The notes under the pieces: generated by a model
What the model was told of the DNA's origin: nothing
Seen by the model: the letters and a program-made list of their open reading frames with translations, nothing else
Databases searched by the model: none
Assembly: GCA_965116925.1 (NCBI GenBank)
Contig: OZ220744.1
Coordinates: 5,728,001 to 5,792,000, forward strand
Direction: 5' to 3'
Source: Candidatus Poribacteria bacterium
GTDB lineage: Bacteria; Poribacteria; WGA-4E; PCPOR2b
DNA length: 64,000 nt
Program-made: the position numbers and the translations under genes
Shown here: positions 1-64,000 of the stretch, piece by piece
Layout: each line of letters starts with the position of its first letter
How positions within the stretch are numbered: the first letter of the stretch is position 1

Positions 1-942
1 ACATTTTTCCCGTACCTCTAACCGCTCTAAATTTGCCAAGACCTCTGTGAGACTCCCCGCTTGGAACTCCGCCGGCAGCATCAGCGCGAGATGGGTCATC
101 CCCGCGGGATAGAGATAGGATTCAAAGGTCAAATCAATCCCCTCGCGGTCTACCTGCTCAAGCAACGCAGCGCTCTCATCATCTACCCGCTCGTGGGAGA
201 TGTGGACGGGAATACCCGACTGTTGGGCAAGTTCAAAGGTCTCTTCCCACGCTTTTTTGCGTCCGAGGATTCGGTAACGGATATGGGCGGCATAGATGGC
301 ACCATAAGAAGCTGCGAGCTTGCACAGAGTCACCAGTTCGCGGAGATCTGCATTGGCACTCGGTTGGTAGTCAAGCCCTAAGCAGAGGCAACCTGCGCCT
401 GCCTCCAACCATTCACGGGTTGTCTCGACCATGGTCTGCAACTCTTCGTCGGTGGCGGGTCGGGGATCCCACCCCATCGCTCCCAAACGCACCGCGCAGT
501 GCGGTACTTGCGGGTAAACGTTGGCGGGAGTATTGCCGGGAAAGATGCTTAGATAATCTTCGACGCTATGCCAATCAAGGTTGAGTTCCGCATCCCCAAT
601 CGCAAACTGTGTATAGCGCCACATCTCCTGTGCTATCTCAGGTGGAAGCGGTGCCCACCCAAAACCGTCCGGTGCGGTCAGTTGGGTGGTTACGCCCTGA
701 CGAACAGCTCCTAGTTGATCTCGACCACCCAACAGCGAAATTTCGGAATGGACATGGACATCAATGAAACCGGGACTTATGACCTGTCCCGTCGCATTGA
801 TGCGCTGGTTTACCTGTGTGGAATCCAATTTTCCGATGGCAGCGATCCGGTCATCAATTACACCGACATCGGCGGGGAAAGGCTCGCGCTCGCCTGTGCC
901 ATCAACAACCTTTCCACCATGAATAATATAGTCAAACTGCAT
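1..942 (-). CDS. N-acyl-D-amino-acid deacylase-type amidohydrolase (5' part; runs off window start)
   Basis: Not in ORF track. Manual minus-strand translation from ATG 942 gives MQFDYIIHGGKVVDGTG...ADVGVIDDRIAAIG...ISPGFIDVHVHSE...RQGVTT, open to position 1. GGAG RBS upstream. Confidence 0.85.
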   Translation of the reverse strand, partial: MQFDYIIHGGKVVDGTGEREPFPADVGVIDDRIAAIGKLDSTQVNQRINATGQVISPGFIDVHVHSEISLLGGRDQLGAVRQGVTTQLTAPDGFGWAPLPPEIAQEMWRYTQFAIGDAELNLDWHSVEDYLSIFPGNTPANVYPQVPHCAVRLGAMGWDPRPATDEELQTMVETTREWLEAGAGCLCLGLDYQPSANADLRELVTLCKLAASYGAIYAAHIRYRILGRKKAWEETFELAQQSGIPVHISHERVDDESAALLEQVDREGIDLTFESYLYPAGMTHLALMLPAEFQAGSLTEVLANLERLEVREKC

Positions 943-1017
943 CAAGTATTCTCCATTACTGTGTGAGGGAGATTATTTTACTGGTTGTTCGTAACTTCTG
1001 TGAAATCAGATTTTCGG

Positions 1018-1047
1018 TTGACAGAGCAAAGAGGAATCAAGTATGAT
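1018..1047 (+). promoter_or_regulatory. sigma70-like promoter
   Basis: TTGACA-18nt-TATGAT upstream of the lipoprotein gene. Confidence 0.55.
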
Positions 1048-1058
1048 TTAGTCAGATT

Positions 1059-1166
1059 TATAGTAGATTTTAGAATTAATGAGACACTCCAAATCGGCGC
1101 AGTTGAAAACAGCGCCTACCAAACATGGGGAGTGAAAGTGTGTATTTATTTTTTGAATTCACTATA
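1059..1166. mobile_element. MITE family A copy 1 (TATAGT...ACTATA ends, internal REP hairpin)
   Basis: Ends TATAGTAGATTTTAGAATTAAT / ATTTTTTGAATTCACTATA; closely similar copies at 23667 and 53106. Confidence 0.8.
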
Positions 1167-1174
1167 AACATAAA

Positions 1175-1306
1175 GGCTCATGTAAAAAGAAAGTGCAAAA
1201 CACGAAGCGAAGTCGTAGGGGCGGGGTCTCCCCACTCGCCGTAAGGGTTGGGTGACCCAACCCCTACGAATATTCGGTTTCTTTGCACTAAATCTTAACA
1301 TGAGCG
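1175..1306. mobile_element. MITE family B copy 1 (GGCTCATGT ends, 8-bp TSD)
   Basis: GGCTCATGT...ACATGAGCG flanked by direct repeat AACATAAA (1167-1174, 1307-1314); internal REP doublet GTAGGGGC...CCCCTAC. Confidence 0.85.
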
Positions 1307-1366
1307 AACATAAATACAAGACTGCTTTGAACCCCGATCGTAGTATCGGGGAGGAGAAATGCACGA

Positions 1367-1834
1367 ATGCACAATAAATTCTATCTTTTTGGTTTCCTTA
1401 TAAAACTCTTTCTGATTGGCATCATTTTTGGTGGATGTGATGATGCAGGCTCAGGTGGAAGTGGATCGATAAGTCCACTCAGGGATGAGCCTCTGATTTT
1501 GGACTCTGTCCTCGCAATTAATGTCAGCGATGACCGTCCGGATGGAATCGCTGACACCTTTTTTGACACGAGCGATCGGATTTACTTATGGATCTTTTGG
1601 GTGAACGTCAAAGGACGGCATACGGTTGAAGTCAACTGGTTTTCGCCGCTGGACGACATAGACGCCCCGCCCTTCCGAGAGGACCAAGAGACGTTTACCT
1701 CCTCAACAGGCGATCAGATCACTTGGTTCTATATAGACGCTCCTTCGAGTGGCTTTCCTGATGGCGAATGGTTTGTCGAAATCTTTCTAGACGGATTATT
1801 TGAACGAAGCCATGTGTTTGATGTCAGACGCTGA
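1367..1834 (+). CDS. putative lipoprotein with Ig-like beta-sandwich
   Basis: Hydrophobic signal ending FGGC, Gly/Ser linker, GEWFVEIFLDG strand pattern; GGAGGAG RBS. Confidence 0.7.
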   Translation: MHNKFYLFGFLIKLFLIGIIFGGCDDAGSGGSGSISPLRDEPLILDSVLAINVSDDRPDGIADTFFDTSDRIYLWIFWVNVKGRHTVEVNWFSPLDDIDAPPFREDQETFTSSTGDQITWFYIDAPSSGFPDGEWFVEIFLDGLFERSHVFDVRR

Positions 1835-2093
1835 TCCAGCACCCCTTAGGACTTACGCGCTTCAGTTTTAAGAGTAGGGACGGACGCAGATCTCGCAGAT
1901 ACAGGTTGCATGAGCGAGATTAAAAAGGTTACGTTTTCCATGGGAAAATCAAATTTTCCCATTTTTCCCGCGCAAATGGGTAAATTGCCCCTATTTCAGC
2001 ATGAAACGTTTCGTCATGCCCGCCAATCGTATTACAAACAGTTACAAACAATTACATCATCATCTTATTGTTGATTGCAAATTGGGATTATAA

Positions 2094-2459
2094 TAGGACT
2101 TACGCAGTTGAACGGTAAAATCCAACTCCTTCCGCCACGTGGAACCTACACCTCCGTTTCAATGGCCTACCGACACAATTCGGCAATTTGGCAGGGCACT
2201 GGCAGGTCCAAAAAAAATTTCAGCCTCGTATCAGGGAGTCATCATTAGCCGATATCTGTCTGAACCCTGATGGGGCCTAGCTTCAGAGCATTTGTAGATT
2301 TTTACCACATAAGAGAAGGTGCGCCCAAACGGCTTTTTGACCTGCCAAATACGCACTGTTTATGAACCGTTTTTGACTGAAATGGCACCAAAACCTTGCC
2401 AAATGACAGGGATTTGGCAGGTCCCTGACAGGTCAAAACTCTGAAATGCGTAAGTCCTG
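2094..2459. mobile_element. MITE / IS remnant with AGGACTTACGCA terminal inverted repeats
   Basis: TAGGACTTACGCA at 2094 and TGCGTAAGTCCTG ending 2459; extra solo left end at 1847; no transposase ORF. Confidence 0.65.
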
Positions 2460-2479
2460 ACATTGTAGATCCTTGCCAC

Positions 2480-2728
2480 TTACGAAAATAAAATGAGATC
2501 TCCGATATCCTGTTCTTTCGCAGATTCGCAAAGTTCAAGTAGCTTTTCCTCGTCCTCAGTTAAGGAATCTTCACCTTCTAAGCAGTCAATGATAGTTTCT
2601 ACGTTAACAATAACATTACCACCACAACCCAATAGATTAGCAACAGCCCATATTTCTTCACCAACGTCAACATAGCCGATAGGATTTATTGTTGCGGGAT
2701 AATCGCCTATCCTCTGTTCTTCAGCCAT
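2480..2728 (-). CDS. small acidic hypothetical protein (82 aa)
   Basis: ATG 2728 with AAGGGA RBS, downstream of purC. Confidence 0.55.
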   Translation of the reverse strand: MAEEQRIGDYPATINPIGYVDVGEEIWAVANLLGCGGNVIVNVETIIDCLEGEDSLTEDEEKLLELCESAKEQDIGDLILFS

Positions 2729-2783
2729 TGTTGATCCCTTTCTAATCCTTGAGCTCATCAAGAATAGCCGCTCCTGTTTTTCC

Positions 2784-3680
2784 CTATAACAGTTCCCGAC
2801 CAACAATCAGGCGATATGCCTCCAGATATTTTTCGCTGGTTTGACTGATGACCTCCGCCGGCAATTCAGGTGCCGGGGGTTCTTTATTCCAGCCAACATC
2901 ACTCAGATAATCGCGGACGTACTGTTTGTCAAAGCTGGGTGGGGAGCTACCGGGCTTATATTCGTCCTTGGGCCAGAAGCGAGATGAATCGGGAGTGAAG
3001 ACCTCGTCAATGAGAATCAGTTGACCATCAATCTGCCCAAACTCAAACTTGGTGTCGCAGAGGATGATTCCAGACTTTTCGGCATGTTCGCTCGCGGCTT
3101 CAAACAGCGCGAAACTGGTCTGGATAATCTTTTCTGACAACTCCTTTCCAATCTCCGCCTCCATCTCTGCAATTGAGATGTTCTCGTCGTGTTCCCCTTG
3201 CTCCGCCTTCGTAGAAGGAGTGAAGATGGGTTCTGGCAACCGCTCTGATTCGGTTAGTCCTGCCGGCAGCTTTTCGCCGCATACCGTTCCATCCTGCTTA
3301 TACTCCGACCACGCGGAGCCCGCGATGTACCCTCGCACGACGCATTCGATATCGATTCGATTGGCTTTCCGCACAAGCATTGACCGTCCTTTAAGCACTT
3401 CCGCGTCGGCTTGCAGCACGTCAGGATACTGTGAAACATCGGTGGTGATGATGTGATTATCGACGATCGATCTTGTGTAATCGAACCAGAACTCGGAGAG
3501 GCCGGTCAGGATCTGTCCTTTGTACGGAATCCCATTCGGCAGCACAACATCAAATGCTGAGATCCGATCCGTTGAGATGATTAATAGTTGCTCGCCAAGG
3601 TCATAGAGGTCTCGGACTTTACCTCTGTTAGCGAGATCAAGGTTCGTTAGATTGGTTTCTGTGATAACGTTTTGTGACAT
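2784..3680 (-). CDS. purC: phosphoribosylaminoimidazole-succinocarboxamide (SAICAR) synthase
   Basis: RGKVRDLY, TDRISAFD, ECVVRGY, DTKFEFG, DEVFTPDSSRFW, SFDKQYVRD motifs. Confidence 0.97.
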   Translation of the reverse strand: MSQNVITETNLTNLDLANRGKVRDLYDLGEQLLIISTDRISAFDVVLPNGIPYKGQILTGLSEFWFDYTRSIVDNHIITTDVSQYPDVLQADAEVLKGRSMLVRKANRIDIECVVRGYIAGSAWSEYKQDGTVCGEKLPAGLTESERLPEPIFTPSTKAEQGEHDENISIAEMEAEIGKELSEKIIQTSFALFEAASEHAEKSGIILCDTKFEFGQIDGQLILIDEVFTPDSSRFWPKDEYKPGSSPPSFDKQYVRDYLSDVGWNKEPPAPELPAEVISQTSEKYLEAYRLIVGRELL

Positions 3681-3808
3681 TACTAACTCCATCAGATATA
3701 GAATTTTGGTACTACGGTAAAATTATGGTAATATCGTCTAAGTTACGCTACACCATTCGCTATATGGCGCAAAAGGCGTAGCTTCAGCATTTTGTGAGGC
3801 TATTTCCC

Positions 3809-3997
3809 TTAATCCTTCTTTGCAGCCTGCTTAGGATTTTGTTCGGTTTCAGAGGTTCCCCCACTAGGTTTTTGGACAGGCTGCGGGGCTGGTTCTTTCT
3901 TAGGAGGTGGATCTGGCCATGGTTTCAAAGGTTTCACCTCTATGAGAGCATCTCTATTTAAGCCTTTACCTTTGGGGTCTCTCTTACTCTTAGACAT
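3809..3997 (-). CDS. small basic Pro-rich hypothetical protein
   Basis: 62 aa ORF, strong AGGAGGTG RBS, PWPDPPP motif. Confidence 0.5.
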   Translation of the reverse strand: MSKSKRDPKGKGLNRDALIEVKPLKPWPDPPPKKEPAPQPVQKPSGGTSETEQNPKQAAKKD

Positions 3998-4024
3998 TAT
4001 TATTCACCTCCTTCTCAAGGAGAC

Positions 4025-4522
4025 TCAATTCGTTAAACCTCTTGATTCTAAAACCTCATTATGGCACTGCTCGTTTAATTTTACATCCTCTGGAAGTCCT
4101 GTATCATCTAATCCGGCTACTTCGCCTCTGATACGCCTATACTCTCCTTCAACCCTATTTATGGGGCTGTCACCTTGCAACTCAAGCCACAAATTTTCAT
4201 ATTCATATTCGATTCGCGACCACTTTCCTGCTAAATCTGACATCCTGCTTATTGTTTTTGACCAATCTAATATCGGAAGGGCGATTGCAGTAACAGCTGA
4301 AATGGCAGAGAGGCCTTTCCATAAAATATCAATCTCATCCCATATACCCCAACTCGCCACTGTAGATGAGGACATAGTCGCTAGGAATATCTTTGTATAT
4401 TTGTCCCATTTAGAATAACGCCGGATTAGATGATTCCAGTAACGCTTATTGAAATCGGCACCCAACAGTCTATCCCAAACTGCTTTTCTGATGTATTCGT
4501 CTCTTGCCTCCGGTGTCCGCAT
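4025..4522 (-). CDS. two-TM membrane protein, SLATT-like
   Basis: Amphipathic N-helix, two hydrophobic segments, C-terminal helix (AGKWSRIEYEYENLW); AT-richer than neighbours. Confidence 0.55.
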   Translation of the reverse strand: MRTPEARDEYIRKAVWDRLLGADFNKRYWNHLIRRYSKWDKYTKIFLATMSSSTVASWGIWDEIDILWKGLSAISAVTAIALPILDWSKTISRMSDLAGKWSRIEYEYENLWLELQGDSPINRVEGEYRRIRGEVAGLDDTGLPEDVKLNEQCHNEVLESRGLTN

Positions 4523-4573
4523 CTTTCTATATTTCCTATCAACCTCTAAAATTGAGCAGAACCATTAACTGAT

Positions 4574-5503
4574 TCAACCCTTAAAAACAGATAGGCAATA
4601 TCTCCAGTATTCGACTGCGTATCTTTTAACTTCCTCCGGCTGACCTACCACTTCCATATAGCCTCGAATCCAGTTAAGCAATAGGTCTTGAGATGCCTTT
4701 TTGACGGTGCAGCTTTCTATATCATAAGCGATATTGCGAAAATTGTCCAGATCTTCTTCATCGAGATGGAAATCAACCTCGCGATATAGAACTAAATTTA
4801 CCATCAATGCAATCGTGATTTGGCGGGCGGTATCGCAATTGGTGTCCAGCGGATAGTCAACGACGAAAATTTTCTCTTGTGGTAATGCTTGGAGGTAGTT
4901 GAATCGGAGGTTGATATAGTCTAGCTGTTGATTGGCAACGTTGATGTCGGCGAGATTCATTAAGGACCGGGGATTAGCAGATAGTTGATTCAGTGAAATT
5001 TGTGCAGCATTAATTGCGAGTTTCTTCCCGATAATTGATTCCAGAAAATCGCTTTCCCATTCATTATAAGCGGGGATCTTCTCTTGCTCAATAGTTTGGA
5101 TCGCCGGTGCGATGAGGATCGTCTTTTCGAGTGTATTTCGGGAACGTTCCACCAACGTATCAACGAGCGTATTGCCGATCTGGAAGAACTTAACCAACCG
5201 ATTGCTATTCAGCAGGCGAACCGATTTGTCGAGTGCGCCTTCGCAACCGTATTCCAGTCCCAAACTTGTCAAGGTAAAGGCTTCTTGGATCTGCCCTCGA
5301 ATCTCCGAGCGCGAGGAGAGATCTTCCACTTTAATTGCAATTAACTTTTGAGCAAGGGAGGCAATATCGTGGTGAATCTTGTCCAGATGTGTAGGTGAAA
5401 TCCGCCCCGTATTTTGTCCATGTTCGAGTGTTTGGGCGAGAAACAGTCGGCTATCGTAATGGGTCAGGGCGTCAGCTTCAAGCATCTTCTGATTCCTCGT
5501 CAA
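4574..5503 (-). CDS. hypothetical protein resembling C-terminal part of DUF6178 family
   Basis: SLGLEY...LVKFFQIG motif; overlaps upstream gene; family assignment from memory. Confidence 0.5.
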   Translation of the reverse strand: MTRNQKMLEADALTHYDSRLFLAQTLEHGQNTGRISPTHLDKIHHDIASLAQKLIAIKVEDLSSRSEIRGQIQEAFTLTSLGLEYGCEGALDKSVRLLNSNRLVKFFQIGNTLVDTLVERSRNTLEKTILIAPAIQTIEQEKIPAYNEWESDFLESIIGKKLAINAAQISLNQLSANPRSLMNLADINVANQQLDYINLRFNYLQALPQEKIFVVDYPLDTNCDTARQITIALMVNLVLYREVDFHLDEEDLDNFRNIAYDIESCTVKKASQDLLLNWIRGYMEVVGQPEEVKRYAVEYWRYCLSVFKG

Positions 5504-6302
5504 CTTTAGCCCCCTGCTTGTCCTCTAAATCTAGTTGATCGAGATCTACTTTTTCGAGTATCTCTGCTTCGATGATGTCAATGCCAGCTGCTTTATCGCG
5601 TTCTCTGACTCGTTCTTCCTGTTCCTCTCTCGCACGGTCAAGCGACCCCCACAGTTCCTCTCCTAACTCATCTTCCCGATCTAGCCCAAAGAGTTCATAC
5701 AGTACACGAACAAATAGGTCGGCATCCGCTTCCCAGATTGCGTCCATGATTGCCTTCGCCCGTTCATCTGCGTAGTCAATGCCCGGCGTTGACGGATCGA
5801 CCAATCCCTCCTCAATAAACAGTGCTTTGAATTCCTCGTCCATCTCAACGCGCTCACGCAACAGGCCGCCGAGAATTCCGACATCAATTTGGGAGAGCAT
5901 CCCTCCAAGTTCATCCGTCTCGCACTCCGACAACTCAAAGAGCCATAAATCGAGCGTTTTTTCGTCGAGTGTGCCGTTGCGCCATAAGACGAAATCCATC
6001 ATTTCTTCAAACTGATCGGACGACAGACACGGCAGTAGGGCGGACGCTGTCCCTGTACCCAGCCTTGTGTCCAAGATTTGCAAAACATCTTCCATTGGAC
6101 TCATCTGGATTAACTCGGTGCAGTCTGGGACAAGATAATACAATTCCTCTCGCGCCTTAGCATCTCGTACGGAGGAGATGAGTTCCAGTTGCTGGTCTAT
6201 TGTGTAAGCTTGAAACAGCACTTCAGCCGCGGTCACCGGCATTTTTAGCAGTTTCTCAGCTTCGAGGTGTGGGTTGATGAGCTTTACATTATTCACACTC
6301 AT
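5478..6302 (-). CDS. acidic hypothetical protein resembling N-terminal part of DUF6178 family
   Basis: LSSDQFEEMMDFVLWRNGTLD...LWLFEL motif; family assignment from memory. Confidence 0.5.
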   Translation of the reverse strand: MSVNNVKLINPHLEAEKLLKMPVTAAEVLFQAYTIDQQLELISSVRDAKAREELYYLVPDCTELIQMSPMEDVLQILDTRLGTGTASALLPCLSSDQFEEMMDFVLWRNGTLDEKTLDLWLFELSECETDELGGMLSQIDVGILGGLLRERVEMDEEFKALFIEEGLVDPSTPGIDYADERAKAIMDAIWEADADLFVRVLYELFGLDREDELGEELWGSLDRAREEQEERVRERDKAAGIDIIEAEILEKVDLDQLDLEDKQGAKVDEESEDA

Positions 6303-6325
6303 ATCTCACTCATTAGTTGGAAATC

Positions 6326-7090
6326 TTAGTAGTTTTCTCGGACAAAGTTCAGGTTTTTTATCGCCGAAGCTATCGGATCGCCGTTTGCCGGTGTTTCGAG
6401 GACAAACCAGCCATTATAACCAATTGCATGAGTGGCTTCGATAACCGCAGGGAAGTCAACTCCACCCTCGCCGGCGTGGCTGCCCGATGTGTCTTTGATG
6501 TGCATCTGTGCGATGGCGTTTCCAAGCTGATGAATCTCTTTGGCAGCGTCATATCCGAGTCCTGTGGCATTGCCCATATCGTAATAGACGCCAACCGCCG
6601 GAGAGTCAACCTGATCGAGGATCTGTTGGTGCTCATCAGCAGTTAAGGTTGATTCCAAAGCGAGGCAAACGTTATGTTGTTCCGCCGTTGCTGCGGCAGC
6701 TTTTATCCCGTCAATGAAACGCGGCGACGTTATATGCTCCGTTTCAATCTTGCCATCGCCGAAGAACGGCACAAGAATGACCCTCGCCCCAAGTTCTGGG
6801 CAAACCGCCGAGAGGTGTTGCAACATTGTAATTCCCTCGGCTCGCGTTGCATCGTCTGGGTGGGCAAATGTATATGCGGTGAAACCGCCCGGCGAGAGTG
6901 CCGGTGTTTCAATGCCAGCCGCCTCGGATAATGCCTTGATGTTGTCTACACCGGACTCGCTCCAAAGTGGGTGCTCACGATAATTGGCACCGATACATAT
7001 TTCCACGCCGTCAAAGCCAATCTCTTTCGCTTTGCCGAATACCTCTTCAAAGGGCAAATCCAACATTCCGTCTCGGATGCCGACTTTCAT
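6326..7090 (-). CDS. sugar phosphate isomerase/epimerase (xylose isomerase-like TIM barrel)
   Basis: GFDGVEI, LALES, YYDMGN, MHIKD, GYNGWFVLE metal-binding motifs. Confidence 0.9.
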   Translation of the reverse strand: MKVGIRDGMLDLPFEEVFGKAKEIGFDGVEICIGANYREHPLWSESGVDNIKALSEAAGIETPALSPGGFTAYTFAHPDDATRAEGITMLQHLSAVCPELGARVILVPFFGDGKIETEHITSPRFIDGIKAAAATAEQHNVCLALESTLTADEHQQILDQVDSPAVGVYYDMGNATGLGYDAAKEIHQLGNAIAQMHIKDTSGSHAGEGGVDFPAVIEATHAIGYNGWFVLETPANGDPIASAIKNLNFVRENY

Positions 7091-7151
7091 ATTTTCCTCC
7101 TACAGGGACCAATTCATGATAGGAAGGGGCTACTTCTAAAAGAGTTGCGAT

Positions 7152-7181
7152 ATGATACCATCTTTGAATTATGAGTGTCAA
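7152..7181 (-). promoter_or_regulatory. sigma70-like promoter for the minus-strand run
   Basis: Minus strand TTGACA-18nt-TATCAT. Confidence 0.55.
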
Positions 7182-7232
7182 GAGCCGTATGTGAGAAACC
7201 GTCCCAAGGTTCGTTTGGCAGACGTTTTTCGA

Positions 7233-7261
7233 TTGCTCACTGCCTTCACCTATGCTATCAT
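7233..7261 (+). promoter_or_regulatory. sigma70-like promoter (extended -10)
   Basis: TTGCTC-17nt-TATCAT with TGn. Confidence 0.45.
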
Positions 7262-7267
7262 AATGAA

Positions 7268-7382
7268 GGCTCATGTAAAAACGGAGTGCAAGCGCGATGA
7301 AGGCATTGAGGGCGTGGCAAGATGCCCCGCCTACGGTTTTTGAGGTAAATCGGTGTTGTTGCACTAATTCTTAACATGAGCC
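7268..7382. mobile_element. MITE family B copy 2
   Basis: GGCTCATGT...ACATGAGCC with TSD ATAATGAA (7260-7267, 7383-7390); internal REP (minus strand GTAGGCGGGGCATCTTGCCACGCC). Confidence 0.88.
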
Positions 7383-7441
7383 ATAATGAAAAGGTGGACC
7401 GGTGAAGGGTATACGATGAATTGACGAGGAAATGCTTGCTT

Positions 7442-8950
7442 ATGAAACGGCAGATTTTTTTCAGCTGTTGCTTGCTTTTTATCTTAATTGGAGACACCGT
7501 AGGGCAGAGGGTGAAAATTGATCCGGCGGAGATTGAGAAAATGATGCAGTTGCCTCAAGATGATTGGTTAAACCTAACACTGATGGGCACGAAAATTGGG
7601 TATGCCCATATCTATATGGAGAAATCAATATATGAAGGTGAGGATGCCATTCGGCTGCGTGCCGATATGGTGATGGACCTCCAGCGCACTGGCACCGGAC
7701 TAAGACTCGCAACAACGCGAATCTCGTATGTCGGTATGGATCTTGTCCCCCGCTATGTTATTACTACCTCCAATGAGACAGGCCAAGAGAAGCGGGTTGA
7801 AGGGCGTATCAGAAACAGTGTCGCTTACCTAGAGACAAGTCTTGCAGGCAAAACGACTCACAGCGAGATACCTATTTCAGGCGACACGATTTTTGAAGGG
7901 GTGATTAGTTACTTCCTCCTACAACGCAGTATTCAGGTCGGTGATGTACATATCTTGAATGTCTTCAATCTAGACCTCATGCAGCCCGTGAAAACGGAGG
8001 TCAGCGTTCTTCGAGCAGACCGGATCGAATTTGACGGCAAGACGGAGCCGGTTTATGTTGTCAATTATATGATGGATATTATGGGCGGGTTCACGACAAC
8101 CCAGTGGTTAGGACATGACGGCACAACGTATCGGATGGAGATTGGGCTGATGGGACTAAACATGGTTCTGACGAAGACCGATATGCAAACGGCACTTGGT
8201 GAATCCGGAGAAGTTGATGTTATCCTAAATACAAAGATCTTCTCCCAAGGGAAACGCCCAACTCCCCATGCGCGTCGTTTCAAAGCGCATTTACGGTTGA
8301 CCGAGGGGCAATTGGACAAAGCAGTAACGATTGATAGCCGTCAGGAACTGAAGGTTGATAGTGACCCACGCCATGGAGTGATCGCAATCAACGTACCCCT
8401 GATGGATCAAGCGGAAACGCCGAACCTGCCGATACAGAACCAACACGACAATGAGGACCTCGCGCAATTCTTGAAATCAACGGTGTATATCCAAGCGGAA
8501 CACCCAGCGATTCGGTCAAAAGCCGTTGAGGTGCTTGATGGGGAGACGAATGCTTGGAAAGCTGCAGAGAAATTGTGCCGATGGGTGTATAAAAATATCC
8601 GTGACAAGAACCTGAAAATTGGGTTTGGCTCGGCATTACAAACGTTAGAATCGTTAGAAGGAGATTGTACAGAACATACAGTCCTAATGATTGCAATGGC
8701 GCGCTCCGTTGGTATCCCTGCGCGGGTGTGTGCGGGGCTGGTATTTCAACGTGACGCTTTCTACTACCACTTTTGGCCCGAAGTGTATGTGGGCAAGTGG
8801 GTAGCGATGGAACCAACGCTCGGTCAAATCCAAGCAGATGCAAATCATATTCAACTCGCCGGCAGCGAGTTGGAATCCGACTCTATGCTGGAGTTCGGCG
8901 AAGGGGTGATGCGGACTCTAAATCAGCTTGAGATCGAGGTGCTTGAGTGA
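7442..8950 (+). CDS. secreted transglutaminase-like cysteine enzyme
   Basis: Signal peptide; GDCTEH, GIPAR, YYHFWPEVY, MEPT catalytic-core motifs. Confidence 0.88.
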   Translation: MKRQIFFSCCLLFILIGDTVGQRVKIDPAEIEKMMQLPQDDWLNLTLMGTKIGYAHIYMEKSIYEGEDAIRLRADMVMDLQRTGTGLRLATTRISYVGMDLVPRYVITTSNETGQEKRVEGRIRNSVAYLETSLAGKTTHSEIPISGDTIFEGVISYFLLQRSIQVGDVHILNVFNLDLMQPVKTEVSVLRADRIEFDGKTEPVYVVNYMMDIMGGFTTTQWLGHDGTTYRMEIGLMGLNMVLTKTDMQTALGESGEVDVILNTKIFSQGKRPTPHARRFKAHLRLTEGQLDKAVTIDSRQELKVDSDPRHGVIAINVPLMDQAETPNLPIQNQHDNEDLAQFLKSTVYIQAEHPAIRSKAVEVLDGETNAWKAAEKLCRWVYKNIRDKNLKIGFGSALQTLESLEGDCTEHTVLMIAMARSVGIPARVCAGLVFQRDAFYYHFWPEVYVGKWVAMEPTLGQIQADANHIQLAGSELESDSMLEFGEGVMRTLNQLEIEVLE

Positions 8951-11900
8951 AGCGGGAGGAGAAAGAGAGAGAACGAGAAAACGAGAAAACGAGAAAACGG
9001 GTCCTATTTTTTTGGTTTTCCGTTCTCTGTTTTTCACGTTTCACGTTTTACACGCTTCTAATCTTCTGGCTTTTTGTCACTGTTGCCGCCGCCAAACCTC
9101 CGCTTCAGATTATCCAAGCAAGCACGGATACTCTCCTCATCAAATTTGAGGCACCAACGCTGCAATTCAACTCGCAAGAAACCGATGGACGCACCTTTGC
9201 GCGGGTTTCTTTCACAGGAGCAAGCTTGACGACGGACGTAGGATGCCCCAGTCTGCCTGTTTATCCACAGTTAATTGGCATTCCCGTTGATGCCTCACCG
9301 TATGTTACCGTGATTGACTCCCGGCTTGAAGTCCGCCAAACCCAGCGCATTATCCCCACCCAACCATCGGGACTCACCACCGCCCAATTGATGTCCAGCA
9401 TCGACATCGACTTTTACCGACGGGATCGCTCCTACCCAACCAAACTGGTTGAAATAACACCGGTTGGCTTTATCCGTGGACAGCGGGTTGCACGACTCCA
9501 GATCCAACCAATTCAGTATAATCCCGCCAGATCGCAGCTCAAAATCTATCACGAGCTATTAATCCGAATTAACTTCAATTCTACACCCATCCAATCCTAT
9601 CAAGGCTCAAAGCGGCATCCTACCCCTTCCCTTTTGATAGAACCGTCGCAGGCTTTTGAACAGCTCTTTCAGACGAAGCTGCTCAATTATAATCAGGCAA
9701 AGACATGGCGACGCTTACCCCAAAATGTCGCAGCTGCTCCAACGGTGCAACGCACTATCGAACCCTCAAACAGATATAAAATCCGGATTAACCGAACAGG
9801 GATTTATGAAATAACATATAGTGAACTCAGACGTGCCGGTGCCAATCCTATGGGTATTGCGCTTGAAACCCTCAAAATGGAGAACCGTGGCCGGCGGGTC
9901 GGTATCTATATCTTTGACCACAATACAGATGGCAGATTTGATCGAGATGATTCGATTGTGTTTTACGGGGGTGCACCAATCGGGGATAGGTTTACCGATA
10001 CCAACGTGTATTGGTTGAGTTGGGGCGGCGTTGGGCGTTCACAGATCAATGTTAGAGATGCTGCCCCGAAAACGTCGAATGCCTCTACCCCATCTGCTTT
10101 TAAGAAAACTATCCGTTTTGAACAAGACCGTAAGTATGACCAGCTGGTAGATGTGAAATCTGAACAGGCAGACCACTATTTCTGGGAAAGTCTAACAGGT
10201 GGGGCAGATAGCAGGTTCAGCCAGAAGGATTTCCCGATTCAACTCCCTCATGCAGTAGAAGGGCAAATAAATCGAGATGCTGAGATTCGGATTAAGTTTC
10301 AAGGGGCATCGCGCCAAAGGAACGCCAGACATCAGGCGCGTATCCTGTTTAATAGCGCACAACTTGGTCAAGTTGCCGAGTGGCGGCAGCAAGCTGCACC
10401 GTTAGTTACGCGCAAAATCGAACCGTGGCGATTCAGTAAGTCCGAGAATACGAAGGTTCTGAGGATTATAGCCGAAGATCGCAACGACACCCCGACAGGT
10501 CAACCTGATTTCTATCTAGATTGGTTTGAAGTCGATTATTGGCACACATTTGAGGCATCTGAGGGAGTGCTTGCATTTAACTCGGAAACCGAACCCCGCA
10601 GAACCGGACGCGTTCAGTACCGGGTAACAAACCTTCATCGCCCCGGTGTCGATGTGTATCAAATCCACGATGGCAGTATTGTTGCAAAACTCATTAACGG
10701 TCAGGTTGAACGCAAGGACGGGAATTTCCAGCTAACCTTCGAGGATAATGTGACATCGCCAACCGGTTATTTTGTGGTTGAGCGAGGACAATATACCCAA
10801 GTGGATCACATTACCCTCGCCAAACCGTTAGTAATCAGCAACCCTGCAAACCAAGCGGATTACATCATTATCGCCCACAGCGAGTTTATAGATGCCATCC
10901 AGCCGCTTGCAGCCTTTCGGCAGTCACAGGGGTTATCTGTTACGGTTGTTGATGTCGAAGCGGTGTATGATCAGTTCAATCACGGAATTTTCAACCCCAT
11001 CGCCATCCAGAAGTTTTTGCGTCACACCTACAACCATTGGCGTGCTCCCAAGCCGACATACGTCCTGTTGGTCGGCGACGCACACTATGACTATAAAGGG
11101 GCAATTGTTAAGCGATATCGGGAGACACTCAATAGAGACTATGACCTTTCCCTAATCTACGTACCAACGTTTCACGGTTGGGCACCGGCGAGTGGGGAAA
11201 CCGCGATGGACCACCATTTTGTCACTGTCAGTGGCGATGACCCACTGCCGGATATGTTTATTGGACGACTTCCAGTGCAATCGGCACACGAATTAGACGA
11301 TATGGTGAAAAAGATTATCAATTATGATGCAAAGCGGCAGCCCGGCTTATGGCAGGGCAGGTTGATGCAGGTCGCGGATAACGAGGTGAACAACGTCGGG
11401 GACGATATTTTTGAGCGATCTAGCAAGCAGCTTATTGAGGAATATATTCCTGTCGGTTACGATACCCGCAAGGTATACCTGCGACAGATTGGGAGTCCAG
11501 AGCGCACCAATCAAGCTATCCTGACGACAATTGATGAGGGCGTTCTTGCCCTTGAATATTCGGGGCACGGTGGCACCCAAACGTGGGCGGATGAGGGCAT
11601 TTTCCGAATTACAGATGCAGCGAGTTTGCAAAATGTGCATCTACCATTTGTCATCACAACAACGTGCCTCAATGGGCAATTCGATCAGCCGCTGCAATTC
11701 GGGCAACGCAGTTTAAGCGAACAATTTCTGATGGGCAGTGCCGGTGCCATCGGTGTCTTGAGTGCGACCCGTTTGACTTACGCAACAGTCAATGCAGAGT
11801 TCGATAAAAATCTCTTTACCTCCATCTTCACTGTTAAACCTTCGACACTTGGTGCAATCATCGCCGATGCGAAAACGCAATTTATGATGGCTGCATCACC

Positions 11901-14900
11901 ACTGTGGATCCCCGGCGTAACACAATATACCCTCTTCGGTGATCCAGCAACGCGCCTTGCTGTGCCAGAACTGGAGATTCAAGTCGAGTTAGAGAACGTT
12001 GTGGTCGATCCAAACAAAGAGCTAATCGTCCGCCATAACGCTGTTGGGCAGCACCAATTTTTGCCGATTACAGGAGCAATAGAGTTTCGTAAGGCGACCG
12101 ATTTCAGTACAGGAACGATGTCGGCACTAGCACTATTTGCCAACGACCTAGATGATAATTTGACCAACGATCTTCAGCAACAACGGAATAACATCCAAGT
12201 ATGGCAGGGTGAGTTTGGCGCGATCCGTATTCCTATTCCAGAAGATGTCCCCTTCGGACAAGGGATCGTTCGCCTCTTCGCTTTTGATGATCAGCGGACA
12301 GCGGTTGGGGGGGTGAAATTCTGGACGTATCAACCCGCTATCTTAGAAGTTCGCGAAGATATGGATCCACTCACTAACACGCTGAATCTCTCCGTGTTGA
12401 TAGCGGACAATGAAGGACCCGCAGGACTCAAATCGATAGAGGTGGTTTGGAGTGATACTGTAGGGTCCAAGGAACGTACCGTGGGGATGATACCCCATCC
12501 AGCATCGGCTACCCCTGCGGTGAACGATGGGCGGTGGTACAAACTGCAAACTGCAATTCCCTTGCCGAAAGGCGGACAAACAGTACAGTATCAAATCGTG
12601 GTAACCGATCGCACCAATCATACAGTCAGGACCGACAAAAAATCACTCAAGGTGCCCGAAGGCGCGAATATCGCCATCGCTTCGGCGGCGATAGCTCCGC
12701 TCCGCTATGTCTTTTCACAAGAGAAGAAAGCCCACACGCTTACCGCCAAACTTGTCAATGATGGCGGGCAAAAAATTGATGTACCCATCGAAGTTTGGTT
12801 CTCGGAAGAAGATCCAGATCGGGATGGGGACGGTCAAATCGATCCTGGGGCAGATGTGCTTGGCAGTGTCTTAATCAGAACGGATGCATGGCATTCGGGA
12901 ACAACACATCTTCAAGAAACGATGGCGACCTTAATCCTCCCTGAACCGTTGTCCACCGGCCTTCATCGGATTTATGTCTTCGCGGACCCAGAATCACCCG
13001 ATGATAACCGTGAGGATGGGGTTATTGGCAAGCTTGATGAGCCCCGCTCGTTTGATAACAAAGGATCTGGATCTTTCGTGGTCAACGAATTTACCCTGAA
13101 GGCTGATAAAGAACTCACCGCGTTCAGCTTGGATCGGGTATTCGATATTGTATTCCCAATCGGAGCGACCCTTGAACCCACCACAACCCTTTCCATCAAT
13201 GCAATCGAACCACCCATCTCATTTCAACCCGGCCTCCGCTTTGTTTCGCTTCCCCATCTGCTAGCATCGCAAAGTAGCGCGTATCAAGTTGAATTACACT
13301 CCGAGGCGGAGCGGCTGGTCAAACCTGCAGCACTCAAGTTTCGTTTCGATTTAGATACTTTGAAAGGTCACTTCCAGACAAATTGGGGACTCAATCCCGA
13401 ATCGGTGGAATTTAACTCCATACTACAAAAAGAGGTCGAAAATCTTGCGATCTATCAGTGGCAAGCGGGTATTAACGCTTGGAAGCGGCTTCCCTCCGAG
13501 ATACTGCGCGACAATACTGGAAACTTGGTATCGGAAAAATTTGTGACATTGACACAAGCCGAAAACATAAGCGTTCAAAAATTGCAAATCTCTTATATTC
13601 GCGTGGATCCAAGCTACACGCCGGCGGGGAGATGGGCAATCCTTTTCCTTGATGCAGATCGGTATCGAGTCCTGCTCCAGCGAAAAGGCAAAAGTGAAAT
13701 TGAAGAGCTTGAGCAAATCGGGCGCATCCGTCAACCTCTCAGAGACGCAGGGTTGGGGATTGAGTTAGAGATTCCCCAACTTGGGGAAACAGATGTCCTA
13801 GGCAGAAATCTGGTCTTTGAATTCGGCGATGTATTGATCTTTGAAACTGATGTCAGTTCAAACGGAGATGTACACCTTTCGGTGCTGGGGAACACTAACC
13901 GTGGTGGAGGTTCTGCCCATGTGAACATTAGGACGAAGAATCAGATCGCTGGCAAAGGGGAACAGTTCAGCATCAGTGACTGGCTGATTTTCTTCCGGAA
14001 TAGCGAACACTTTGAGCTACGAAATGCACGAAACGAGCTGGCTCTGCATACGGCAGGAAATCCCGCTGTGGGGACGATTAACCAACTTTTGATTCTTGAC
14101 AACCTTGGAATCGAGGTGCTCGTTACATCTCCGATGGGTTCGGGCTTCAAAGGGACCGGCAATCTACCCTTTGAGTTTGGAGACAAGTTCAAATTCAGAA
14201 AGACAATGGTGGGAATCATCTCCGCAAAGGTCAGAGGGCTTTCCACCTTTGCACTGATGCAGAGCTCAGATCGGGAGTCTCCCAAAATCCAACTCTGGGT
14301 GGATGGAGAAATATCTAAGCCCGGCAGCACCATTTCACCCCGCCCGCAAATCTCTCTCCTCTTGACGGATGAAAACGGAGTGGATATGGACAGCCTCAGT
14401 CTAGCGGTAAGCAAGGATGGAGGGGCGTTTACAACAATCAAGGACCTTGAGATTGGGGGTGGGGGGATGACATCGGTTTCCATCCGCTACAACCCAACGC
14501 TGTTCATCGGCAGCTATCGTTTCAGAGTCAAGGCAAACGACCTCATTGGGAACACACTCGGCGGTGAGGCTGAATTCCGTGATTTTACCTTCTCTGTGGT
14601 GGATCAACCTGACCTTGAATCTCCAACGGTTGAAATCCACGTCAACGATGAAAAATTAATGGATGGCACGGTTATCCGTGAACAACCGAAGCTTGAGATT
14701 TTAATCGATGACGAAGGCGGGATCAGCCCAACGACGATTGAATTTGCCTTCGGTTCAACGATCAATCCGCTGTTTCCACTCCCTGAAGATCACTACGAAC
14801 TTGAGTTCAATGTCGCCCAACCAACGCAAGCGCGAATTATCTTTGAGCCTGATCTACCAAATGACGAGTATCAACTCCAAGTCGTTGCAACAGATGTCAG

Positions 14901-15243
14901 TGAAAACAGAACCGAATCGCAAGTCCGCCGTTTCCATCTTGAGGAGCCTGTATCCATCACTCACCTATTAAATGTGCCGAATCCCGTACGCACCAACACG
15001 GTTTTCACCTATAACCTTGCACAAGCACCAGACCAAGTCACAGTTAAAATCTATACCGTGAGCGGTAGGCTTATCCGGACAATCGAAGATGCCTCAATGA
15101 GACGGGGCTACAATGAAACCGACTGGGACGCTCGCGATGAGAATGGCGAACGTTTGGCAAATGGTGTCTACTTCTACAAAGTCACCGTTAAAACAGGTGC
15201 ACACAAAATCGAAAAGATCGGTCGATTGGCAATTCTGCGCTAA
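8947..15243 (+). CDS. C25 family (gingipain/PorU-like) cysteine peptidase with propeptide and C-terminal FlgD-Ig/T9SS-type sorting domain
   Basis: ADYIIIA, YVLLVGD, IGRLPV, YSGHG (His), TTTCLNG (Cys), YTLFGDP; C-terminal NVPNP...KIYTVSGRLIR...WDARD...LANGVYFY; exact start uncertain. Confidence 0.9.
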   Translation: MKREEKERERENEKTRKRVLFFWFSVLCFSRFTFYTLLIFWLFVTVAAAKPPLQIIQASTDTLLIKFEAPTLQFNSQETDGRTFARVSFTGASLTTDVGCPSLPVYPQLIGIPVDASPYVTVIDSRLEVRQTQRIIPTQPSGLTTAQLMSSIDIDFYRRDRSYPTKLVEITPVGFIRGQRVARLQIQPIQYNPARSQLKIYHELLIRINFNSTPIQSYQGSKRHPTPSLLIEPSQAFEQLFQTKLLNYNQAKTWRRLPQNVAAAPTVQRTIEPSNRYKIRINRTGIYEITYSELRRAGANPMGIALETLKMENRGRRVGIYIFDHNTDGRFDRDDSIVFYGGAPIGDRFTDTNVYWLSWGGVGRSQINVRDAAPKTSNASTPSAFKKTIRFEQDRKYDQLVDVKSEQADHYFWESLTGGADSRFSQKDFPIQLPHAVEGQINRDAEIRIKFQGASRQRNARHQARILFNSAQLGQVAEWRQQAAPLVTRKIEPWRFSKSENTKVLRIIAEDRNDTPTGQPDFYLDWFEVDYWHTFEASEGVLAFNSETEPRRTGRVQYRVTNLHRPGVDVYQIHDGSIVAKLINGQVERKDGNFQLTFEDNVTSPTGYFVVERGQYTQVDHITLAKPLVISNPANQADYIIIAHSEFIDAIQPLAAFRQSQGLSVTVVDVEAVYDQFNHGIFNPIAIQKFLRHTYNHWRAPKPTYVLLVGDAHYDYKGAIVKRYRETLNRDYDLSLIYVPTFHGWAPASGETAMDHHFVTVSGDDPLPDMFIGRLPVQSAHELDDMVKKIINYDAKRQPGLWQGRLMQVADNEVNNVGDDIFERSSKQLIEEYIPVGYDTRKVYLRQIGSPERTNQAILTTIDEGVLALEYSGHGGTQTWADEGIFRITDAASLQNVHLPFVITTTCLNGQFDQPLQFGQRSLSEQFLMGSAGAIGVLSATRLTYATVNAEFDKNLFTSIFTVKPSTLGAIIADAKTQFMMAASPLWIPGVTQYTLFGDPATRLAVPELEIQVELENVVVDPNKELIVRHNAVGQHQFLPITGAIEFRKATDFSTGTMSALALFANDLDDNLTNDLQQQRNNIQVWQGEFGAIRIPIPEDVPFGQGIVRLFAFDDQRTAVGGVKFWTYQPAILEVREDMDPLTNTLNLSVLIADNEGPAGLKSIEVVWSDTVGSKERTVGMIPHPASATPAVNDGRWYKLQTAIPLPKGGQTVQYQIVVTDRTNHTVRTDKKSLKVPEGANIAIASAAIAPLRYVFSQEKKAHTLTAKLVNDGGQKIDVPIEVWFSEEDPDRDGDGQIDPGADVLGSVLIRTDAWHSGTTHLQETMATLILPEPLSTGLHRIYVFADPESPDDNREDGVIGKLDEPRSFDNKGSGSFVVNEFTLKADKELTAFSLDRVFDIVFPIGATLEPTTTLSINAIEPPISFQPGLRFVSLPHLLASQSSAYQVELHSEAERLVKPAALKFRFDLDTLKGHFQTNWGLNPESVEFNSILQKEVENLAIYQWQAGINAWKRLPSEILRDNTGNLVSEKFVTLTQAENISVQKLQISYIRVDPSYTPAGRWAILFLDADRYRVLLQRKGKSEIEELEQIGRIRQPLRDAGLGIELEIPQLGETDVLGRNLVFEFGDVLIFETDVSSNGDVHLSVLGNTNRGGGSAHVNIRTKNQIAGKGEQFSISDWLIFFRNSEHFELRNARNELALHTAGNPAVGTINQLLILDNLGIEVLVTSPMGSGFKGTGNLPFEFGDKFKFRKTMVGIISAKVRGLSTFALMQSSDRESPKIQLWVDGEISKPGSTISPRPQISLLLTDENGVDMDSLSLAVSKDGGAFTTIKDLEIGGGGMTSVSIRYNPTLFIGSYRFRVKANDLIGNTLGGEAEFRDFTFSVVDQPDLESPTVEIHVNDEKLMDGTVIREQPKLEILIDDEGGISPTTIEFAFGSTINPLFPLPEDHYELEFNVAQPTQARIIFEPDLPNDEYQLQVVATDVSENRTESQVRRFHLEEPVSITHLLNVPNPVRTNTVFTYNLAQAPDQVTVKIYTVSGRLIRTIEDASMRRGYNETDWDARDENGERLANGVYFYKVTVKTGAHKIEKIGRLAILR

Positions 15244-15426
15244 CGTGTGAGCCAATCTGTGAATCGCCGAATCAAGCTCCAGTTTTGAAGTTTTGCCCCA
15301 TTTCTGACCATTTGCTTTTTCTTGCGCTTTATATGGAGATCGGTTATCAAAATCTTCCGTTCTAAAACCCCATCATTTATGGCGTGGATCCAGAACGGCT
15401 AACCCGGTTGTCTGTCAAAAAAAGTG

Positions 15427-15455
15427 TTGAAATTGCGGGCGAAAAATGATATAGT
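15427..15455 (+). promoter_or_regulatory. IS-borne sigma70 promoter (extended -10)
   Basis: TTGAAA-17nt-TATAGT with TGn; equivalent promoter in the second tnpB element. Confidence 0.7.
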
Positions 15456-15460
15456 TGTCT

Positions 15461-15540
15461 TGTCTTTCGTGGGGGCGTTTCAGCCCGACCGCATGGTAGG
15501 GGCCCCACATCCACTGAAACGGATATGAAAGCCAGAAAGC
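15461..15540 (+). ncRNA. candidate structured 5' leader RNA of tnpB (three-way junction with pseudoknot)
   Basis: Same stems and 7-bp kissing pairing as 25992-26069, with compensatory changes. Confidence 0.65.
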
Positions 15541-15550
15541 CGAGTCCCTC

Positions 15551-15796
15551 ATGAAAACCTACAAGTTCAAGATGTATAGCAATCACGGTAATGGTGAGTT
15601 GCACAAGACTATAGACGGACACGCCGAAGTGTGGAATCATTGCATTGCGCTTCAGCGTCGTTACTACGCTATCTATGGTAAACATATCAGCAAGTTTCGG
15701 TTGATAAACCATATTTTTAATAACATCTATAGGGTTGGGGCATCAACCCTCGAAGGAGAGGACGTAAGACTATCTTCGGATAGCTGTCCTTGTTGA
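15551..15796 (+). pseudogene. tnpB: tnpB remnant (N-terminal ~55 aa fused to C-terminal tail)
   Basis: MKTYKFKMY...VWNHCIALQRRYY (TnpB N-terminus) joined to NIYRVGASTL (TnpB C-terminus); RuvC and zinc finger missing. Confidence 0.85.
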
Positions 15797-15887
15797 TAGC
15801 GCAATTCGACTCCTATTGGCAAGGGACTCGTAAGAATCCCAAGCCTTTAGGTTTGGGAGTATGTCAAGGTTAGATCATAATGAGCTC
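15720..15887 (+). ncRNA. predicted TnpB omega/reRNA scaffold plus flanking guide
   Basis: Region from the tnpB 3' end to the right end (TCAA 15867) is retained; in this family the guide derives from the flank; boundaries approximate. Confidence 0.5.
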
Positions 15888-16536
15888 AAATACTTCGCTT
15901 ATTCTGAACTATGAAAATATCTCCCAAGCCACAATCAACCGCCTCTCTTTGTACTCCCGGCTTTTAGCGACGCTTGAACTCGACGGGGTTACGGTTGTGT
16001 CTTCAAAGGAGCTATCAGAACGCACCGATTTTACAGCGACCCAAATCCGAAGGGACTTCGCTTATTTTGGACAATTTGGGAAGCGTGGAATCGGTTATGA
16101 GGTTGCTGCGCTCAAACAAGCCGTTGACAAGATTCTCGGCGTTCATGTTCCTCGAAAAGTCGCGCTCATCGGCGTTGGTAACTTGGGAAGTGCTTTATTG
16201 GGGTATCGCGTACTGCGGGAGCATAATTTTGAGATTGTCGCGGCATTCGATAATGATTCGAGTAAATGGGATCGTGTCATCAATGACGTTGTAATCCAGA
16301 ACATCGCAGAACTTCCCGAAACTGTGCAATCCAAGCAGATTGAAATTGGCATTATTGCTGTGCCGCTCCATGCGGCGCAGAGCGCGCTCGATTGTCTCGT
16401 TGCAGCAGGGATTAAAGCGATTCTTAATTTCGCGCCAGCGCACCTGATCGTTCCGCGTCATATTAAATTGAGGAATGTGGATTTATCTATAGAGCTTGAA
16501 GGGCTTTCTTACTTTTTGCAGCATCAAGCACCATAA
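15880..16536 (+). CDS. rex: redox-sensing transcriptional repressor Rex
   Basis: TINRLSLY, QIRRDFAYFGQFGKRGIGY, GVGNLG, ILNFAP. Confidence 0.96.
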   Translation: MSSNTSLILNYENISQATINRLSLYSRLLATLELDGVTVVSSKELSERTDFTATQIRRDFAYFGQFGKRGIGYEVAALKQAVDKILGVHVPRKVALIGVGNLGSALLGYRVLREHNFEIVAAFDNDSSKWDRVINDVVIQNIAELPETVQSKQIEIGIIAVPLHAAQSALDCLVAAGIKAILNFAPAHLIVPRHIKLRNVDLSIELEGLSYFLQHQAP

Positions 16537-16545
16537 GGAGTGTTT

Positions 16546-17523
16546 ATGAGCCACTTTCCGGTTTATCGCCCAAGACGGCTTCGTGCTAATGAGAACCTCC
16601 GGCGGCTTGTTCGAGAGACCCAACTTTCTGTCGATGATTTAATTTACCCAATGTTTGTCGTCCACGGGGTTGATATTGCATCGGAGATTCCATCAATGCC
16701 GGGGTGTTATCAATACTCAGTCGATCGACTCGTCCGGGAAGCGAAGGAGTTGGCAGCTCTTGGCATTCCGGGGACGCTCTTATTCGGGATTCCAGAATCC
16801 AAGGATCCGGTTGGCTCCGAAGCCTATGCCGACGATGGCATCATTCAGCGTGCCGTGCGAGCGATCAAGGATGCAGTCCCTGAGCTGCTTGTAATCACCG
16901 ATGTCTGTCTTTGTGAATATACGGATCATGGGCATTGCGGTGTCATCCATGAGGGGGAGGTACTGAACGACCCGACGTTGGAGTTGTTGGTCAAAGAGAG
17001 TTTGTCCCATGCCCGTGCCGGTGCAGATGTGATCGCTCCGTCCGATATGATGGACGGACGGGTTGGTGTAATCCGCGAGGCGTTGGATGACAGTGGATAC
17101 GATCAAACCCCCATCATGGCGTATTCTGCAAAATATGCGTCTGCGTTTTATGGTCCCTTTCGGGAGGCAGCAGAATCTGCCCCGCAGTTTGGGGATAGGC
17201 GTGCGTATCAGATGGACCCTCCGAATGTGGAGGAGGCGTTGCGAGAGGTCGCCTTAGACATTGAGGAAGGTGCGGATATACTTATGGTCAAGCCTGCGCT
17301 GTCCTATCTTGATGTGCTCAGTCAGGTAAAAACGCACTTTCAGGTGCCTGTTGCTGCGTATAACGTGAGCGGGGAATACTCAATGATCAAAGCCGCGGGA
17401 CAAAACGGTTGGATCGACGAAAATCGGGTCGCGCTTGAGGTACTCACGAGCATCAAGCGCGCAGGTGCGGATATAATCTTGACTTACTTTGCAAAATCGG
17501 TTGTGGAGTGGCTCGCAGAATAA
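16546..17523 (+). CDS. hemB: porphobilinogen synthase
   Basis: [41 protein letters not shown]. Confidence 0.97.
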
Positions 17524-17542
17524 CTGAAAGGGAGAAAACACG

Positions 17543-18826
17543 TTGAATAACGCCAAATCTTTGGCAGCATGGCAAAAATCACAACAATTTATTCCCGGCG
17601 GCGTTAATAGCCCCGTAAGAAACTTTAATAAGGTTGGTGGCAGTCCGGTCTTTATCCAGCGTGGTAAAGGTTCAAAGGTCTATGACATTGACGGTAACAA
17701 ATATATAGATTATTTGGCATCATGGGGACCGCTAATTTTAGGACATGCCCATCCGAGCATTCTTGAAGCAATTCAAGGTGCGGCGGAGAACGGCACTAGC
17801 TTCGGGGCGGCAACGGCGTTAGAAGCTGAGCTTGCTGAACTGATTGTCAACGCCTGCCAGTCGATAGAGATTGTTCGATTGGTCAACTCCGGCACAGAAG
17901 CCACGATGAGCGCGATTCGTGTTGCACGTGGGTATACCGGACGTGATAAGGTCATCAAGATGGCGGGCTGTTATCACGGGCATGTTGACTCACTCCTCGC
18001 CGAAGCGGGCTCCGGGGTTGCAACCTTCAGCGTTCCTGAATGTATGGGCATTCCGGCAGATTTCACACGACATACCCTCGTTGTGCCGTTCAATGACGTT
18101 GATGCTGTGCGAGATGCGATTGAAGCCAACCCAGATCAGATCGCTTGTTTGATTCTTGAACCGATCGCGGGCAATATGGGTGTGATCCCACCACATGACG
18201 GTTATCTCCAAGAATTGCGCGAGATTACCGCTGAACACGGTATCCTTCTTATTTTCGATGAAGTGATCACCGGATTTCGCGTGGCGTACGGCGGGGCACA
18301 GTCCCTCTACGGAGTCATTCCCGATATGACCTGCCTTGGCAAGATCATCGGCGGAGGGATGCCGGTCGGTGCGTATGGCGGGAAAAAAGAGATTATGGAA
18401 AATGTCGCGCCCCTCGGCGGCGTTTACCAAGCAGGAACCCTATCGGGCAATCCGCTTGCGGTATCCGCTGGCATCGCAATGCTGAAAGCACTTTCCGAGC
18501 CTGATGTCTATGATCAACTTGAGGCGCGCGCTGCTGCCTTTGCAGAAGGACTTCAAGCAGCCACCAAACGCCACGGAATTGACACATGGCACAGCCGAGT
18601 TGGGTCAATGTTGATGTTCTATTTCACGGGTGAAACGGTTACTGATTACGAAGGCGTACAGACCGCAGACACAGAACGCTACGCCTCTTACTTCTGGAAT
18701 TTGCTTGAGAACGGGGTTTATGTCGCCCCATCTCAGTTTGAGACCGGCTTTGTTTCACTAGCACATTCTGAAGCAGACATAGACCAGACAATTGATGCAG
18801 CCGATGAGGTGCTATCAAGACTTTAA
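17543..18826 (+). CDS. hemL: glutamate-1-semialdehyde 2,1-aminomutase
   Basis: PGGVNSPVR, NSGTEATM, FDEVITGFR, GKIIGGG, QAGTLSGNP. Confidence 0.97.
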   Translation: MNNAKSLAAWQKSQQFIPGGVNSPVRNFNKVGGSPVFIQRGKGSKVYDIDGNKYIDYLASWGPLILGHAHPSILEAIQGAAENGTSFGAATALEAELAELIVNACQSIEIVRLVNSGTEATMSAIRVARGYTGRDKVIKMAGCYHGHVDSLLAEAGSGVATFSVPECMGIPADFTRHTLVVPFNDVDAVRDAIEANPDQIACLILEPIAGNMGVIPPHDGYLQELREITAEHGILLIFDEVITGFRVAYGGAQSLYGVIPDMTCLGKIIGGGMPVGAYGGKKEIMENVAPLGGVYQAGTLSGNPLAVSAGIAMLKALSEPDVYDQLEARAAAFAEGLQAATKRHGIDTWHSRVGSMLMFYFTGETVTDYEGVQTADTERYASYFWNLLENGVYVAPSQFETGFVSLAHSEADIDQTIDAADEVLSRL

Positions 18827-18895
18827 TGTATGAAAGGGAGATAACGGAGAAACAAAAAGGAGCACAACGTGAAGGCTATAAGCGAGAGAATCAAC

Positions 18896-18921
18896 TTTCA
18901 CGTTTCACGTTTCACGTTTCA
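18896..18921. repeat. TTTCACG heptamer tandem repeat
   Basis: (TTTCACG)3 TTTCA; identical array at 31484-31509. Confidence 0.85.
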
Positions 18922-18926
18922 TATCC

Positions 18927-19913
18927 ATGCCAACACCAAGCCTTAACGAAATTTGCCATTTTATTACAGACGATTTGCAGGCTGTCGAAAAAAAACTTAG
19001 CGAGAAAACCACGAGTCATTACGACTTTGTTGATCTTGCCGTCCAGCATGTGGTCGAAGGGGGCGGTAAGCGGCTGCGCCCAATGCTGTTGTTGCTTTCT
19101 GCGAAATCGTGCGGCTACCAAGGTGAGGATGCCCATACGCTTGCAGCAACCGTCGAACTCATCCATGTCGCCTCGCTCGTTCACGATGATGTACTTGATG
19201 AAGCTCCGATGCGTCGGGGGCGTGAAACGTTGCACTCTAAATGGGGCAATAAAGTGGCGGTGCTCGTTGGGGATTATCTCCATGCTCGCGTACTTTCAAT
19301 GCTTGTTGGCCGACGTGCCGATGACGCTGCGATGGCCCTTCTTTCCGATGCAACACATTCGATGTGTGAAGGAGAGGTTATCCACGCCTATAAAAATGGG
19401 GATTTTGACATTTCGCAGGACGACTACCTAAAGATTATCGACCTGAAAACAGGCAAACTTATCACCGCCTCGTGTGCGATGGGAGCGGTACTCGGAACAC
19501 AGGATTCACAAATTATTCAGGCATTAACAGCATACGGAGAAGCTATCGGCGCGGCATTTCAGATTATCGACGATCTCCTTGATCTTGTGGCGGATGGAGA
19601 AACGTTGGGGAAGGAGCCATTTAACGATCTACGTGATGGTAAACTGACATTTCCGATGATTTATGCCCGTAAAGTCTGCACAACCGAAGAGAGGACAGAA
19701 CTCGAACGGCTTTTTAGTTTACAGATGGATGAGACTGGAGCAATCGAATGGATCGAGGCACTGCTTGAACGCTATCAGATTCAGACACATTGCCGTGGGG
19801 TCGCTCAAGAATACGCCGACCACGCAAAATCTGCTCTGAATGTGTTACCCAAAACGCCTGCAAGAGATGCCCTAGCTCAACTTGCGGACTACGGTGTATC
19901 TAGGGATTGGTAA
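18927..19913 (+). CDS. trans-polyprenyl diphosphate synthase (IspB/HepT-like)
   Basis: GGKRLRP, LVHDDVLD (FARM), FQIIDDLLD (SARM). Confidence 0.93.
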   Translation: MPTPSLNEICHFITDDLQAVEKKLSEKTTSHYDFVDLAVQHVVEGGGKRLRPMLLLLSAKSCGYQGEDAHTLAATVELIHVASLVHDDVLDEAPMRRGRETLHSKWGNKVAVLVGDYLHARVLSMLVGRRADDAAMALLSDATHSMCEGEVIHAYKNGDFDISQDDYLKIIDLKTGKLITASCAMGAVLGTQDSQIIQALTAYGEAIGAAFQIIDDLLDLVADGETLGKEPFNDLRDGKLTFPMIYARKVCTTEERTELERLFSLQMDETGAIEWIEALLERYQIQTHCRGVAQEYADHAKSALNVLPKTPARDALAQLADYGVSRDW

Positions 19914-20002
19914 AAAAAGAATAATGCGTAATTCGTAATGCGTAAAAAAGGGCGGCCGGACAAGAAAAGCCTACAACGACCTATTGTGTTACTTTTTATA
20001 CT

Positions 20003-21175
20003 ATGTTCTATCCAGCGTATCTGAACCTCCAAAACCGTAAGTGTCTTGTTGTGGGTGCAGGGCTTGTCGCCGAACGAAAGGTGCTCTCTCTGCTGCGCAG
20101 CGGCGGGGATGTAACGCTAATCAGTCCCGAAGCGACGCAAGCCAATGTGGATTTGGCACAGAGCAATCAGATTACATGGCATAAACGTCAGTTTCGGTCT
20201 GGTGATACGGAAGGGATGTTCCTCGTCTGTGCGGCAACCGATCTGCCGGAGATCAACACACAAGTCTTTAAAGAAGCACACGAAGTATACGGAATCAATC
20301 TTGTCAATGTGGTTGATGTGATTCCTGAATGTACCTTTGCAGCGGCGTCCGTGATTACGCACGAGGACCTGACGATTAGTATCTCCACAAGCGGCAAAAG
20401 CCCAGCGTTGTCCAGACGCATCCGAGAATATCTTGAAGCGAAATTCGGAGCGGCATCTCTCTATGATGAACCGTCTGAGCCGACTTTCAACCTGCCTCTC
20501 AAGGGGGCTGGACTTCCGTATCCGGTCTATTTTCTGTTGGAGGATCGTCCCTGTGCCGTAATCAGCGATTCGGAGGAGATGAGCGGACCGCTTGCACAAA
20601 GATTAGATCTATTGCTGCGTTGCGGTGCATCTGTTGATCGAGTTGTCCCGAACTCTGATAACTTGGAACATATATCAGATGCCTTCCTTGTGTTGGTTGA
20701 CAATTTCGGGACTGGAGATTTTGCTTTAGCGAATCATAGTCAGCATCAATTAATTGAATTCATCAATGCTCCAAGATTTAGCACATTTACCACGCCGCCG
20801 TTGGTGAGAGACGGCGATTTGATTATCAGCATTTCCGCCAATCATATTCAGGAGACTAACAAAGATGTAGTCGGAAGAGATAAAATCGAATCTGTACAAA
20901 CCCAACTCGCCCATCAGTTTGAAAATAACGGTTATGGGGAGTTTATCGATTTTCTCGGGTTGCTACGCCCTACGGTGATGGAATCTATCCCAACTCAGAA
21001 GGGACGCCAGCGATACTTCGATCGCCTCATCGATCAGGTTCCTGGAAGTGAAGGGCAGAAGTGCTGCTTAGGTTTTGAAGACGCTAACTGTGCGGTCAAA
21101 TGCACTTTCAACATGATTCGCAGTGGGCAAACAGACGTTGCTGGTCAATATGCCCTCCAACGAATCTGCGAATAA
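20003..21175 (+). CDS. precorrin-2 dehydrogenase/sirohydrochlorin ferrochelatase (SirC/CysG-N) with duplicated second domain
   Basis: YPAYLNL...LVVGAGLVAERK, NVVD, ISISTSGKSPALSRRIR; second degenerate copy from LPYPVYFLL. Confidence 0.85.
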   Translation: MFYPAYLNLQNRKCLVVGAGLVAERKVLSLLRSGGDVTLISPEATQANVDLAQSNQITWHKRQFRSGDTEGMFLVCAATDLPEINTQVFKEAHEVYGINLVNVVDVIPECTFAAASVITHEDLTISISTSGKSPALSRRIREYLEAKFGAASLYDEPSEPTFNLPLKGAGLPYPVYFLLEDRPCAVISDSEEMSGPLAQRLDLLLRCGASVDRVVPNSDNLEHISDAFLVLVDNFGTGDFALANHSQHQLIEFINAPRFSTFTTPPLVRDGDLIISISANHIQETNKDVVGRDKIESVQTQLAHQFENNGYGEFIDFLGLLRPTVMESIPTQKGRQRYFDRLIDQVPGSEGQKCCLGFEDANCAVKCTFNMIRSGQTDVAGQYALQRICE

Positions 21176-21181
21176 GTTTAA

Positions 21182-21272
21182 GGCTCGTATAAAAAGAAAG
21201 TGCAAAGCATGGAGAGAAACCGAGTTTTGCCGAAAAAACTCGGTTTCTTTGCAGTAAACCTTAACATGAACG
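21182..21272. mobile_element. MITE family B copy 3
   Basis: GGCTCGT...ACATGAACG with TSD AAGTTTAA (21174-21181, 21273-21280); internal AGAAACCGAGTTTT/AAAACTCGGTTTCT hairpin. Confidence 0.85.
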
Positions 21273-21309
21273 AAGTTTAATAAATACGCTTCTTACGTTT
21301 TATATCGCG

Positions 21310-22125
21310 ATGAATTCACTGTTTTTTCACACGCTTTTGCTGGTCTATTTGGCGGCGAGCATATTGCATATTCTTTTCCTTACAACAGGGAATCAAAAGG
21401 TCACGAAATTCGCCTACGGGCTAACGATAGGAGGATTTGTGCTGCACTCAGCCTTTATTCTCTTGCGTTGGCAGCACGCGGGACACCTGATGGCACATTG
21501 GTATGATTCAACCTCCTTCCTAGCGTGGGCGATTATCTTGATTTATCTGTGTATTGCACATCTGACTCGCCTCCGCACGATCGGGGTTTTTGTGGTTCCT
21601 GCTGCTTTTATAGCCACTTTAGTCGCTTATACACTACAAACTCAGGAAAATACTGCGATTCCTACTTATCTCAAAAATTACTGGCTTATCGCCCATTCTT
21701 CCGTTATTTTTCTGGCTTACGCCGCGTTCGTTGCCGCGTTTGGGTTTGGACTGATGTACTTGATTGAAGAGAAGAAAATTCGTGAGAAACAGCATACGCT
21801 CATCTACAATCTTCTGCCCGCGCTTGGACGATCCGATGAGCTCGGTCACAAATGTATCTTCGTTGGCGTAATTTTGATGACGATGGGCATCCTTATTGGG
21901 GTGCTTTGGACACAGTACGTTACAGAAGTCAAATGGATATGGGTTGATGCAAAAGTTATCTTCACAATCGCCACATGGCTTATCTATGTGTTACAACTCA
22001 GCATCCGTCAAATTCTCGGTTGGCGCGGACGTAAAACTGCGTATTCCGCAATCATTGGTCTTGCTGCTGTGTTATTTACCTATGCAGGCGTTAATCTTTT
22101 TTTACCGAGTATACACGCATTCTAA
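21310..22125 (+). CDS. CcsA/HemX-like cytochrome c assembly membrane protein
   Basis: About 8 TM segments, WLIAH, WIWVDAK Trp-rich motif, GWRGRK, terminal His; adjacent to hemA. Confidence 0.85.
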   Translation: MNSLFFHTLLLVYLAASILHILFLTTGNQKVTKFAYGLTIGGFVLHSAFILLRWQHAGHLMAHWYDSTSFLAWAIILIYLCIAHLTRLRTIGVFVVPAAFIATLVAYTLQTQENTAIPTYLKNYWLIAHSSVIFLAYAAFVAAFGFGLMYLIEEKKIREKQHTLIYNLLPALGRSDELGHKCIFVGVILMTMGILIGVLWTQYVTEVKWIWVDAKVIFTIATWLIYVLQLSIRQILGWRGRKTAYSAIIGLAAVLFTYAGVNLFLPSIHAF

Positions 22126-22135
22126 CATTTAACAG

Positions 22136-23461
22136 ATGAACCAAATTGTTACTGTTGGCACAAGCCATCATATTGCACCACTCGATTTTCGGGAACGGTT
22201 GTCGTTTTCTGAAAGCCAGCTTACAGAAGCTTTCCAACTTTTAGGGGAACATCCCGATATTGATGAGACAGCGATTCTCTCGACCTGCAATCGTGTTGAA
22301 GTCTATGCCGTGACCCGCAGTAAAGATGGCTGTGCTGTGCTTTCCGATTTTCTATCAAATTATCATCGAATCAAACCGCAACAGCTGGGCAAGTTTACAT
22401 ATAGTCATCAAGATCTTGATGCCGTTCGCCATCTTTTTAATGTAACCGCAAGTCTCGATTCTATGGTTGTCGGTGAACCACAGATTCTCGGTCAGGTGAA
22501 AGAGGCGTATGCTCAATCACTCGCTGTTGGTGCGACCGGTGATATTCTGAATCGTCTATTTACCAAGGCACTGCGTGTCGGCAAGCGCGTTCGCACCGAG
22601 ACCAATATCGCCGCCGGTGCGGTATCCATCAGTTACGCAGCGGTTGAACTTGCTAAGAAGATCTTTCAAAGTTTGGAAGATAAAACGGTCGCCATCATCG
22701 GTGCCGGCGAGATGAGTGAATTAACGGCGCAACACCTTGTGAAGAACAATGTATCCAAAGTCATCGTGGCGAACCGAACCTATCAGCGTGCGGTTGACAT
22801 CGCCAAAAAATTTAATGGGATCCCCCTAGCATACGACGCTGATCTGAGTTTCCTTGTCGAAGCGGATATTGTGATCAGCTCGACCGATGCACCCCATTAT
22901 CTAATTGACCGGCATTCACTCGCAGAGATTATGAGACAGCGGAAGCACCGTTATATGTTCCTGATTGACATCGCTGTGCCTCGTGATATTGACCCCGAAG
23001 TGAGCAAAGTAGACAACGCCTTCCTGTATAATATTGATGATCTTGAAGCGGTGGTCGCCTCCAACCTCAAGGACCGGGGACAAGAGGCAGAGATTGCAGC
23101 ACAGATTGTCAAAGAGGAAGTCGCAAAATTTCAGTTACAGTTGCAAGCCTTTGAAGTCAATCCAACAATCAAAGCACTCCATCAGCAATTTCAAGGGGTT
23201 GTTTCAAAAGAGTTGGAGGTGTGCTTTGGCAAAGCAAAGCTGAGCTCCGAACAACAGCAGACAGTTGAAGCAATGACGCAAGCGATTATAAAAAAATTGT
23301 TGCATCAACCGACGACGAATTTGCGCCAAGTTGCTTTGAATTCTGATCTTATCGGCGCGGTCGATGATATTAACGACGAACATGTGCAGTATGTCCGGGC
23401 CCTGCAGGAACTGTTTGATTTGGAACAAGTAGAGGATATTAGCAAAGAAAATAAAGATTGA
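22136..23461 (+). CDS. hemA: glutamyl-tRNA reductase
   Basis: STCNRVE, SLDSMVVGEPQILGQVK, GAGEM, DIAVPRDI. Confidence 0.97.
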   Translation: MNQIVTVGTSHHIAPLDFRERLSFSESQLTEAFQLLGEHPDIDETAILSTCNRVEVYAVTRSKDGCAVLSDFLSNYHRIKPQQLGKFTYSHQDLDAVRHLFNVTASLDSMVVGEPQILGQVKEAYAQSLAVGATGDILNRLFTKALRVGKRVRTETNIAAGAVSISYAAVELAKKIFQSLEDKTVAIIGAGEMSELTAQHLVKNNVSKVIVANRTYQRAVDIAKKFNGIPLAYDADLSFLVEADIVISSTDAPHYLIDRHSLAEIMRQRKHRYMFLIDIAVPRDIDPEVSKVDNAFLYNIDDLEAVVASNLKDRGQEAEIAAQIVKEEVAKFQLQLQAFEVNPTIKALHQQFQGVVSKELEVCFGKAKLSSEQQQTVEAMTQAIIKKLLHQPTTNLRQVALNSDLIGAVDDINDEHVQYVRALQELFDLEQVEDISKENKD

Positions 23462-23498
23462 AGTCGATGTGAGACAAGGTCGGATAAAGGGATTCACA

Positions 23499-23639
23499 AT
23501 GGAAACATTTGGAATTATCGGAATGGCACTTGGAACGACTGGCTTTCTCTTTGGCATGTTAGCTTATGTTTTGACTGCTCGCCTCCAAGGACGGATAGAA
23601 CGCTTGGAATCTGAGCTTGAAAAATTGAAAGCTGAATAG
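23499..23639 (+). CDS. small single-TM protein with coiled-coil tail (46 aa)
   Basis: Below ORF-track cutoff: METFGIIGMALGTTGFLFGMLAYVLTARLQGRIERLESELEKLKAE; AAAGGGA RBS. Confidence 0.6.
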   Translation: METFGIIGMALGTTGFLFGMLAYVLTARLQGRIERLESELEKLKAE

Positions 23640-23666
23640 CGTTGCTTGAGTCTTTTTAACGGTTTT

Positions 23667-23771
23667 TATAGTAGATCTTAGAATTAATGAGACACGCCAA
23701 ACCGGTGCGGTTGAAAACCGCACCTACCGGGTCTGGGGGAAAGTGTCCATTTATTTTTTGCATTCACTATA
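23667..23771. mobile_element. MITE family A copy 2
   Basis: TATAGTAGATCTTAGAATTAAT...TTCACTATA with internal CCGGTGCGGTTGAAAACCGCACCTACC. Confidence 0.8.
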
Positions 23772-23845
23772 TATGAGTCGGTTGGGCGCAACTGAACTGT
23801 CGGGAGATTCGTTAGCATCCACCCCGCAAGCCGAGAGGCTTTGAC

Positions 23846-24787
23846 ATGAAAAGCACTATTACCATCGGTACACGCGGCAGCCAACTTGCCCTCTGGCAGG
23901 CAGAATATGTGAGGAAGCGTCTGAATGATCGCTTTCCCGACCGCTCGATTGAACTCAAGGTTATCAAGACAACGGGGGACAGAATTACAGACCGCTCTCT
24001 CGTCGGACTCGGTAAGGGGGTCTTTACAAAGGAGATCGAAATCGCGCTTTTGGACGGCACAATAGATCTCGCTGTCCACAGCATGAAAGACCTGCCAACG
24101 GATCTGCCCGATGGGCTTTGTATCGCCGCTATCCCTGTCCGTGAAGACCCTCGCGATGTGCTAGTCACGGAATCTGGACTGCTCCTCGATCAACTCCCGA
24201 AAGGAGCGAAAATTGGAACGACAAGCCCACGCCGTAAATCTCAGCTGTTACACTTACGTCCCGATTTGCAGGTTGTGGATGTTCGCGGAAATCTTGACAC
24301 GCGCCTTCGCAAGCTGCATGAGACAGAGCTTGATGGTGTTATCCTTGCCGCGGCGGGAATTAAACGGTTGATTGGTGAGGAAATTGTTACAGAATATTTT
24401 GAGGCAGATCAGATGGTCCCTGCTGCCGGGCAAGGGGCATTGGGGGTAGAAGCGCGCGCTGATGACCTTGAAATCAAGGCATTGTTAGACGCAATTAACG
24501 ATAGTTGTAGCGAAACTGAGGTGTTTGCAGAGCGGGTTGTGTTGGGTGAATTGGGTGGTGGGTGTCAAGTTCCGATTGGTGTGAACGCACTGTTGGAGGA
24601 CGATAGGCTTCATCTGATTGCTACGGTTTGCAGCCCTGACGGAAAACATCGCCTTCTTGAGAGGCTATCGAGTAATTCAGCGTGTGCCCAAGAGTTGGGG
24701 GTCAACCTTGCAACGAAGTTGATTCAGAATGGAGCGCACAAACTTGAGAGTCAGTTACCCCGCCCTGAAGTGACGGTGCTTGTTTGA
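23846..24787 (+). CDS. hemC: hydroxymethylbilane synthase (C-terminus supplied by IS)
   Basis: IGTRGSQLALWQ, GKGVFTKE, AVHSMKD, RGNLDTRL, GGGCQVPIG. Confidence 0.97.
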   Translation: MKSTITIGTRGSQLALWQAEYVRKRLNDRFPDRSIELKVIKTTGDRITDRSLVGLGKGVFTKEIEIALLDGTIDLAVHSMKDLPTDLPDGLCIAAIPVREDPRDVLVTESGLLLDQLPKGAKIGTTSPRRKSQLLHLRPDLQVVDVRGNLDTRLRKLHETELDGVILAAAGIKRLIGEEIVTEYFEADQMVPAAGQGALGVEARADDLEIKALLDAINDSCSETEVFAERVVLGELGGGCQVPIGVNALLEDDRLHLIATVCSPDGKHRLLERLSSNSACAQELGVNLATKLIQNGAHKLESQLPRPEVTVLV

Positions 24788-25977
24788 AGCATCCGTCCAA
24801 CGGGTCTTACAAAGTTTCGCGCTTCTGTCCCCTGACGGGGGATTTCGGGGTCGTTTGCAACCGACGCACCTCCACGCAAGGCTACAGCAGCCTTTTTGAT
24901 ATTTATCGCGGCGTTATGGTCTCTATTGAGGACCAACCCACAATGGGGGCAATCATGGAGACGATCCGACAACTGTTTAGGCACAATCTCACGACAACCG
25001 GAGCATTGCTGACTGGTATGGTGAGGTTTCACTTTGGTGAACTGCTTGCCGGCACTTGCAGCCTTGCTTTGCAGTTTCAATCGAAAGCTACCCCATCCCG
25101 CGTCAGATATACTCTTGGCGAGGTAGTGATTCTTCAACATATTGGTAATGGTCAAGTTCTCTACAGCGACCTCATCACATCGTTCAAGGATACGATGGGC
25201 TGCCTTAAACTGGAAATCCTTGCGCTGATTCGCTATCCGTTCATGGCAACGGGCGACAATCTCACGTTGTTTTGCCCGGCGGCGGCTCCCCTTTTTGCGG
25301 CGAGACAATACGCGTTGATGTTTGCCAAGGCGTTTTTCAGACTGACGATAATGGCGGGGGTTGGGGATATGTTCGCCATCCGAATCTACGGCAAACGAGT
25401 TAAGTCCCACATCTACGCCGATCGTTGTGTGGACAGGGACTTCTATAGGATCTGGCCCTTCGACGCAGATAGTTACATACCAACCGCTGGCTCGCTTGAT
25501 GACCGTCAGATTCTTGATGTTGCCATCGGCTAAGGGGCGGTGATAACGGATCTTGAGGTGTCCTATTTTCGGAACAACGACTTTGGCAAACTTACGATGT
25601 ACACTCCGGACCAGCTGCTTGGACAGGTGGCTAAAGGTCATTGACCGGTATCGCCCTTCGCCTTTGAAGCGTGGGAAGCCCGGTGCCTCTCCGTTCTTGG
25701 CACGGCGGAAGAATGCTTTGTACGCTTTATCCAAACGGCGCATCGCATCTTGGAGAACATCCGCGTGAAGTCCTGCATAAGCCTTGGAGGCTGTTTTCAA
25801 GTCAGGTAAGGCGTTGGCTTGGGTCGTCCATTTGACAGAATCATTATTTTTCTTATAAGCGTCTATCCGCCACGCTAACGCTTGATTGTAGAGATTTCGC
25901 AACAAGGCAAGCCAAAGCAAAAAAGTATGTCGCTGTTTCGTCGTAGGATAGGCGCGATATTCATAAGTCTTTTTCAT
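24751..25977 (-). CDS. tnpB: RNA-guided endonuclease TnpB
   Basis: YEYRAYPT, PGFPRFK, RuvC IGVDVG / VAVENL / RDHNAAINI, zinc finger CSGC..CPHC; start 25977 or in-frame 26001. Confidence 0.95.
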   Translation of the reverse strand: MKKTYEYRAYPTTKQRHTFLLWLALLRNLYNQALAWRIDAYKKNNDSVKWTTQANALPDLKTASKAYAGLHADVLQDAMRRLDKAYKAFFRRAKNGEAPGFPRFKGEGRYRSMTFSHLSKQLVRSVHRKFAKVVVPKIGHLKIRYHRPLADGNIKNLTVIKRASGWYVTICVEGPDPIEVPVHTTIGVDVGLNSFAVDSDGEHIPNPRHYRQSEKRLGKHQRVLSRRKKGSRRRAKQREIVARCHERIANQRKDFQFKAAHRILERCDEVAVENLTITNMLKNHYLAKSISDAGWGSFRLKLQSKAASAGKQFTKVKPHHTSQQCSGCREIVPKQLSDRLHDCPHCGLVLNRDHNAAINIKKAAVALRGGASVANDPEIPRQGTEARNFVRPVGRMLQTSTVTSGRGN

Positions 25978-25991
25978 ATGAGTTAGCTTTC

Positions 25992-26069
25992 TGGCTTTCA
26001 TTCCTTTTCTACGAGGTGTAGGGGACATCCCGAAGGGTTCGGGATGGTAGAAATCCCCTACGAAAGCCA
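25992..26069 (-). ncRNA. candidate structured 5' leader RNA of tnpB
   Basis: P1 UGGCUUUC/GAAAGCCA, P2 GUAGGGGA/UCCCCUAC, P3 CAUCCCGAA/UUCGGGAUG, P4 CCU/AGG, pseudoknot UUUCUAC/GUAGAAA. Confidence 0.7.
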
Positions 26070-26074
26070 TAAGA

Positions 26075-26103
26075 ACTGTACCATATTTCACACAACTTTT
26101 CAA
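26075..26103 (-). promoter_or_regulatory. IS-borne sigma70 promoter for tnpB
   Basis: Minus strand TTGAAA-17nt-TACAGT with TGn. Confidence 0.7.
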
Positions 26104-26304
26104 CGAAAAAGGAGCGCAGTTTCCTCCCCGCTCTAAAGAATGGGGGCTCCACTGCGAAGAGTTGATGAAATGTGAAACGTGATGGAAAGAGATGAAAGAG
26201 GGAAACTGAAAATAGGATAATGGGACTTGGGCTTCTCGTTTTCTCACTTTCTGCTTTTTCGCTCTTCGTGCATTACGTTTCACGCACTACGTAAAGCGTG
26301 AATC

Positions 26305-27843
26305 ATGGCTGCCATAAATGGTAAAGTCTATCTTGTTGGAGCGGGACCGGGCGATCCGAAACTGATAACGCTCAAAGGGATTGAATGTCTCCAACGCGCA
26401 GATGTAGTAATCTATGACCTGCTTATCAACGTCAAATTACTTGAACACTGTCCCGTACATACCGAAAAAATCTATGGCGGAAAGATGATAGGCGAGCAGG
26501 AAGAACGCCAAGCCGAAATTGACGATCTGATGATTTGGCACGCAAAGGCAGGCAAAACGGTTGTCCGACTCAAAGGCGGTGATCCGTTTATATTTGGGAG
26601 AGGTGGAGAAGAGGCACTGACACTTGTGGAGGCGGGAATTGATTTTGAGGTCGTGCCCGGTATTACTTCAGCGATTGCCGCCCCGGCGTATGCAGGTATC
26701 CCTTTGACGCATCGGAGTTATTCCTCCTCTGTCGCATTTGTCACAGGGCATTCGGCGGCGTTGAAAGCGGATTCGACAATCCGTTGGGAGCAGCTCGCTA
26801 CAGGTGTGGATACGCTGGTTATTCTTATGGGGGTAGGGCATTTACGCGAGATTGCAGCGCGTTTGGTTCAACATGGTCGTTCACCTGAGACACCGATCTC
26901 TCTCGTCCATTGGGGAACAACACCGCAGCAAAAGACACTTGAAGGAACCCTCGCAGACATCGCTCAAAAGGCAGAGGCTGTCAGTTTTCGGAATCCGGCG
27001 GCAATTGTCGTCGGTGACGTCAATGCTTTGCGCGAACAATTGCGCTGGTTTGATCAAAAACCGCTTTTCGGTCGTCGGATTATCGTCACCCGCGCTCGGG
27101 CGCAAGCGAGCGACTTTGCGGAATACCTTGAATCCTATGGTGCCGAGGTTATCCAGTTTCCGACGATTGAAACCGAGCCGATTCCCGACAATGCTACGTT
27201 GGACGGGGCAATTGATCAACTTGCAATCTACAACTGGGTCATTTTTACCAGCGTCAATGCTGTGGAATATTTCTATCGTCACCTGCGAGAAAACGGCAAA
27301 GACACTCGATCACTTGGAAATGCACGTATCTGTGCAATTGGACAAAAAACCGTAGCGGCATTAGATCAGATCGGAATTTGTGCAGATTATGTTCCGTCGC
27401 AATATCGCGGTGCAATCCTTGCAGCAGAGTTAGAGGGTGTGGAAGGGCAAAAGATTCTACTGCCACGCGCCACGATCGCTGCGGATGACTTACCCAACGG
27501 CTTACGAGATAGAGGCGCGATTGTCGATGCTATTCCGATTTATGAGACCGTCAAAACCGGTGCAGAGGGATGCGAGACACTCGAAGCGGACCTACATAAT
27601 GGACGAATCGACACGGTAACATTTACAAGTTCATCAACTGTTACCAATTTTCTTGAGATGTTCGGTTCATACCCGTCCGCTGCCTTGCTCGATCAGGTTC
27701 ATATTGCGGTGATCGGACCGTCAACTGAAGCAACCGCTAAAGCGAATGGATTGACGGTAGATATAGTTGCAAAGCAAGCATCTGTAGAATCACTTGCGGC
27801 AGAGATTGTTGAATTTTATAGAGAAAAGGAGAAAGAAAAATGA
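26305..27843 (+). CDS. cobA: uroporphyrinogen-III C-methyltransferase / uroporphyrinogen-III synthase fusion (CobA-HemD)
   Basis: [27 protein letters not shown], then [19 protein letters not shown]. Confidence 0.95.
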
Positions 27844-28286
27844 ATCGAAAAAGGACTAAAATCATCATTGCGAGTCTTATCTTAGCAGCTGCGATGGCAT
27901 TTCTCGTCGTTGCGGGGGTGAAGAACACAAGCATGAGACACTTCACGCCTGACGCGCTCGTTGCACACGCGCAAGAGGTTCACAATAAGGGCATCCAGGT
28001 GGATGGGTTGATTGCGGAAGGTACCACCCAATGGGATCCAATAAAGTTTCAACTCACCTTTGCGGTACGAGATCGAGACGGGCAAGCAAGCGTCAAGGTC
28101 CTCTATGCAAATAGACTCAGACCCGACAATTTCAAAGATGGCGGAGATGTCTTTGTTCAAGGGAAGTATAACGCAGCCGAAAACCTTATCGTTGCCTCCA
28201 AACTCCAAACGAAGTGTGCGTCGAAGTATGAAGCAGCCGAAGGCATGACGGCACAGACTGTTGGAACCGATACGGCCGATTATTGA
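27840..28286 (+). CDS. ccmE: heme chaperone CcmE, Cys variant
   Basis: N-terminal TM, PDNFKDG, KCASKY (CxxxY). Confidence 0.9.
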   Translation: MNRKRTKIIIASLILAAAMAFLVVAGVKNTSMRHFTPDALVAHAQEVHNKGIQVDGLIAEGTTQWDPIKFQLTFAVRDRDGQASVKVLYANRLRPDNFKDGGDVFVQGKYNAAENLIVASKLQTKCASKYEAAEGMTAQTVGTDTADY

Positions 28287-28310
28287 GCCTCAAAAGGAAA
28301 GACACGCGTT

Positions 28311-30323
28311 ATGGCAGAATTGGGACAGGCAGCAATATGGCTTTCAGTGTTTTCCTGTCTGTGGGCATTGACGATGCTCTGGATGGGATTGCGTCATAAC
28401 AACTACAACGCAGTCATCAGCGGACGAAATGGGGTTGTCGGGACCTTTGCTTTAATAACGCTTGCAACAGGCGCGTTAATCTACGGTTTTGTAACAAACG
28501 ACTTTTCGATGAAGTATGTCGTCGAAGTCTCCAGCTACGATCAACCCCTGCTGTACAAAGTCACTGCGTTGTGGGGACGGATGTCCGGTTCGCTCCTGTT
28601 TTGGCTTTGGCTCGTGACGCTTTTTGGTGCATTGGTCGTATGGACAAACCGACGTGCGACCGATTACTTGGCTGACTATGCCCTTATCCCTATCTCGATA
28701 GTAAAACTGTTTTTTATCATCCTTGTGACGGGATTGGTCGAAGGTGTTTACAATCCGCTGGAACGTTTGCCAAATGGTGTGGTTGCTCGTGACGGTGCTG
28801 GCATGAATCCGTTGCTGCAAACACCGAGCATGGCTTTTCATCCTCCATCGCTTTATGTCGGCTTCGTCAGCCTGACCGTGCCGTTTGCTTTTGCTATCGG
28901 TGCGCTCGCTGCTGGCAAGATAGGCAGCGAGTGGATTAACAGGTCGCGGCGATGGATGATGGCATCTTGGTTAGTGCTGACGCTTGGCATCACGCTCGGT
29001 GGAAATTGGGCATATCGTGAGCTCGGATGGGGTGGCTATTGGGCGTGGGATCCCGTCGAAAATGCCTCTTTCATGCCGTGGCTGCTCGGCACCGCCTACC
29101 TTCACTCGGTGATGATCCAAGAGAAGCGAAATATGCTCAAGCTTTGGAATATCGTCTTGATTACGCTTGCGTTTGAGTTTACGCTTTTAGGAACTTTCAT
29201 CACCCGTAGCGGGATAATCACCTCCGTGCACGCATTTGCACAATCCGACATCGGGGGATATTTCCTAGGGTTTATCTTCCTTTCCACATTTAGCGTTATC
29301 GGGCTTTTGGCTTACCGCTGGAACGATCTCAAAAGCCCCAACCGCCTTGAATCCCTCCTTTCCCGCGAAAGTTCGTTTCTCCTAAACAACTGGATGCTTG
29401 TAGGCTTGACGCTAATTATCCTTTGGGGAACGTTGTGGCCAGTTATCACAGAACATGTCACCGGAGAAAAAGCCGCGGTCCCAGAGGCGTTTTTCAATCA
29501 GGTGGTCATTATTCCCGGGCTGCTGCTCCTGTTACTCACAGGTGTCGGTCCAATTATTTCATGGAAAAAGTTGACACCGAGCAATTTCAAACGGATGTTT
29601 GCCAAACCGATTGTTTTTGGAGTAGTCGGTGGCATACTCGCGTGGATATATCTCGCTCTGAGAGGACACGCTGGGGCAATCTATTCCGCGCTTTGCGTCT
29701 TCGCTAGTGCTTTTGTCCTTGTAGCCATCTGCGATGAATTCTATCGTGGATCAAAATTACGAGCTAGACGGAGTGAAACCTCATTCTTTGATGGACTCAT
29801 TCAACTCATTCAACGCAACAAACGTCGATACGGCGGCTATATCGTCCATATCGGCATCGTGATTTTATATATTGGGATTCTGGGGTCTAAGGGCTATTAT
29901 CTCTTGGAATCGAAGGGGCTACAACTTAATGAATCAATAGAGGTCAATGACTACACGCTCACGGTACAAGATGCGTTTCAGGAGGAACACCCTAATTTTT
30001 CGCTCGGTGGCGTTGTATTCGCTGTTGAGAAAGGTGGGAAACCGATAGGGACGATGCGTCCGGCGCGTGGGTTTTATCATAAAGCAGGTCAAGGCGACCA
30101 AGATACCATCGAGTCAGCCATACGCCATATGGGATTAAACGACCTCTATATCGCATTAGGTCCCCTTCCCCAAAACGTACCCGCCCATGTGCAATCCGGT
30201 GGAATTGTCAATGTTCAAGTTTACCATAACCCGCTTATCAATGTTGTCTGGCTTGGTGTTGCCATCATGATGATTGGTGGATTGGTCGCACTCTGTGAAA
30301 AGCACGTCAAAGGTAACATGTAA
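28311..30323 (+). CDS. ccmF: cytochrome c heme lyase CcmF
   Basis: GMNPLLQ, HPP, WAYRELGWGGYWAWDPVENAS, SVHAF. Confidence 0.96.
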   Translation: MAELGQAAIWLSVFSCLWALTMLWMGLRHNNYNAVISGRNGVVGTFALITLATGALIYGFVTNDFSMKYVVEVSSYDQPLLYKVTALWGRMSGSLLFWLWLVTLFGALVVWTNRRATDYLADYALIPISIVKLFFIILVTGLVEGVYNPLERLPNGVVARDGAGMNPLLQTPSMAFHPPSLYVGFVSLTVPFAFAIGALAAGKIGSEWINRSRRWMMASWLVLTLGITLGGNWAYRELGWGGYWAWDPVENASFMPWLLGTAYLHSVMIQEKRNMLKLWNIVLITLAFEFTLLGTFITRSGIITSVHAFAQSDIGGYFLGFIFLSTFSVIGLLAYRWNDLKSPNRLESLLSRESSFLLNNWMLVGLTLIILWGTLWPVITEHVTGEKAAVPEAFFNQVVIIPGLLLLLLTGVGPIISWKKLTPSNFKRMFAKPIVFGVVGGILAWIYLALRGHAGAIYSALCVFASAFVLVAICDEFYRGSKLRARRSETSFFDGLIQLIQRNKRRYGGYIVHIGIVILYIGILGSKGYYLLESKGLQLNESIEVNDYTLTVQDAFQEEHPNFSLGGVVFAVEKGGKPIGTMRPARGFYHKAGQGDQDTIESAIRHMGLNDLYIALGPLPQNVPAHVQSGGIVNVQVYHNPLINVVWLGVAIMMIGGLVALCEKHVKGNM

Positions 30324-30324
30324 G

Positions 30325-30831
30325 ATGAAAAGCTGCCGCACCCTTCTCTTAATTTTAATATCTTTCAGCTGCTTAATTTCAGTGGTGGGTGCTCAAGAAC
30401 AGGTATCCACAACCGATCCATCGTTTGAATCAAACCTGGATCAACTGATGACCGGTGTATACTGTTACTGTGGTTGCGTGCGAGAGACAATTAAGCATTG
30501 CGTCTGTGGCGTTGCTCAACAGATTGAAACGGACTTTCGCAACCGCCTCCGTGCTGGGGGAACGGTTCAACAGATTCGGGCTGACTATCTCGCGAGGTAC
30601 GGGACGCAATACTCAGCACTCATGCCCGCCAAAGGATTTAATATCGTCGCTTATGCCATGCCTGCCGTTATCATCTTACTGATCGGTATTATTGTTTTTC
30701 TTGTACTGAGATCAAAGCGAAAGGCAGCGTTGGCACAATCATCCCCTCAAGCAGCACCGCAACCGTCAGCATCGGCGGATGAATACGCGCAAATTGAGGA
30801 AGAGCTAGCGCGCTACAAGCAGCAAAAATAG
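30325..30831 (+). CDS. ccmH: CcmH/CycL-like protein
   Basis: Signal peptide, CYCGC...CVC, YLARYG, C-terminal TM; follows ccmF. Confidence 0.75.
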   Translation: MKSCRTLLLILISFSCLISVVGAQEQVSTTDPSFESNLDQLMTGVYCYCGCVRETIKHCVCGVAQQIETDFRNRLRAGGTVQQIRADYLARYGTQYSALMPAKGFNIVAYAMPAVIILLIGIIVFLVLRSKRKAALAQSSPQAAPQPSASADEYAQIEEELARYKQQK

Positions 30832-30854
30832 CCGTAAGACTAGGAGTTCGACTT

Positions 30855-31229
30855 ATGTTTTTTGTATTTTTATGGATCTTACTACTTGGACTTCCCCTTT
30901 TGGTCTATCTGGGTTTGCCACTGTGGTCAAAGCCACGCCTGTCCCCAGAAATGGATGCGGTTGAAACCCGAATGCAAACATTGTACCTTGAGCGTGAACG
31001 TAGCTATTCGGCACTTGTAGATCTTGAGGAAGACTATGAAACAGGGAAGCTGTCCCAAGCTGACTATCAAGCCTTAAGAGCACAACTATTACAAGAGACA
31101 GCAGCGGTGTTGACGCAGATCGAAACAGCCGGCATGGCGTCTGTAGAAGAAGAGATCGAAAGATATAAACAACAGAGACTTATGTCACAGGAAAGTCAAA
31201 ATGCTAAGAGCGTGAAACGTGATGCGTGA
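30855..31229 (+). CDS. CcmI N-terminal-like membrane protein
   Basis: TM followed by LVDLEEDYETGKLSQADYQALR. Confidence 0.7.
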   Translation: MFFVFLWILLLGLPLLVYLGLPLWSKPRLSPEMDAVETRMQTLYLERERSYSALVDLEEDYETGKLSQADYQALRAQLLQETAAVLTQIETAGMASVEEEIERYKQQRLMSQESQNAKSVKRDA

Positions 31230-31299
31230 AAATTATTTATTCATGGATTCATTAATGAGCTAAATCAGTTTCTGTTGTACAATTGCTTAACATGGGCTA

Positions 31300-31361
31300 T
31301 AAGAGAAACCGAGTTTTGAAGAAAAAACTCGGTTTCTTTGCACTAAATCTTAACATGAGCG
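31300..31361. repeat. MITE family B partial copy (right end plus hairpin)
   Basis: AGAAACCGAGTTTT...AAAACTCGGTTTCTTTGCACTAAATCTTAACATGAGCG; left end and TSD not found. Confidence 0.7.
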
Positions 31362-31371
31362 AAGATAAAAT

Positions 31372-32754
31372 ATGCATAACAATCGCAAAACCGGAAAGCT
31401 AGGAAACGAGAGATTCCACGAATCACACAAATCCACGCGAACCGCCAAAAAATTGGCGGAGATTTGTGGAGATTCACGGAGACTTTCACGTTTCACGTTT
31501 CACGTTTCATTCTTTATATTCACGGTTTTGATCTGTCTGCTCTCCGCCGTTGGACAGAGCGACATCGGCAAAATCGTAGGGCAGGTCATAGATAAGAAAG
31601 AAAATCGACCACTTTCTCAACAGTTAGTGGTTTTACAGATTCGCCGGGAAGGCGAAGACGTGCAACGACGTGAGACAACGACGGACGACAACGGGTCTTA
31701 TAGCTTCGACAATCTATCAACCGCTTTCGATGTACATTATGCCGTCTCGACCAATTATGAAGGTAAGGAATATATCGAACAAGATCTCGTTCTGTCGGAG
31801 TGGTTGCCTAACATCACGGTCAATATTGAGATTGGGGCATTTACGGATGATCCGTCGCAGGTGAAAATTCGATCGCATACGCTTATCATCGGACCTCCTC
31901 CGCCCGACCATGCCCCTGACGGGGCGGTGTCCGTGTTAGAACTCATTCAAATCGAAAATACGGGTGAGCTGTCGTTTCAAACATCAATAGACAATCAACC
32001 GGTAGGTATGTATTTTAACTTGCCAAATGGACACGAAAATCTTCAGGTTGACCAGACCTTCAAACAAGAGCTTGGGGTAAACGCAAACCGGTTAATTGCA
32101 AGCCAACCGCTATCGCCGGGAACACATCAAGTCGGATATTCCTACTTGATGCACGTTGTTGGTTCGGATTTAGTCCTTCCCCGAAAGCTGACGTTTGACA
32201 CCGCTCAATTCTACGTATTTATCTCAGACGGGATGCCCTTGGTGCCCCAATCGCGAATACTAGGAGCGGGTCGTCGGGAGCAAGTTCATGGACTAGTGTA
32301 TACCATCTATGCGACGGATCCGGCAAAGCCGCTATCAACAGGGCAAACTGTAGATCTACGCTTCAGAGTTACATCCGCCGCACCTCCATCTCAAAGCGGT
32401 ATAAGTGAAACAGCTAGAAAACCGTCTGACCCAAAGATGATTGCGTTGATCGCGCTCTCCGCGGCACTTGCAGGTGGTTTTCTGGTTGCAGCGATTTTCA
32501 AAATCCGATCTCCAACACCGAGACCGTCTGACGACTCTCAGAAGCCTGAAGCGGCACCCGATGCAAGTTGGCTCGGTAAGTTGGATGTCGCGGACCTTGA
32601 GCGGACGCGGGTTGCCCGGCTTGAGATGATTACTCGTTTGGAAGAATTGCACGAAAAGCGTGAAGTCTCCGATCGGGTTTATAAGCGGTTGCGGAAAGAG
32701 CAGGCAGATCGGCTTGCTGCGGTCTTGGCGCGAATGAATAGGAAAGGAGAATGA
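31372..32754 (+). CDS. membrane-anchored protein with carboxypeptidase-regulatory-like domain and CcmI-like C-terminal helix
   Basis: GKIVGQV...TTDDNGSYSF, late TM, LEELHEKREVSDRVYKRLR; start uncertain. Confidence 0.7.
   Translation: MHNNRKTGKLGNERFHESHKSTRTAKKLAEICGDSRRLSRFTFHVSFFIFTVLICLLSAVGQSDIGKIVGQVIDKKENRPLSQQLVVLQIRREGEDVQRRETTTDDNGSYSFDNLSTAFDVHYAVSTNYEGKEYIEQDLVLSEWLPNITVNIEIGAFTDDPSQVKIRSHTLIIGPPPPDHAPDGAVSVLELIQIENTGELSFQTSIDNQPVGMYFNLPNGHENLQVDQTFKQELGVNANRLIASQPLSPGTHQVGYSYLMHVVGSDLVLPRKLTFDTAQFYVFISDGMPLVPQSRILGAGRREQVHGLVYTIYATDPAKPLSTGQTVDLRFRVTSAAPPSQSGISETARKPSDPKMIALIALSAALAGGFLVAAIFKIRSPTPRPSDDSQKPEAAPDASWLGKLDVADLERTRVARLEMITRLEELHEKREVSDRVYKRLRKEQADRLAAVLARMNRKGE
31484..31509. 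repeat. TTTCACG heptamer tandem repeat
   Basis: (TTTCACG)3 TTTCA, translated as SRFTFHVS. Confidence 0.85.
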
Positions 32755-32757
32755 ACG

Positions 32758-32919
32758 ATGAATCCTGAAGAAATCATCAATCTGGAAGATGAATCCTTAT
32801 CTATTGCAGCTCTCGAAAGCACTGCTTCGATGACCGAAGATGAGTTTGTAGAGTGGTGCGATGAAGATATTCGTGCCGAGTATGTTGACGGAATGGATTT
32901 GGTATCAACCTCCGCCTAA
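32758..32919 (+). pseudogene. truncated Uma2-family endonuclease N-terminus
   Basis: 53 aa with MTEDEFVEWCDEDIRAEYVDG, then early stop; AAGGAG RBS. Confidence 0.6.
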
Positions 32920-32975
32920 AAAACGTGATATTCTGCGCGAATTAGGTATCTCATAGCCGCAGTTTTCTACCAATA

Positions 32976-33677
32976 ATGCTCCTCCAAGCCTCCCAAATCA
33001 CGAAACGCTTCGGTCATCGAACCGTGTTGAATGGGCTCGACCTCAACCTCCAATCCGGTGAAGTTGTTACGATTTTTGGACCCAACGGAGCTGGCAAAAC
33101 GACGTTGATTCAGATCCTTTCAACATTGATTAAACCGACATCCGGTACGCTTCAAATTGGAGGGATCGACGCGCTTGCAGAGACGTTACGAGTCCGTCCA
33201 TCATTGGGGTTGGTCGTTCACGAACCGCTCGCTTATCTCGAATTGAGTCCCTATGAGAACTTGAAATTTTTCGGACGACTCTACAGACTTGATGGGTTAG
33301 AGCAACGCATCGCCGATCTTCTCGACGAGGTCCAACTGACCCCTTATGCCCACGAACCTGTCAAGATCTTCTCACGCGGCATGATCCAGCGATTCATGAT
33401 TGCGAAGGCACTGATTCATGATCCGACGGTGCTACTCTTCGACGAACCGTTTTCGGGGCTTGACCTCGCTGCACAGCAACTTGTGTCAAAGCGGATTGAT
33501 CGGGAACGCGCTCGCGGCAAAGGGATTATCCTCACGACGCACAACACGGAATTGGGCTACCACACCGGTTCTCGCTTCCACTTTTTGCTGAACGGTCAAA
33601 TTGAGACGGTTGCTGAGAAGGCAGATATTGGATTGGAAGCGTTGTCTCGTGAGTATGAGGATAGGTTGAACAGGTAG
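32976..33677 (+). CDS. ccmA: heme export ABC ATPase CcmA
   Basis: GPNGAGKTT, FSRGM, LFDEPFSGLD; context. Confidence 0.9.
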   Translation: MLLQASQITKRFGHRTVLNGLDLNLQSGEVVTIFGPNGAGKTTLIQILSTLIKPTSGTLQIGGIDALAETLRVRPSLGLVVHEPLAYLELSPYENLKFFGRLYRLDGLEQRIADLLDEVQLTPYAHEPVKIFSRGMIQRFMIAKALIHDPTVLLFDEPFSGLDLAAQQLVSKRIDRERARGKGIILTTHNTELGYHTGSRFHFLLNGQIETVAEKADIGLEALSREYEDRLNR

Positions 33678-33700
33678 ACAGGTGGGATATAATTTAATCA

Positions 33701-34417
33701 ATGGAAGCATTCCGTCAAATCGGTTGGCTGATTCACAAGGACCTCGCGCTCCAATTTCGCACAAAGGACATGCTGGCTTTAATCATCGTGTTCAGCGTGT
33801 TAGTTGTGCTGGTTTTTTGCTTCGCATTCGGACCGATTTTCCCCGAAAAATTGGAGGAGCGGGGGAAATTGGCTGCCAGTGTATTATGGGCGACATTCCT
33901 ATTCGCAGGTATCATCACGCTGAACAGGTCTTTCGATGTTGAACGCGCAAATGGTGCGCTGCACGGACTGAGGTTGACGGGGGTAGATGCGAGTTACTTT
34001 TACCTTTCAAAGGTAGTCAGTATTTTCGTTTTTCTGATACTGTTAGAGGTCGTTGTTACACCGATCGTCCTTCAATTCTTGGATGTACTGACTGTTTTGC
34101 CAGTCGCGTTGCAAGAGCAACTCCCTTGGCTCCTGCTCAAACTCATCGGCGTACTTGCGATTGGAACGCTCGGTTTCTGTGCGGTGGGCGTCATCGTATC
34201 GGGTATTTCTACTGGTACACATGGAAAGGAAAGCCTGCTCTCTGTCATCTTACTGCCGCTGACCTTTCCGGTGATTATGGCGGGAGCGAAATGCACTGTT
34301 GCCCTGCTAACAACCGGTGAACTTGGGGGAAACTTCTGGATTTCAGTTTTGGTTGTTTATAGCCTTGTGTTCCTAGCAAGCTCATATCTCCTCTTTGAAT
34401 TTGTTGTTGAGGGGTGA
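33701..34417 (+). CDS. ccmB: heme exporter CcmB
   Basis: KDLALQFR, LNRSF..E..NG, LLSVILLPL; six TM segments. Confidence 0.9.
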   Translation: MEAFRQIGWLIHKDLALQFRTKDMLALIIVFSVLVVLVFCFAFGPIFPEKLEERGKLAASVLWATFLFAGIITLNRSFDVERANGALHGLRLTGVDASYFYLSKVVSIFVFLILLEVVVTPIVLQFLDVLTVLPVALQEQLPWLLLKLIGVLAIGTLGFCAVGVIVSGISTGTHGKESLLSVILLPLTFPVIMAGAKCTVALLTTGELGGNFWISVLVVYSLVFLASSYLLFEFVVEG

Positions 34418-34455
34418 ATTCCCCCGTAAATTCCATTCCTAAAAAGGGAGGAAAA

Positions 34456-35124
34456 ATGACACGTACTCAAATAGTTGGGATGCTTGCAGCAATCTTCCTG
34501 TTTGTTGCAATCTACCTCGTTTTCAGCTTCGCAGAAATTGAGATGACGATGCTAGAAGTGCAGAAGATTTTTTACTTCCATATTTCTTCGGCGTTTACCC
34601 TATTCCTTGCCTTCGGCGTGACCTGCCTTTTCAGCATTCTCTACCTAATTAAGCGGCTGGACAAGTACGATACGATTGCGCTTGTTTCAACAGAAATAGG
34701 AATCGTTTTTGGGGTGGTCGTGTTTACCACGGGTCCTATTTGGGCGAGGTTTGCTTGGAATACTTGGTGGAATTGGGAACCAAGATTGACAAGTGCGTTG
34801 ATACTTTGGCTAACATATATCGGCTACCTTATTTTGAGATCTGCCCTAGCGGAGGAGAAAAAACGGGTCTACTCCGCAGTCTTGGGCATTATTGGCTTCC
34901 TGAATGTACCCATCGTTTACTTTTCGGTCGAACTCTGGCAGGGTGGTTTACATCCGGACACCAGCACCAAAATGAACCTTCCCCCAACCATGCAAATTGC
35001 GTGGTTGATTTCATGGCTTGCGCTGACCCTTCTCTATCTATTCTTGCTGATGTTCCGGTATCGCGCTGAACAGATGAAGTTAGAATTAGACACGATTCAA
35101 CATCAACAGATGGGTGAGTTGTAA
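34456..35124 (+). CDS. ccmC: heme exporter CcmC
   Basis: KIFYFH, GPIWARFAWNTWWNWEPRLT (WWD), LHP. Confidence 0.93.
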   Translation: MTRTQIVGMLAAIFLFVAIYLVFSFAEIEMTMLEVQKIFYFHISSAFTLFLAFGVTCLFSILYLIKRLDKYDTIALVSTEIGIVFGVVVFTTGPIWARFAWNTWWNWEPRLTSALILWLTYIGYLILRSALAEEKKRVYSAVLGIIGFLNVPIVYFSVELWQGGLHPDTSTKMNLPPTMQIAWLISWLALTLLYLFLLMFRYRAEQMKLELDTIQHQQMGEL

Positions 35125-35155
35125 AATACAAACGTTCCATTTCTGGAGAAATTCA

Positions 35156-35509
35156 ATGTACAAAGGTTTATGGATAACGGTTCTCACTGTTTTTGCACTC
35201 TTTTTTGGGTTATTTCTATTTAGCCAAATTCCAGTTGCTATCACACAAGATGAGGTCTCCATTGCCGTCAGCGATGCTATTGCCGAAACGAATGTGCAGG
35301 TAGACGAAGTGGAAATTGAACAGCTTGTGACCCAAAAAGCGGTTGAAAAATTGGAAGCTCGGCAGAAAAAACGGTTGAAATTCCTCGTTTCCGCCTATTT
35401 TATCATCTGGCTAATTTTCGGTCTTTATGCCTTGCATCTCGCAAAAATGCAAAACCAACTGCACAAGCGGGTTGAGCAACTGCATGACGGTTTACAGCGG
35501 AAGGAATAG
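35156..35509 (+). CDS. CcmD-like protein with N-terminal extension
   Basis: C-terminal FLVSAYFIIWLIFGLYALHL plus charged tail; follows ccmC. Confidence 0.65.
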   Translation: MYKGLWITVLTVFALFFGLFLFSQIPVAITQDEVSIAVSDAIAETNVQVDEVEIEQLVTQKAVEKLEARQKKRLKFLVSAYFIIWLIFGLYALHLAKMQNQLHKRVEQLHDGLQRKE

Positions 35510-35564
35510 GCGTTACTTCCACCCAAGTTGTTTTGACCCCCGATCTTATCGGGGAGGAGGGGAT

Positions 35565-36812
35565 ATGGAAATTCGTGCAGCGAAAGCAGATGAACGGGAC
35601 GAAATCGTTGATCTCATATCCGCAGTATTCGTCGAAAAATGCAGACCGAGGTACGCCAGCCAACATTGCCAAGATTCCAGCTACGAGCTAGATCAGTCAC
35701 GCGTCTGCGTCGTCGATGGGAAGATTGTCAGCTATGTTCGCGTCTCAAACCGATCGATGTATATTGGAGAAGCGGTTGTGAAACTCGGCGGAATTGGTAT
35801 GGTTGTCACGTCGGAGGAGTACCGTCGGCGGGGTTATTCGTCAGCCTTGCTGCGGGATGCGATTGCGTACATGGAAGCACACAACTACGATCTCAGTCTG
35901 CTGTTTACCACTATCCAACCGTTTTACATGCCGCTTGGGTGGGCATCTTTTCCACAGACAACCTTCGAGTTGGAGCTCCACGACAAAAAAACCTTTGCAC
36001 CATCGGGCTGGAAAAGCCGACCATTTGACCTCGAAAGGGATCTAACGCAAATCAGCCAAATCTACGATGAACACAACAGAGGGCGCACCGGCACCGTTCT
36101 GCGCCCGGAGAAATTATGGAGAGATGGTTATTCGCAGCAGGTCGGTATGTTGCCGTCGCTTGTCGTCGAAAAGGATGGGCAAATCGGTGCCTACGCCAAT
36201 CTCGCGTTCCCCGACGATGATCAAGGGATAGACGCATATTTGGCAACATATTACCCAAATCTGCGGGAGGTCGGCTGTCGAAATGAAGATTCTGACAGTC
36301 TCCTCGCTCTCTGTCATGCGATTTTGGAAGCGGCTTATGAAAGGGGTATTGAAAGTATTTCGGGACGTTTGACCCGACATCACCCAATGACCTTGTTGCT
36401 GAGCGAAGAGAGCGGCAGTCCATTATCGTTCTCAATCCACGAAAGGATGATGTATCGTGTTATCTCGCTGGAGGGACTTTTCCAAAAATTGATTCCTAAA
36501 TTTGAGACGGAATTGGAAAAGGCCGGTATGACAGATCGGTCAGGCTCATTCCACTTTACTGTCAGGGGTCAAGGCTGCACGCTGAACGTGAATCGGGGGA
36601 AAGTTACCGCCGTTGCGGACGATAGTGGAAGGACAAAGATAGCACTGGATACTTATTACTTCTTGAAGGTGCTTTTCGGGGATGCGACATTTGGACAGTT
36701 AGAGGAATTGAATCGCATCAAGGGGATCAATCTGCAACCCGACAAAATGGCACTGCTCTCCACACTTTTTCCGAAAGATGAACCTGCACATTGGATCTGC
36801 GACTATTTTTAA
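35565..36812 (+). CDS. GNAT acetyltransferase (Eis-like, with SCP2-like C-terminus)
   Basis: GGIGMVVT.EEYRRRGYS, FYMPLGW; GGAGGAGG RBS. Confidence 0.85.
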   Translation: MEIRAAKADERDEIVDLISAVFVEKCRPRYASQHCQDSSYELDQSRVCVVDGKIVSYVRVSNRSMYIGEAVVKLGGIGMVVTSEEYRRRGYSSALLRDAIAYMEAHNYDLSLLFTTIQPFYMPLGWASFPQTTFELELHDKKTFAPSGWKSRPFDLERDLTQISQIYDEHNRGRTGTVLRPEKLWRDGYSQQVGMLPSLVVEKDGQIGAYANLAFPDDDQGIDAYLATYYPNLREVGCRNEDSDSLLALCHAILEAAYERGIESISGRLTRHHPMTLLLSEESGSPLSFSIHERMMYRVISLEGLFQKLIPKFETELEKAGMTDRSGSFHFTVRGQGCTLNVNRGKVTAVADDSGRTKIALDTYYFLKVLFGDATFGQLEELNRIKGINLQPDKMALLSTLFPKDEPAHWICDYF

Positions 36813-36844
36813 TCCAATTTGCTGGGTTCTGTTGGCATTTGGGT

Positions 36845-36924
36845 GTCGAGATATGAATCTCGACCTACAGGCGACTCGCCAGTATTAAACCGGGCAGGAA
36901 GGTCGGGCAAGATGCCCGACCTAC
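36845..36924 (-). repeat. two GTAG-type REP hairpins between convergent genes
   Basis: Minus strand GTAGGTCGGGCATCTTGCCCGACC and GTAGGTCGAGATTCATATCTCGAC. Confidence 0.75.
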
Positions 36925-36983
36925 GGGTATTGTTTAGGTTACGACCTCCGGATCCCTGATAAGATCGGGACGATTCCCTTACG

Positions 36984-38045
36984 TCAAACCTTTCCGTCAA
37001 ATCGAACCCCTGTTGGGATCACATCGGTACTCTCACCGCGTCGCATCGCCTCTGCGGTATCGAGGACGCTGCGGAGGTCATGCTTTGGCTCATATCCCAG
37101 CAGACTTTTGATCTTGTGCAGGTTGAACTCGAAATGATTCGATGAAGGCACCCGTGCTTCGACGTAATCCATATTATACCGCTCGGCAAGATAGGGGACA
37201 TCCTCCTCCCATCGGAACAACGCTGCGCCTCCAAGCGTGAATTCTTCTCCAACTGCCTCTTCCTTTTCAATTCCCAAAACTAATCCTTGAGCAATATCCC
37301 GGACATCTGTAAATTCTTGTTTGTAAGGACGCCCGTTCGGATTTAAGCTGATGAGGAATTTCTCTTCGCCGGTCCAGAGCGATTTTATGGTTTCGATCAT
37401 CTCCTGCTCATCTTCATCGTCGCCGGTTTCATCCTTATACCGCTCATACACAGGGTTAAAAAGGAATAGGCGAGGTAGTCCATCTTCATTGAGAAATTCA
37501 CCGGGTTCGATAACCGTAGCAAAACGGAAGACTGTCGTTGGCACACCGTATTGGTAGTGATAGGTCATGGATAATTCTTCACCGATCCATTTGGTCAGGA
37601 AGTACGGCATGTGTTTGTAACGGCTTACCATTTCTTCGGAGATAGGCTCATCGAAAAAACGCCCTTTTTCGCCCAATCTCCAATAAATCGCCTCTGTGCA
37701 AGCATAGACAAATCGGTGAAGATTCGGCAGCCCCTCTCGGATGCATTCCAAAATATTAAGTGTCCCCATTCCGTTGATATTCAAATATTGCAGGTTATCA
37801 AAAGGACCGCCAAACGCAGCTGCAAGGTGATAGATTGCGTCAACCCCATCGACCGCCTGTTTTACATCGTCAAAGTTTCGTAGATCTCCGACAACCGTTT
37901 CGACACGATCATAACTATCAAGTTTGTCCGCACGACTTGAGTCGCCGGGATACACAAAACTGCGGATGTCGTGTCCTCTATCGAGCAGGCGTTTCACCAG
38001 ATTGGCTCCGATTCTGCCTGTGCCTCCTGTGACTAAAATTTTCAT
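36984..38045 (-). CDS. NAD-dependent epimerase/dehydratase (extended SDR)
   Basis: ILVTGGTGRIG, IYHLAA, YFLTK. Confidence 0.9.
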   Translation of the reverse strand: MKILVTGGTGRIGANLVKRLLDRGHDIRSFVYPGDSSRADKLDSYDRVETVVGDLRNFDDVKQAVDGVDAIYHLAAAFGGPFDNLQYLNINGMGTLNILECIREGLPNLHRFVYACTEAIYWRLGEKGRFFDEPISEEMVSRYKHMPYFLTKWIGEELSMTYHYQYGVPTTVFRFATVIEPGEFLNEDGLPRLFLFNPVYERYKDETGDDEDEQEMIETIKSLWTGEEKFLISLNPNGRPYKQEFTDVRDIAQGLVLGIEKEEAVGEEFTLGGAALFRWEEDVPYLAERYNMDYVEARVPSSNHFEFNLHKIKSLLGYEPKHDLRSVLDTAEAMRRGESTDVIPTGVRFDGKV

Positions 38046-38255
38046 TGGATGATCTCCTTAAGTTATCTCCACTCACTATGGATTTATACGTACAATCAAT
38101 TGCGTAATTGCAATAACACGACGTCAGTATTGAGCACAACTCACATAACCCCTGATTTCGGTAATAATATACTAAGCGTTGTATCAAACGTAATCAAGAT
38201 AAAACAGTGTCCAGTCGTCCGTTATCCCGTTTTCCCGTCTTCAAATAGGTCCTCA

Positions 38256-40193
38256 CTACTTCTTGTCAAGTAGGTTATATTTCTTCAACTTTCGATAAAT
38301 GGTGACTCGATTGATACCCAGAGCCTGTGCAGCTTTTGTAATATTATTATCTGTCACTTCAAGGGCGTGGACGAGCGCTTGTTTCTCAATCTCTTCAAGG
38401 GAAAGGATTTTGGTTGAAGCAGAGGTAAGGACTGGCATACTGTCGCCATCGCTATCAGGGGTATACCCCACCCCCGTCGAATGCAAATCGTTCAGAGCGG
38501 GATTACTCGCTTGCAACACATCTGACGTCTCTAAAAGCACAGCACGCTCAATCGTGTTCTCCAATTCTCGGACATTGCCGGGCCAGTCATAACTCATTAA
38601 CAATTGCAACACACCGGTGGAAAATCCTGAGATCGGTTTATCAGCAGCCTCGGCATATTCTTGCAAAAAATGGTGTCCCAACAGGGGGATATCTTCACGC
38701 CGTTCTTTGAGCGGTGGAATCGGTATTGGAAAACCGGCAATCCGATAAAAAAGGTCTTCGCGGAACTGACCGGCTTGTACTGCAGCTTCAAGATCTCTAT
38801 TGGTCGCCGCGATGACCCGAACGTTGATGGGAATGTTGCCTGTGCCACCGACACGCTGAAGTTCCCGTTCCTGTAGCACACGCAACAATTTGGCTTGAAC
38901 CAGTGGCTGCATATCAGCGATCTCATCAAGAAAGATGGTTCCCCCATTCGCACTCTCGAATTTTCCAATTCTTTGCGCTGTCGCGCCGGTGAAGGCACCC
39001 CGTTCGTGCCCAAAAAGCTCGCTTTCAATAAGAGACTCAGGAATGGCAGCGCAGTTGACATCGACAAATGGTGCTGCTTTTCGCGGGCTATTAAAATGAA
39101 TGGCTCTTGCGACGAGCTCCTTGCCTGTGCCGCTCTCTCCCTGAATCAGAACGGTAATATTGCTTTCGATAGCTTGCTGCATCAGGGCATAAACCGCTTT
39201 CATCGTTTCGCTCTTGCCGATAATCTTATCGAACGCATATCTCATTTCGAGTTCAGTGCGCAAGCGGGAGACTTCGACCTCCATCTGACTGATTTCAATC
39301 TCTTTGGAAATATCTCGAAAAACAATAATCCGCCCGATGACATTTTGTTCAATATCGTGCACCGGTGCTGTGAATCGGTAGAGCATTTTGCGTTCTGGCC
39401 GGTGAATCTCCGCAACATCTTCAAACACTTTCTCAGGCTGTGCGAGCAGTAAAGTTTCCGTCTCTTCAAAGCGTCCCGGTTCTTGGAAGTACCCTTTAAT
39501 ATGCTCACCGAGGCTCTCGGGCGACATCTGTTTCAGTACCTCCGTCGTCAATTCAAACATATCTTCATATCCTTGATTCGCAAACAACAGACGTCCCGTA
39601 ATATCAAACATCGCGATGGCATCCCCGGTGGAATCAAGAACGGCTTCAAGTCTTTGGCTGCTAATTTCGAGTTGTCGATGTTTGTCCCCCAATTCGCTTT
39701 CTACATTCCACTTCTCCGCAAGTGCAAGCGTTATCTGCTGAATTTCCTCGCGCGCAAATGGCTTTCTGATATAGAGTAGTTTGTGAAGCAGCTCCATTTC
39801 GCGGACAATCTCACCGAGCGATTTATCGGTATACGCAGTCATGAGAACAATCTCAATATTTTCGTCAATAGCTCGAATACGCCGCGTAGTCTCAATACCA
39901 TCGATACCCGGTGGCATTCTTATATCTATGTATGCAACGGCAATTGGGTTATCCGTCTCGATCGCTGCCTTTATCATGTCATAAGCTTTTGCACCGCTTC
40001 TCGCGTGGAGGAGTGTGAATTTCGGGAGAAAACTCTCATCAACCTCTGAAGCAAATGCTTCTGCCAAATCATCTGTCGATTCCCCCGTGGCACCGGGCGT
40101 GAGCATCTCCTCAAAGTCCTGATGTATCTCTCTTTGATCATCAACGACCAAGACACGATAGTTCCAGTTCTTTTTGAATTCCATAATACGCAC
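38256..40193 (-). CDS. sigma-54-dependent response regulator (REC-PAS-AAA+-Fis HTH)
   Basis: [45 protein letters not shown]. Confidence 0.95.
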
Positions 40194-40227
40194 CTATGTT
40201 GCGTTCATTCATTTGGGAGGATCGGAT

Positions 40228-40249
40228 GTAGATCCCAATTTATAGGGAT
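40228..40249 (+). repeat. REP-like hairpin
   Basis: GTAGATCCCAATTTATAGGGAT between kinase and regulator genes. Confidence 0.4.
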
Positions 40250-40255
40250 GAATTC

Positions 40256-42295
40256 TCATGGGGTAAGGGCAGAAAGCGGGAGGATAACTCGCATCGTTGT
40301 CCCCTTACCGATACCATCGCTTAATGGGTAAATCTTCCCATCCAATCCATCAACGAAGTTCGCTATCGAATGCAGACCGAGTCCACTGCCCGACTCTTTG
40401 GTTGTATAATCTCCCTCAAAAATCATTGTGAACTTGTCTTTTTCAATGCCAATACCGTTATCAATTACCTCTAGGATAAAAGAGGTCAATTTAACATTAC
40501 ACCGGATTCTGATGGCAGGAGGTTCACTGAGACCTATTGATGCAGCAAGTTCGTCTATAGCTTCGACCGAATTTTTGATAAGATTAACCAACATTTGATG
40601 AAATTGACTCTCTTGTGTCCGAATCTCTTCCGGTGTATTCTTGCAATCAACATGAATTTCGATATCTCTTTTCTTAATAGACTCCGCCAACACCGTAATA
40701 GCATCGTCTATTGCCTGCTGAAGATTGACGTCTTTTCGATACACACTGCTTCTGCCGAGTGACTTCTGCATTCTGACGATATCAGCGATATGCTCAGCTC
40801 TATCCTGCACACGACTGACCGTCTCTGCCAACTTTTTATCTTGGCTCATAAAGTCATCTGCGAGGCCCATGATAAAAGGTGCAACTTTTTGACCTTGTGG
40901 ATGATTCGTGACATAATCGCCAAAGTCATCTTGATGGCCCTCAATTGCATTTGCCAATGCCCTGAGCCGGCTGGTCAGTCGATTCTTTATTAGATTTTCG
41001 TAAACGGTCCCAATGCCTATTGTCACGCTATTGATAGCATTCCCAATATTGTGAAGCAATGTATCGACAATCTCCAACCGCCCCTGCGTGTAAGCGCGGG
41101 CGAGGGCTTCGTCCGTTCGCTTACGCTCGGTGACATCGCGAAAAACGATGACGCCTCCCCTTTGCTTGCCCAATTCATCTTGTAATGGTCTACCGGCAAC
41201 CTCAATGTAAACCCCCTGTGGCACCTTTTCATTGCGTATAAACATTTCAACGTTGTCTGAAAACTCGCCATGGATTGCGCGTGTTAGTGGAAATTCATCT
41301 GATGGAAACGGGGTGATAGTATCGGGAAGAAATAAGCCATATTGTTCAGGCAATTCACTAAGCGTTGTTCCTATGGCAATATCAATAAGTCCTTCAGCCT
41401 CCGGGTTGAAGAACAAAAAATTCCCGTTTTCATCGGCGACAATCACGCCATCGCCCATACTATCCAGAATAGATTGCAAGATTCGGGTTTGACTCTGTAG
41501 CGCATCCGCTGTCAACCGCAGTGCCTCCTCCGCTTCTTTACGTCTAGTGATGTTGCGGAAGACCAAAACGACGCCAGTTGCGTTTTTCTTGTCATTTCTG
41601 ATGGGGGCAGCACTGTAGTCAATAGGAGTCTGTTTGCCATCACGGGCAGCGAGTATGTTCGGTTCCGTCAAACCGACAATAATTCCGCTCTGAAGTGCTT
41701 CCATGATATGTGTCTTGATGGAAGTTTCTGTCTCCTCGCTAATCACATTAAAGACCTCTTCCAGATCTTTACCAAAGGCGTCCTCTTGTCTCCAACCCGT
41801 CAGATCTTCGGCAACGGAATTGATAAATTGAACGCGCCCTTTTTCGTTCGTAGCAATCACGGCGTCACCAATACTTCTCAGAATTGTCGAAAGCCACTGT
41901 TCGCTCTCTTTAAATTTCCGCTCCATCTCATGCCTGTAGAGCGCGATCTCAATGTTAAGGTGTAATCTCCGTTCAGCAAACGGTTTGAGCACATAGCCAA
42001 AAGGCTCGGCTATCTGTGCGCGTTTCAGTAGGCGTTGATCGACATAAGCTGTTAGATATACCACAGGAATATTGAAACGGGTACGCATCTGTTCAGCGGC
42101 AGCTATTCCGTCCATATCTCCTGCCAACATCATATCTATCAGTGCCAAATCTGGATGTACCTCTGCTGCTTTTTGCATCGCTGCTTCGCCGGACGAAACG
42201 ACAGCACAAACGCCATATCCCAGACTTTTCAACAGATGTTCAATGTACCCTACGACATCGCTATCATCTTCAACAATCAGTATCTGTTTTGCCAT
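40256..42295 (-). CDS. hybrid sensor histidine kinase (REC-PAS-PAS-HisKA-HATPase)
   Basis: ILIVEDD, two PAS domains (SIGDAVI, SMGDGVI), LLHNIGN, NLIKNS, DNGIGI, GSGLGL. Confidence 0.93.
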   Translation of the reverse strand: MAKQILIVEDDSDVVGYIEHLLKSLGYGVCAVVSSGEAAMQKAAEVHPDLALIDMMLAGDMDGIAAAEQMRTRFNIPVVYLTAYVDQRLLKRAQIAEPFGYVLKPFAERRLHLNIEIALYRHEMERKFKESEQWLSTILRSIGDAVIATNEKGRVQFINSVAEDLTGWRQEDAFGKDLEEVFNVISEETETSIKTHIMEALQSGIIVGLTEPNILAARDGKQTPIDYSAAPIRNDKKNATGVVLVFRNITRRKEAEEALRLTADALQSQTRILQSILDSMGDGVIVADENGNFLFFNPEAEGLIDIAIGTTLSELPEQYGLFLPDTITPFPSDEFPLTRAIHGEFSDNVEMFIRNEKVPQGVYIEVAGRPLQDELGKQRGGVIVFRDVTERKRTDEALARAYTQGRLEIVDTLLHNIGNAINSVTIGIGTVYENLIKNRLTSRLRALANAIEGHQDDFGDYVTNHPQGQKVAPFIMGLADDFMSQDKKLAETVSRVQDRAEHIADIVRMQKSLGRSSVYRKDVNLQQAIDDAITVLAESIKKRDIEIHVDCKNTPEEIRTQESQFHQMLVNLIKNSVEAIDELAASIGLSEPPAIRIRCNVKLTSFILEVIDNGIGIEKDKFTMIFEGDYTTKESGSGLGLHSIANFVDGLDGKIYPLSDGIGKGTTMRVILPLSALTP

Positions 42296-42326
42296 TGTTG
42301 TATGTACCTTTTCTTTTTATATTAAT

Positions 42327-42653
42327 GAGGGGTGTGCATGTGTAGACATCTTAGTAGATTAATCTAAGTTGCTAGACCGGCGCGGTTTTCCCCCGCGCCT
42401 ACCGTGTGTTTCGAGGAAAATCGGGATTACCGATTTAAATACTTAAACTTCATCTGGAGCGCAGGCATTGACCTTACCACCTTCTATAGACATATCGCTC
42501 CGCTAGAGTGAAGGTTTCCGTCAGATCAGCGGGACTTCTGTGTATTCGACTTGTTGAAGCAACGTCAGTCCGGAAGCATTTTTGTTTGCCTATCGATGTT
42601 TTCTGCGTAATCAGCTGACTCCGTGATTCAGACAATAATGATGCACACCCCTC
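42327..42653. mobile_element. MITE family C (13-bp TIR, 8-bp TSD)
   Basis: GAGGGGTGTGCAT...ATGCACACCCCTC flanked by ATATTAAT (42319-42326, 42654-42661); internal REP at 42377-42403. Confidence 0.85.
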
Positions 42654-42706
42654 ATATTAATACAGAACGAGCCAACTCGTATCCCTGAATCATCGCGAAA
42701 AACCGC

Positions 42707-42735
42707 TTGCCTCTGACCGAACTTTCTGATACACT
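42707..42735 (+). promoter_or_regulatory. sigma70-like promoter (extended -10)
   Basis: TTGCCT-17nt-TACACT with TGn. Confidence 0.45.
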
Positions 42736-42982
42736 TTGATAGTGTTAACGTGCTGTAAGGGCTCACGACGTACGAAATTAGACAGACTCCCCTTGTTACT
42801 GGTTTAATTAAATTTCACAATCATACAAAAATGCGCCTAATGCTGAATGGAGTAAACGCTTACCTTGCCTATCGCTTACTTGTATTGCGATAGGTGATGC
42901 TTCCCAAGACTTCCACCCTTGGATAACTAATTCAACCTTTTAAGCTGGTAAGACAGACTTTCCACAAAAGAGGTGAGATATA

Positions 42983-43780
42983 ATGCCCGAAGGACTACAA
43001 GAACAACGAATCCTAGCGATGTTTATTGATTTTGAAAACCTTGCTATCGGATTCGAGCAGAAACAGAAGGAGAAAAAGGGGCGCGACGAACAGACTGTTT
43101 TTGATGTTCAGAAGGTTTTGGGACGCCTCGTCGAAAAGGGAAACGTCGTTGTCAAAACCGCTTACGCCGACTGGCATCGCTTTTTTAAGCACCGACAATC
43201 ACTCCACGAAGCTGGCATTGAGTTAATCGAAATTCCAAGGCGTTCACGGAGCGGTAAAAACTCAGCGGATATTCGTCTATGTGTTGATGCGATTGATTTG
43301 TGCTACTCAAAGGAACATATCGACACCTTTGTCGTTATTTCGGGGGATAGCGACTTCGCACCCCTTGTTTCAAAACTCAAGGAGAATGGAAAGTATGTTA
43401 TTGGGATGGGGCGGAAAGAATCCACCTCAAGTCTTCTGAGCGAAAACTGTGATGAGTTCATCTATTATGAGGAGCTTGAGCAGGATGAGACCACAGATCA
43501 GCGGGCTGAACGGAATATCCCAAGAGAATTACGGGAGGTCTTTGATCTGCTATTCAGCACCATCCGTGGGCTCATCCGTGAAAACCATGAAGTCCTATGG
43601 TCTTCAATGATTAAAGATACAATAAAGCGGAAACGCCCCTCCTTCAGCGAATCTTCTTATGGATTCAAATCTTTTAGCGAACTTTTAGAAGATGCGGAAA
43701 GCAGGGGGTTTATCACGCTGGAGAAGAATCCACGCAGTGGCACGTACGTCGTCGCAGGTTTTACCGAAAAGATGAGATAG
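42983..43780 (+). CDS. NYN domain (LabA/DUF88) ribonuclease with OST-HTH/LOTUS domain
   Basis: FIDFEN, AYADW, GKNSAD, SGDSDF, CDEFIYY; C-terminal FSESSYGFKSFSELL. Confidence 0.92.
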   Translation: MPEGLQEQRILAMFIDFENLAIGFEQKQKEKKGRDEQTVFDVQKVLGRLVEKGNVVVKTAYADWHRFFKHRQSLHEAGIELIEIPRRSRSGKNSADIRLCVDAIDLCYSKEHIDTFVVISGDSDFAPLVSKLKENGKYVIGMGRKESTSSLLSENCDEFIYYEELEQDETTDQRAERNIPRELREVFDLLFSTIRGLIRENHEVLWSSMIKDTIKRKRPSFSESSYGFKSFSELLEDAESRGFITLEKNPRSGTYVVAGFTEKMR

Positions 43781-43833
43781 CTGATCAAATCCTTTAAGGC
43801 GCTTTGAACCTTTGAGATAAGAGATCGCTAAAA

Positions 43834-45093
43834 ATGGGCGAGGTTTTAGGTCTTTCCAACATATCACCTTATATTCGCCGCCTATTGCAAGAGATTGGGA
43901 GGGTTGGGGAAAAGAAATCCCAGTCCGTCTATGTCGTTGGAGGTTTTGTTCGAGACCTCCTCATCGGGCGCGAGAATTTAGATATCGATATTGTTGTCGA
44001 GGGCAATGCGGTTGATTTTGCCTGCCAACTTGCTGAAGTGTGGGCAAGCAAGGTACAGCCACATCCCCAATTCAAAACTGCGACCATCACCCGGCTCGAT
44101 GGGTTGCAACTCGATTTTGTCAGCGCACGCAACGAAACTTATCCAAGCCCCGGAGCGTTACCTTCCGTTGAATATAGTACAATTACGGCGGACCTATGTC
44201 GGCGCGATTTTTCAATCAACGCTCTCGCTATGCGACTTCAGCCCAATGCTTTTGGCGAGCTAGTTGATTGTACGGATGGACTGCAAGATTTGCGGGCCGG
44301 GCGCATTCGTGTCCTGCATGAGCAAAGCTTCATTGATGATCCAACCCGCATTTTCCGGGCGATACGGTATGAGGGGCGTTACAATTTTCAGATTACCGAA
44401 ATCGATCAGCAGCGGATGCTCGATGCAATCAAGCAGGGTGTACTGAATCTCATCAGCGGGCAGCGCATCCGAAACGAAATTGACTACATATTGTCAGAAG
44501 CAGCCGCACCGCAAATGATTAATCGGATGGACGCATTTGATCTCTTTGACGCCATCCACCCGACTTGGAAAATCTCTCCAAATTTTGATGTACTTTGGAC
44601 TACCGCCGGTCAAGCGATTGAATGGGCATCAGCATCTTTCCCAAACGATCCAATGAACACAAGCGCAATACTTTGGATGACGCTGCTAACTGCCGTGGAT
44701 TCAATTGAAGTGATTGGCAGCCGATTGGGACTAGAAAATGCGTTATGCACCAAACTTAGCACTCAAGTGCAGTTAGAACACGCTTTGAACGCGCTCTCGG
44801 CATCTTCCAAGCCGAGTGAAGTTTATCAGTTGTTAAATTCTTATCCCCTAGAGCCGATTGTTTTTGCGCGGATGCAATCGAGCCAACCCGCTTGGCGGGT
44901 GGAAAAGATGAGTAACTATCTGATGCATTTGAGAACCGTTCAGCCCTTAATTACCGGCGACGACCTCATTCAACGGGGTTTAAAACCGGGCAGGGCGTTT
45001 TCAGATCTGTTGTGGCAGGCATTTGCCGCGCAGCTAGACGGAAAAGTATCAACCACACAGGAGATTTACCAACTTTTGGATATTGAGAACTAA
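43834..45093 (+). CDS. class II tRNA nucleotidyltransferase (CCA/A-adding)
   Basis: VGGFVRDLL, DIDIVV, RRDFSINA, SFIDDPTRIFRA, ITGDDL. Confidence 0.92.
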   Translation: MGEVLGLSNISPYIRRLLQEIGRVGEKKSQSVYVVGGFVRDLLIGRENLDIDIVVEGNAVDFACQLAEVWASKVQPHPQFKTATITRLDGLQLDFVSARNETYPSPGALPSVEYSTITADLCRRDFSINALAMRLQPNAFGELVDCTDGLQDLRAGRIRVLHEQSFIDDPTRIFRAIRYEGRYNFQITEIDQQRMLDAIKQGVLNLISGQRIRNEIDYILSEAAAPQMINRMDAFDLFDAIHPTWKISPNFDVLWTTAGQAIEWASASFPNDPMNTSAILWMTLLTAVDSIEVIGSRLGLENALCTKLSTQVQLEHALNALSASSKPSEVYQLLNSYPLEPIVFARMQSSQPAWRVEKMSNYLMHLRTVQPLITGDDLIQRGLKPGRAFSDLLWQAFAAQLDGKVSTTQEIYQLLDIEN

Positions 45094-45779
45094 TGTTTAA
45101 CATCGACCCTTATCAAGCCATCCTTCGCGTCTGTCAATTTATCGTTTTGCTCACCTTTCATGAATGGGGACATGCGAAATCAGCCAATATGCTCGGTGAT
45201 CCGACCGCCGAAGATGAAGGCAGAATGTCATTCAATCCCGCGGTACATATTGATCTAATCGGAACAATCGCTCTACCGCTGCTTGGTACTTTATTTGGCG
45301 GCACCTTTTTTGGTTGGGCAAAGCCCGTGCCCGTGAACCCACGCAATTTGAGAAATCCCAAACGCGACCTTATGATTATTGCCGCAGCAGGTCCCGTCAT
45401 GAATATTCTCTGCACTATCGTCATCTTGGGCATTGCCAAGCTCCTAAAGGTAACAATTGGATTCCCTGAAATGGGATCATCCACACAATTTCAAATCTAC
45501 AGAATTCTGCTGCTCCAAAGTGGGATTATCAGCATTTTTCTGGCAGTATTCAATATGCTCCCCCTGTTCCCGCTCGATGGATTTAGCGTCGTATATGGGT
45601 TGCTGCCGTGGCGGCAGGCGCAAGCGTTCGCAAGGCTACGTCCCTATGGGATGATCATTCTAATGTGCATTATTTTTGTGCCCAGCCTGCTAAACTTCTG
45701 GAACCCGGTCTTCTGGTTTATTGGGGAAGTTTCGTACGGTATTTTCAATCTGATCGCAACCCTCGTGGGTTTGAGATGA
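45093..45779 (+). CDS. site-2 protease (M50 family)
   Basis: HEWGH, GWAKPVP, AAGP, FNMLPLFPLDG. Confidence 0.93.
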   Translation: MFNIDPYQAILRVCQFIVLLTFHEWGHAKSANMLGDPTAEDEGRMSFNPAVHIDLIGTIALPLLGTLFGGTFFGWAKPVPVNPRNLRNPKRDLMIIAAAGPVMNILCTIVILGIAKLLKVTIGFPEMGSSTQFQIYRILLLQSGIISIFLAVFNMLPLFPLDGFSVVYGLLPWRQAQAFARLRPYGMIILMCIIFVPSLLNFWNPVFWFIGEVSYGIFNLIATLVGLR

Positions 45780-45792
45780 ATTTAAGGGAAAA

Positions 45793-46797
45793 ATGGATTT
45801 GGAGGCAATAACAGAAATGGAAAAAACGCGACTAGTGACTGGAATTCGTCCGACAGGACCGCTACACATTGGGCATCTCGAAGGGATGTTGACAAACACA
45901 GCAAACCTGCAAGACAAATACGAGTGTTATCCATTCATCGCAGACTGGCATTCACTCACCGATGTAACCGATACCTCAAACCTGCCTGAATACACATTGA
46001 ACGCAGCGATTGACTGGTTGAGCGCGGGAATCGATCCGGACAAGAGCACCCTCTTCGTTCAGTCGCACGTCATGGAACATGCGGAACTCGCCACTTTACT
46101 TACGATGGTTACGCCGGTATCTTGGCTTGAACGGTGTCCAACGTACAAAGACAAAATTCAAGATATCACGCAACGCGAGGGACCCTCTACCGGTTTACTA
46201 GAGTATCCGGTATTGATGACCGCGGATATCATTGTTTACAAAGCAGAAATGGTAACGGTTGGAGCGGATCAGGTTGCCCATCTGGAAATTTCGAGGGAAA
46301 TCGTTCGCCGATTTAACCATATTTACGGTGAGGTTTTCCCAGAACCGCAGCCCATGTTGAGCGAAGCCTCCGGGTTACCGGGCCTTGATGGACGCAAGAT
46401 GAGTAAAAGCTACGGTAACGCCATTCAGTTATCAGATCCACCTGAAGCAACACAGCAAAACCTTATGAAAATGGTAACAGATCCGGGACGGGTACGTCGC
46501 AACGATCCCGGCAATCCCGATGTCTGTCCTGTCTTCGCATACCATCAGATCTACAACCCCGACGAAGTACCGCAGATCGATAAGGATTGCCGTGCTGCTG
46601 CAATCGGTTGTGTCGACTGTAAACGGAATCTCAACGAAAAGTTAATCACTAAATTGACCCCCTTTTACGAAAGACGCTCAGAATGGGCAGCCAAGCCGAA
46701 AACCGTTCGTGATGTCCTTGCCGAAGGAGCGAGGCGGGCAAAAAAGGTCGCTCAAGAAACAATGGCAGAAGTTCGATCTGCAATGAAGTTAGCGTAA
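45793..46797 (+). CDS. trpS: tryptophanyl-tRNA synthetase
   Basis: TGIRPTG.LHIGH, ADWHSLT, YPVLMTAD, KMSKS. Confidence 0.97.
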   Translation: MDLEAITEMEKTRLVTGIRPTGPLHIGHLEGMLTNTANLQDKYECYPFIADWHSLTDVTDTSNLPEYTLNAAIDWLSAGIDPDKSTLFVQSHVMEHAELATLLTMVTPVSWLERCPTYKDKIQDITQREGPSTGLLEYPVLMTADIIVYKAEMVTVGADQVAHLEISREIVRRFNHIYGEVFPEPQPMLSEASGLPGLDGRKMSKSYGNAIQLSDPPEATQQNLMKMVTDPGRVRRNDPGNPDVCPVFAYHQIYNPDEVPQIDKDCRAAAIGCVDCKRNLNEKLITKLTPFYERRSEWAAKPKTVRDVLAEGARRAKKVAQETMAEVRSAMKLA

Positions 46798-46836
46798 AAC
46801 TTGACACCAAAGCAAACGAATTGGGGAGGAGAACAT

Positions 46837-47100
46837 ATGGCATCTGTAAAGACCACTATCGTCCAGATTGGTGACTCTCAAGGCATTCTTATACCAAAGC
46901 ACCTACTAGAACAATACCATCTACAGGAAGAGGTCGAACTAGAACCGAGAGGAAATTACCTAATCATCAAGGCACTAACTACACCAAGAGCCGGCTGGAC
47001 TGAGATGTTTCGCAAAATGGCAGAGAAGGGTGATGATGCAATACTGGATGAAGATATATCCCTGGAAACAACATGGGACCGGGAAGAATGGCAATGGTGA
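46837..47100 (+). CDS. AbrB/MazE-type antitoxin
   Basis: IVQIGDSQGILIPK swapped-hairpin motif, PRAGW, WDREEWQW. Confidence 0.88.
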   Translation: MASVKTTIVQIGDSQGILIPKHLLEQYHLQEEVELEPRGNYLIIKALTTPRAGWTEMFRKMAEKGDDAILDEDISLETTWDREEWQW

Positions 47101-47417
47101 TTGAACGCTTTGAGGTTTATTTAGTCAATCTTGATCCGACGCAAGGTCGAGAGATCCAAAAAACGTGACCCTGTCTTGTTATTTCTCCAAATGAACTGAA
47201 TCATTATATTGGAACAATCATCATCGCCCCTATGACGACAAAAGGTAGAGATTATCCCACTCGCGTACCTGTTACTTTCCAAGGTAAAAACGGGCAAATT
47301 GTTCTCGACCAGATTCGTACTGTGGATAAGACCCGACTGTTTAGGCGGCTAGGACAGATTGATGAAAATACAGCGCAAAGGGTCCTTGAGGTATTAGCCG
47401 AAATATTCGCGCCATAG
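47094..47417 (+). pseudogene. PemK/MazF toxin with in-frame TGA at conserved Arg
   Basis: MVIERFEVYLVNLDPTQGREIQKT*PCLVISP...APMTT...DQIRTVDK; TGA at 47166-47168. Confidence 0.9.
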
Positions 47418-47438
47418 AAAGGGAATAAGGTAGTCTGC

Positions 47439-48197
47439 ATGGACCCTACAACCCCAATTACTAATCTCCAACCACTAAAACCTATTTATGCAATTAAACT
47501 AGATGTCTTTGAAGGTCCGTTGGATTTGCTGCTCCATCTAATCCAACAGAATGAGATGGCGATCACAGATGTCTCAATTGCAGAAATTACGGAGCAGTAT
47601 CTAGAATATCTCAACTTAATGGAGATGCTAGATCTCGATGTTGCATCGGAATTTTTGGTTATGGCAGCGACACTGCTTCATCTCAAGTCCCAAATCATTC
47701 TCCCCTCAACGGACTCCGATGAATCCTACACTTTCAAGGATCGTGAAGAACTAGTTCAGCAGCTTTTGGAGTACAAGCAATTCAAAGAAGCGGCCCAAAC
47801 GCTAGATTACTACGCAACAAACCACGAGAAAGTCTATGGTCGCAGTGTAGATTCATACGGAGATGTAGAAGATTTGCGGGAAGTACAGATTAAAGCAACA
47901 CTCTTTGATCTGCTTTCTGCCTTTCAGTATATAACCGAGCGGGAATTTGCGATTGATGACGTTTATGAGGAAATCCATGAAGAACAGATTACCGTCGAAG
48001 AGAAGATGGAGTTTCTAGAGCGTAGGCTTAACGCCGGCGAGCAGATCCGGTTCGAGGAACTATTTTCAGAGTATGCCAGCAAGCTTGAGAGAATTGTTAC
48101 ATTTTTAGCAATTTTAGAACTGATACGTCTCCAGCGAATCGTTGCTGTTCAATCGGGGCACTTCGATAATATTTATATCGTTAAACGTGATGCGTAA
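47439..48197 (+). CDS. scpA: segregation and condensation protein A
   Basis: FEGPLDLLLHLI, EFLVMAATL, TFLAILEL. Confidence 0.96.
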   Translation: MDPTTPITNLQPLKPIYAIKLDVFEGPLDLLLHLIQQNEMAITDVSIAEITEQYLEYLNLMEMLDLDVASEFLVMAATLLHLKSQIILPSTDSDESYTFKDREELVQQLLEYKQFKEAAQTLDYYATNHEKVYGRSVDSYGDVEDLREVQIKATLFDLLSAFQYITEREFAIDDVYEEIHEEQITVEEKMEFLERRLNAGEQIRFEELFSEYASKLERIVTFLAILELIRLQRIVAVQSGHFDNIYIVKRDA

Positions 48198-48279
48198 GGA
48201 AAGTATCAAGTCAACACAATTTTAATTCATCAAAAGTCACCCCTTAAAAACCAATCCTAAACCCAATGGAACTTCGCCT

Positions 48280-48876
48280 ATGTCTGACACCCAATATCCA
48301 CTCCTTATAGATGTAGCTAGTCCACTAGTACATAATCCAGACGAAATCAAGTCAGTCCTCGAAGCCGTTCTGTTCGCTGCCAGTGAGCCGATTTCGTTGG
48401 AGCAGTTCGGTCAATTGTTCGAGGAGATATCCACTTGGCAGATCCGTCAACAACTTATGCAGTTGCGGGATGAGTATCAGGAAACAAATCGCAGCTTTCA
48501 ACTCATTGAGATTGCCAACGGATTTCAGATCTGTACACGCGCCGAGTATCACCCGTGGATTGAAAAATTTCACACGCGCCAGATTCGTGTTAAACTCTCG
48601 CCTTCCGCTCTGGAAGCCCTCGCTATCGTCGCCTATAAACAACCCGTGACCCGATCCGAAGTTGAGGAGATTCGTGGTGTCAACAGCGATAGCGTCTTGA
48701 ATTCGCTGATCGAAAAGCGGATGGTTCGCATCGCCGGACGGAAACCCGGTCCGGGGCGCTCGCTCTTACTTGCAACCACAGATGATTTTCTGGAACAGTT
48801 CGGGTTGAAAGATCTGTCAGCACTCCCCTCAATGGAGGAGATTGAAGAGATCTTGAATCAGTCGGCTGAGGAGTAG
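48280..48876 (+). CDS. scpB: segregation and condensation protein B
   Basis: LEAVLFA, ALEALAIVAYKQPVTR, IRGV, FLEQFGL. Confidence 0.96.
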   Translation: MSDTQYPLLIDVASPLVHNPDEIKSVLEAVLFAASEPISLEQFGQLFEEISTWQIRQQLMQLRDEYQETNRSFQLIEIANGFQICTRAEYHPWIEKFHTRQIRVKLSPSALEALAIVAYKQPVTRSEVEEIRGVNSDSVLNSLIEKRMVRIAGRKPGPGRSLLLATTDDFLEQFGLKDLSALPSMEEIEEILNQSAEE

Positions 48877-48986
48877 TTCCCTGAACGGGATGGACTTGGA
48901 TTTCGTTGCGCTCAATTGGCAACGCCGTTCCATTCTAATCCTAACGCAGAATAACAGCAATGAAACGTTAAATCCGGAGAGTTCTA

Positions 48987-49928
48987 ATGGCGTATTATTT
49001 GGTTACAGGCGGCTGTGGGTTCATTGGATCTCACCTTGTTGAAGCCCTCGTGCAAAAAGGAGAGCGTGTACGTGTGTTCGATAACTGCTCAACAGGTAAA
49101 GCCAAGAACATAGCGCACGTTAAAAATCGGATTGAGTTTGTAGATGGGGACCTGCAGGAACTTGACGCTGTGCATCAGGCGGTCGCAGGGATTGACTATG
49201 TTTTTCACCAAGGTGCTCGCCCATCGGTCGCTCGATCTGTTGCGGATCCCATTTTGAGCAACAATGTGAATATCAACGGAACTTTGAACCTCCTTGTTGC
49301 AGCAAGAGATGCGGGGGTAAAACGCGTTGTCTATGCGGCCTCCTCATCAGCTTATGGAAATATACCGACACTCCCCAGATCTGAGACGCTCTCTCCACAA
49401 CCCGCCTCCCCTTACGCGATTACTAAATATGTTGGCGAATGTTACTGTCGAGTTTTCACACAAGTTTTCGATTTAGAAACGGTTGCCCTACGATACTTTA
49501 ACATTTTCGGTCCCCGTCAGGATCCAACATCTCAATATTCAGCGGTTATCCCGAAGTTTATTCAGGCTTATCTACACGGCAACTCGCCGGCAATCGAGGG
49601 TGATGGTGAACAGTCGAGAGATTTTACCTACATTGCAAACGCGGTCCATGCCAACCTTCTCGCGTGTCATGCAGAAGGAGTCGCAGGAGAGGTATTTAAC
49701 ATCGGCTGCGGTCAGCAGACATCAATTAACCGGCTTGCGAACCTTATCGGAGAGATGATGGAGACCGATGCCAAACCTATCTACACATCGTCGCGTCCCG
49801 GTGATGTTCGACATTCTCGTGCGGATATCCGCAAAGCGCAGCAACTACTTGGCTATGAACCAAAAGTCGAGCTCAAAGCAGGTTTGCGCCGAACCATTGA
49901 CTGGTTTCTCCGACGTTGTGATACTTGA
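48987..49928 (+). CDS. UDP-sugar 4-epimerase (WbpP/GalE-like SDR)
   Basis: VTGGCGFIGSH, SPYAITK, LRYFNIFGPRQDP, GDGEQSRDF. Confidence 0.92.
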   Translation: MAYYLVTGGCGFIGSHLVEALVQKGERVRVFDNCSTGKAKNIAHVKNRIEFVDGDLQELDAVHQAVAGIDYVFHQGARPSVARSVADPILSNNVNINGTLNLLVAARDAGVKRVVYAASSSAYGNIPTLPRSETLSPQPASPYAITKYVGECYCRVFTQVFDLETVALRYFNIFGPRQDPTSQYSAVIPKFIQAYLHGNSPAIEGDGEQSRDFTYIANAVHANLLACHAEGVAGEVFNIGCGQQTSINRLANLIGEMMETDAKPIYTSSRPGDVRHSRADIRKAQQLLGYEPKVELKAGLRRTIDWFLRRCDT

Positions 49929-49987
49929 AAGCACCTCACATCCCCCGTCTACCCTCTCATTCAGAATTGCATTCGCAGGAGGAAAAA

Positions 49988-52723
49988 ATGCAATCGCATC
50001 AAAGTTGGCTCATATTTTCGATCGCCGTCATATTCATTGTGCTTTTGAATAACCAGACCTGGGCCCAACAATCCACTCCAACCGAAACCGATGAAGAAAT
50101 GATTGAAGACTTTGCCGAACGCGCAACGAGTGGATTGAAGGGAAGGGTAATTTGGGAAAGACAAGATTTATCACAGACAACTGTACAGGTTTACAAGGAT
50201 GAAGGTTTAAAGCATCTCTACACCGGCGTAACACAGCTAAACAGTGGAGAATTTGAAGTCCGCGTTGAGCCGGGGCGCTACTACCTTGTCGCTTTTGTGG
50301 ATCTGAATCGCTCCGGCAAATTTGATACCGCCGACGGCATGGGGATTTTCGGTATCACAGACTGGGATGATTCAAACCAACAGAAACAGGCCGTCAAGGT
50401 CGCAGATCGGCAGGTGATTAGAGGACTTAATATTATCATCACAGCAAGAATGCAGAAGGTTGGCGAACAGGGGCAGATTGTCTCGCTATCCGATTATCAA
50501 GAAGACCCATTCGAGCAATTTAAGTCGGAATTGGAGATGATCTCGTCTGGTATTAAGGGACAGGTGATGTATGAAGGACAGGCATCGCTCAAAAATGCAC
50601 TCGTCTTTGCCTACACAGATCTGTCATGGAAATACCGCGCCGCAGAAACACGGGTTGCAGCAGATGGCAACTTCGCACTCAATTTACCGCCGGGAAAGTA
50701 TTACTTGATGGCGATCATTGATAGAGATAACAATAACCTTTTTGATTCAGGAGACGCTCTCGGTATATACGGTGTCACAGATCTGCGCGAACCCCAAGCG
50801 GTTCCTCAACCTGTATTGGTTAGTCCCAACCAATTCGTCTCAGACCTCCAGATCGCAATCACAGGGCAACAGACAATGAGTGGGCAAGTTGTTCCCGTGA
50901 ATGAACCTGTGGAGGGGGTCGATCCTGCTGGCGCGGCGACAGCACAACTTACCGGTAAGGTCAGATGGACAGGAAAGGCATTGAAAGGAGGCGTTATCCA
51001 AGTTTTCCGGGAGGCATCATTACTCGGAGAGGTACACCAAGTTGAGGTGGACGAGGATGGGAAATTCAGTCTTCAACTCCCGCCGGGGGATTATTATCTC
51101 ATAGCCTACATTGATGCAGATGGCGATGGAAAATACAGTTTAGGAGATGGGCTTGGCGGTTATGGTACTGCGGATATCACAACCGCCCCTTCATCTGCAT
51201 TGACCGTATCGGACGGGCCAAACCCTGAAATCATAATTTTCGTGAGTGCACAGTATAACGCGGATGGGCACCTGGAAGCAATTGCCGAAGGCACCATTGA
51301 CTTGAGCCAAGCGAATAGCGGCGGCATTTCCGGTCAGATTCGGTGGGATGGGAAGGTGTTTAAAGAAGGAATCCTCTCGATTTCAGAGACGCCTGACTTC
51401 CGGTCGCCTGTCGCAATCTCCTTAAATTTGGAAGACAATGGACGTTATGAGGTTTCCGTACCACCGGGAGATTACTACATTATGGCAGTTGTCGATCTTG
51501 ATGGAGATCGAAAATCGGGCTTACAGGATGGTGTTGGTATCTATGGTACGCGGCATCCTGTCCGCAGCAAAGATCTGCAACGGGTTTCTGTGTTTCCGGA
51601 CTATATCACGCCACACATTGATATTGAAATTTTCGCTATGTACATTGATGTAGAGGGTAACATCGCCGAAATCGAGGATGGTGGTCGCTCCGAGATTAAA
51701 CTCCAATATGGCGTGCCCGAAGATGTTTTCCAATTTACCCGTTTTGGACGTCAAATCGAGGAGTGGTGCTATTGGACCCAAGGTGTTCGCTTCCGCTTTG
51801 AAGCTATCGGGGCCGGTTGGAAATTACAGACCCGGAAAGATTTTGAACCGACACCTGAAGCACTTGAACAACTGAAACAACTTGAACCGTCGTCGCAACA
51901 ACCGAACACCGATGAACCTGAAACAACCCCGTTAAATGTCCTGCTCTACTATAGCTTTGACGACATCATCTGGGAATGTATGCCAGCGATTGGCATACAA
52001 CAACCGTTGGCAACGGGCAGACGACCAACCGCTGCTTTGGATGGCAGATTGATCCGTCTAGACCTAGAGGGGAACGTCATCCTCCACGATTCAGATACCC
52101 CGCATGGCAGATTATTGCTTGACAAACGTGAGCTGGCAACCGATGTAACTATCTCGCCGGATGGCGCATACCTCGCGTTCGCGAGACAGGAGATGGGGCG
52201 ACGACACATCTACCTCCGACATATCGCAAGTCGGGAGGAAATCCCTATACCCTCGACAGCGCAAGAGATGTTTACACCCGCATGGAATCTAACCGGAGAA
52301 CTGTTAGCGTACAGTACAAAGGGAAGTATCGAAAACCCAGAAGCTGGTACAGATCGGAATATTTATAGCTACGCTTATGCCAGTGGGCGTGTTGAACCCA
52401 TCAGTATAGGACCCGAAGATGACGCAGAACCTGCGTGGTGCCCATCAGATCCGAATTTCCTCGCCTTCTCTCGCGCGGAAGGTCAGCATCGCCAGATTTG
52501 GCTTGTTGAACTGAGTCCAGAAGGAAAACCGGACGCGCAACAATTGACCCGCTACGGCGGCGAAAAACCGGTTTGGTTGCCTGATGGTTCAGCAATCATT
52601 TACGAGGCCAACGGTCAACTTTGGCAAATTTCAAAGGACGGATCGAAAAACCGCCCGGTGATCTTCAACGGACGGGTAATTTTTGGGCACGAACCGTATA
52701 CAATCCCCCCACCGATTCAGTAA
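49988..52723 (+). CDS. secreted protein with four Ca-binding beta-sandwich repeats and TolB/PD40-like C-terminus
   Basis: Signal peptide; 4x PG.YY(L/I).A..D.(D/N).....D..G..G; ISPDG, PAW, PVWLPDG repeats. Confidence 0.75.
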   Translation: MQSHQSWLIFSIAVIFIVLLNNQTWAQQSTPTETDEEMIEDFAERATSGLKGRVIWERQDLSQTTVQVYKDEGLKHLYTGVTQLNSGEFEVRVEPGRYYLVAFVDLNRSGKFDTADGMGIFGITDWDDSNQQKQAVKVADRQVIRGLNIIITARMQKVGEQGQIVSLSDYQEDPFEQFKSELEMISSGIKGQVMYEGQASLKNALVFAYTDLSWKYRAAETRVAADGNFALNLPPGKYYLMAIIDRDNNNLFDSGDALGIYGVTDLREPQAVPQPVLVSPNQFVSDLQIAITGQQTMSGQVVPVNEPVEGVDPAGAATAQLTGKVRWTGKALKGGVIQVFREASLLGEVHQVEVDEDGKFSLQLPPGDYYLIAYIDADGDGKYSLGDGLGGYGTADITTAPSSALTVSDGPNPEIIIFVSAQYNADGHLEAIAEGTIDLSQANSGGISGQIRWDGKVFKEGILSISETPDFRSPVAISLNLEDNGRYEVSVPPGDYYIMAVVDLDGDRKSGLQDGVGIYGTRHPVRSKDLQRVSVFPDYITPHIDIEIFAMYIDVEGNIAEIEDGGRSEIKLQYGVPEDVFQFTRFGRQIEEWCYWTQGVRFRFEAIGAGWKLQTRKDFEPTPEALEQLKQLEPSSQQPNTDEPETTPLNVLLYYSFDDIIWECMPAIGIQQPLATGRRPTAALDGRLIRLDLEGNVILHDSDTPHGRLLLDKRELATDVTISPDGAYLAFARQEMGRRHIYLRHIASREEIPIPSTAQEMFTPAWNLTGELLAYSTKGSIENPEAGTDRNIYSYAYASGRVEPISIGPEDDAEPAWCPSDPNFLAFSRAEGQHRQIWLVELSPEGKPDAQQLTRYGGEKPVWLPDGSAIIYEANGQLWQISKDGSKNRPVIFNGRVIFGHEPYTIPPPIQ

Positions 52724-52825
52724 TAGGCATTTACCTGCCTCTTAAATGTGACAGCGCAATTTAACAATCCACTCCCGCACTAAAACATCTTGCGATAAAA
52801 CCTAGAAAACGTCAGGATTTCTCGG

Positions 52826-52854
52826 TTGCAAGGGCTCATCAACTATGGTAAAAT
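52826..52854 (+). promoter_or_regulatory. sigma70-like promoter (extended -10)
   Basis: TTGCAA-17nt-TAAAAT with TGn. Confidence 0.45.
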
Positions 52855-52934
52855 GAATCTGTTGCTTTTACCGATTTAGACAATATATCCTCGATCCCCT
52901 CAAGTCTAAAATTTGGATTTCCTATCAACTCACT

Positions 52935-52957
52935 CGCCCGATGAATCGGGCAACTAC
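52935..52957 (-). repeat. GTAG-type REP hairpin
   Basis: Minus strand GTAGTTGCCCGATTCATCGGGCG. Confidence 0.7.
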
Positions 52958-53105
52958 ATTTCAGCGGCGGTTACGGTTATCCATATATGCGATTCCACGG
53001 AATTTGTAGATTTGGCGGGTGGAATGTAATGCTCCCCATTTTTTTGGATAGAGAATTAATCTTCGCTTGCGGATCATACGTCATCATCTACATGAGTACA
53101 TAAAT

Positions 53106-53208
53106 TATAGTAGATTTTAGAATTAATGGGACATGTCAAACCGGTGCGGTTACAAACCGCACCTACCGGGGGAGCGCAAGTGTTTCTTTATTTTTTGAAG
53201 TCACTATA
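53106..53208. mobile_element. MITE family A copy 3
   Basis: TATAGTAGATTTTAGAATTAAT...TCACTATA with internal CCGGTGCGGTTACAAACCGCACCTACC. Confidence 0.8.
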
Positions 53209-53366
53209 AATCTCATTGACGAATGTGCTTCAAGACAGATGTTCTATGTTTTTATCTGATGAGAAAAAGAGGAAATTGACACTAAAATAGATGAACAACC
53301 CCATGAAGGATGCCCAACGTCAGCAAAAGTATCAACTGTGCATTATAATGAGGGAAGGAATAAATT

Positions 53367-56063
53367 ATGAAAACTATTAAATCTTATATTTCTCCTCCAC
53401 CTATTATGCGGCCGTTTGTCCTTGTGATGATAACCGTCATCGCAATGTTGACCCAGTATGCGTGTCTTTCGATAGGTACGCATAGACAAGCAGAAAAACT
53501 AGCCCATGCGGAGAATTATCAAGGCGCGATTGATGCTTATCAGGCGATCATCAACACCAAACCTGGGACACCAGAGGCGTATCGCGCACAACTAGGGATT
53601 GCTAGGCTATACATCGACAAGATGGATCAACCTCAGCTAGGTGTCAAGGCTTATCAAGATCTCATCGCTGCTGCGCCTGATAGCGGCGAAGCCGCCGAGG
53701 CACACTATCGCCTCGGAATCTACCACTTCAAAATAAAGGATTATGAATCGGCGCAACAGTCTTTTGACGCTATCGTTAACACATTTCCAAGCCTCGGAAA
53801 TCTGAGTCATAACGCCCAATTGATGTTGGCAAAAAGTTACGAGGAAGCTGGTGCCTATAAGAAAGCGATCGCGATCTATGATAATGTTGTAAATCGTCAT
53901 CCAGAGAGCGACCGCGCCGCCCAAGCCATAACCAATAAAGCAAAAATCCAAAAGGACCATTTGAAAGACAGGATCGCAGCGGAACAAACCTACAAATCTC
54001 TCATCACAGAATATAACAACATCGAAGGGGCGGAAGAAGCAATCGACGATGCCAGGCGGGCACTTCAATCGATGGGCGCGCGTATCCCGCAGCCGGAGAT
54101 CGAGTCGGGCACAGCGTACGATCGCGCACAAGAGCGGCGGATGAAACGTCGGGAACGTGACCGTCCCCGTGATGGGGCTGAGCTGAGTCCTGCGATGGGC
54201 TATGATGCATACGGGGACTCCGGTTTCGGTATAACTCCCGAAGAGGTCATAAGGGAATTCGGAAACCCTTGGGAAGGTGGGGGACACGGACGATCAGGAC
54301 AGAACGACGATGAAACACAAACGATGATTAAAGTGGTTGCAGACATTAATTTTCTTATCAAGAAATATCGAAATGCAGGGACACTCTACTTTCGCGCAAT
54401 CGAAGTAGCGAAAGAGAGCAATAAAAAAATCGACCCTTATGACTATATCCGTTTATCAGTCTGCTACCGCAAAGTGGGAATGCACCAACGGGCGGTTGAA
54501 ACACTGAAAGAAGGTGCGCGAAAAAATGTAACTGTGCTGGAAGCTGTTATCACCTCATCCGCAAACGATTACCACGATGGAGAATACGAAAGAGTCCTTG
54601 AGGCACTTCAGCCTGTCGCGGGATTGAACCGGACCCGAGATCCGGAAATCTACTGGCGACTCGGATTAACCTACAAAAAGATGGGAGATCTGCATAAAGC
54701 TGTTGAGTCCTTTGAGCGCAGCATTGCTAGTGACACCGATTACACCGATTCGATCCAAAGTCTCGCCGAAATACTTAATTACCAACTTAAAGAGAGAGAA
54801 CGGGCAATCATCTTTCAGGACATAATCGACACCAAAGGTCATACATGGATTGGTGAGAAAGAGCTAGGAGATATATGTTATAAATATGGTAACTACCTCC
54901 GAGCAAAATCGAAATATGAAACAGCGGTGCGTATTGCTCAACGCGAAAAAGAAAACGGTGACATCACACCATCTGGAAGGCGGAACCTCGATGACCAGAT
55001 CTTATACGCCAAGATACATGCGGCGATGGCAGACTATCAAAATGGTAGGAGCATCCAAGCACAAGAACGAATAGACGCTCTTGCTGCTGAACACCCCAAC
55101 CATCTGCTGATAGCGTACGGTCGCGGACAGATGGCGTTGCTTCAGGGAGATGTCGAAACTGCAATTGCCACTTTTGAAACGACTATAGAAAAAGATCCGG
55201 CTTCTGATGCCGCCCCCATCGCACTCGGTGAATACTATCTCTCACAGGAAAATCCTGATGCAGCAATAGGGGTGTGGGAAAGAGTGCTCAAAACCTATCC
55301 ACAAAACCGCGGAGTCCGTCGTCGTCTTAACACCCTGAAACAGCAACGTGAAGCACAAGCGGTTGAAACGGATGCCAATTCCGATCAATTGGGACAAACC
55401 GCTGCCCTGACGAAGAAAAAGCGACAGAGTTTCTTACCTGAAAAACGACGGACAATCTATCCGAGAAATCGTATCCCGAAATCACAACTGCCGTCCGCGC
55501 TCTTTGTCGGATTGAATGAAGACCAAGTCATCGAAAAGTATGGAGAACCCGTCGAAATCCTTGACCCGCCCTCGAACCTTCCTAACGCTATAAATCGATT
55601 TGCCTATGGTGCACTGGTGCCGGGTATGTCTAGCACCTTCAGTCTGGAGGGATCGGAGTTTATCTTCGACGAGAATGGTGTTCTAGGATACCACAAGATT
55701 TATTTCGGGGATGTCAACGCGCTAGTCGGAAGTGGCAGTGAATATCCCGCGCTGCTCAATGAAATCCCTGATGAGTTGAAATCAACACTTTGCGATGTCA
55801 TCAACGAACAGGTCTTTGAAGCAAAAAAATATAATCTCATCGTCCAAAAGGCGCAGGTTGTCTGGGAACTCAGTGATGAACGTTGGTGGGCGACTGTACA
55901 CGCCACTTTTCCAGCTAGAGATTTTACCTCTGATAAGTCGATCAACAACTACAAACCAAAACTCAAAGACTATCACATCATGGAACTGTTAGTGACCAAT
56001 CGAAATCTTTCACCGGATCTGTTCCTCACAAAACCCAAAGGGATAGCCTATGAAAACTATTAG
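53367..56063 (+). CDS. TPR-repeat lipoprotein, paralog 1
   Basis: Lipobox-like QYAC, many TPR helices, extra C-terminal domain. Confidence 0.85.
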   Translation: MKTIKSYISPPPIMRPFVLVMITVIAMLTQYACLSIGTHRQAEKLAHAENYQGAIDAYQAIINTKPGTPEAYRAQLGIARLYIDKMDQPQLGVKAYQDLIAAAPDSGEAAEAHYRLGIYHFKIKDYESAQQSFDAIVNTFPSLGNLSHNAQLMLAKSYEEAGAYKKAIAIYDNVVNRHPESDRAAQAITNKAKIQKDHLKDRIAAEQTYKSLITEYNNIEGAEEAIDDARRALQSMGARIPQPEIESGTAYDRAQERRMKRRERDRPRDGAELSPAMGYDAYGDSGFGITPEEVIREFGNPWEGGGHGRSGQNDDETQTMIKVVADINFLIKKYRNAGTLYFRAIEVAKESNKKIDPYDYIRLSVCYRKVGMHQRAVETLKEGARKNVTVLEAVITSSANDYHDGEYERVLEALQPVAGLNRTRDPEIYWRLGLTYKKMGDLHKAVESFERSIASDTDYTDSIQSLAEILNYQLKERERAIIFQDIIDTKGHTWIGEKELGDICYKYGNYLRAKSKYETAVRIAQREKENGDITPSGRRNLDDQILYAKIHAAMADYQNGRSIQAQERIDALAAEHPNHLLIAYGRGQMALLQGDVETAIATFETTIEKDPASDAAPIALGEYYLSQENPDAAIGVWERVLKTYPQNRGVRRRLNTLKQQREAQAVETDANSDQLGQTAALTKKKRQSFLPEKRRTIYPRNRIPKSQLPSALFVGLNEDQVIEKYGEPVEILDPPSNLPNAINRFAYGALVPGMSSTFSLEGSEFIFDENGVLGYHKIYFGDVNALVGSGSEYPALLNEIPDELKSTLCDVINEQVFEAKKYNLIVQKAQVVWELSDERWWATVHATFPARDFTSDKSINNYKPKLKDYHIMELLVTNRNLSPDLFLTKPKGIAYENY

Positions 56064-58683
56064 GTACGATATCGTCACCCTCATCATCGTGATAATGATG
56101 ACCCAATACGCTTGTGTTGCGTCAAATCCACAGAGACTGGCGGGAAAGCGTATACAAGAAAAGGACTATCGAGGGGCGATTGAAGCATATCAGACGGTAG
56201 TCGATTCCCAACCCGAAACACCAGAAGCCCGTCAAGCACAACTCAGCATTGCCAAATTGTACATCGAAAAGATGGATCAACCCCAACAGGGTGTCCGGAT
56301 TTATCAAGACCTCATCGCCGCGGCACCCGATAGCGAAGAAGCTGCCGAAGCTCACTGGGGCTTGGGACTTCATGCTTTCAAATCAGAAGAGTATCAATCG
56401 GCGCAACAGTTTTTTGATACTATCGTCAATAAATTCCCGGCATCGGAGCGCAGTTATAACGCCCAACTAATGTTGGCAAAAAGCTATGAGGCACTTAACG
56501 AATATCGCAAAGCGGTAGAAATCTACGGCAATGTGGCAAACCGTCATCCAGAGGGCAAACGAGCGACGCAAGCATTGGTCAATAAAGCCAAAATTCAGGG
56601 AGAACGCCTCCGTGATGAAACCGCCGCCAAGCAAACCTACCAATCTATCGTTAAGCGGTATGGCAACGTCGAAGGCACAGAAGAATCAGTTAGCACTGCA
56701 AAACAGGAACTCCGCATGATGGGAGCGATTATCCCCGAGCCGGATGATCAGTCTCTCACACAACTGGAGCGTGCATTGGAACGCCAGAGGCAGCGCCGTG
56801 AAAGAGATCGTCCACGGGGCGGGGCTGAACGTAGCCCTGCAATGGGGAAAGCACCTGACTACTCAAACTCCGGCTTCAACGTGGATCCTGAGGAGATTAT
56901 GAGACCCTTTAAGACAATCATCAATGAAATGGGCGGGGAAGGCAATGAAGGAGTAGTCTACCACGACACAGTGCTTAAAATCGCCCACCTGAATTGGGAC
57001 ACTGAAAACTATCGTAATGCTGGGGCGTTGTATTTTCATGCAATCGGACTCGCAGAACGTCAAGGGGTGCACCTCGATCCGTTTAGTTATCTCCGGCTCT
57101 CCCTCTGTTACCGTAAGCTAGGCATGCATCAGTACGCTAGCGAAATGGTAAGGGAGGCAGTCAAAAAAGATGGAGGGGTTCTTGACGCTATCATCAGCAG
57201 TGCTGCCAACCAATACCTTGACGAAGATTACGAAAAAGCTATTGAGACTTATAACTCTGTCGTGGGACTGAATCGATCCAAAGATCCGGAAATTTACTGG
57301 AGAATGGGGCTAGCATACAAGAAGATGAACGATCCGCACCAAGCGATTGAATCTTTTGAACGTGCTATTGCTGTGAAAACCGAATATACCAAAGCACTCC
57401 AAAGTCTCGCTGAAGTGCTCCACTATCAACTGAAAAATACCGACAGAGCCGCGATCTTTCAAGACCTCGTCGACCAGAAAGGTGAAACCTATGCCGGTGA
57501 AAAAGAGCTAGCCTATCTCTGCTACAAATACGGCAACTACGGTTGGGCAAAATCGAAATACGAATTCGCGGCACGGATTGCCGAAAGTGAAAAAACGGCG
57601 GACACCACCCCATTTCAAAGGCGAGGGATAGATAACCGGGTTGTTTACGCAAAGATACATGCAGCGATGGCGGCCTACAAGGGCGAAATGGCGGATAAGG
57701 CACAAGAGATTCTCGACACGCTCGCTTCCGAATATCCTAATCATCCACTGATACCTTATGGGCATGGACAACTCGCCGCCCTCAAAGGCGACATGGATAC
57801 TGCAATCACCGTCTTCAAAACGTCCATAGAACAAGATCCGAGTTTTTATGCAGCACCTATCGCCCTCGGCGAATATTATTTGTCGCAGGGATATATTGAT
57901 GATGCGATTGCGTTATGGAAAAAATCGCTCAGAGCTAATCCACTGAACCGTGTAGTGCGTCACCGGCTTCACGAGTTGACAAAGCGAGTTGGAGTCAGAT
58001 CCGCACAAAGCGAGAGCGAACCGCCAACAACTACTTCTCCACCCAGCAGATCCAAAGCGTCCGATGCACCAGGGGGTGCACGCCTCCCCGCCAAACGACG
58101 GACAATCTATCCGAAGAACCGCATCCCGAAATCGCAATTACCGCCTGCGTTTTTCGTCGGGTTGAGTGAAGATCGAATCACCGATACGCACGGACAACCA
58201 GTCCAGATCCTGTCCGCTGTGGCTAGTATCCCCAGTTCCACAAAGCGATTAGCTTATGGCGATCCTATAGACGATGCAGTACATGTCGCCACCCTTGAAG
58301 GCTCAGAGTTCATTCTCGGTGAAGAAGGCGTACTTGGATATCACAAAGTCTACCCTGGAGACATCAATGCGGTGGCAGGTAGCCCAGTCGAGTATCCTAC
58401 CTTGGTTAGTGAAATTCCCCAAATGTTGAATTCGACACGTTGCCACGTTATCAACGAGAAAATCATTGAGACGAACAAGTACTTCCTTATCGTCCAAAAA
58501 GCACAGATAGTTTGGGAACTTGATTCGGAACGCTGGATAGCGACCGTGTACACAACCTACCCAGCCGACGATCGTAAATCAGAACGGTCCATCAATAAGT
58601 ACAAACCGAAATTGAACGATTACCGCATTATGGAACTCTTGGTGACAACTCGGAACATCCCACTTAACATCAGCCTAAAGTAA
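56050..58683 (+). CDS. TPR-repeat lipoprotein, paralog 2
   Basis: QYAC; colinear with paralog 1 including the C-terminal domain. Confidence 0.85.
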   Translation: MKTIRYDIVTLIIVIMMTQYACVASNPQRLAGKRIQEKDYRGAIEAYQTVVDSQPETPEARQAQLSIAKLYIEKMDQPQQGVRIYQDLIAAAPDSEEAAEAHWGLGLHAFKSEEYQSAQQFFDTIVNKFPASERSYNAQLMLAKSYEALNEYRKAVEIYGNVANRHPEGKRATQALVNKAKIQGERLRDETAAKQTYQSIVKRYGNVEGTEESVSTAKQELRMMGAIIPEPDDQSLTQLERALERQRQRRERDRPRGGAERSPAMGKAPDYSNSGFNVDPEEIMRPFKTIINEMGGEGNEGVVYHDTVLKIAHLNWDTENYRNAGALYFHAIGLAERQGVHLDPFSYLRLSLCYRKLGMHQYASEMVREAVKKDGGVLDAIISSAANQYLDEDYEKAIETYNSVVGLNRSKDPEIYWRMGLAYKKMNDPHQAIESFERAIAVKTEYTKALQSLAEVLHYQLKNTDRAAIFQDLVDQKGETYAGEKELAYLCYKYGNYGWAKSKYEFAARIAESEKTADTTPFQRRGIDNRVVYAKIHAAMAAYKGEMADKAQEILDTLASEYPNHPLIPYGHGQLAALKGDMDTAITVFKTSIEQDPSFYAAPIALGEYYLSQGYIDDAIALWKKSLRANPLNRVVRHRLHELTKRVGVRSAQSESEPPTTTSPPSRSKASDAPGGARLPAKRRTIYPKNRIPKSQLPPAFFVGLSEDRITDTHGQPVQILSAVASIPSSTKRLAYGDPIDDAVHVATLEGSEFILGEEGVLGYHKVYPGDINAVAGSPVEYPTLVSEIPQMLNSTRCHVINEKIIETNKYFLIVQKAQIVWELDSERWIATVYTTYPADDRKSERSINKYKPKLNDYRIMELLVTTRNIPLNISLK

Positions 58684-58717
58684 GGTTAAATTACTAACGA
58701 CGCAAAGGAGGACAGAT

Positions 58718-60727
58718 ATGAAAGTTACTTTGAACTCAGATTCCAGCGGGACTCTTAGATTTAGTATCTTCTTTTTATTAGTAGCAGCGGTTGTGATAAC
58801 CCAATACGGCTGCGTTTCAAAGAGTATGGATGAACAGGCACACCAACTCATCCAAGAAAAGGACTATCAAGGCGCAGTTGATGCTTATCAATCGATCATC
58901 GATTCCAAACCCGGAACATCAGAAGCTCGCCAGGCACAATTGGGCATTGCCAAGCTATATATTGAAAAAATGGATCAACCCCAACAGGGTGTTAAAATTT
59001 ACCAAGATCTTCTCGCTGCCGCCCCCGATAGCGACGAGGCTGCCGAAGTTCATTGGCGTTTGGGGCTTCATGCCTTCAAGTCCAAAGACTACCCAGCGGC
59101 GCAACAATCTTTTGATACCATCGTCAACAACTTTCCGACATCGGAACGAAGTCATAACGCCCAACTGATGCTGGCAAAAAGCTATGAGGAAGCCAGCAAT
59201 TATGAGAAAGCGGCAGAAGTCTACGATCATGTGGCAAACCGGCACCCGGAGGGCAAACGAGCAACACAAGCGTTGGTTAATAAAGCTAGAATTGAGCAGG
59301 AATATCTCAAAAATCAAACCGCTGCCACGCAAACATACCAGTCTCTCGTTAAGCAATATGGTGCAATTGAAGGCACAGAAGAATCGGTTGAAGAAGCGAA
59401 AAAGGCACTCCAATTGATGGGGGCAAGTATCCCCAGACCAGATGAGCCAGACGCACAGGAACTTGCAACGGAATATAGCCGTAGATCCAATTATCGAGAG
59501 CGACGCCGTGCGGAACGTGATGCGGCAGGCTTTGAGCTTAGCCCGGCAACGGGGATCCCAAAAGACATTCCAGAATCCGGTTTCGGCGTGAATCCCGAAG
59601 AAATCATGGGACCCTATAAGGAGACAATTATGCAAGAAGGGACCGCGGATCAAGACTTTGCGCCCGAAGTATATCACGACACAGTGCTTAAAATTGCTTT
59701 CTTGAAGTTGCAGTTTCAAGAGTATCGAGACGCCGGTGCACTTTTCTTTTATGCAATCGAACTTGCCAAACGTGAGAAAGCACGGATTGATCCATATAGT
59801 TTTCTCCGCCTATCGGTTTGCTATCGGAAAGTAGGCTTGTACCAGCGTGCGGCGAACGTGTTAAAAGAGGCGGTGAGAAGAGATGTAAGTGTTCTTGAGG
59901 CTGTCATCGTAACAGGTGATAATCAGTATCTAGACGAAGAGTACGAAAGAGCCATCGAAACCTACAACTCTATTGTGGGAATGAATCGAAGTAAAGATCC
60001 AGAGATCTATTGGAGATTGGGACTTGTCTACCAGAAGATGGGCAATTACGACAAAGAAGCGGAATATTGCGAACGGGCAATCGCCGTCAAAACTGACTAC
60101 ACGGACGCACTTCAGAGCCTTGCGTATGTACTTTTCCGCCATCTCAATAATAAAAACCGTGCAAGAATTTTTGACGAACTCGCTAGGGAGCAGAGCAATA
60201 GTTACGAAGGTGAGATAGAGCTTGGTGCGATCTGCTACAAATACGGCAACTACACTTGGGCAAAGACAAAATATCAAGCTGCTGCACGTCTCGCAGAACG
60301 GCAGAAAAAAGATACAATGTCGCCGCCAGAACAACTCCTCCTCAACAACCGGATTGTCTTTGCGAAGATACATGCGGCAATGGCGTTCTACAAAAGCGGG
60401 ATGGAAGATAAGGGACGGGAAATAGTCGATGCACTTGCCGCCGCATATCCTGATCACCCGCTGATCTCTTACGGAAATGGGCAGCTGGCTCTGCTCAAAG
60501 GGGACACCGATACGGCTATTGCGGAGTTCAAAGCATCAATGGAGAAGGACCCGAAATCTCACGCAGCCCCCATTGCTCTCGGCGAATACTATCTCTCACA
60601 AGGATATATCGATGACGCAAAAGCATTGTGGAGTGGATTCCTTAAAGCCAACCCCCGCAATCGTGTGGTGCGTCAACGGTTAGCTACTTTGAACAGGCAG
60701 CTTGAAGCGGCAACAAACTCAGATTAG
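58718..60727 (+). CDS. TPR-repeat lipoprotein, paralog 3 (lacks C-terminal domain)
   Basis: QYGC; colinear with paralogs 1 and 2 up to the last TPR. Confidence 0.85.
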   Translation: MKVTLNSDSSGTLRFSIFFLLVAAVVITQYGCVSKSMDEQAHQLIQEKDYQGAVDAYQSIIDSKPGTSEARQAQLGIAKLYIEKMDQPQQGVKIYQDLLAAAPDSDEAAEVHWRLGLHAFKSKDYPAAQQSFDTIVNNFPTSERSHNAQLMLAKSYEEASNYEKAAEVYDHVANRHPEGKRATQALVNKARIEQEYLKNQTAATQTYQSLVKQYGAIEGTEESVEEAKKALQLMGASIPRPDEPDAQELATEYSRRSNYRERRRAERDAAGFELSPATGIPKDIPESGFGVNPEEIMGPYKETIMQEGTADQDFAPEVYHDTVLKIAFLKLQFQEYRDAGALFFYAIELAKREKARIDPYSFLRLSVCYRKVGLYQRAANVLKEAVRRDVSVLEAVIVTGDNQYLDEEYERAIETYNSIVGMNRSKDPEIYWRLGLVYQKMGNYDKEAEYCERAIAVKTDYTDALQSLAYVLFRHLNNKNRARIFDELAREQSNSYEGEIELGAICYKYGNYTWAKTKYQAAARLAERQKKDTMSPPEQLLLNNRIVFAKIHAAMAFYKSGMEDKGREIVDALAAAYPDHPLISYGNGQLALLKGDTDTAIAEFKASMEKDPKSHAAPIALGEYYLSQGYIDDAKALWSGFLKANPRNRVVRQRLATLNRQLEAATNSD

Positions 60728-60760
60728 AAAATTGACCTTAGGAAAGGAACAGTAGACTGA

Positions 60761-61558
60761 ATGCATGAGCTCGCAGAGATTCTAAAGCCGGTTGAGGAAA
60801 TCGCCCGAGAAGCTGGTGACATTTTAATGGATTACTATGGAGAAATTCGTCAGATTGATTATAAGGGGATTGGCGATATTGTAACTGAGGCGGACAAAGC
60901 CTCCGAAAAACTTATCACAGAACGACTAGAATCCCGTTTCCCAGACTATGCCGTCCTCGGTGAGGAATTTGGCATGTCAACAGTACAATCGGATAACTGC
61001 TGGGTCACAGATCCACTGGACGGAACGGCAAATTACGCGGCGCGTTGTCCAATCTTTGCGGTTGCGATTGGGCTACTACACAACGGCACCCCAGTCCTCG
61101 GCATAGTGTTTGATCCCCACACCGATCGGATGTTCAGCGCAGTCAAGGACGGTGGAGCAACATTGAACGGGGTCCCTATTCACGTCAATGACCGTGAGAA
61201 ATTAGACCCCATCGGACTATTCGGATTTGGATCGCCTGTCCTCGAAATCCTTCACCCGTTTATACAGAAGTGTGGCAAAGCGCGCAGCCTCGGTTCCGCA
61301 GCACTCCACATCTGTTCGGTTGCCACAGGTTATTTCGATGGCAGTTTCGACCTCTACACAAAACTCTGGGACATCGCTGCGGCGGCTGTTATTCTACAAG
61401 AAGCCGGTGGCAGCATGACCCATCCATCGGGCGCACCGCTGTTTCCGTTATCATCGGATTCCTCCGCCTATCAAGGGCATAATGTCCCCTTTCTTGCAAC
61501 CAACGGAAGGATACATGAGGAATGTGTAAACACCCTCAAAGAAGATAAAGAAAAATAA
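60761..61558 (+). CDS. inositol monophosphatase family protein (SuhB-like)
   Basis: VTEAD, GEE, WVTDPLDGTANY, GSAAL, WDIAA. Confidence 0.93.
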   Translation: MHELAEILKPVEEIAREAGDILMDYYGEIRQIDYKGIGDIVTEADKASEKLITERLESRFPDYAVLGEEFGMSTVQSDNCWVTDPLDGTANYAARCPIFAVAIGLLHNGTPVLGIVFDPHTDRMFSAVKDGGATLNGVPIHVNDREKLDPIGLFGFGSPVLEILHPFIQKCGKARSLGSAALHICSVATGYFDGSFDLYTKLWDIAAAAVILQEAGGSMTHPSGAPLFPLSSDSSAYQGHNVPFLATNGRIHEECVNTLKEDKEK

Positions 61559-61591
61559 ACCTAACTTGCGGTAATAAGGAGATCCCCCTTC

Positions 61592-64000
61592 ATGTCCATC
61601 CCGAAGCTATCCGTGGGTAATCCCGTCCTAGCGAATCTATTCATGATCATCATCATCATATTCGGTGTCTACGCTTGGATTGTGCTTCCCAGAGACTTGA
61701 TTCCCGAAATATCTTTTCAGTCCGCAACAGTAACTACATTCTATCCCGGAGCCTCCTCGGAAGACGTTGAAAAACTGGTCACTGTACCGATTGAGGACGC
61801 GGTCATAGAGAGCGTAAACAAAACTGATATCATTGTATCAATCTCATCGGAGGGAAGATCATTAATCACCGTCCAGTTTGAGGAAATCAGCGACCGCGAC
61901 TTTGACAAGGAATTCCAGAACTTGCGGACCGCCGTTGATAGAGTCAACGATCTCCCAGCTGAGATTCTAGACGAGCCCCAAGTGCTAGAGATTGATACGT
62001 CAAGCGGTTTCCCAATGTTGACAATTGTTGTCGGCGGAGAAATTTCGGAAGATCAGATGAAGGAGATTGCAGAGGATCTGAAAGATGAGATTCTTGAAAT
62101 TAAAAACGTCTCCGCCGTCCGGCTAGCGGGGGTGCGGGAAAGGGAAATCTGGGTCGAAGCCAATCCGGATCAGTTAAAAGCATATAACCTCCCTATCGAA
62201 GCGGTCATCAATGCGCTGAGAACCCACAATCTGAATCTCCCCGCGGGTACATTAGAGATGGGCACATCGGAGTATCTGGTGCGCACAATGGGGGAGTTTA
62301 ACAACCTGCAGGAGATTGAAAACACGATTATACGTGCCCGACCAACCGGAACACCATTACGAGTGCGTGATGTTGCAACCGTCTCCGACACTTATGAGAA
62401 ACCGCGTACACTATCGAATATTAACGGCAAGCCCTCAATCAGCCTATCTGTCCAAAAGAAAACTGAGGGCAATACCATCAAACTGGTCAAGCAGATTCGG
62501 GAACTGGTCGAGCAACGTAAACAGAACCTGCCAGAAGGCACAGAACTCTCGGTGGTGAACGATTATTCTGTTATTTTACAGGAACGGTTAGGAATCCTAG
62601 AAAACAACGCCATCTTTGGACTGATCTTGGTCGTTGTCCTGCTTTATATCTTTATGGGATGGCGCAACGCTTTCTTTGCGGCATTAGGCATCCCCGTTGC
62701 ATTTATGGCAACCTTTTTCTTTCTGCACTGGTCAGGATATACCCTCAGCGGTGTTACGTTATTTGGTTTGATTCTCGTGGTCGGTATCGTTGTGGATGAT
62801 GCAATCGTTGTCATTGAAAACGTGTTCCGGCGTATTCAGGAGGGGATGCCCCCCAAAGAAGCGGCAATCGCCGGAGCCCAAGAGGTGGGGTGGCCCGTCC
62901 TTGCGGCAAGTCTCACCACAATTGCTGCGTTCGGTCCGCTCATGTTTATGTCCGGCACTTCGGGGCAGTTCTTGCGAATCGTTCCTATCACCGCTATCTT
63001 GGTAATACTCGCATCGTTGTTTGAAGTCTTCATGATTTTGCCGTCCCATATTGCTGAGTGGGGTAAGGCGCAGAGTCGAACACAGCGACGACATGTGTGG
63101 TTCGATCGAATCCGAAGACGTTATGTGCGTATACTGAAAGTGACGATTCGGCGACGCTATGTAGTCGTCTGTGGTGTTCTCGTCTTTGGGGTATTGGTCA
63201 CTATCGGTGCATTTTCCCAGTTAGAAAGGCAGCTGTTCCCCGGCGAAGATTTTCCGCAATTTTACATCAAAGCGGAAATGCCGCCTTCGTTTGGGCTAAA
63301 AGAGACCTCCGCCGCTTTAGCAAAGATTGAGGAAGTTGCCATGTCCCTGCCGTCCGATGAACTCGTCGCCGTTGTCACAAACATCGGCTTGATCACACCA
63401 ACCTCTCTGCTGGAAGGCTCAAGCGTCCGATCCAACGTCGGTGAAGTACTTGTTGAATTGGTCCCAAAGGATCAACGGAGACGAAGTACAGATGAGATTG
63501 TCGCAGATCTTCGGGGGAAGGTTGATGCAATCAGCGGCATTGAAAAACTCACATTTGATGCACAACAAGGGGGACCACCGCAGGGAACAGATGTGGAAGT
63601 AAAAGTGAAAGGGGAACGGTTCGAGCCGTTAGAAAAAATTGCCAACTCACTCAAAGAGAAATTGCATCAGATGGACGGCGTCTATGATATACGGGATGAT
63701 TTTGTGACAGGGAAATCGGAAATCCGCTTGCGCGTTAAGGAAGATAGGGCATACCAGTACGGCTTGAATATCTTTCAAATCGCTTACAATGTTCGGAACG
63801 CTCTTGAAGGAAATATAACAACAACTTATCGCGACGCCGATGAGTCGGTTGATGTTATTGTGAAATACGACTCAGATGATTTGCAATCAATCGCCAATCT
63901 TGAGGAGCTGCTGATTCCTGCGCCGAACGGAACGATGGTGCCACTCAGAGATGTGGCTGAAGCGCGCGAGGAGGGTGGATATTCGGAAATCCGTCGGTTT
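61592..64000 (+). CDS. RND efflux transporter, AcrB/AcrD/AcrF family (runs off window end)
   Basis: Not in ORF track: MSIPKLSVGNPVLANL...YPGASSEDVE...VGIVVDDAIVVIEN; AAGGAG RBS. Confidence 0.92.
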   Translation, partial: MSIPKLSVGNPVLANLFMIIIIIFGVYAWIVLPRDLIPEISFQSATVTTFYPGASSEDVEKLVTVPIEDAVIESVNKTDIIVSISSEGRSLITVQFEEISDRDFDKEFQNLRTAVDRVNDLPAEILDEPQVLEIDTSSGFPMLTIVVGGEISEDQMKEIAEDLKDEILEIKNVSAVRLAGVREREIWVEANPDQLKAYNLPIEAVINALRTHNLNLPAGTLEMGTSEYLVRTMGEFNNLQEIENTIIRARPTGTPLRVRDVATVSDTYEKPRTLSNINGKPSISLSVQKKTEGNTIKLVKQIRELVEQRKQNLPEGTELSVVNDYSVILQERLGILENNAIFGLILVVVLLYIFMGWRNAFFAALGIPVAFMATFFFLHWSGYTLSGVTLFGLILVVGIVVDDAIVVIENVFRRIQEGMPPKEAAIAGAQEVGWPVLAASLTTIAAFGPLMFMSGTSGQFLRIVPITAILVILASLFEVFMILPSHIAEWGKAQSRTQRRHVWFDRIRRRYVRILKVTIRRRYVVVCGVLVFGVLVTIGAFSQLERQLFPGEDFPQFYIKAEMPPSFGLKETSAALAKIEEVAMSLPSDELVAVVTNIGLITPTSLLEGSSVRSNVGEVLVELVPKDQRRRSTDEIVADLRGKVDAISGIEKLTFDAQQGGPPQGTDVEVKVKGERFEPLEKIANSLKEKLHQMDGVYDIRDDFVTGKSEIRLRVKEDRAYQYGLNIFQIAYNVRNALEGNITTTYRDADESVDVIVKYDSDDLQSIANLEELLIPAPNGTMVPLRDVAEAREEGGYSEIRRF

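What the first reader, a model, noticed from the sequence alone, without database searches (positions are those of the whole stretch)
15461..15554. Covarying pseudoknotted 5' leader RNA shared by two divergent tnpB elements (candidate new RNA system)
Both elements have TTGAAA-17-TA(T/C)AGT followed ~6 nt later by the same fold. Copy 25992-26069(-): P1 UGGCUUUC/GAAAGCCA, P2 GUAGGGGA/UCCCCUAC, 7-nt bulge UUUCUAC, P3 9 bp, P4 CCU/AGG whose loop GUAGAAA is the exact complement of the bulge. Copy 15461-15534(+): P1 UGUCUUUC/GAAAGCCA (one mismatch), P2 GUGGGG(G)C/GCCCCAC, bulge GUUUCAG, a different P3, P4 UCC/GGA with loop CUGAAAC, again exactly complementary. Sequences differ while pairing is preserved, although the TnpB N-termini and right ends are divergent. 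Both continue AUGAAAGCCAGAAAGC, with the AUG at the junction and the following codons in P1. It reads in frame into tnpB in one copy and as a 9-aa uORF overlapping the tnpB start (AUGA) in the other. The known TnpB omega-RNA is at the 3' end, and I do not recognise this 5' element. It may be a translational switch, riboswitch, ribozyme or second RNP component. Only two examples support it.
Basis: partly seen in the sequence, partly recalled or inferred. Interest (0 to 1): 0.9.

Follow-up and report, generated by a model that had tools for sequence, protein, structure and literature searches.

The report
Two-state leader RNA of tnpB transposons
A real, previously uncatalogued folded RNA sits at the very start of the messages of many transposon nuclease (tnpB) genes in sponge-symbiont Poribacteria, and it can close in two equally stable ways, one of which covers the ribosome landing site, so it most likely sets how much nuclease is made.

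Summary
Both window copies (15461-15542 +, 26069-25984 -) belong to a leader family with 32 matches in this genome and more than 1,400 in 115 of 151 Poribacteria genomes sampled. P1, P2, P3 and P4 all covary. The bulge/loop pseudoknot forms at least 5 contiguous Watson-Crick pairs in 69 of 79 distinct leaders, against 5.8% when bulge and loop come from different leaders, using 42 different sequences. No Rfam 15 family matches.

The 3' strand of P1 is tandemly duplicated, and both copies covary with the 5' strand. This gives two mutually exclusive, near-isoenergetic closing helices. The second helix covers about -15 to -4 before the tnpB start codon. A sigma-70-like promoter ends 4-6 nt before P1.

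Best reading: a bistable translational leader, carried on a modular promoter-leader cassette that is shared by at least 11 TnpB lineages of 21-51% identity.

The junction AUG/uORF is not conserved. Copy 1 is an internally deleted mini-element. The transcription start, the switching and the trigger are untested.

This scan flagged the same motif earlier at another copy in this genome (e1-7797088), with the same reading.

The parts
24750..26169 (-). Copy 2: full IS200/IS605-family tnpB-only element, one of 6 copies in this genome (5 near-full-length; the sixth diverges part-way through tnpB). It runs from the left end to the right end, which finishes ...GGGGTAACTGAC.
   Evidence: Alignment of the 6 copies with their flanks; coordinates.
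26126..26146 (-). Left-end subterminal hairpin. It resembles the right-end hairpin and is the presumed TnpA (Y1 transposase) site. It is separate from the leader fold.
   Evidence: the left-end hairpin has a TTTA loop and the right-end hairpin a TTCA loop, both with CCCCG/CGGGG-type stems. The TnpA role is inferred from IS608 biology (recalled).
26075..26103 (-). Promoter-like site TTGAAA-17-TACAGT with a TG-extended -10. It ends 5 nt before P1.
   Evidence: The position is conserved: 57 of 79 leaders have a site scoring at least 9 of 12.
25992..26069 (-). Copy 2 leader core in state A: P1a (26069-62 with 25999-92), P2, 7-nt bulge, P3, P4 and the bulge/P4-loop pseudoknot (26053-47 with 26012-06).
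25984..25991 (-). Copy 2 rep2: the second copy of the P1 3' strand (GAAAGCUA), partner of the alternative helix P1b. It ends 6 nt before the tnpB AUG.
24751..25977 (-). tnpB, 408 aa. Domains: HTH_OrfB_IS605 (residues 1-45), OrfB_IS605 and Cas12f1-like TNB. The HTH match starts at residue 1, so the downstream AUG (25977) is the start, not the junction AUG (26001).
   Evidence: protein 1.
15344..15867 (+). Copy 1: internally deleted mini-element. It keeps the left end, promoter, leader and about 57 tnpB codons (to 15720), joined to the last ~147 nt of the element (15721-15867, the right-end/guide-RNA part).
   Evidence: BLAST against the genome's full-length copies. The 81-aa ORF 15551-15796 has no Pfam match.
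15427..15455 (+). Promoter-like site TTGAAA-17-TATAGT with a TG-extended -10. It ends 5 nt before P1.
15461..15534 (+). Copy 1 leader core: P1a 15461-68 with 15527-34 (one mismatch), P2 15469-76 with 15502-08, bulge 15477-83, P3 15484-15501, P4 15510-12 with 15521-23, and the pseudoknot partner 15514-20.
   Evidence: 89.8 bits on model R1.
15535..15542 (+). Copy 1 rep2 (GAAAGCCG), the second copy of the P1 3' strand. It ends 8 nt before the AUG at 15551.

Best explanation
The feature is the 5'-terminal leader of the tnpB mRNA of IS200/IS605-family elements in Poribacteria. It travels with its own sigma-70-type promoter as one cassette.

The fold: the first nucleotides of the transcript form the 5' strand of helix P1. 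P1 closes a compact three-way junction. One arm is P2-P3, which carries a 6-7-nt bulge. The other arm is the short hairpin P4, whose loop pairs with that bulge to form a pseudoknot.

The switch: the 3' strand of P1 is present twice in tandem (rep1 and rep2). The 5' strand can therefore close the domain in two ways.
- With rep1 (state A), the stretch in front of the tnpB start codon is left single-stranded.
- With rep2 (state B), about -15 to -4, the ribosome-binding zone, is buried.

The two states are about equally stable, so the leader is a bistable translational switch that limits TnpB synthesis. In either state the 5' end stays paired, which should also protect the message from decay.

Shown here: the fold, the pseudoknot, both alternative helices and their position relative to the start codon.
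Inferred: the transcription start, the effect on ribosome binding, and whatever tips the balance. Candidates are co-transcriptional order, temperature, a protein such as TnpB, or a small ligand.
For: 1. Structure. On 52 distinct leaders:
- P1a is 94% paired, with double-sided changes at 8 of 8 pairs.
- P2 is 98.1%, P3 98.4% and P4 86.5% paired.
- The covariation score is 0.501 against 0.209 in shuffles (0 of 500 reach it).

2. Pseudoknot: 69 of 79 leaders have at least 5 contiguous Watson-Crick pairs and 60 of 79 have at least 6. Cross-leader controls give 5.8% and 2.3%. There are 42 distinct sequences.

3. Alternative helix:
- P1b (5' strand with rep2) is 87% paired, with double-sided changes at 7 of 9 pairs.
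- 73 of 79 leaders carry at least 2 perfect sites for a 6-mer of their own 5' end, against about 14% with a foreign 5' end.
- The duplicated unit changes completely between lineages while still matching the 5' strand. Examples are GAAAGAC x2, GGAAGGA x2, GAAACGG x2, CCUGAUA x2, ACGGAUA x2 and CACGAUGUA x2.

4. Bistability: the energy with P1b forced minus P1a forced averages -0.13 kcal/mol (sd 2.5). 28 of 45 leaders lie within 2 kcal/mol, and P1b is the lower state in 22 of 45.

5. Position: the rep2 helix ends 3-9 nt before the start of an ORF of at least 250 aa in 38 of 45 leaders. It begins at -16 to -11 in 36 of 45.

6. Promoter (window sites): a site scoring at least 9 of 12 lies directly upstream in 57 of 79 leaders. 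Its -10 box ends 4-6 nt before the first paired nucleotide in 34 of 54.

7. Gene link:
- OrfB_IS605 is found in 14 of 14 downstream TnpB-like ORFs tested.
- By my comparison of the coordinates, 22 of this genome's 26 OrfB_IS605 matches have the leader upstream.
- The leader is shared by 11 TnpB clusters that are 21-51% identical.

8. The left-end and right-end transposase hairpins lie elsewhere.
Against: - No direct RNA evidence for the start site. Only assembled contigs of RNA libraries could be laid. They cover the leader but also run upstream of the predicted start (for example 25982-26140), and they may contain DNA.
- Two equally stable states on their own give only modest repression, so an unidentified trigger is needed.
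- The energies leave out the pseudoknot and any tertiary stacking, and the helix-picking heuristic misassigned some cases (7 of 45 gaps fall outside 3-9 nt).
- rep2 is Shine-Dalgarno-like only in some lineages (GAAAG, GGAAGGA) and not in the second large genus. This genome does use Shine-Dalgarno sequences generally (GGAG upstream of 36% of long ORFs against 5.6% background).
- In the few contexts without tnpB, the next start codon lies 25-35 nt or more beyond rep2, so masking cannot work the same way there.
- G-U evidence cannot separate RNA from the top DNA strand.
- This model does not explain why the pseudoknot is needed.
Confidence: 0.5

Rival explanations
1. The leader is an RNA stability or processing element. 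The compact knotted domain with a flush-paired 5' end protects the tnpB message, and the guide RNA made from its 3' end, from 5'-end-dependent decay. The tandem repeat would keep the 5' end paired whether or not a ribosome occupies rep2. The domain may also survive as a stable small RNA acting in trans, as the IS200 5'tnpA RNA does.
For: - The predicted start lies 4-6 nt after the -10 box, right at the first paired nucleotide.
- The 5' strand is paired in both states.
- The motif also occurs without tnpB and in a mini-element where it would lead straight into the guide-RNA part.
- Precedent: the IS200 tnpA 5'UTR is processed into a regulatory small RNA (PMC5435999, abstract read).
Against: - Protection of a 5' end needs only a hairpin. 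It explains neither the precise placement of rep2 over -15 to -4 nor the balanced energies.
- No terminator or conserved processing site was seen.
- No RNA-level data are available.
Confidence: 0.2
2. The leader is a protein- or RNP-binding platform. The knotted three-way junction would be recognised by shape, by TnpB, its guide-RNA complex, TnpA or a host protein. Binding would lock one of the two states and give feedback control of the nuclease.
For: - Structure is conserved much more than sequence. P2 is the most sequence-conserved helix.
- A bistable platform needs an effector.
- The leader is kept across TnpB lineages of 21-51% identity.
Against: - There is no evidence of binding.
- TnpB lineages this divergent would all have to recognise one fold.
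- There is no complementarity between the leader and the 3' guide-RNA region beyond chance (longest match 7.9 nt within elements against 7.7 nt across elements, 41 elements).
Confidence: 0.12
3. The leader is a riboswitch or a self-cleaving ribozyme. The junction and pseudoknot would bind a small ligand or catalyse cleavage.
For: - Pseudoknotted three-way junctions with alternative closing helices are typical of riboswitch aptamers with expression platforms.
- The balanced two states would respond to small binding energies.
Against: - No match to any of 4,227 Rfam models. This holds even at E up to 10 around both copies, at gathering score in the window, and at gathering score in 15 diverse loci.
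- The junction strands are short and variable: 0-2 nt, 1 nt and 2-6 nt, with different letters in the two main genera.
- A transposon nuclease gene gives no metabolic logic for a ligand.
Confidence: 0.08
4. The structure forms in single-stranded DNA of the transposon's active strand and acts in transposition, as an accessory site for the Y1 transposase, rather than in RNA.
For: - IS200/IS605 elements move as single strands and use folded ends (recalled).
- The genome encodes 5 Y1_Tnp matches.
- Covariation cannot tell DNA from RNA.
Against: - The matching left-end and right-end hairpins are separate and lie about 60-80 nt upstream of the leader and at the right end.
- Two related elements have the same left-end hairpin but lack the whole promoter-leader cassette, so the cassette is not needed as an end structure.
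- Its placement is tied to the promoter and the start codon.
Confidence: 0.05

Closest known systems
IS200 tnpA 5'UTR stem-loop that blocks translation initiation (Ellis et al. 2015, PMC4513863; abstract and outline read)
   Same: Both are cis-acting secondary structures in the 5'UTR of an IS200/IS605-family element mRNA that repress translation and keep the element's protein low.
   Different: IS200 uses a simple stem-loop together with an antisense RNA (art200) and Hfq, and it controls tnpA. Here the gene is tnpB. The fold is a pseudoknotted three-way junction at the extreme 5' end. Masking would come from one of two alternative closing helices made possible by a tandem duplication. No conserved antisense promoter was seen (only a chance-level site in copy 1).
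IS605-orfB-I RNA motif (Rfam RF03065; named in the Rfam 15 paper PMC11701678, passages read)
   Same: It is a structured RNA motif named for its association with IS605 orfB (tnpB) genes.
   Different: Rfam 15, which holds RF03065 according to PMC11701678, gave no match for any of its models: in the window at gathering score, around either copy at E up to 10, or in 15 further loci at gathering score. Its structure could not be compared directly because the supplement of the defining paper (PMC5737381) was unreadable here.
Expression platforms of translational riboswitches and other bistable RNA switches (recalled)
   Same: Both use mutually exclusive helices in which a strand of the sensor's closing helix competes for the ribosome-binding region.
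   Different: No ligand pocket is evident. Here the competitor is an exact tandem copy of the masked sequence, acting as a decoy, rather than an unrelated anti-anti-sequence.
TnpB guide RNA (omega RNA / reRNA) (recalled; reviewed in papers listed)
   Same: Both are structured, pseudoknot-containing RNAs encoded by the same elements.
   Different: The guide RNA lies at the 3' end, overlaps the end of tnpB and the right end, and takes its guide from flanking DNA. The leader lies at the 5' end, is internal to the element, and shows no complementarity to the 3' region.
IS200 5'tnpA processed small RNA (PMC5435999; abstract read)
   Same: It is a highly structured 5' part of a transposon message that could persist and act on its own.
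   Different: No processing or trans target is shown here.

Membership tests
Any Rfam 15 family (including IS605-orfB-I RF03065, known ribozymes and riboswitches) | Covariance-model match at or above the family's gathering score | tested here: not met
   There were 0 matches in the 64-kb window. Around both copies, only chance-level hits appeared at E 1-10, at 7-16 bits against gathering scores of 42-104 bits. In 15 diverse loci only two tRNAs matched.
IS200-type translational repression by 5'UTR structure | The structure lies in the 5'UTR of an IS200/IS605-family element transcript | tested here: inconclusive
   The promoter-like site and its fixed distance to P1, plus the position before tnpB, fit. 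The transcription start is not mapped, and RNA-library contigs cannot show it.
IS200-type translational repression by 5'UTR structure | A helix includes the ribosome-binding region of the element's gene | tested here: met
   P1b is 87% paired and covarying. In 36-38 of 45 leaders it spans about -16 to -11 at its 5' end and ends 3-9 nt before the start codon. This is computational only.
IS200-type translational repression by 5'UTR structure | The regulated gene is the transposase tnpA, with a cis-antisense RNA (art200) | tested here: not met
   The downstream gene is tnpB in 14 of 14 ORFs tested. No antisense promoter is shared by the two window copies.
Riboswitch | Conserved unpaired nucleotides forming a ligand pocket | tested here: inconclusive
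   The junction strands are short and differ between genera. No invariant junction letters were seen, but no formal test was run.
Riboswitch | Mutually exclusive structures linked to gene expression | tested here: met
   P1a and P1b share the same 5' strand.
Self-cleaving ribozyme | Site-specific self-cleavage | not testable with these tools
   This needs in vitro transcription and a cleavage assay. No ribozyme model matches.
TnpB guide RNA (omega RNA / reRNA) | Encoded at the 3' end overlapping tnpB and the right end, with a guide taken from flanking DNA | tested here: not met
   The leader lies about 100 nt inside the left end, upstream of tnpB. It has no complementarity or identity to the 3' region beyond chance.
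IS200/IS605 subterminal end hairpins (transposase sites on single-stranded DNA) | Similar imperfect hairpins near both ends of the element | tested here: not met
   Such hairpins exist at 26146-26126 and near 24778-24758 and resemble each other. The leader fold is a different sequence. Related elements with the same left-end hairpin lack it.

The most novel reading that the evidence does not exclude
The promoter-leader cassette is a new class of mobile, sensor-type riboregulator. In this reading the knotted three-way junction senses an effector, which could be the TnpB-guide RNA complex, a host protein, temperature or a small molecule. The tandem decoy design turns a small binding energy into an on/off choice for the ribosome site. 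The cassette has spread by recombination among at least 11 TnpB lineages. It has also been taken over by host genes: a variant sits behind sigma-54-like promoters, and one copy precedes a UvrD-like helicase gene.
Probability: 0.25. Interest if true: 0.8.

Novelty: new variant of a known kind. Interest (0 to 1): 0.66.

Why it matters
TnpB is among the most abundant prokaryotic genes. It is the ancestor of Cas12 and a compact genome editor, yet little is known about how its elements control the amount of nuclease made.

This work defines an uncatalogued RNA family. It has at least 1,462 matches in 115 of 151 sampled Poribacteria genomes, which is a lower bound because at most 26 candidates were scored per genome. 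Its helices and pseudoknot are exceptionally well supported.

Its architecture is one I could not find described. An exact tandem copy of the closing-helix strand acts as a built-in decoy for the ribosome-binding zone and gives two equally stable states.

If the switch works as inferred, it has three consequences:
- It is a natural, portable translational regulator for TnpB.
- It is a simple design principle for synthetic riboregulators.
- It shows that regulatory cassettes move between transposon lineages, and possibly into host genes, as modules.

Its limits are that the host phylum is uncultivated and that nothing has yet been tested at the RNA level.

Tried and rejected
- **Long-range pairing to the guide-RNA/right-end region.** The longest complementary stretch is 7.9 nt within elements against 7.7 nt across elements (41 elements). 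Rejected.
- **Junction AUG/uORF as the functional part.** It is absent in genus g14 and in some local copies, and its frame relative to tnpB varies. The Pfam HTH match starts at residue 1 of the shorter protein. Rejected.
- **Leader as the left-end transposase hairpin.** The end hairpins are elsewhere. Rejected.
- **Transcription start from public RNA runs.** Only Logan contigs of metatranscriptomes from 2 studies were available. They cover the whole element and its flanks, cannot show starts, and may contain DNA. No conclusion. The joint 24745-26289 and the loose ends at 25987 and 26026 are assembly-graph branches into other strains or other leader families.
- **A loose test for tandem partners** (at least 5 bp including G-U) did not discriminate: 75 of 79 observed against a mean of 53.7 in shuffles. 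It was replaced by the stricter test.
- **Automatic bulge extraction from local minimum-energy folds** misparsed about 27 of 79 leaders. It was replaced by model-alignment columns.
- **The fixed-register pseudoknot count** gives only 60.8% pairing. The register really shifts between a 6-bp pseudoknot with a 4-bp P4 and a 7-bp pseudoknot with a 3-bp P4.
- **Pattern scan of 185,579 species genomes**. 65 of 70 loci carry Poribacteria labels. Of the 5 others (Peribacillus, Latescibacterota, Chitinophagaceae, Prolixibacteraceae, Gemmataceae), 4 had no model match and one (L122, Chitinophagaceae) had only a weak partial P1-only hit (18.1 bits, E 0.0024). All 5 whole genomes had no match at E <= 0.001. 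They are chance pattern hits.
- **Searches of three other phylum samples** gave 0 of 151 each: R1, R2. The tool warns that an empty answer without a positive control genome shows little, so this means 'not found in those searched' and not 'absent'.
- **Literature.** No paper holds both Poribacteria and TnpB. Searches on TnpB with UTR, pseudoknot or translational terms listed nothing describing such a leader; I read only listings and abstracts. The supplement of PMC5737381, which defines the IS605-orfB motifs, could not be read.

Full report
**What is in the window**

Copy 2 lies on the minus strand. P1 pairs 26069-26062 with 25999-25992. P2 pairs 26061-54 with 26025-18. A 7-nt bulge at 26053-47 is the exact complement of the P4 loop at 26012-06. 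P3 is 9 bp. Its nested fold is the minimum-free-energy fold (-37.0 kcal/mol; z -5.3 in a 106-nt context).

Copy 1 lies on the plus strand at 15461-15534. It has the same plan, with one P1 mismatch and different P3 and pseudoknot letters. Folding software does not return the claimed fold for it (z -0.3), because it spends the pseudoknot pairing as a nested helix. It still scores 89.8 bits on the family model.

Sigma-70-like sites end 5 nt before P1 in both copies.

Rfam 15 has no match at gathering score in the window. Only chance-level hits appear at E up to 10 around either copy.

**It is a large family, not two examples**

- BLAST found about 27 related places in the same 6.47-Mb genome.
- A covariance model from 16 of them (R1) finds 32 matches in this genome.
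- R1 also finds matches in 53 of 101 relatives, 72 of 151 genomes across the phylum sample and 31 of 41 genomes of a second genus.
- A broader model (R2, from 45 diverse matches) finds matches in 115 of 151 genomes: genus g1 19 of 19, g14 57 of 57, g8 27 of 38, and families f4-f9 0 of 15.
- R2 gives 1,462 matches even though at most 26 candidates per genome were scored.
- A pattern scan of one genome per species names the hosts. 65 of 70 loci are Candidatus Poribacteria, which are sponge symbionts. Of the other five, four had no model match and one (L122) only a weak partial hit; all five are treated as chance pattern hits.
- Samples of 151 genomes from each of three other phyla gave nothing. 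The tool itself warns that such empty answers are weak.

**Support for the structure**

On 52 distinct leaders, 88.9% of cells form standard pairs against 72.4% in shuffles. The covariation score is 0.501 against 0.209 (0 of 500 shuffles reach it), and slid controls reach at most 0.172. Double-sided changes occur in 8 of 8 P1 pairs, 7 of 8 P2 pairs, 7 of 7 P3 pairs and 3 of 3 P4 pairs.

The pseudoknot shifts register between a 6-bp pseudoknot with a 4-bp P4 and a 7-bp pseudoknot with a 3-bp P4. A fixed-column count therefore gives only 60.8%. Taken per sequence, 69 of 79 distinct leaders have at least 5 contiguous Watson-Crick pairs between bulge and P4 loop, and 60 of 79 have at least 6. When bulge and loop come from different leaders the figures are 5.8% and 2.3%. 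There are 42 different pseudoknot sequences (the first version is).

The 3' strand of P1 is followed at once by a second copy of itself (rep1, rep2). Both copies change together with the 5' strand. Across lineages the unit changes completely, for example GAAAGAC, GAAAGCC, GGAAGGA, GAAACGG, CCUGAUA, CUUGAUA, ACGGAUA, CUGUGA and CACGAUGUA. In each case it matches the 5' end of the same molecule.

- The alternative helix P1b (5' strand with rep2) is 87% paired, with double-sided changes at 7 of 9 pairs.
- 73 of 79 leaders have at least two perfect sites for a 6-mer of their own 5' end, against about 14% with a foreign 5' end.
- Forcing P1a or P1b gives nearly equal energies. The mean difference is -0.13 kcal/mol (sd 2.5), 28 of 45 lie within 2 kcal/mol, and P1b is lower in 22 of 45. 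The pseudoknot is not included in these energies.
- The rep2 helix ends 3-9 nt before the start codon of the long ORF in 38 of 45 leaders and begins at -16 to -11 in 36 of 45. That is the ribosome-binding zone.

**Context**

- *Downstream gene.* The downstream ORFs are TnpB. OrfB_IS605 was found in 14 of 14 tested and the Cas12f1-like TNB domain in 13 of 14.
- *TnpB diversity.* The 41 complete proteins behind leaders fall into 11 clusters at 60% identity. The clusters are only 21-51% identical to each other.
- *Coverage in this genome.* 22 of 26 OrfB_IS605 matches have the leader upstream, by my comparison.
- *Copy 2 element.* It spans 24750-26169. Its left-end hairpin (26146-26126) and similar right-end hairpin are separate from the leader.
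- *Modular cassette.* Two related elements keep the same left-end hairpin and the same TnpB N-terminus, but have 22 nt where copy 2 has the ~150-nt promoter-leader cassette. So the cassette is a module.
- *Promoter.* A promoter scoring at least 9 of 12 lies directly upstream in 57 of 79 leaders. Its -10 box ends 4-6 nt before the first paired nucleotide in 34 of 54. This places the 5' end of the RNA at the foot of P1. That is an inference.
- *Copy 1.* It is not a tnpB gene. Positions 15344-15720 match the left end, leader and first ~57 codons of full-length copies. Positions 15721-15867 match their last ~147 nt. It is a mini-element.

**Mechanism**

I read the leader as a bistable translational switch. 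In state A, P1a forms and the ribosome site is free. In state B, P1b forms and the site is buried. rep1 acts as a built-in decoy, and the knotted junction is the part whose folding or binding sets the balance. The 5' end is paired in both states, which should also stabilise the message.

- Shown: the helices, the pseudoknot, the two alternatives and their position.
- Inferred: the transcription start, the effect on ribosomes and the trigger.
- Against: two equal states give little repression without an effector; rep2 is Shine-Dalgarno-like only in some lineages, although the genome uses such sites; RNA-library contigs cover the leader but also the DNA upstream of the predicted start, and cannot show starts.

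Rivals are a stability or small-RNA element, a protein or RNP platform, a riboswitch or ribozyme, and a single-stranded-DNA role. They are weighed in their own sections. I found no leader-to-3'-end complementarity, no conserved junction letters, and end hairpins that lie elsewhere.

**Comparison and novelty**

The nearest known system is translational repression of IS200 tnpA by 5'UTR structure (PMC4513863, abstract). The IS200 leader can also act as a small RNA (PMC5435999, abstract). Rfam's IS605-orfB-I (RF03065, named in PMC11701678) does not match.

No paper in the library holds both Poribacteria and TnpB. The listings show nothing like this leader.

I class it as a new variant of a known kind, namely structured transposon leaders that mask the ribosome site. 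Its architecture is unusual: a pseudoknotted junction plus a tandem decoy.

I tested that reading here independently.

Noticed in passing
window 15344-15867: Copy 1 is a roughly 525-bp internally deleted mini-element. The left end, promoter, leader and ~57 tnpB codons are fused to the last ~147 nt of the element (the right-end/guide-RNA part). The leader would therefore lead almost directly into guide-RNA sequence.
   Followed up: partly
L069-L075, L149 (other Poribacteria genomes); related L045 = G000:C1:2911445-2911550: A variant of the same motif (UCCUUCC with GGAAGGA x2, 5-bp pseudoknot) has no tnpB behind it. It sits in a ~500-nt block conserved across three genera. The block holds a TGGCAC-N5-(A/T)TGC sigma-54-like promoter (consensus recalled) and GTCCCA...TGGGAC palindromes upstream. 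A small conserved ORF (MAVGSV...) follows about 30 nt after rep2. One locus is followed by a PAS/sigma-54 activator gene.
   Followed up: partly
L046 = G000:C1:5832997-5833099 (about 41 kb beyond the window): A leader copy (CCGUUUC with GAAACGG x2), behind TTGACA-17-TATAAA, precedes a 509-aa ORF with a UvrD-helicase domain rather than tnpB.
   Followed up: partly
G000:C1 near 1036880 (-) and 5978061 (+): Two tnpB elements related to copy 2 have the same left-end hairpin and the N-terminus MKKTYEYRAYPT. They lack the promoter-leader cassette, with 22 nt in its place.
   Followed up: partly
window 25978-25981 and the 5 sister copies in G000: Among six copies that are 97-100% identical over 151 nt, most differences fall in the 4 nt directly before the tnpB AUG (UCAU, CCAU, CAGC, CCCU).
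   Followed up: no
window 24745-26289: RNA-library contigs of two runs from one study join 24745 to 26289 with 16 other letters in between. This is probably a strain without this element copy. The joint does not coincide with the mapped element ends.
   Followed up: no
window 25987 and 26026: Contigs break inside the leader and continue into sequence of other leader/TnpB families (another P3 version, another tnpB start). Different families therefore share identical leader segments.
   Followed up: no
G000:C1:2324674 onward (16S rRNA 3' end): The 16S tail reads ...GAUCACCUCCUUUCU. GAAAG is enriched about 7-fold upstream of long ORFs (10.8% against 1.5%). In this genus the P1 5' strand (GNCUUUC) therefore resembles the 16S tail, and rep1 and rep2 resemble an extended Shine-Dalgarno element.
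   Followed up: partly
window 8947-15243: A 2,098-aa ORF ends about 100 nt before the mini-element. It was not examined.
   Followed up: no
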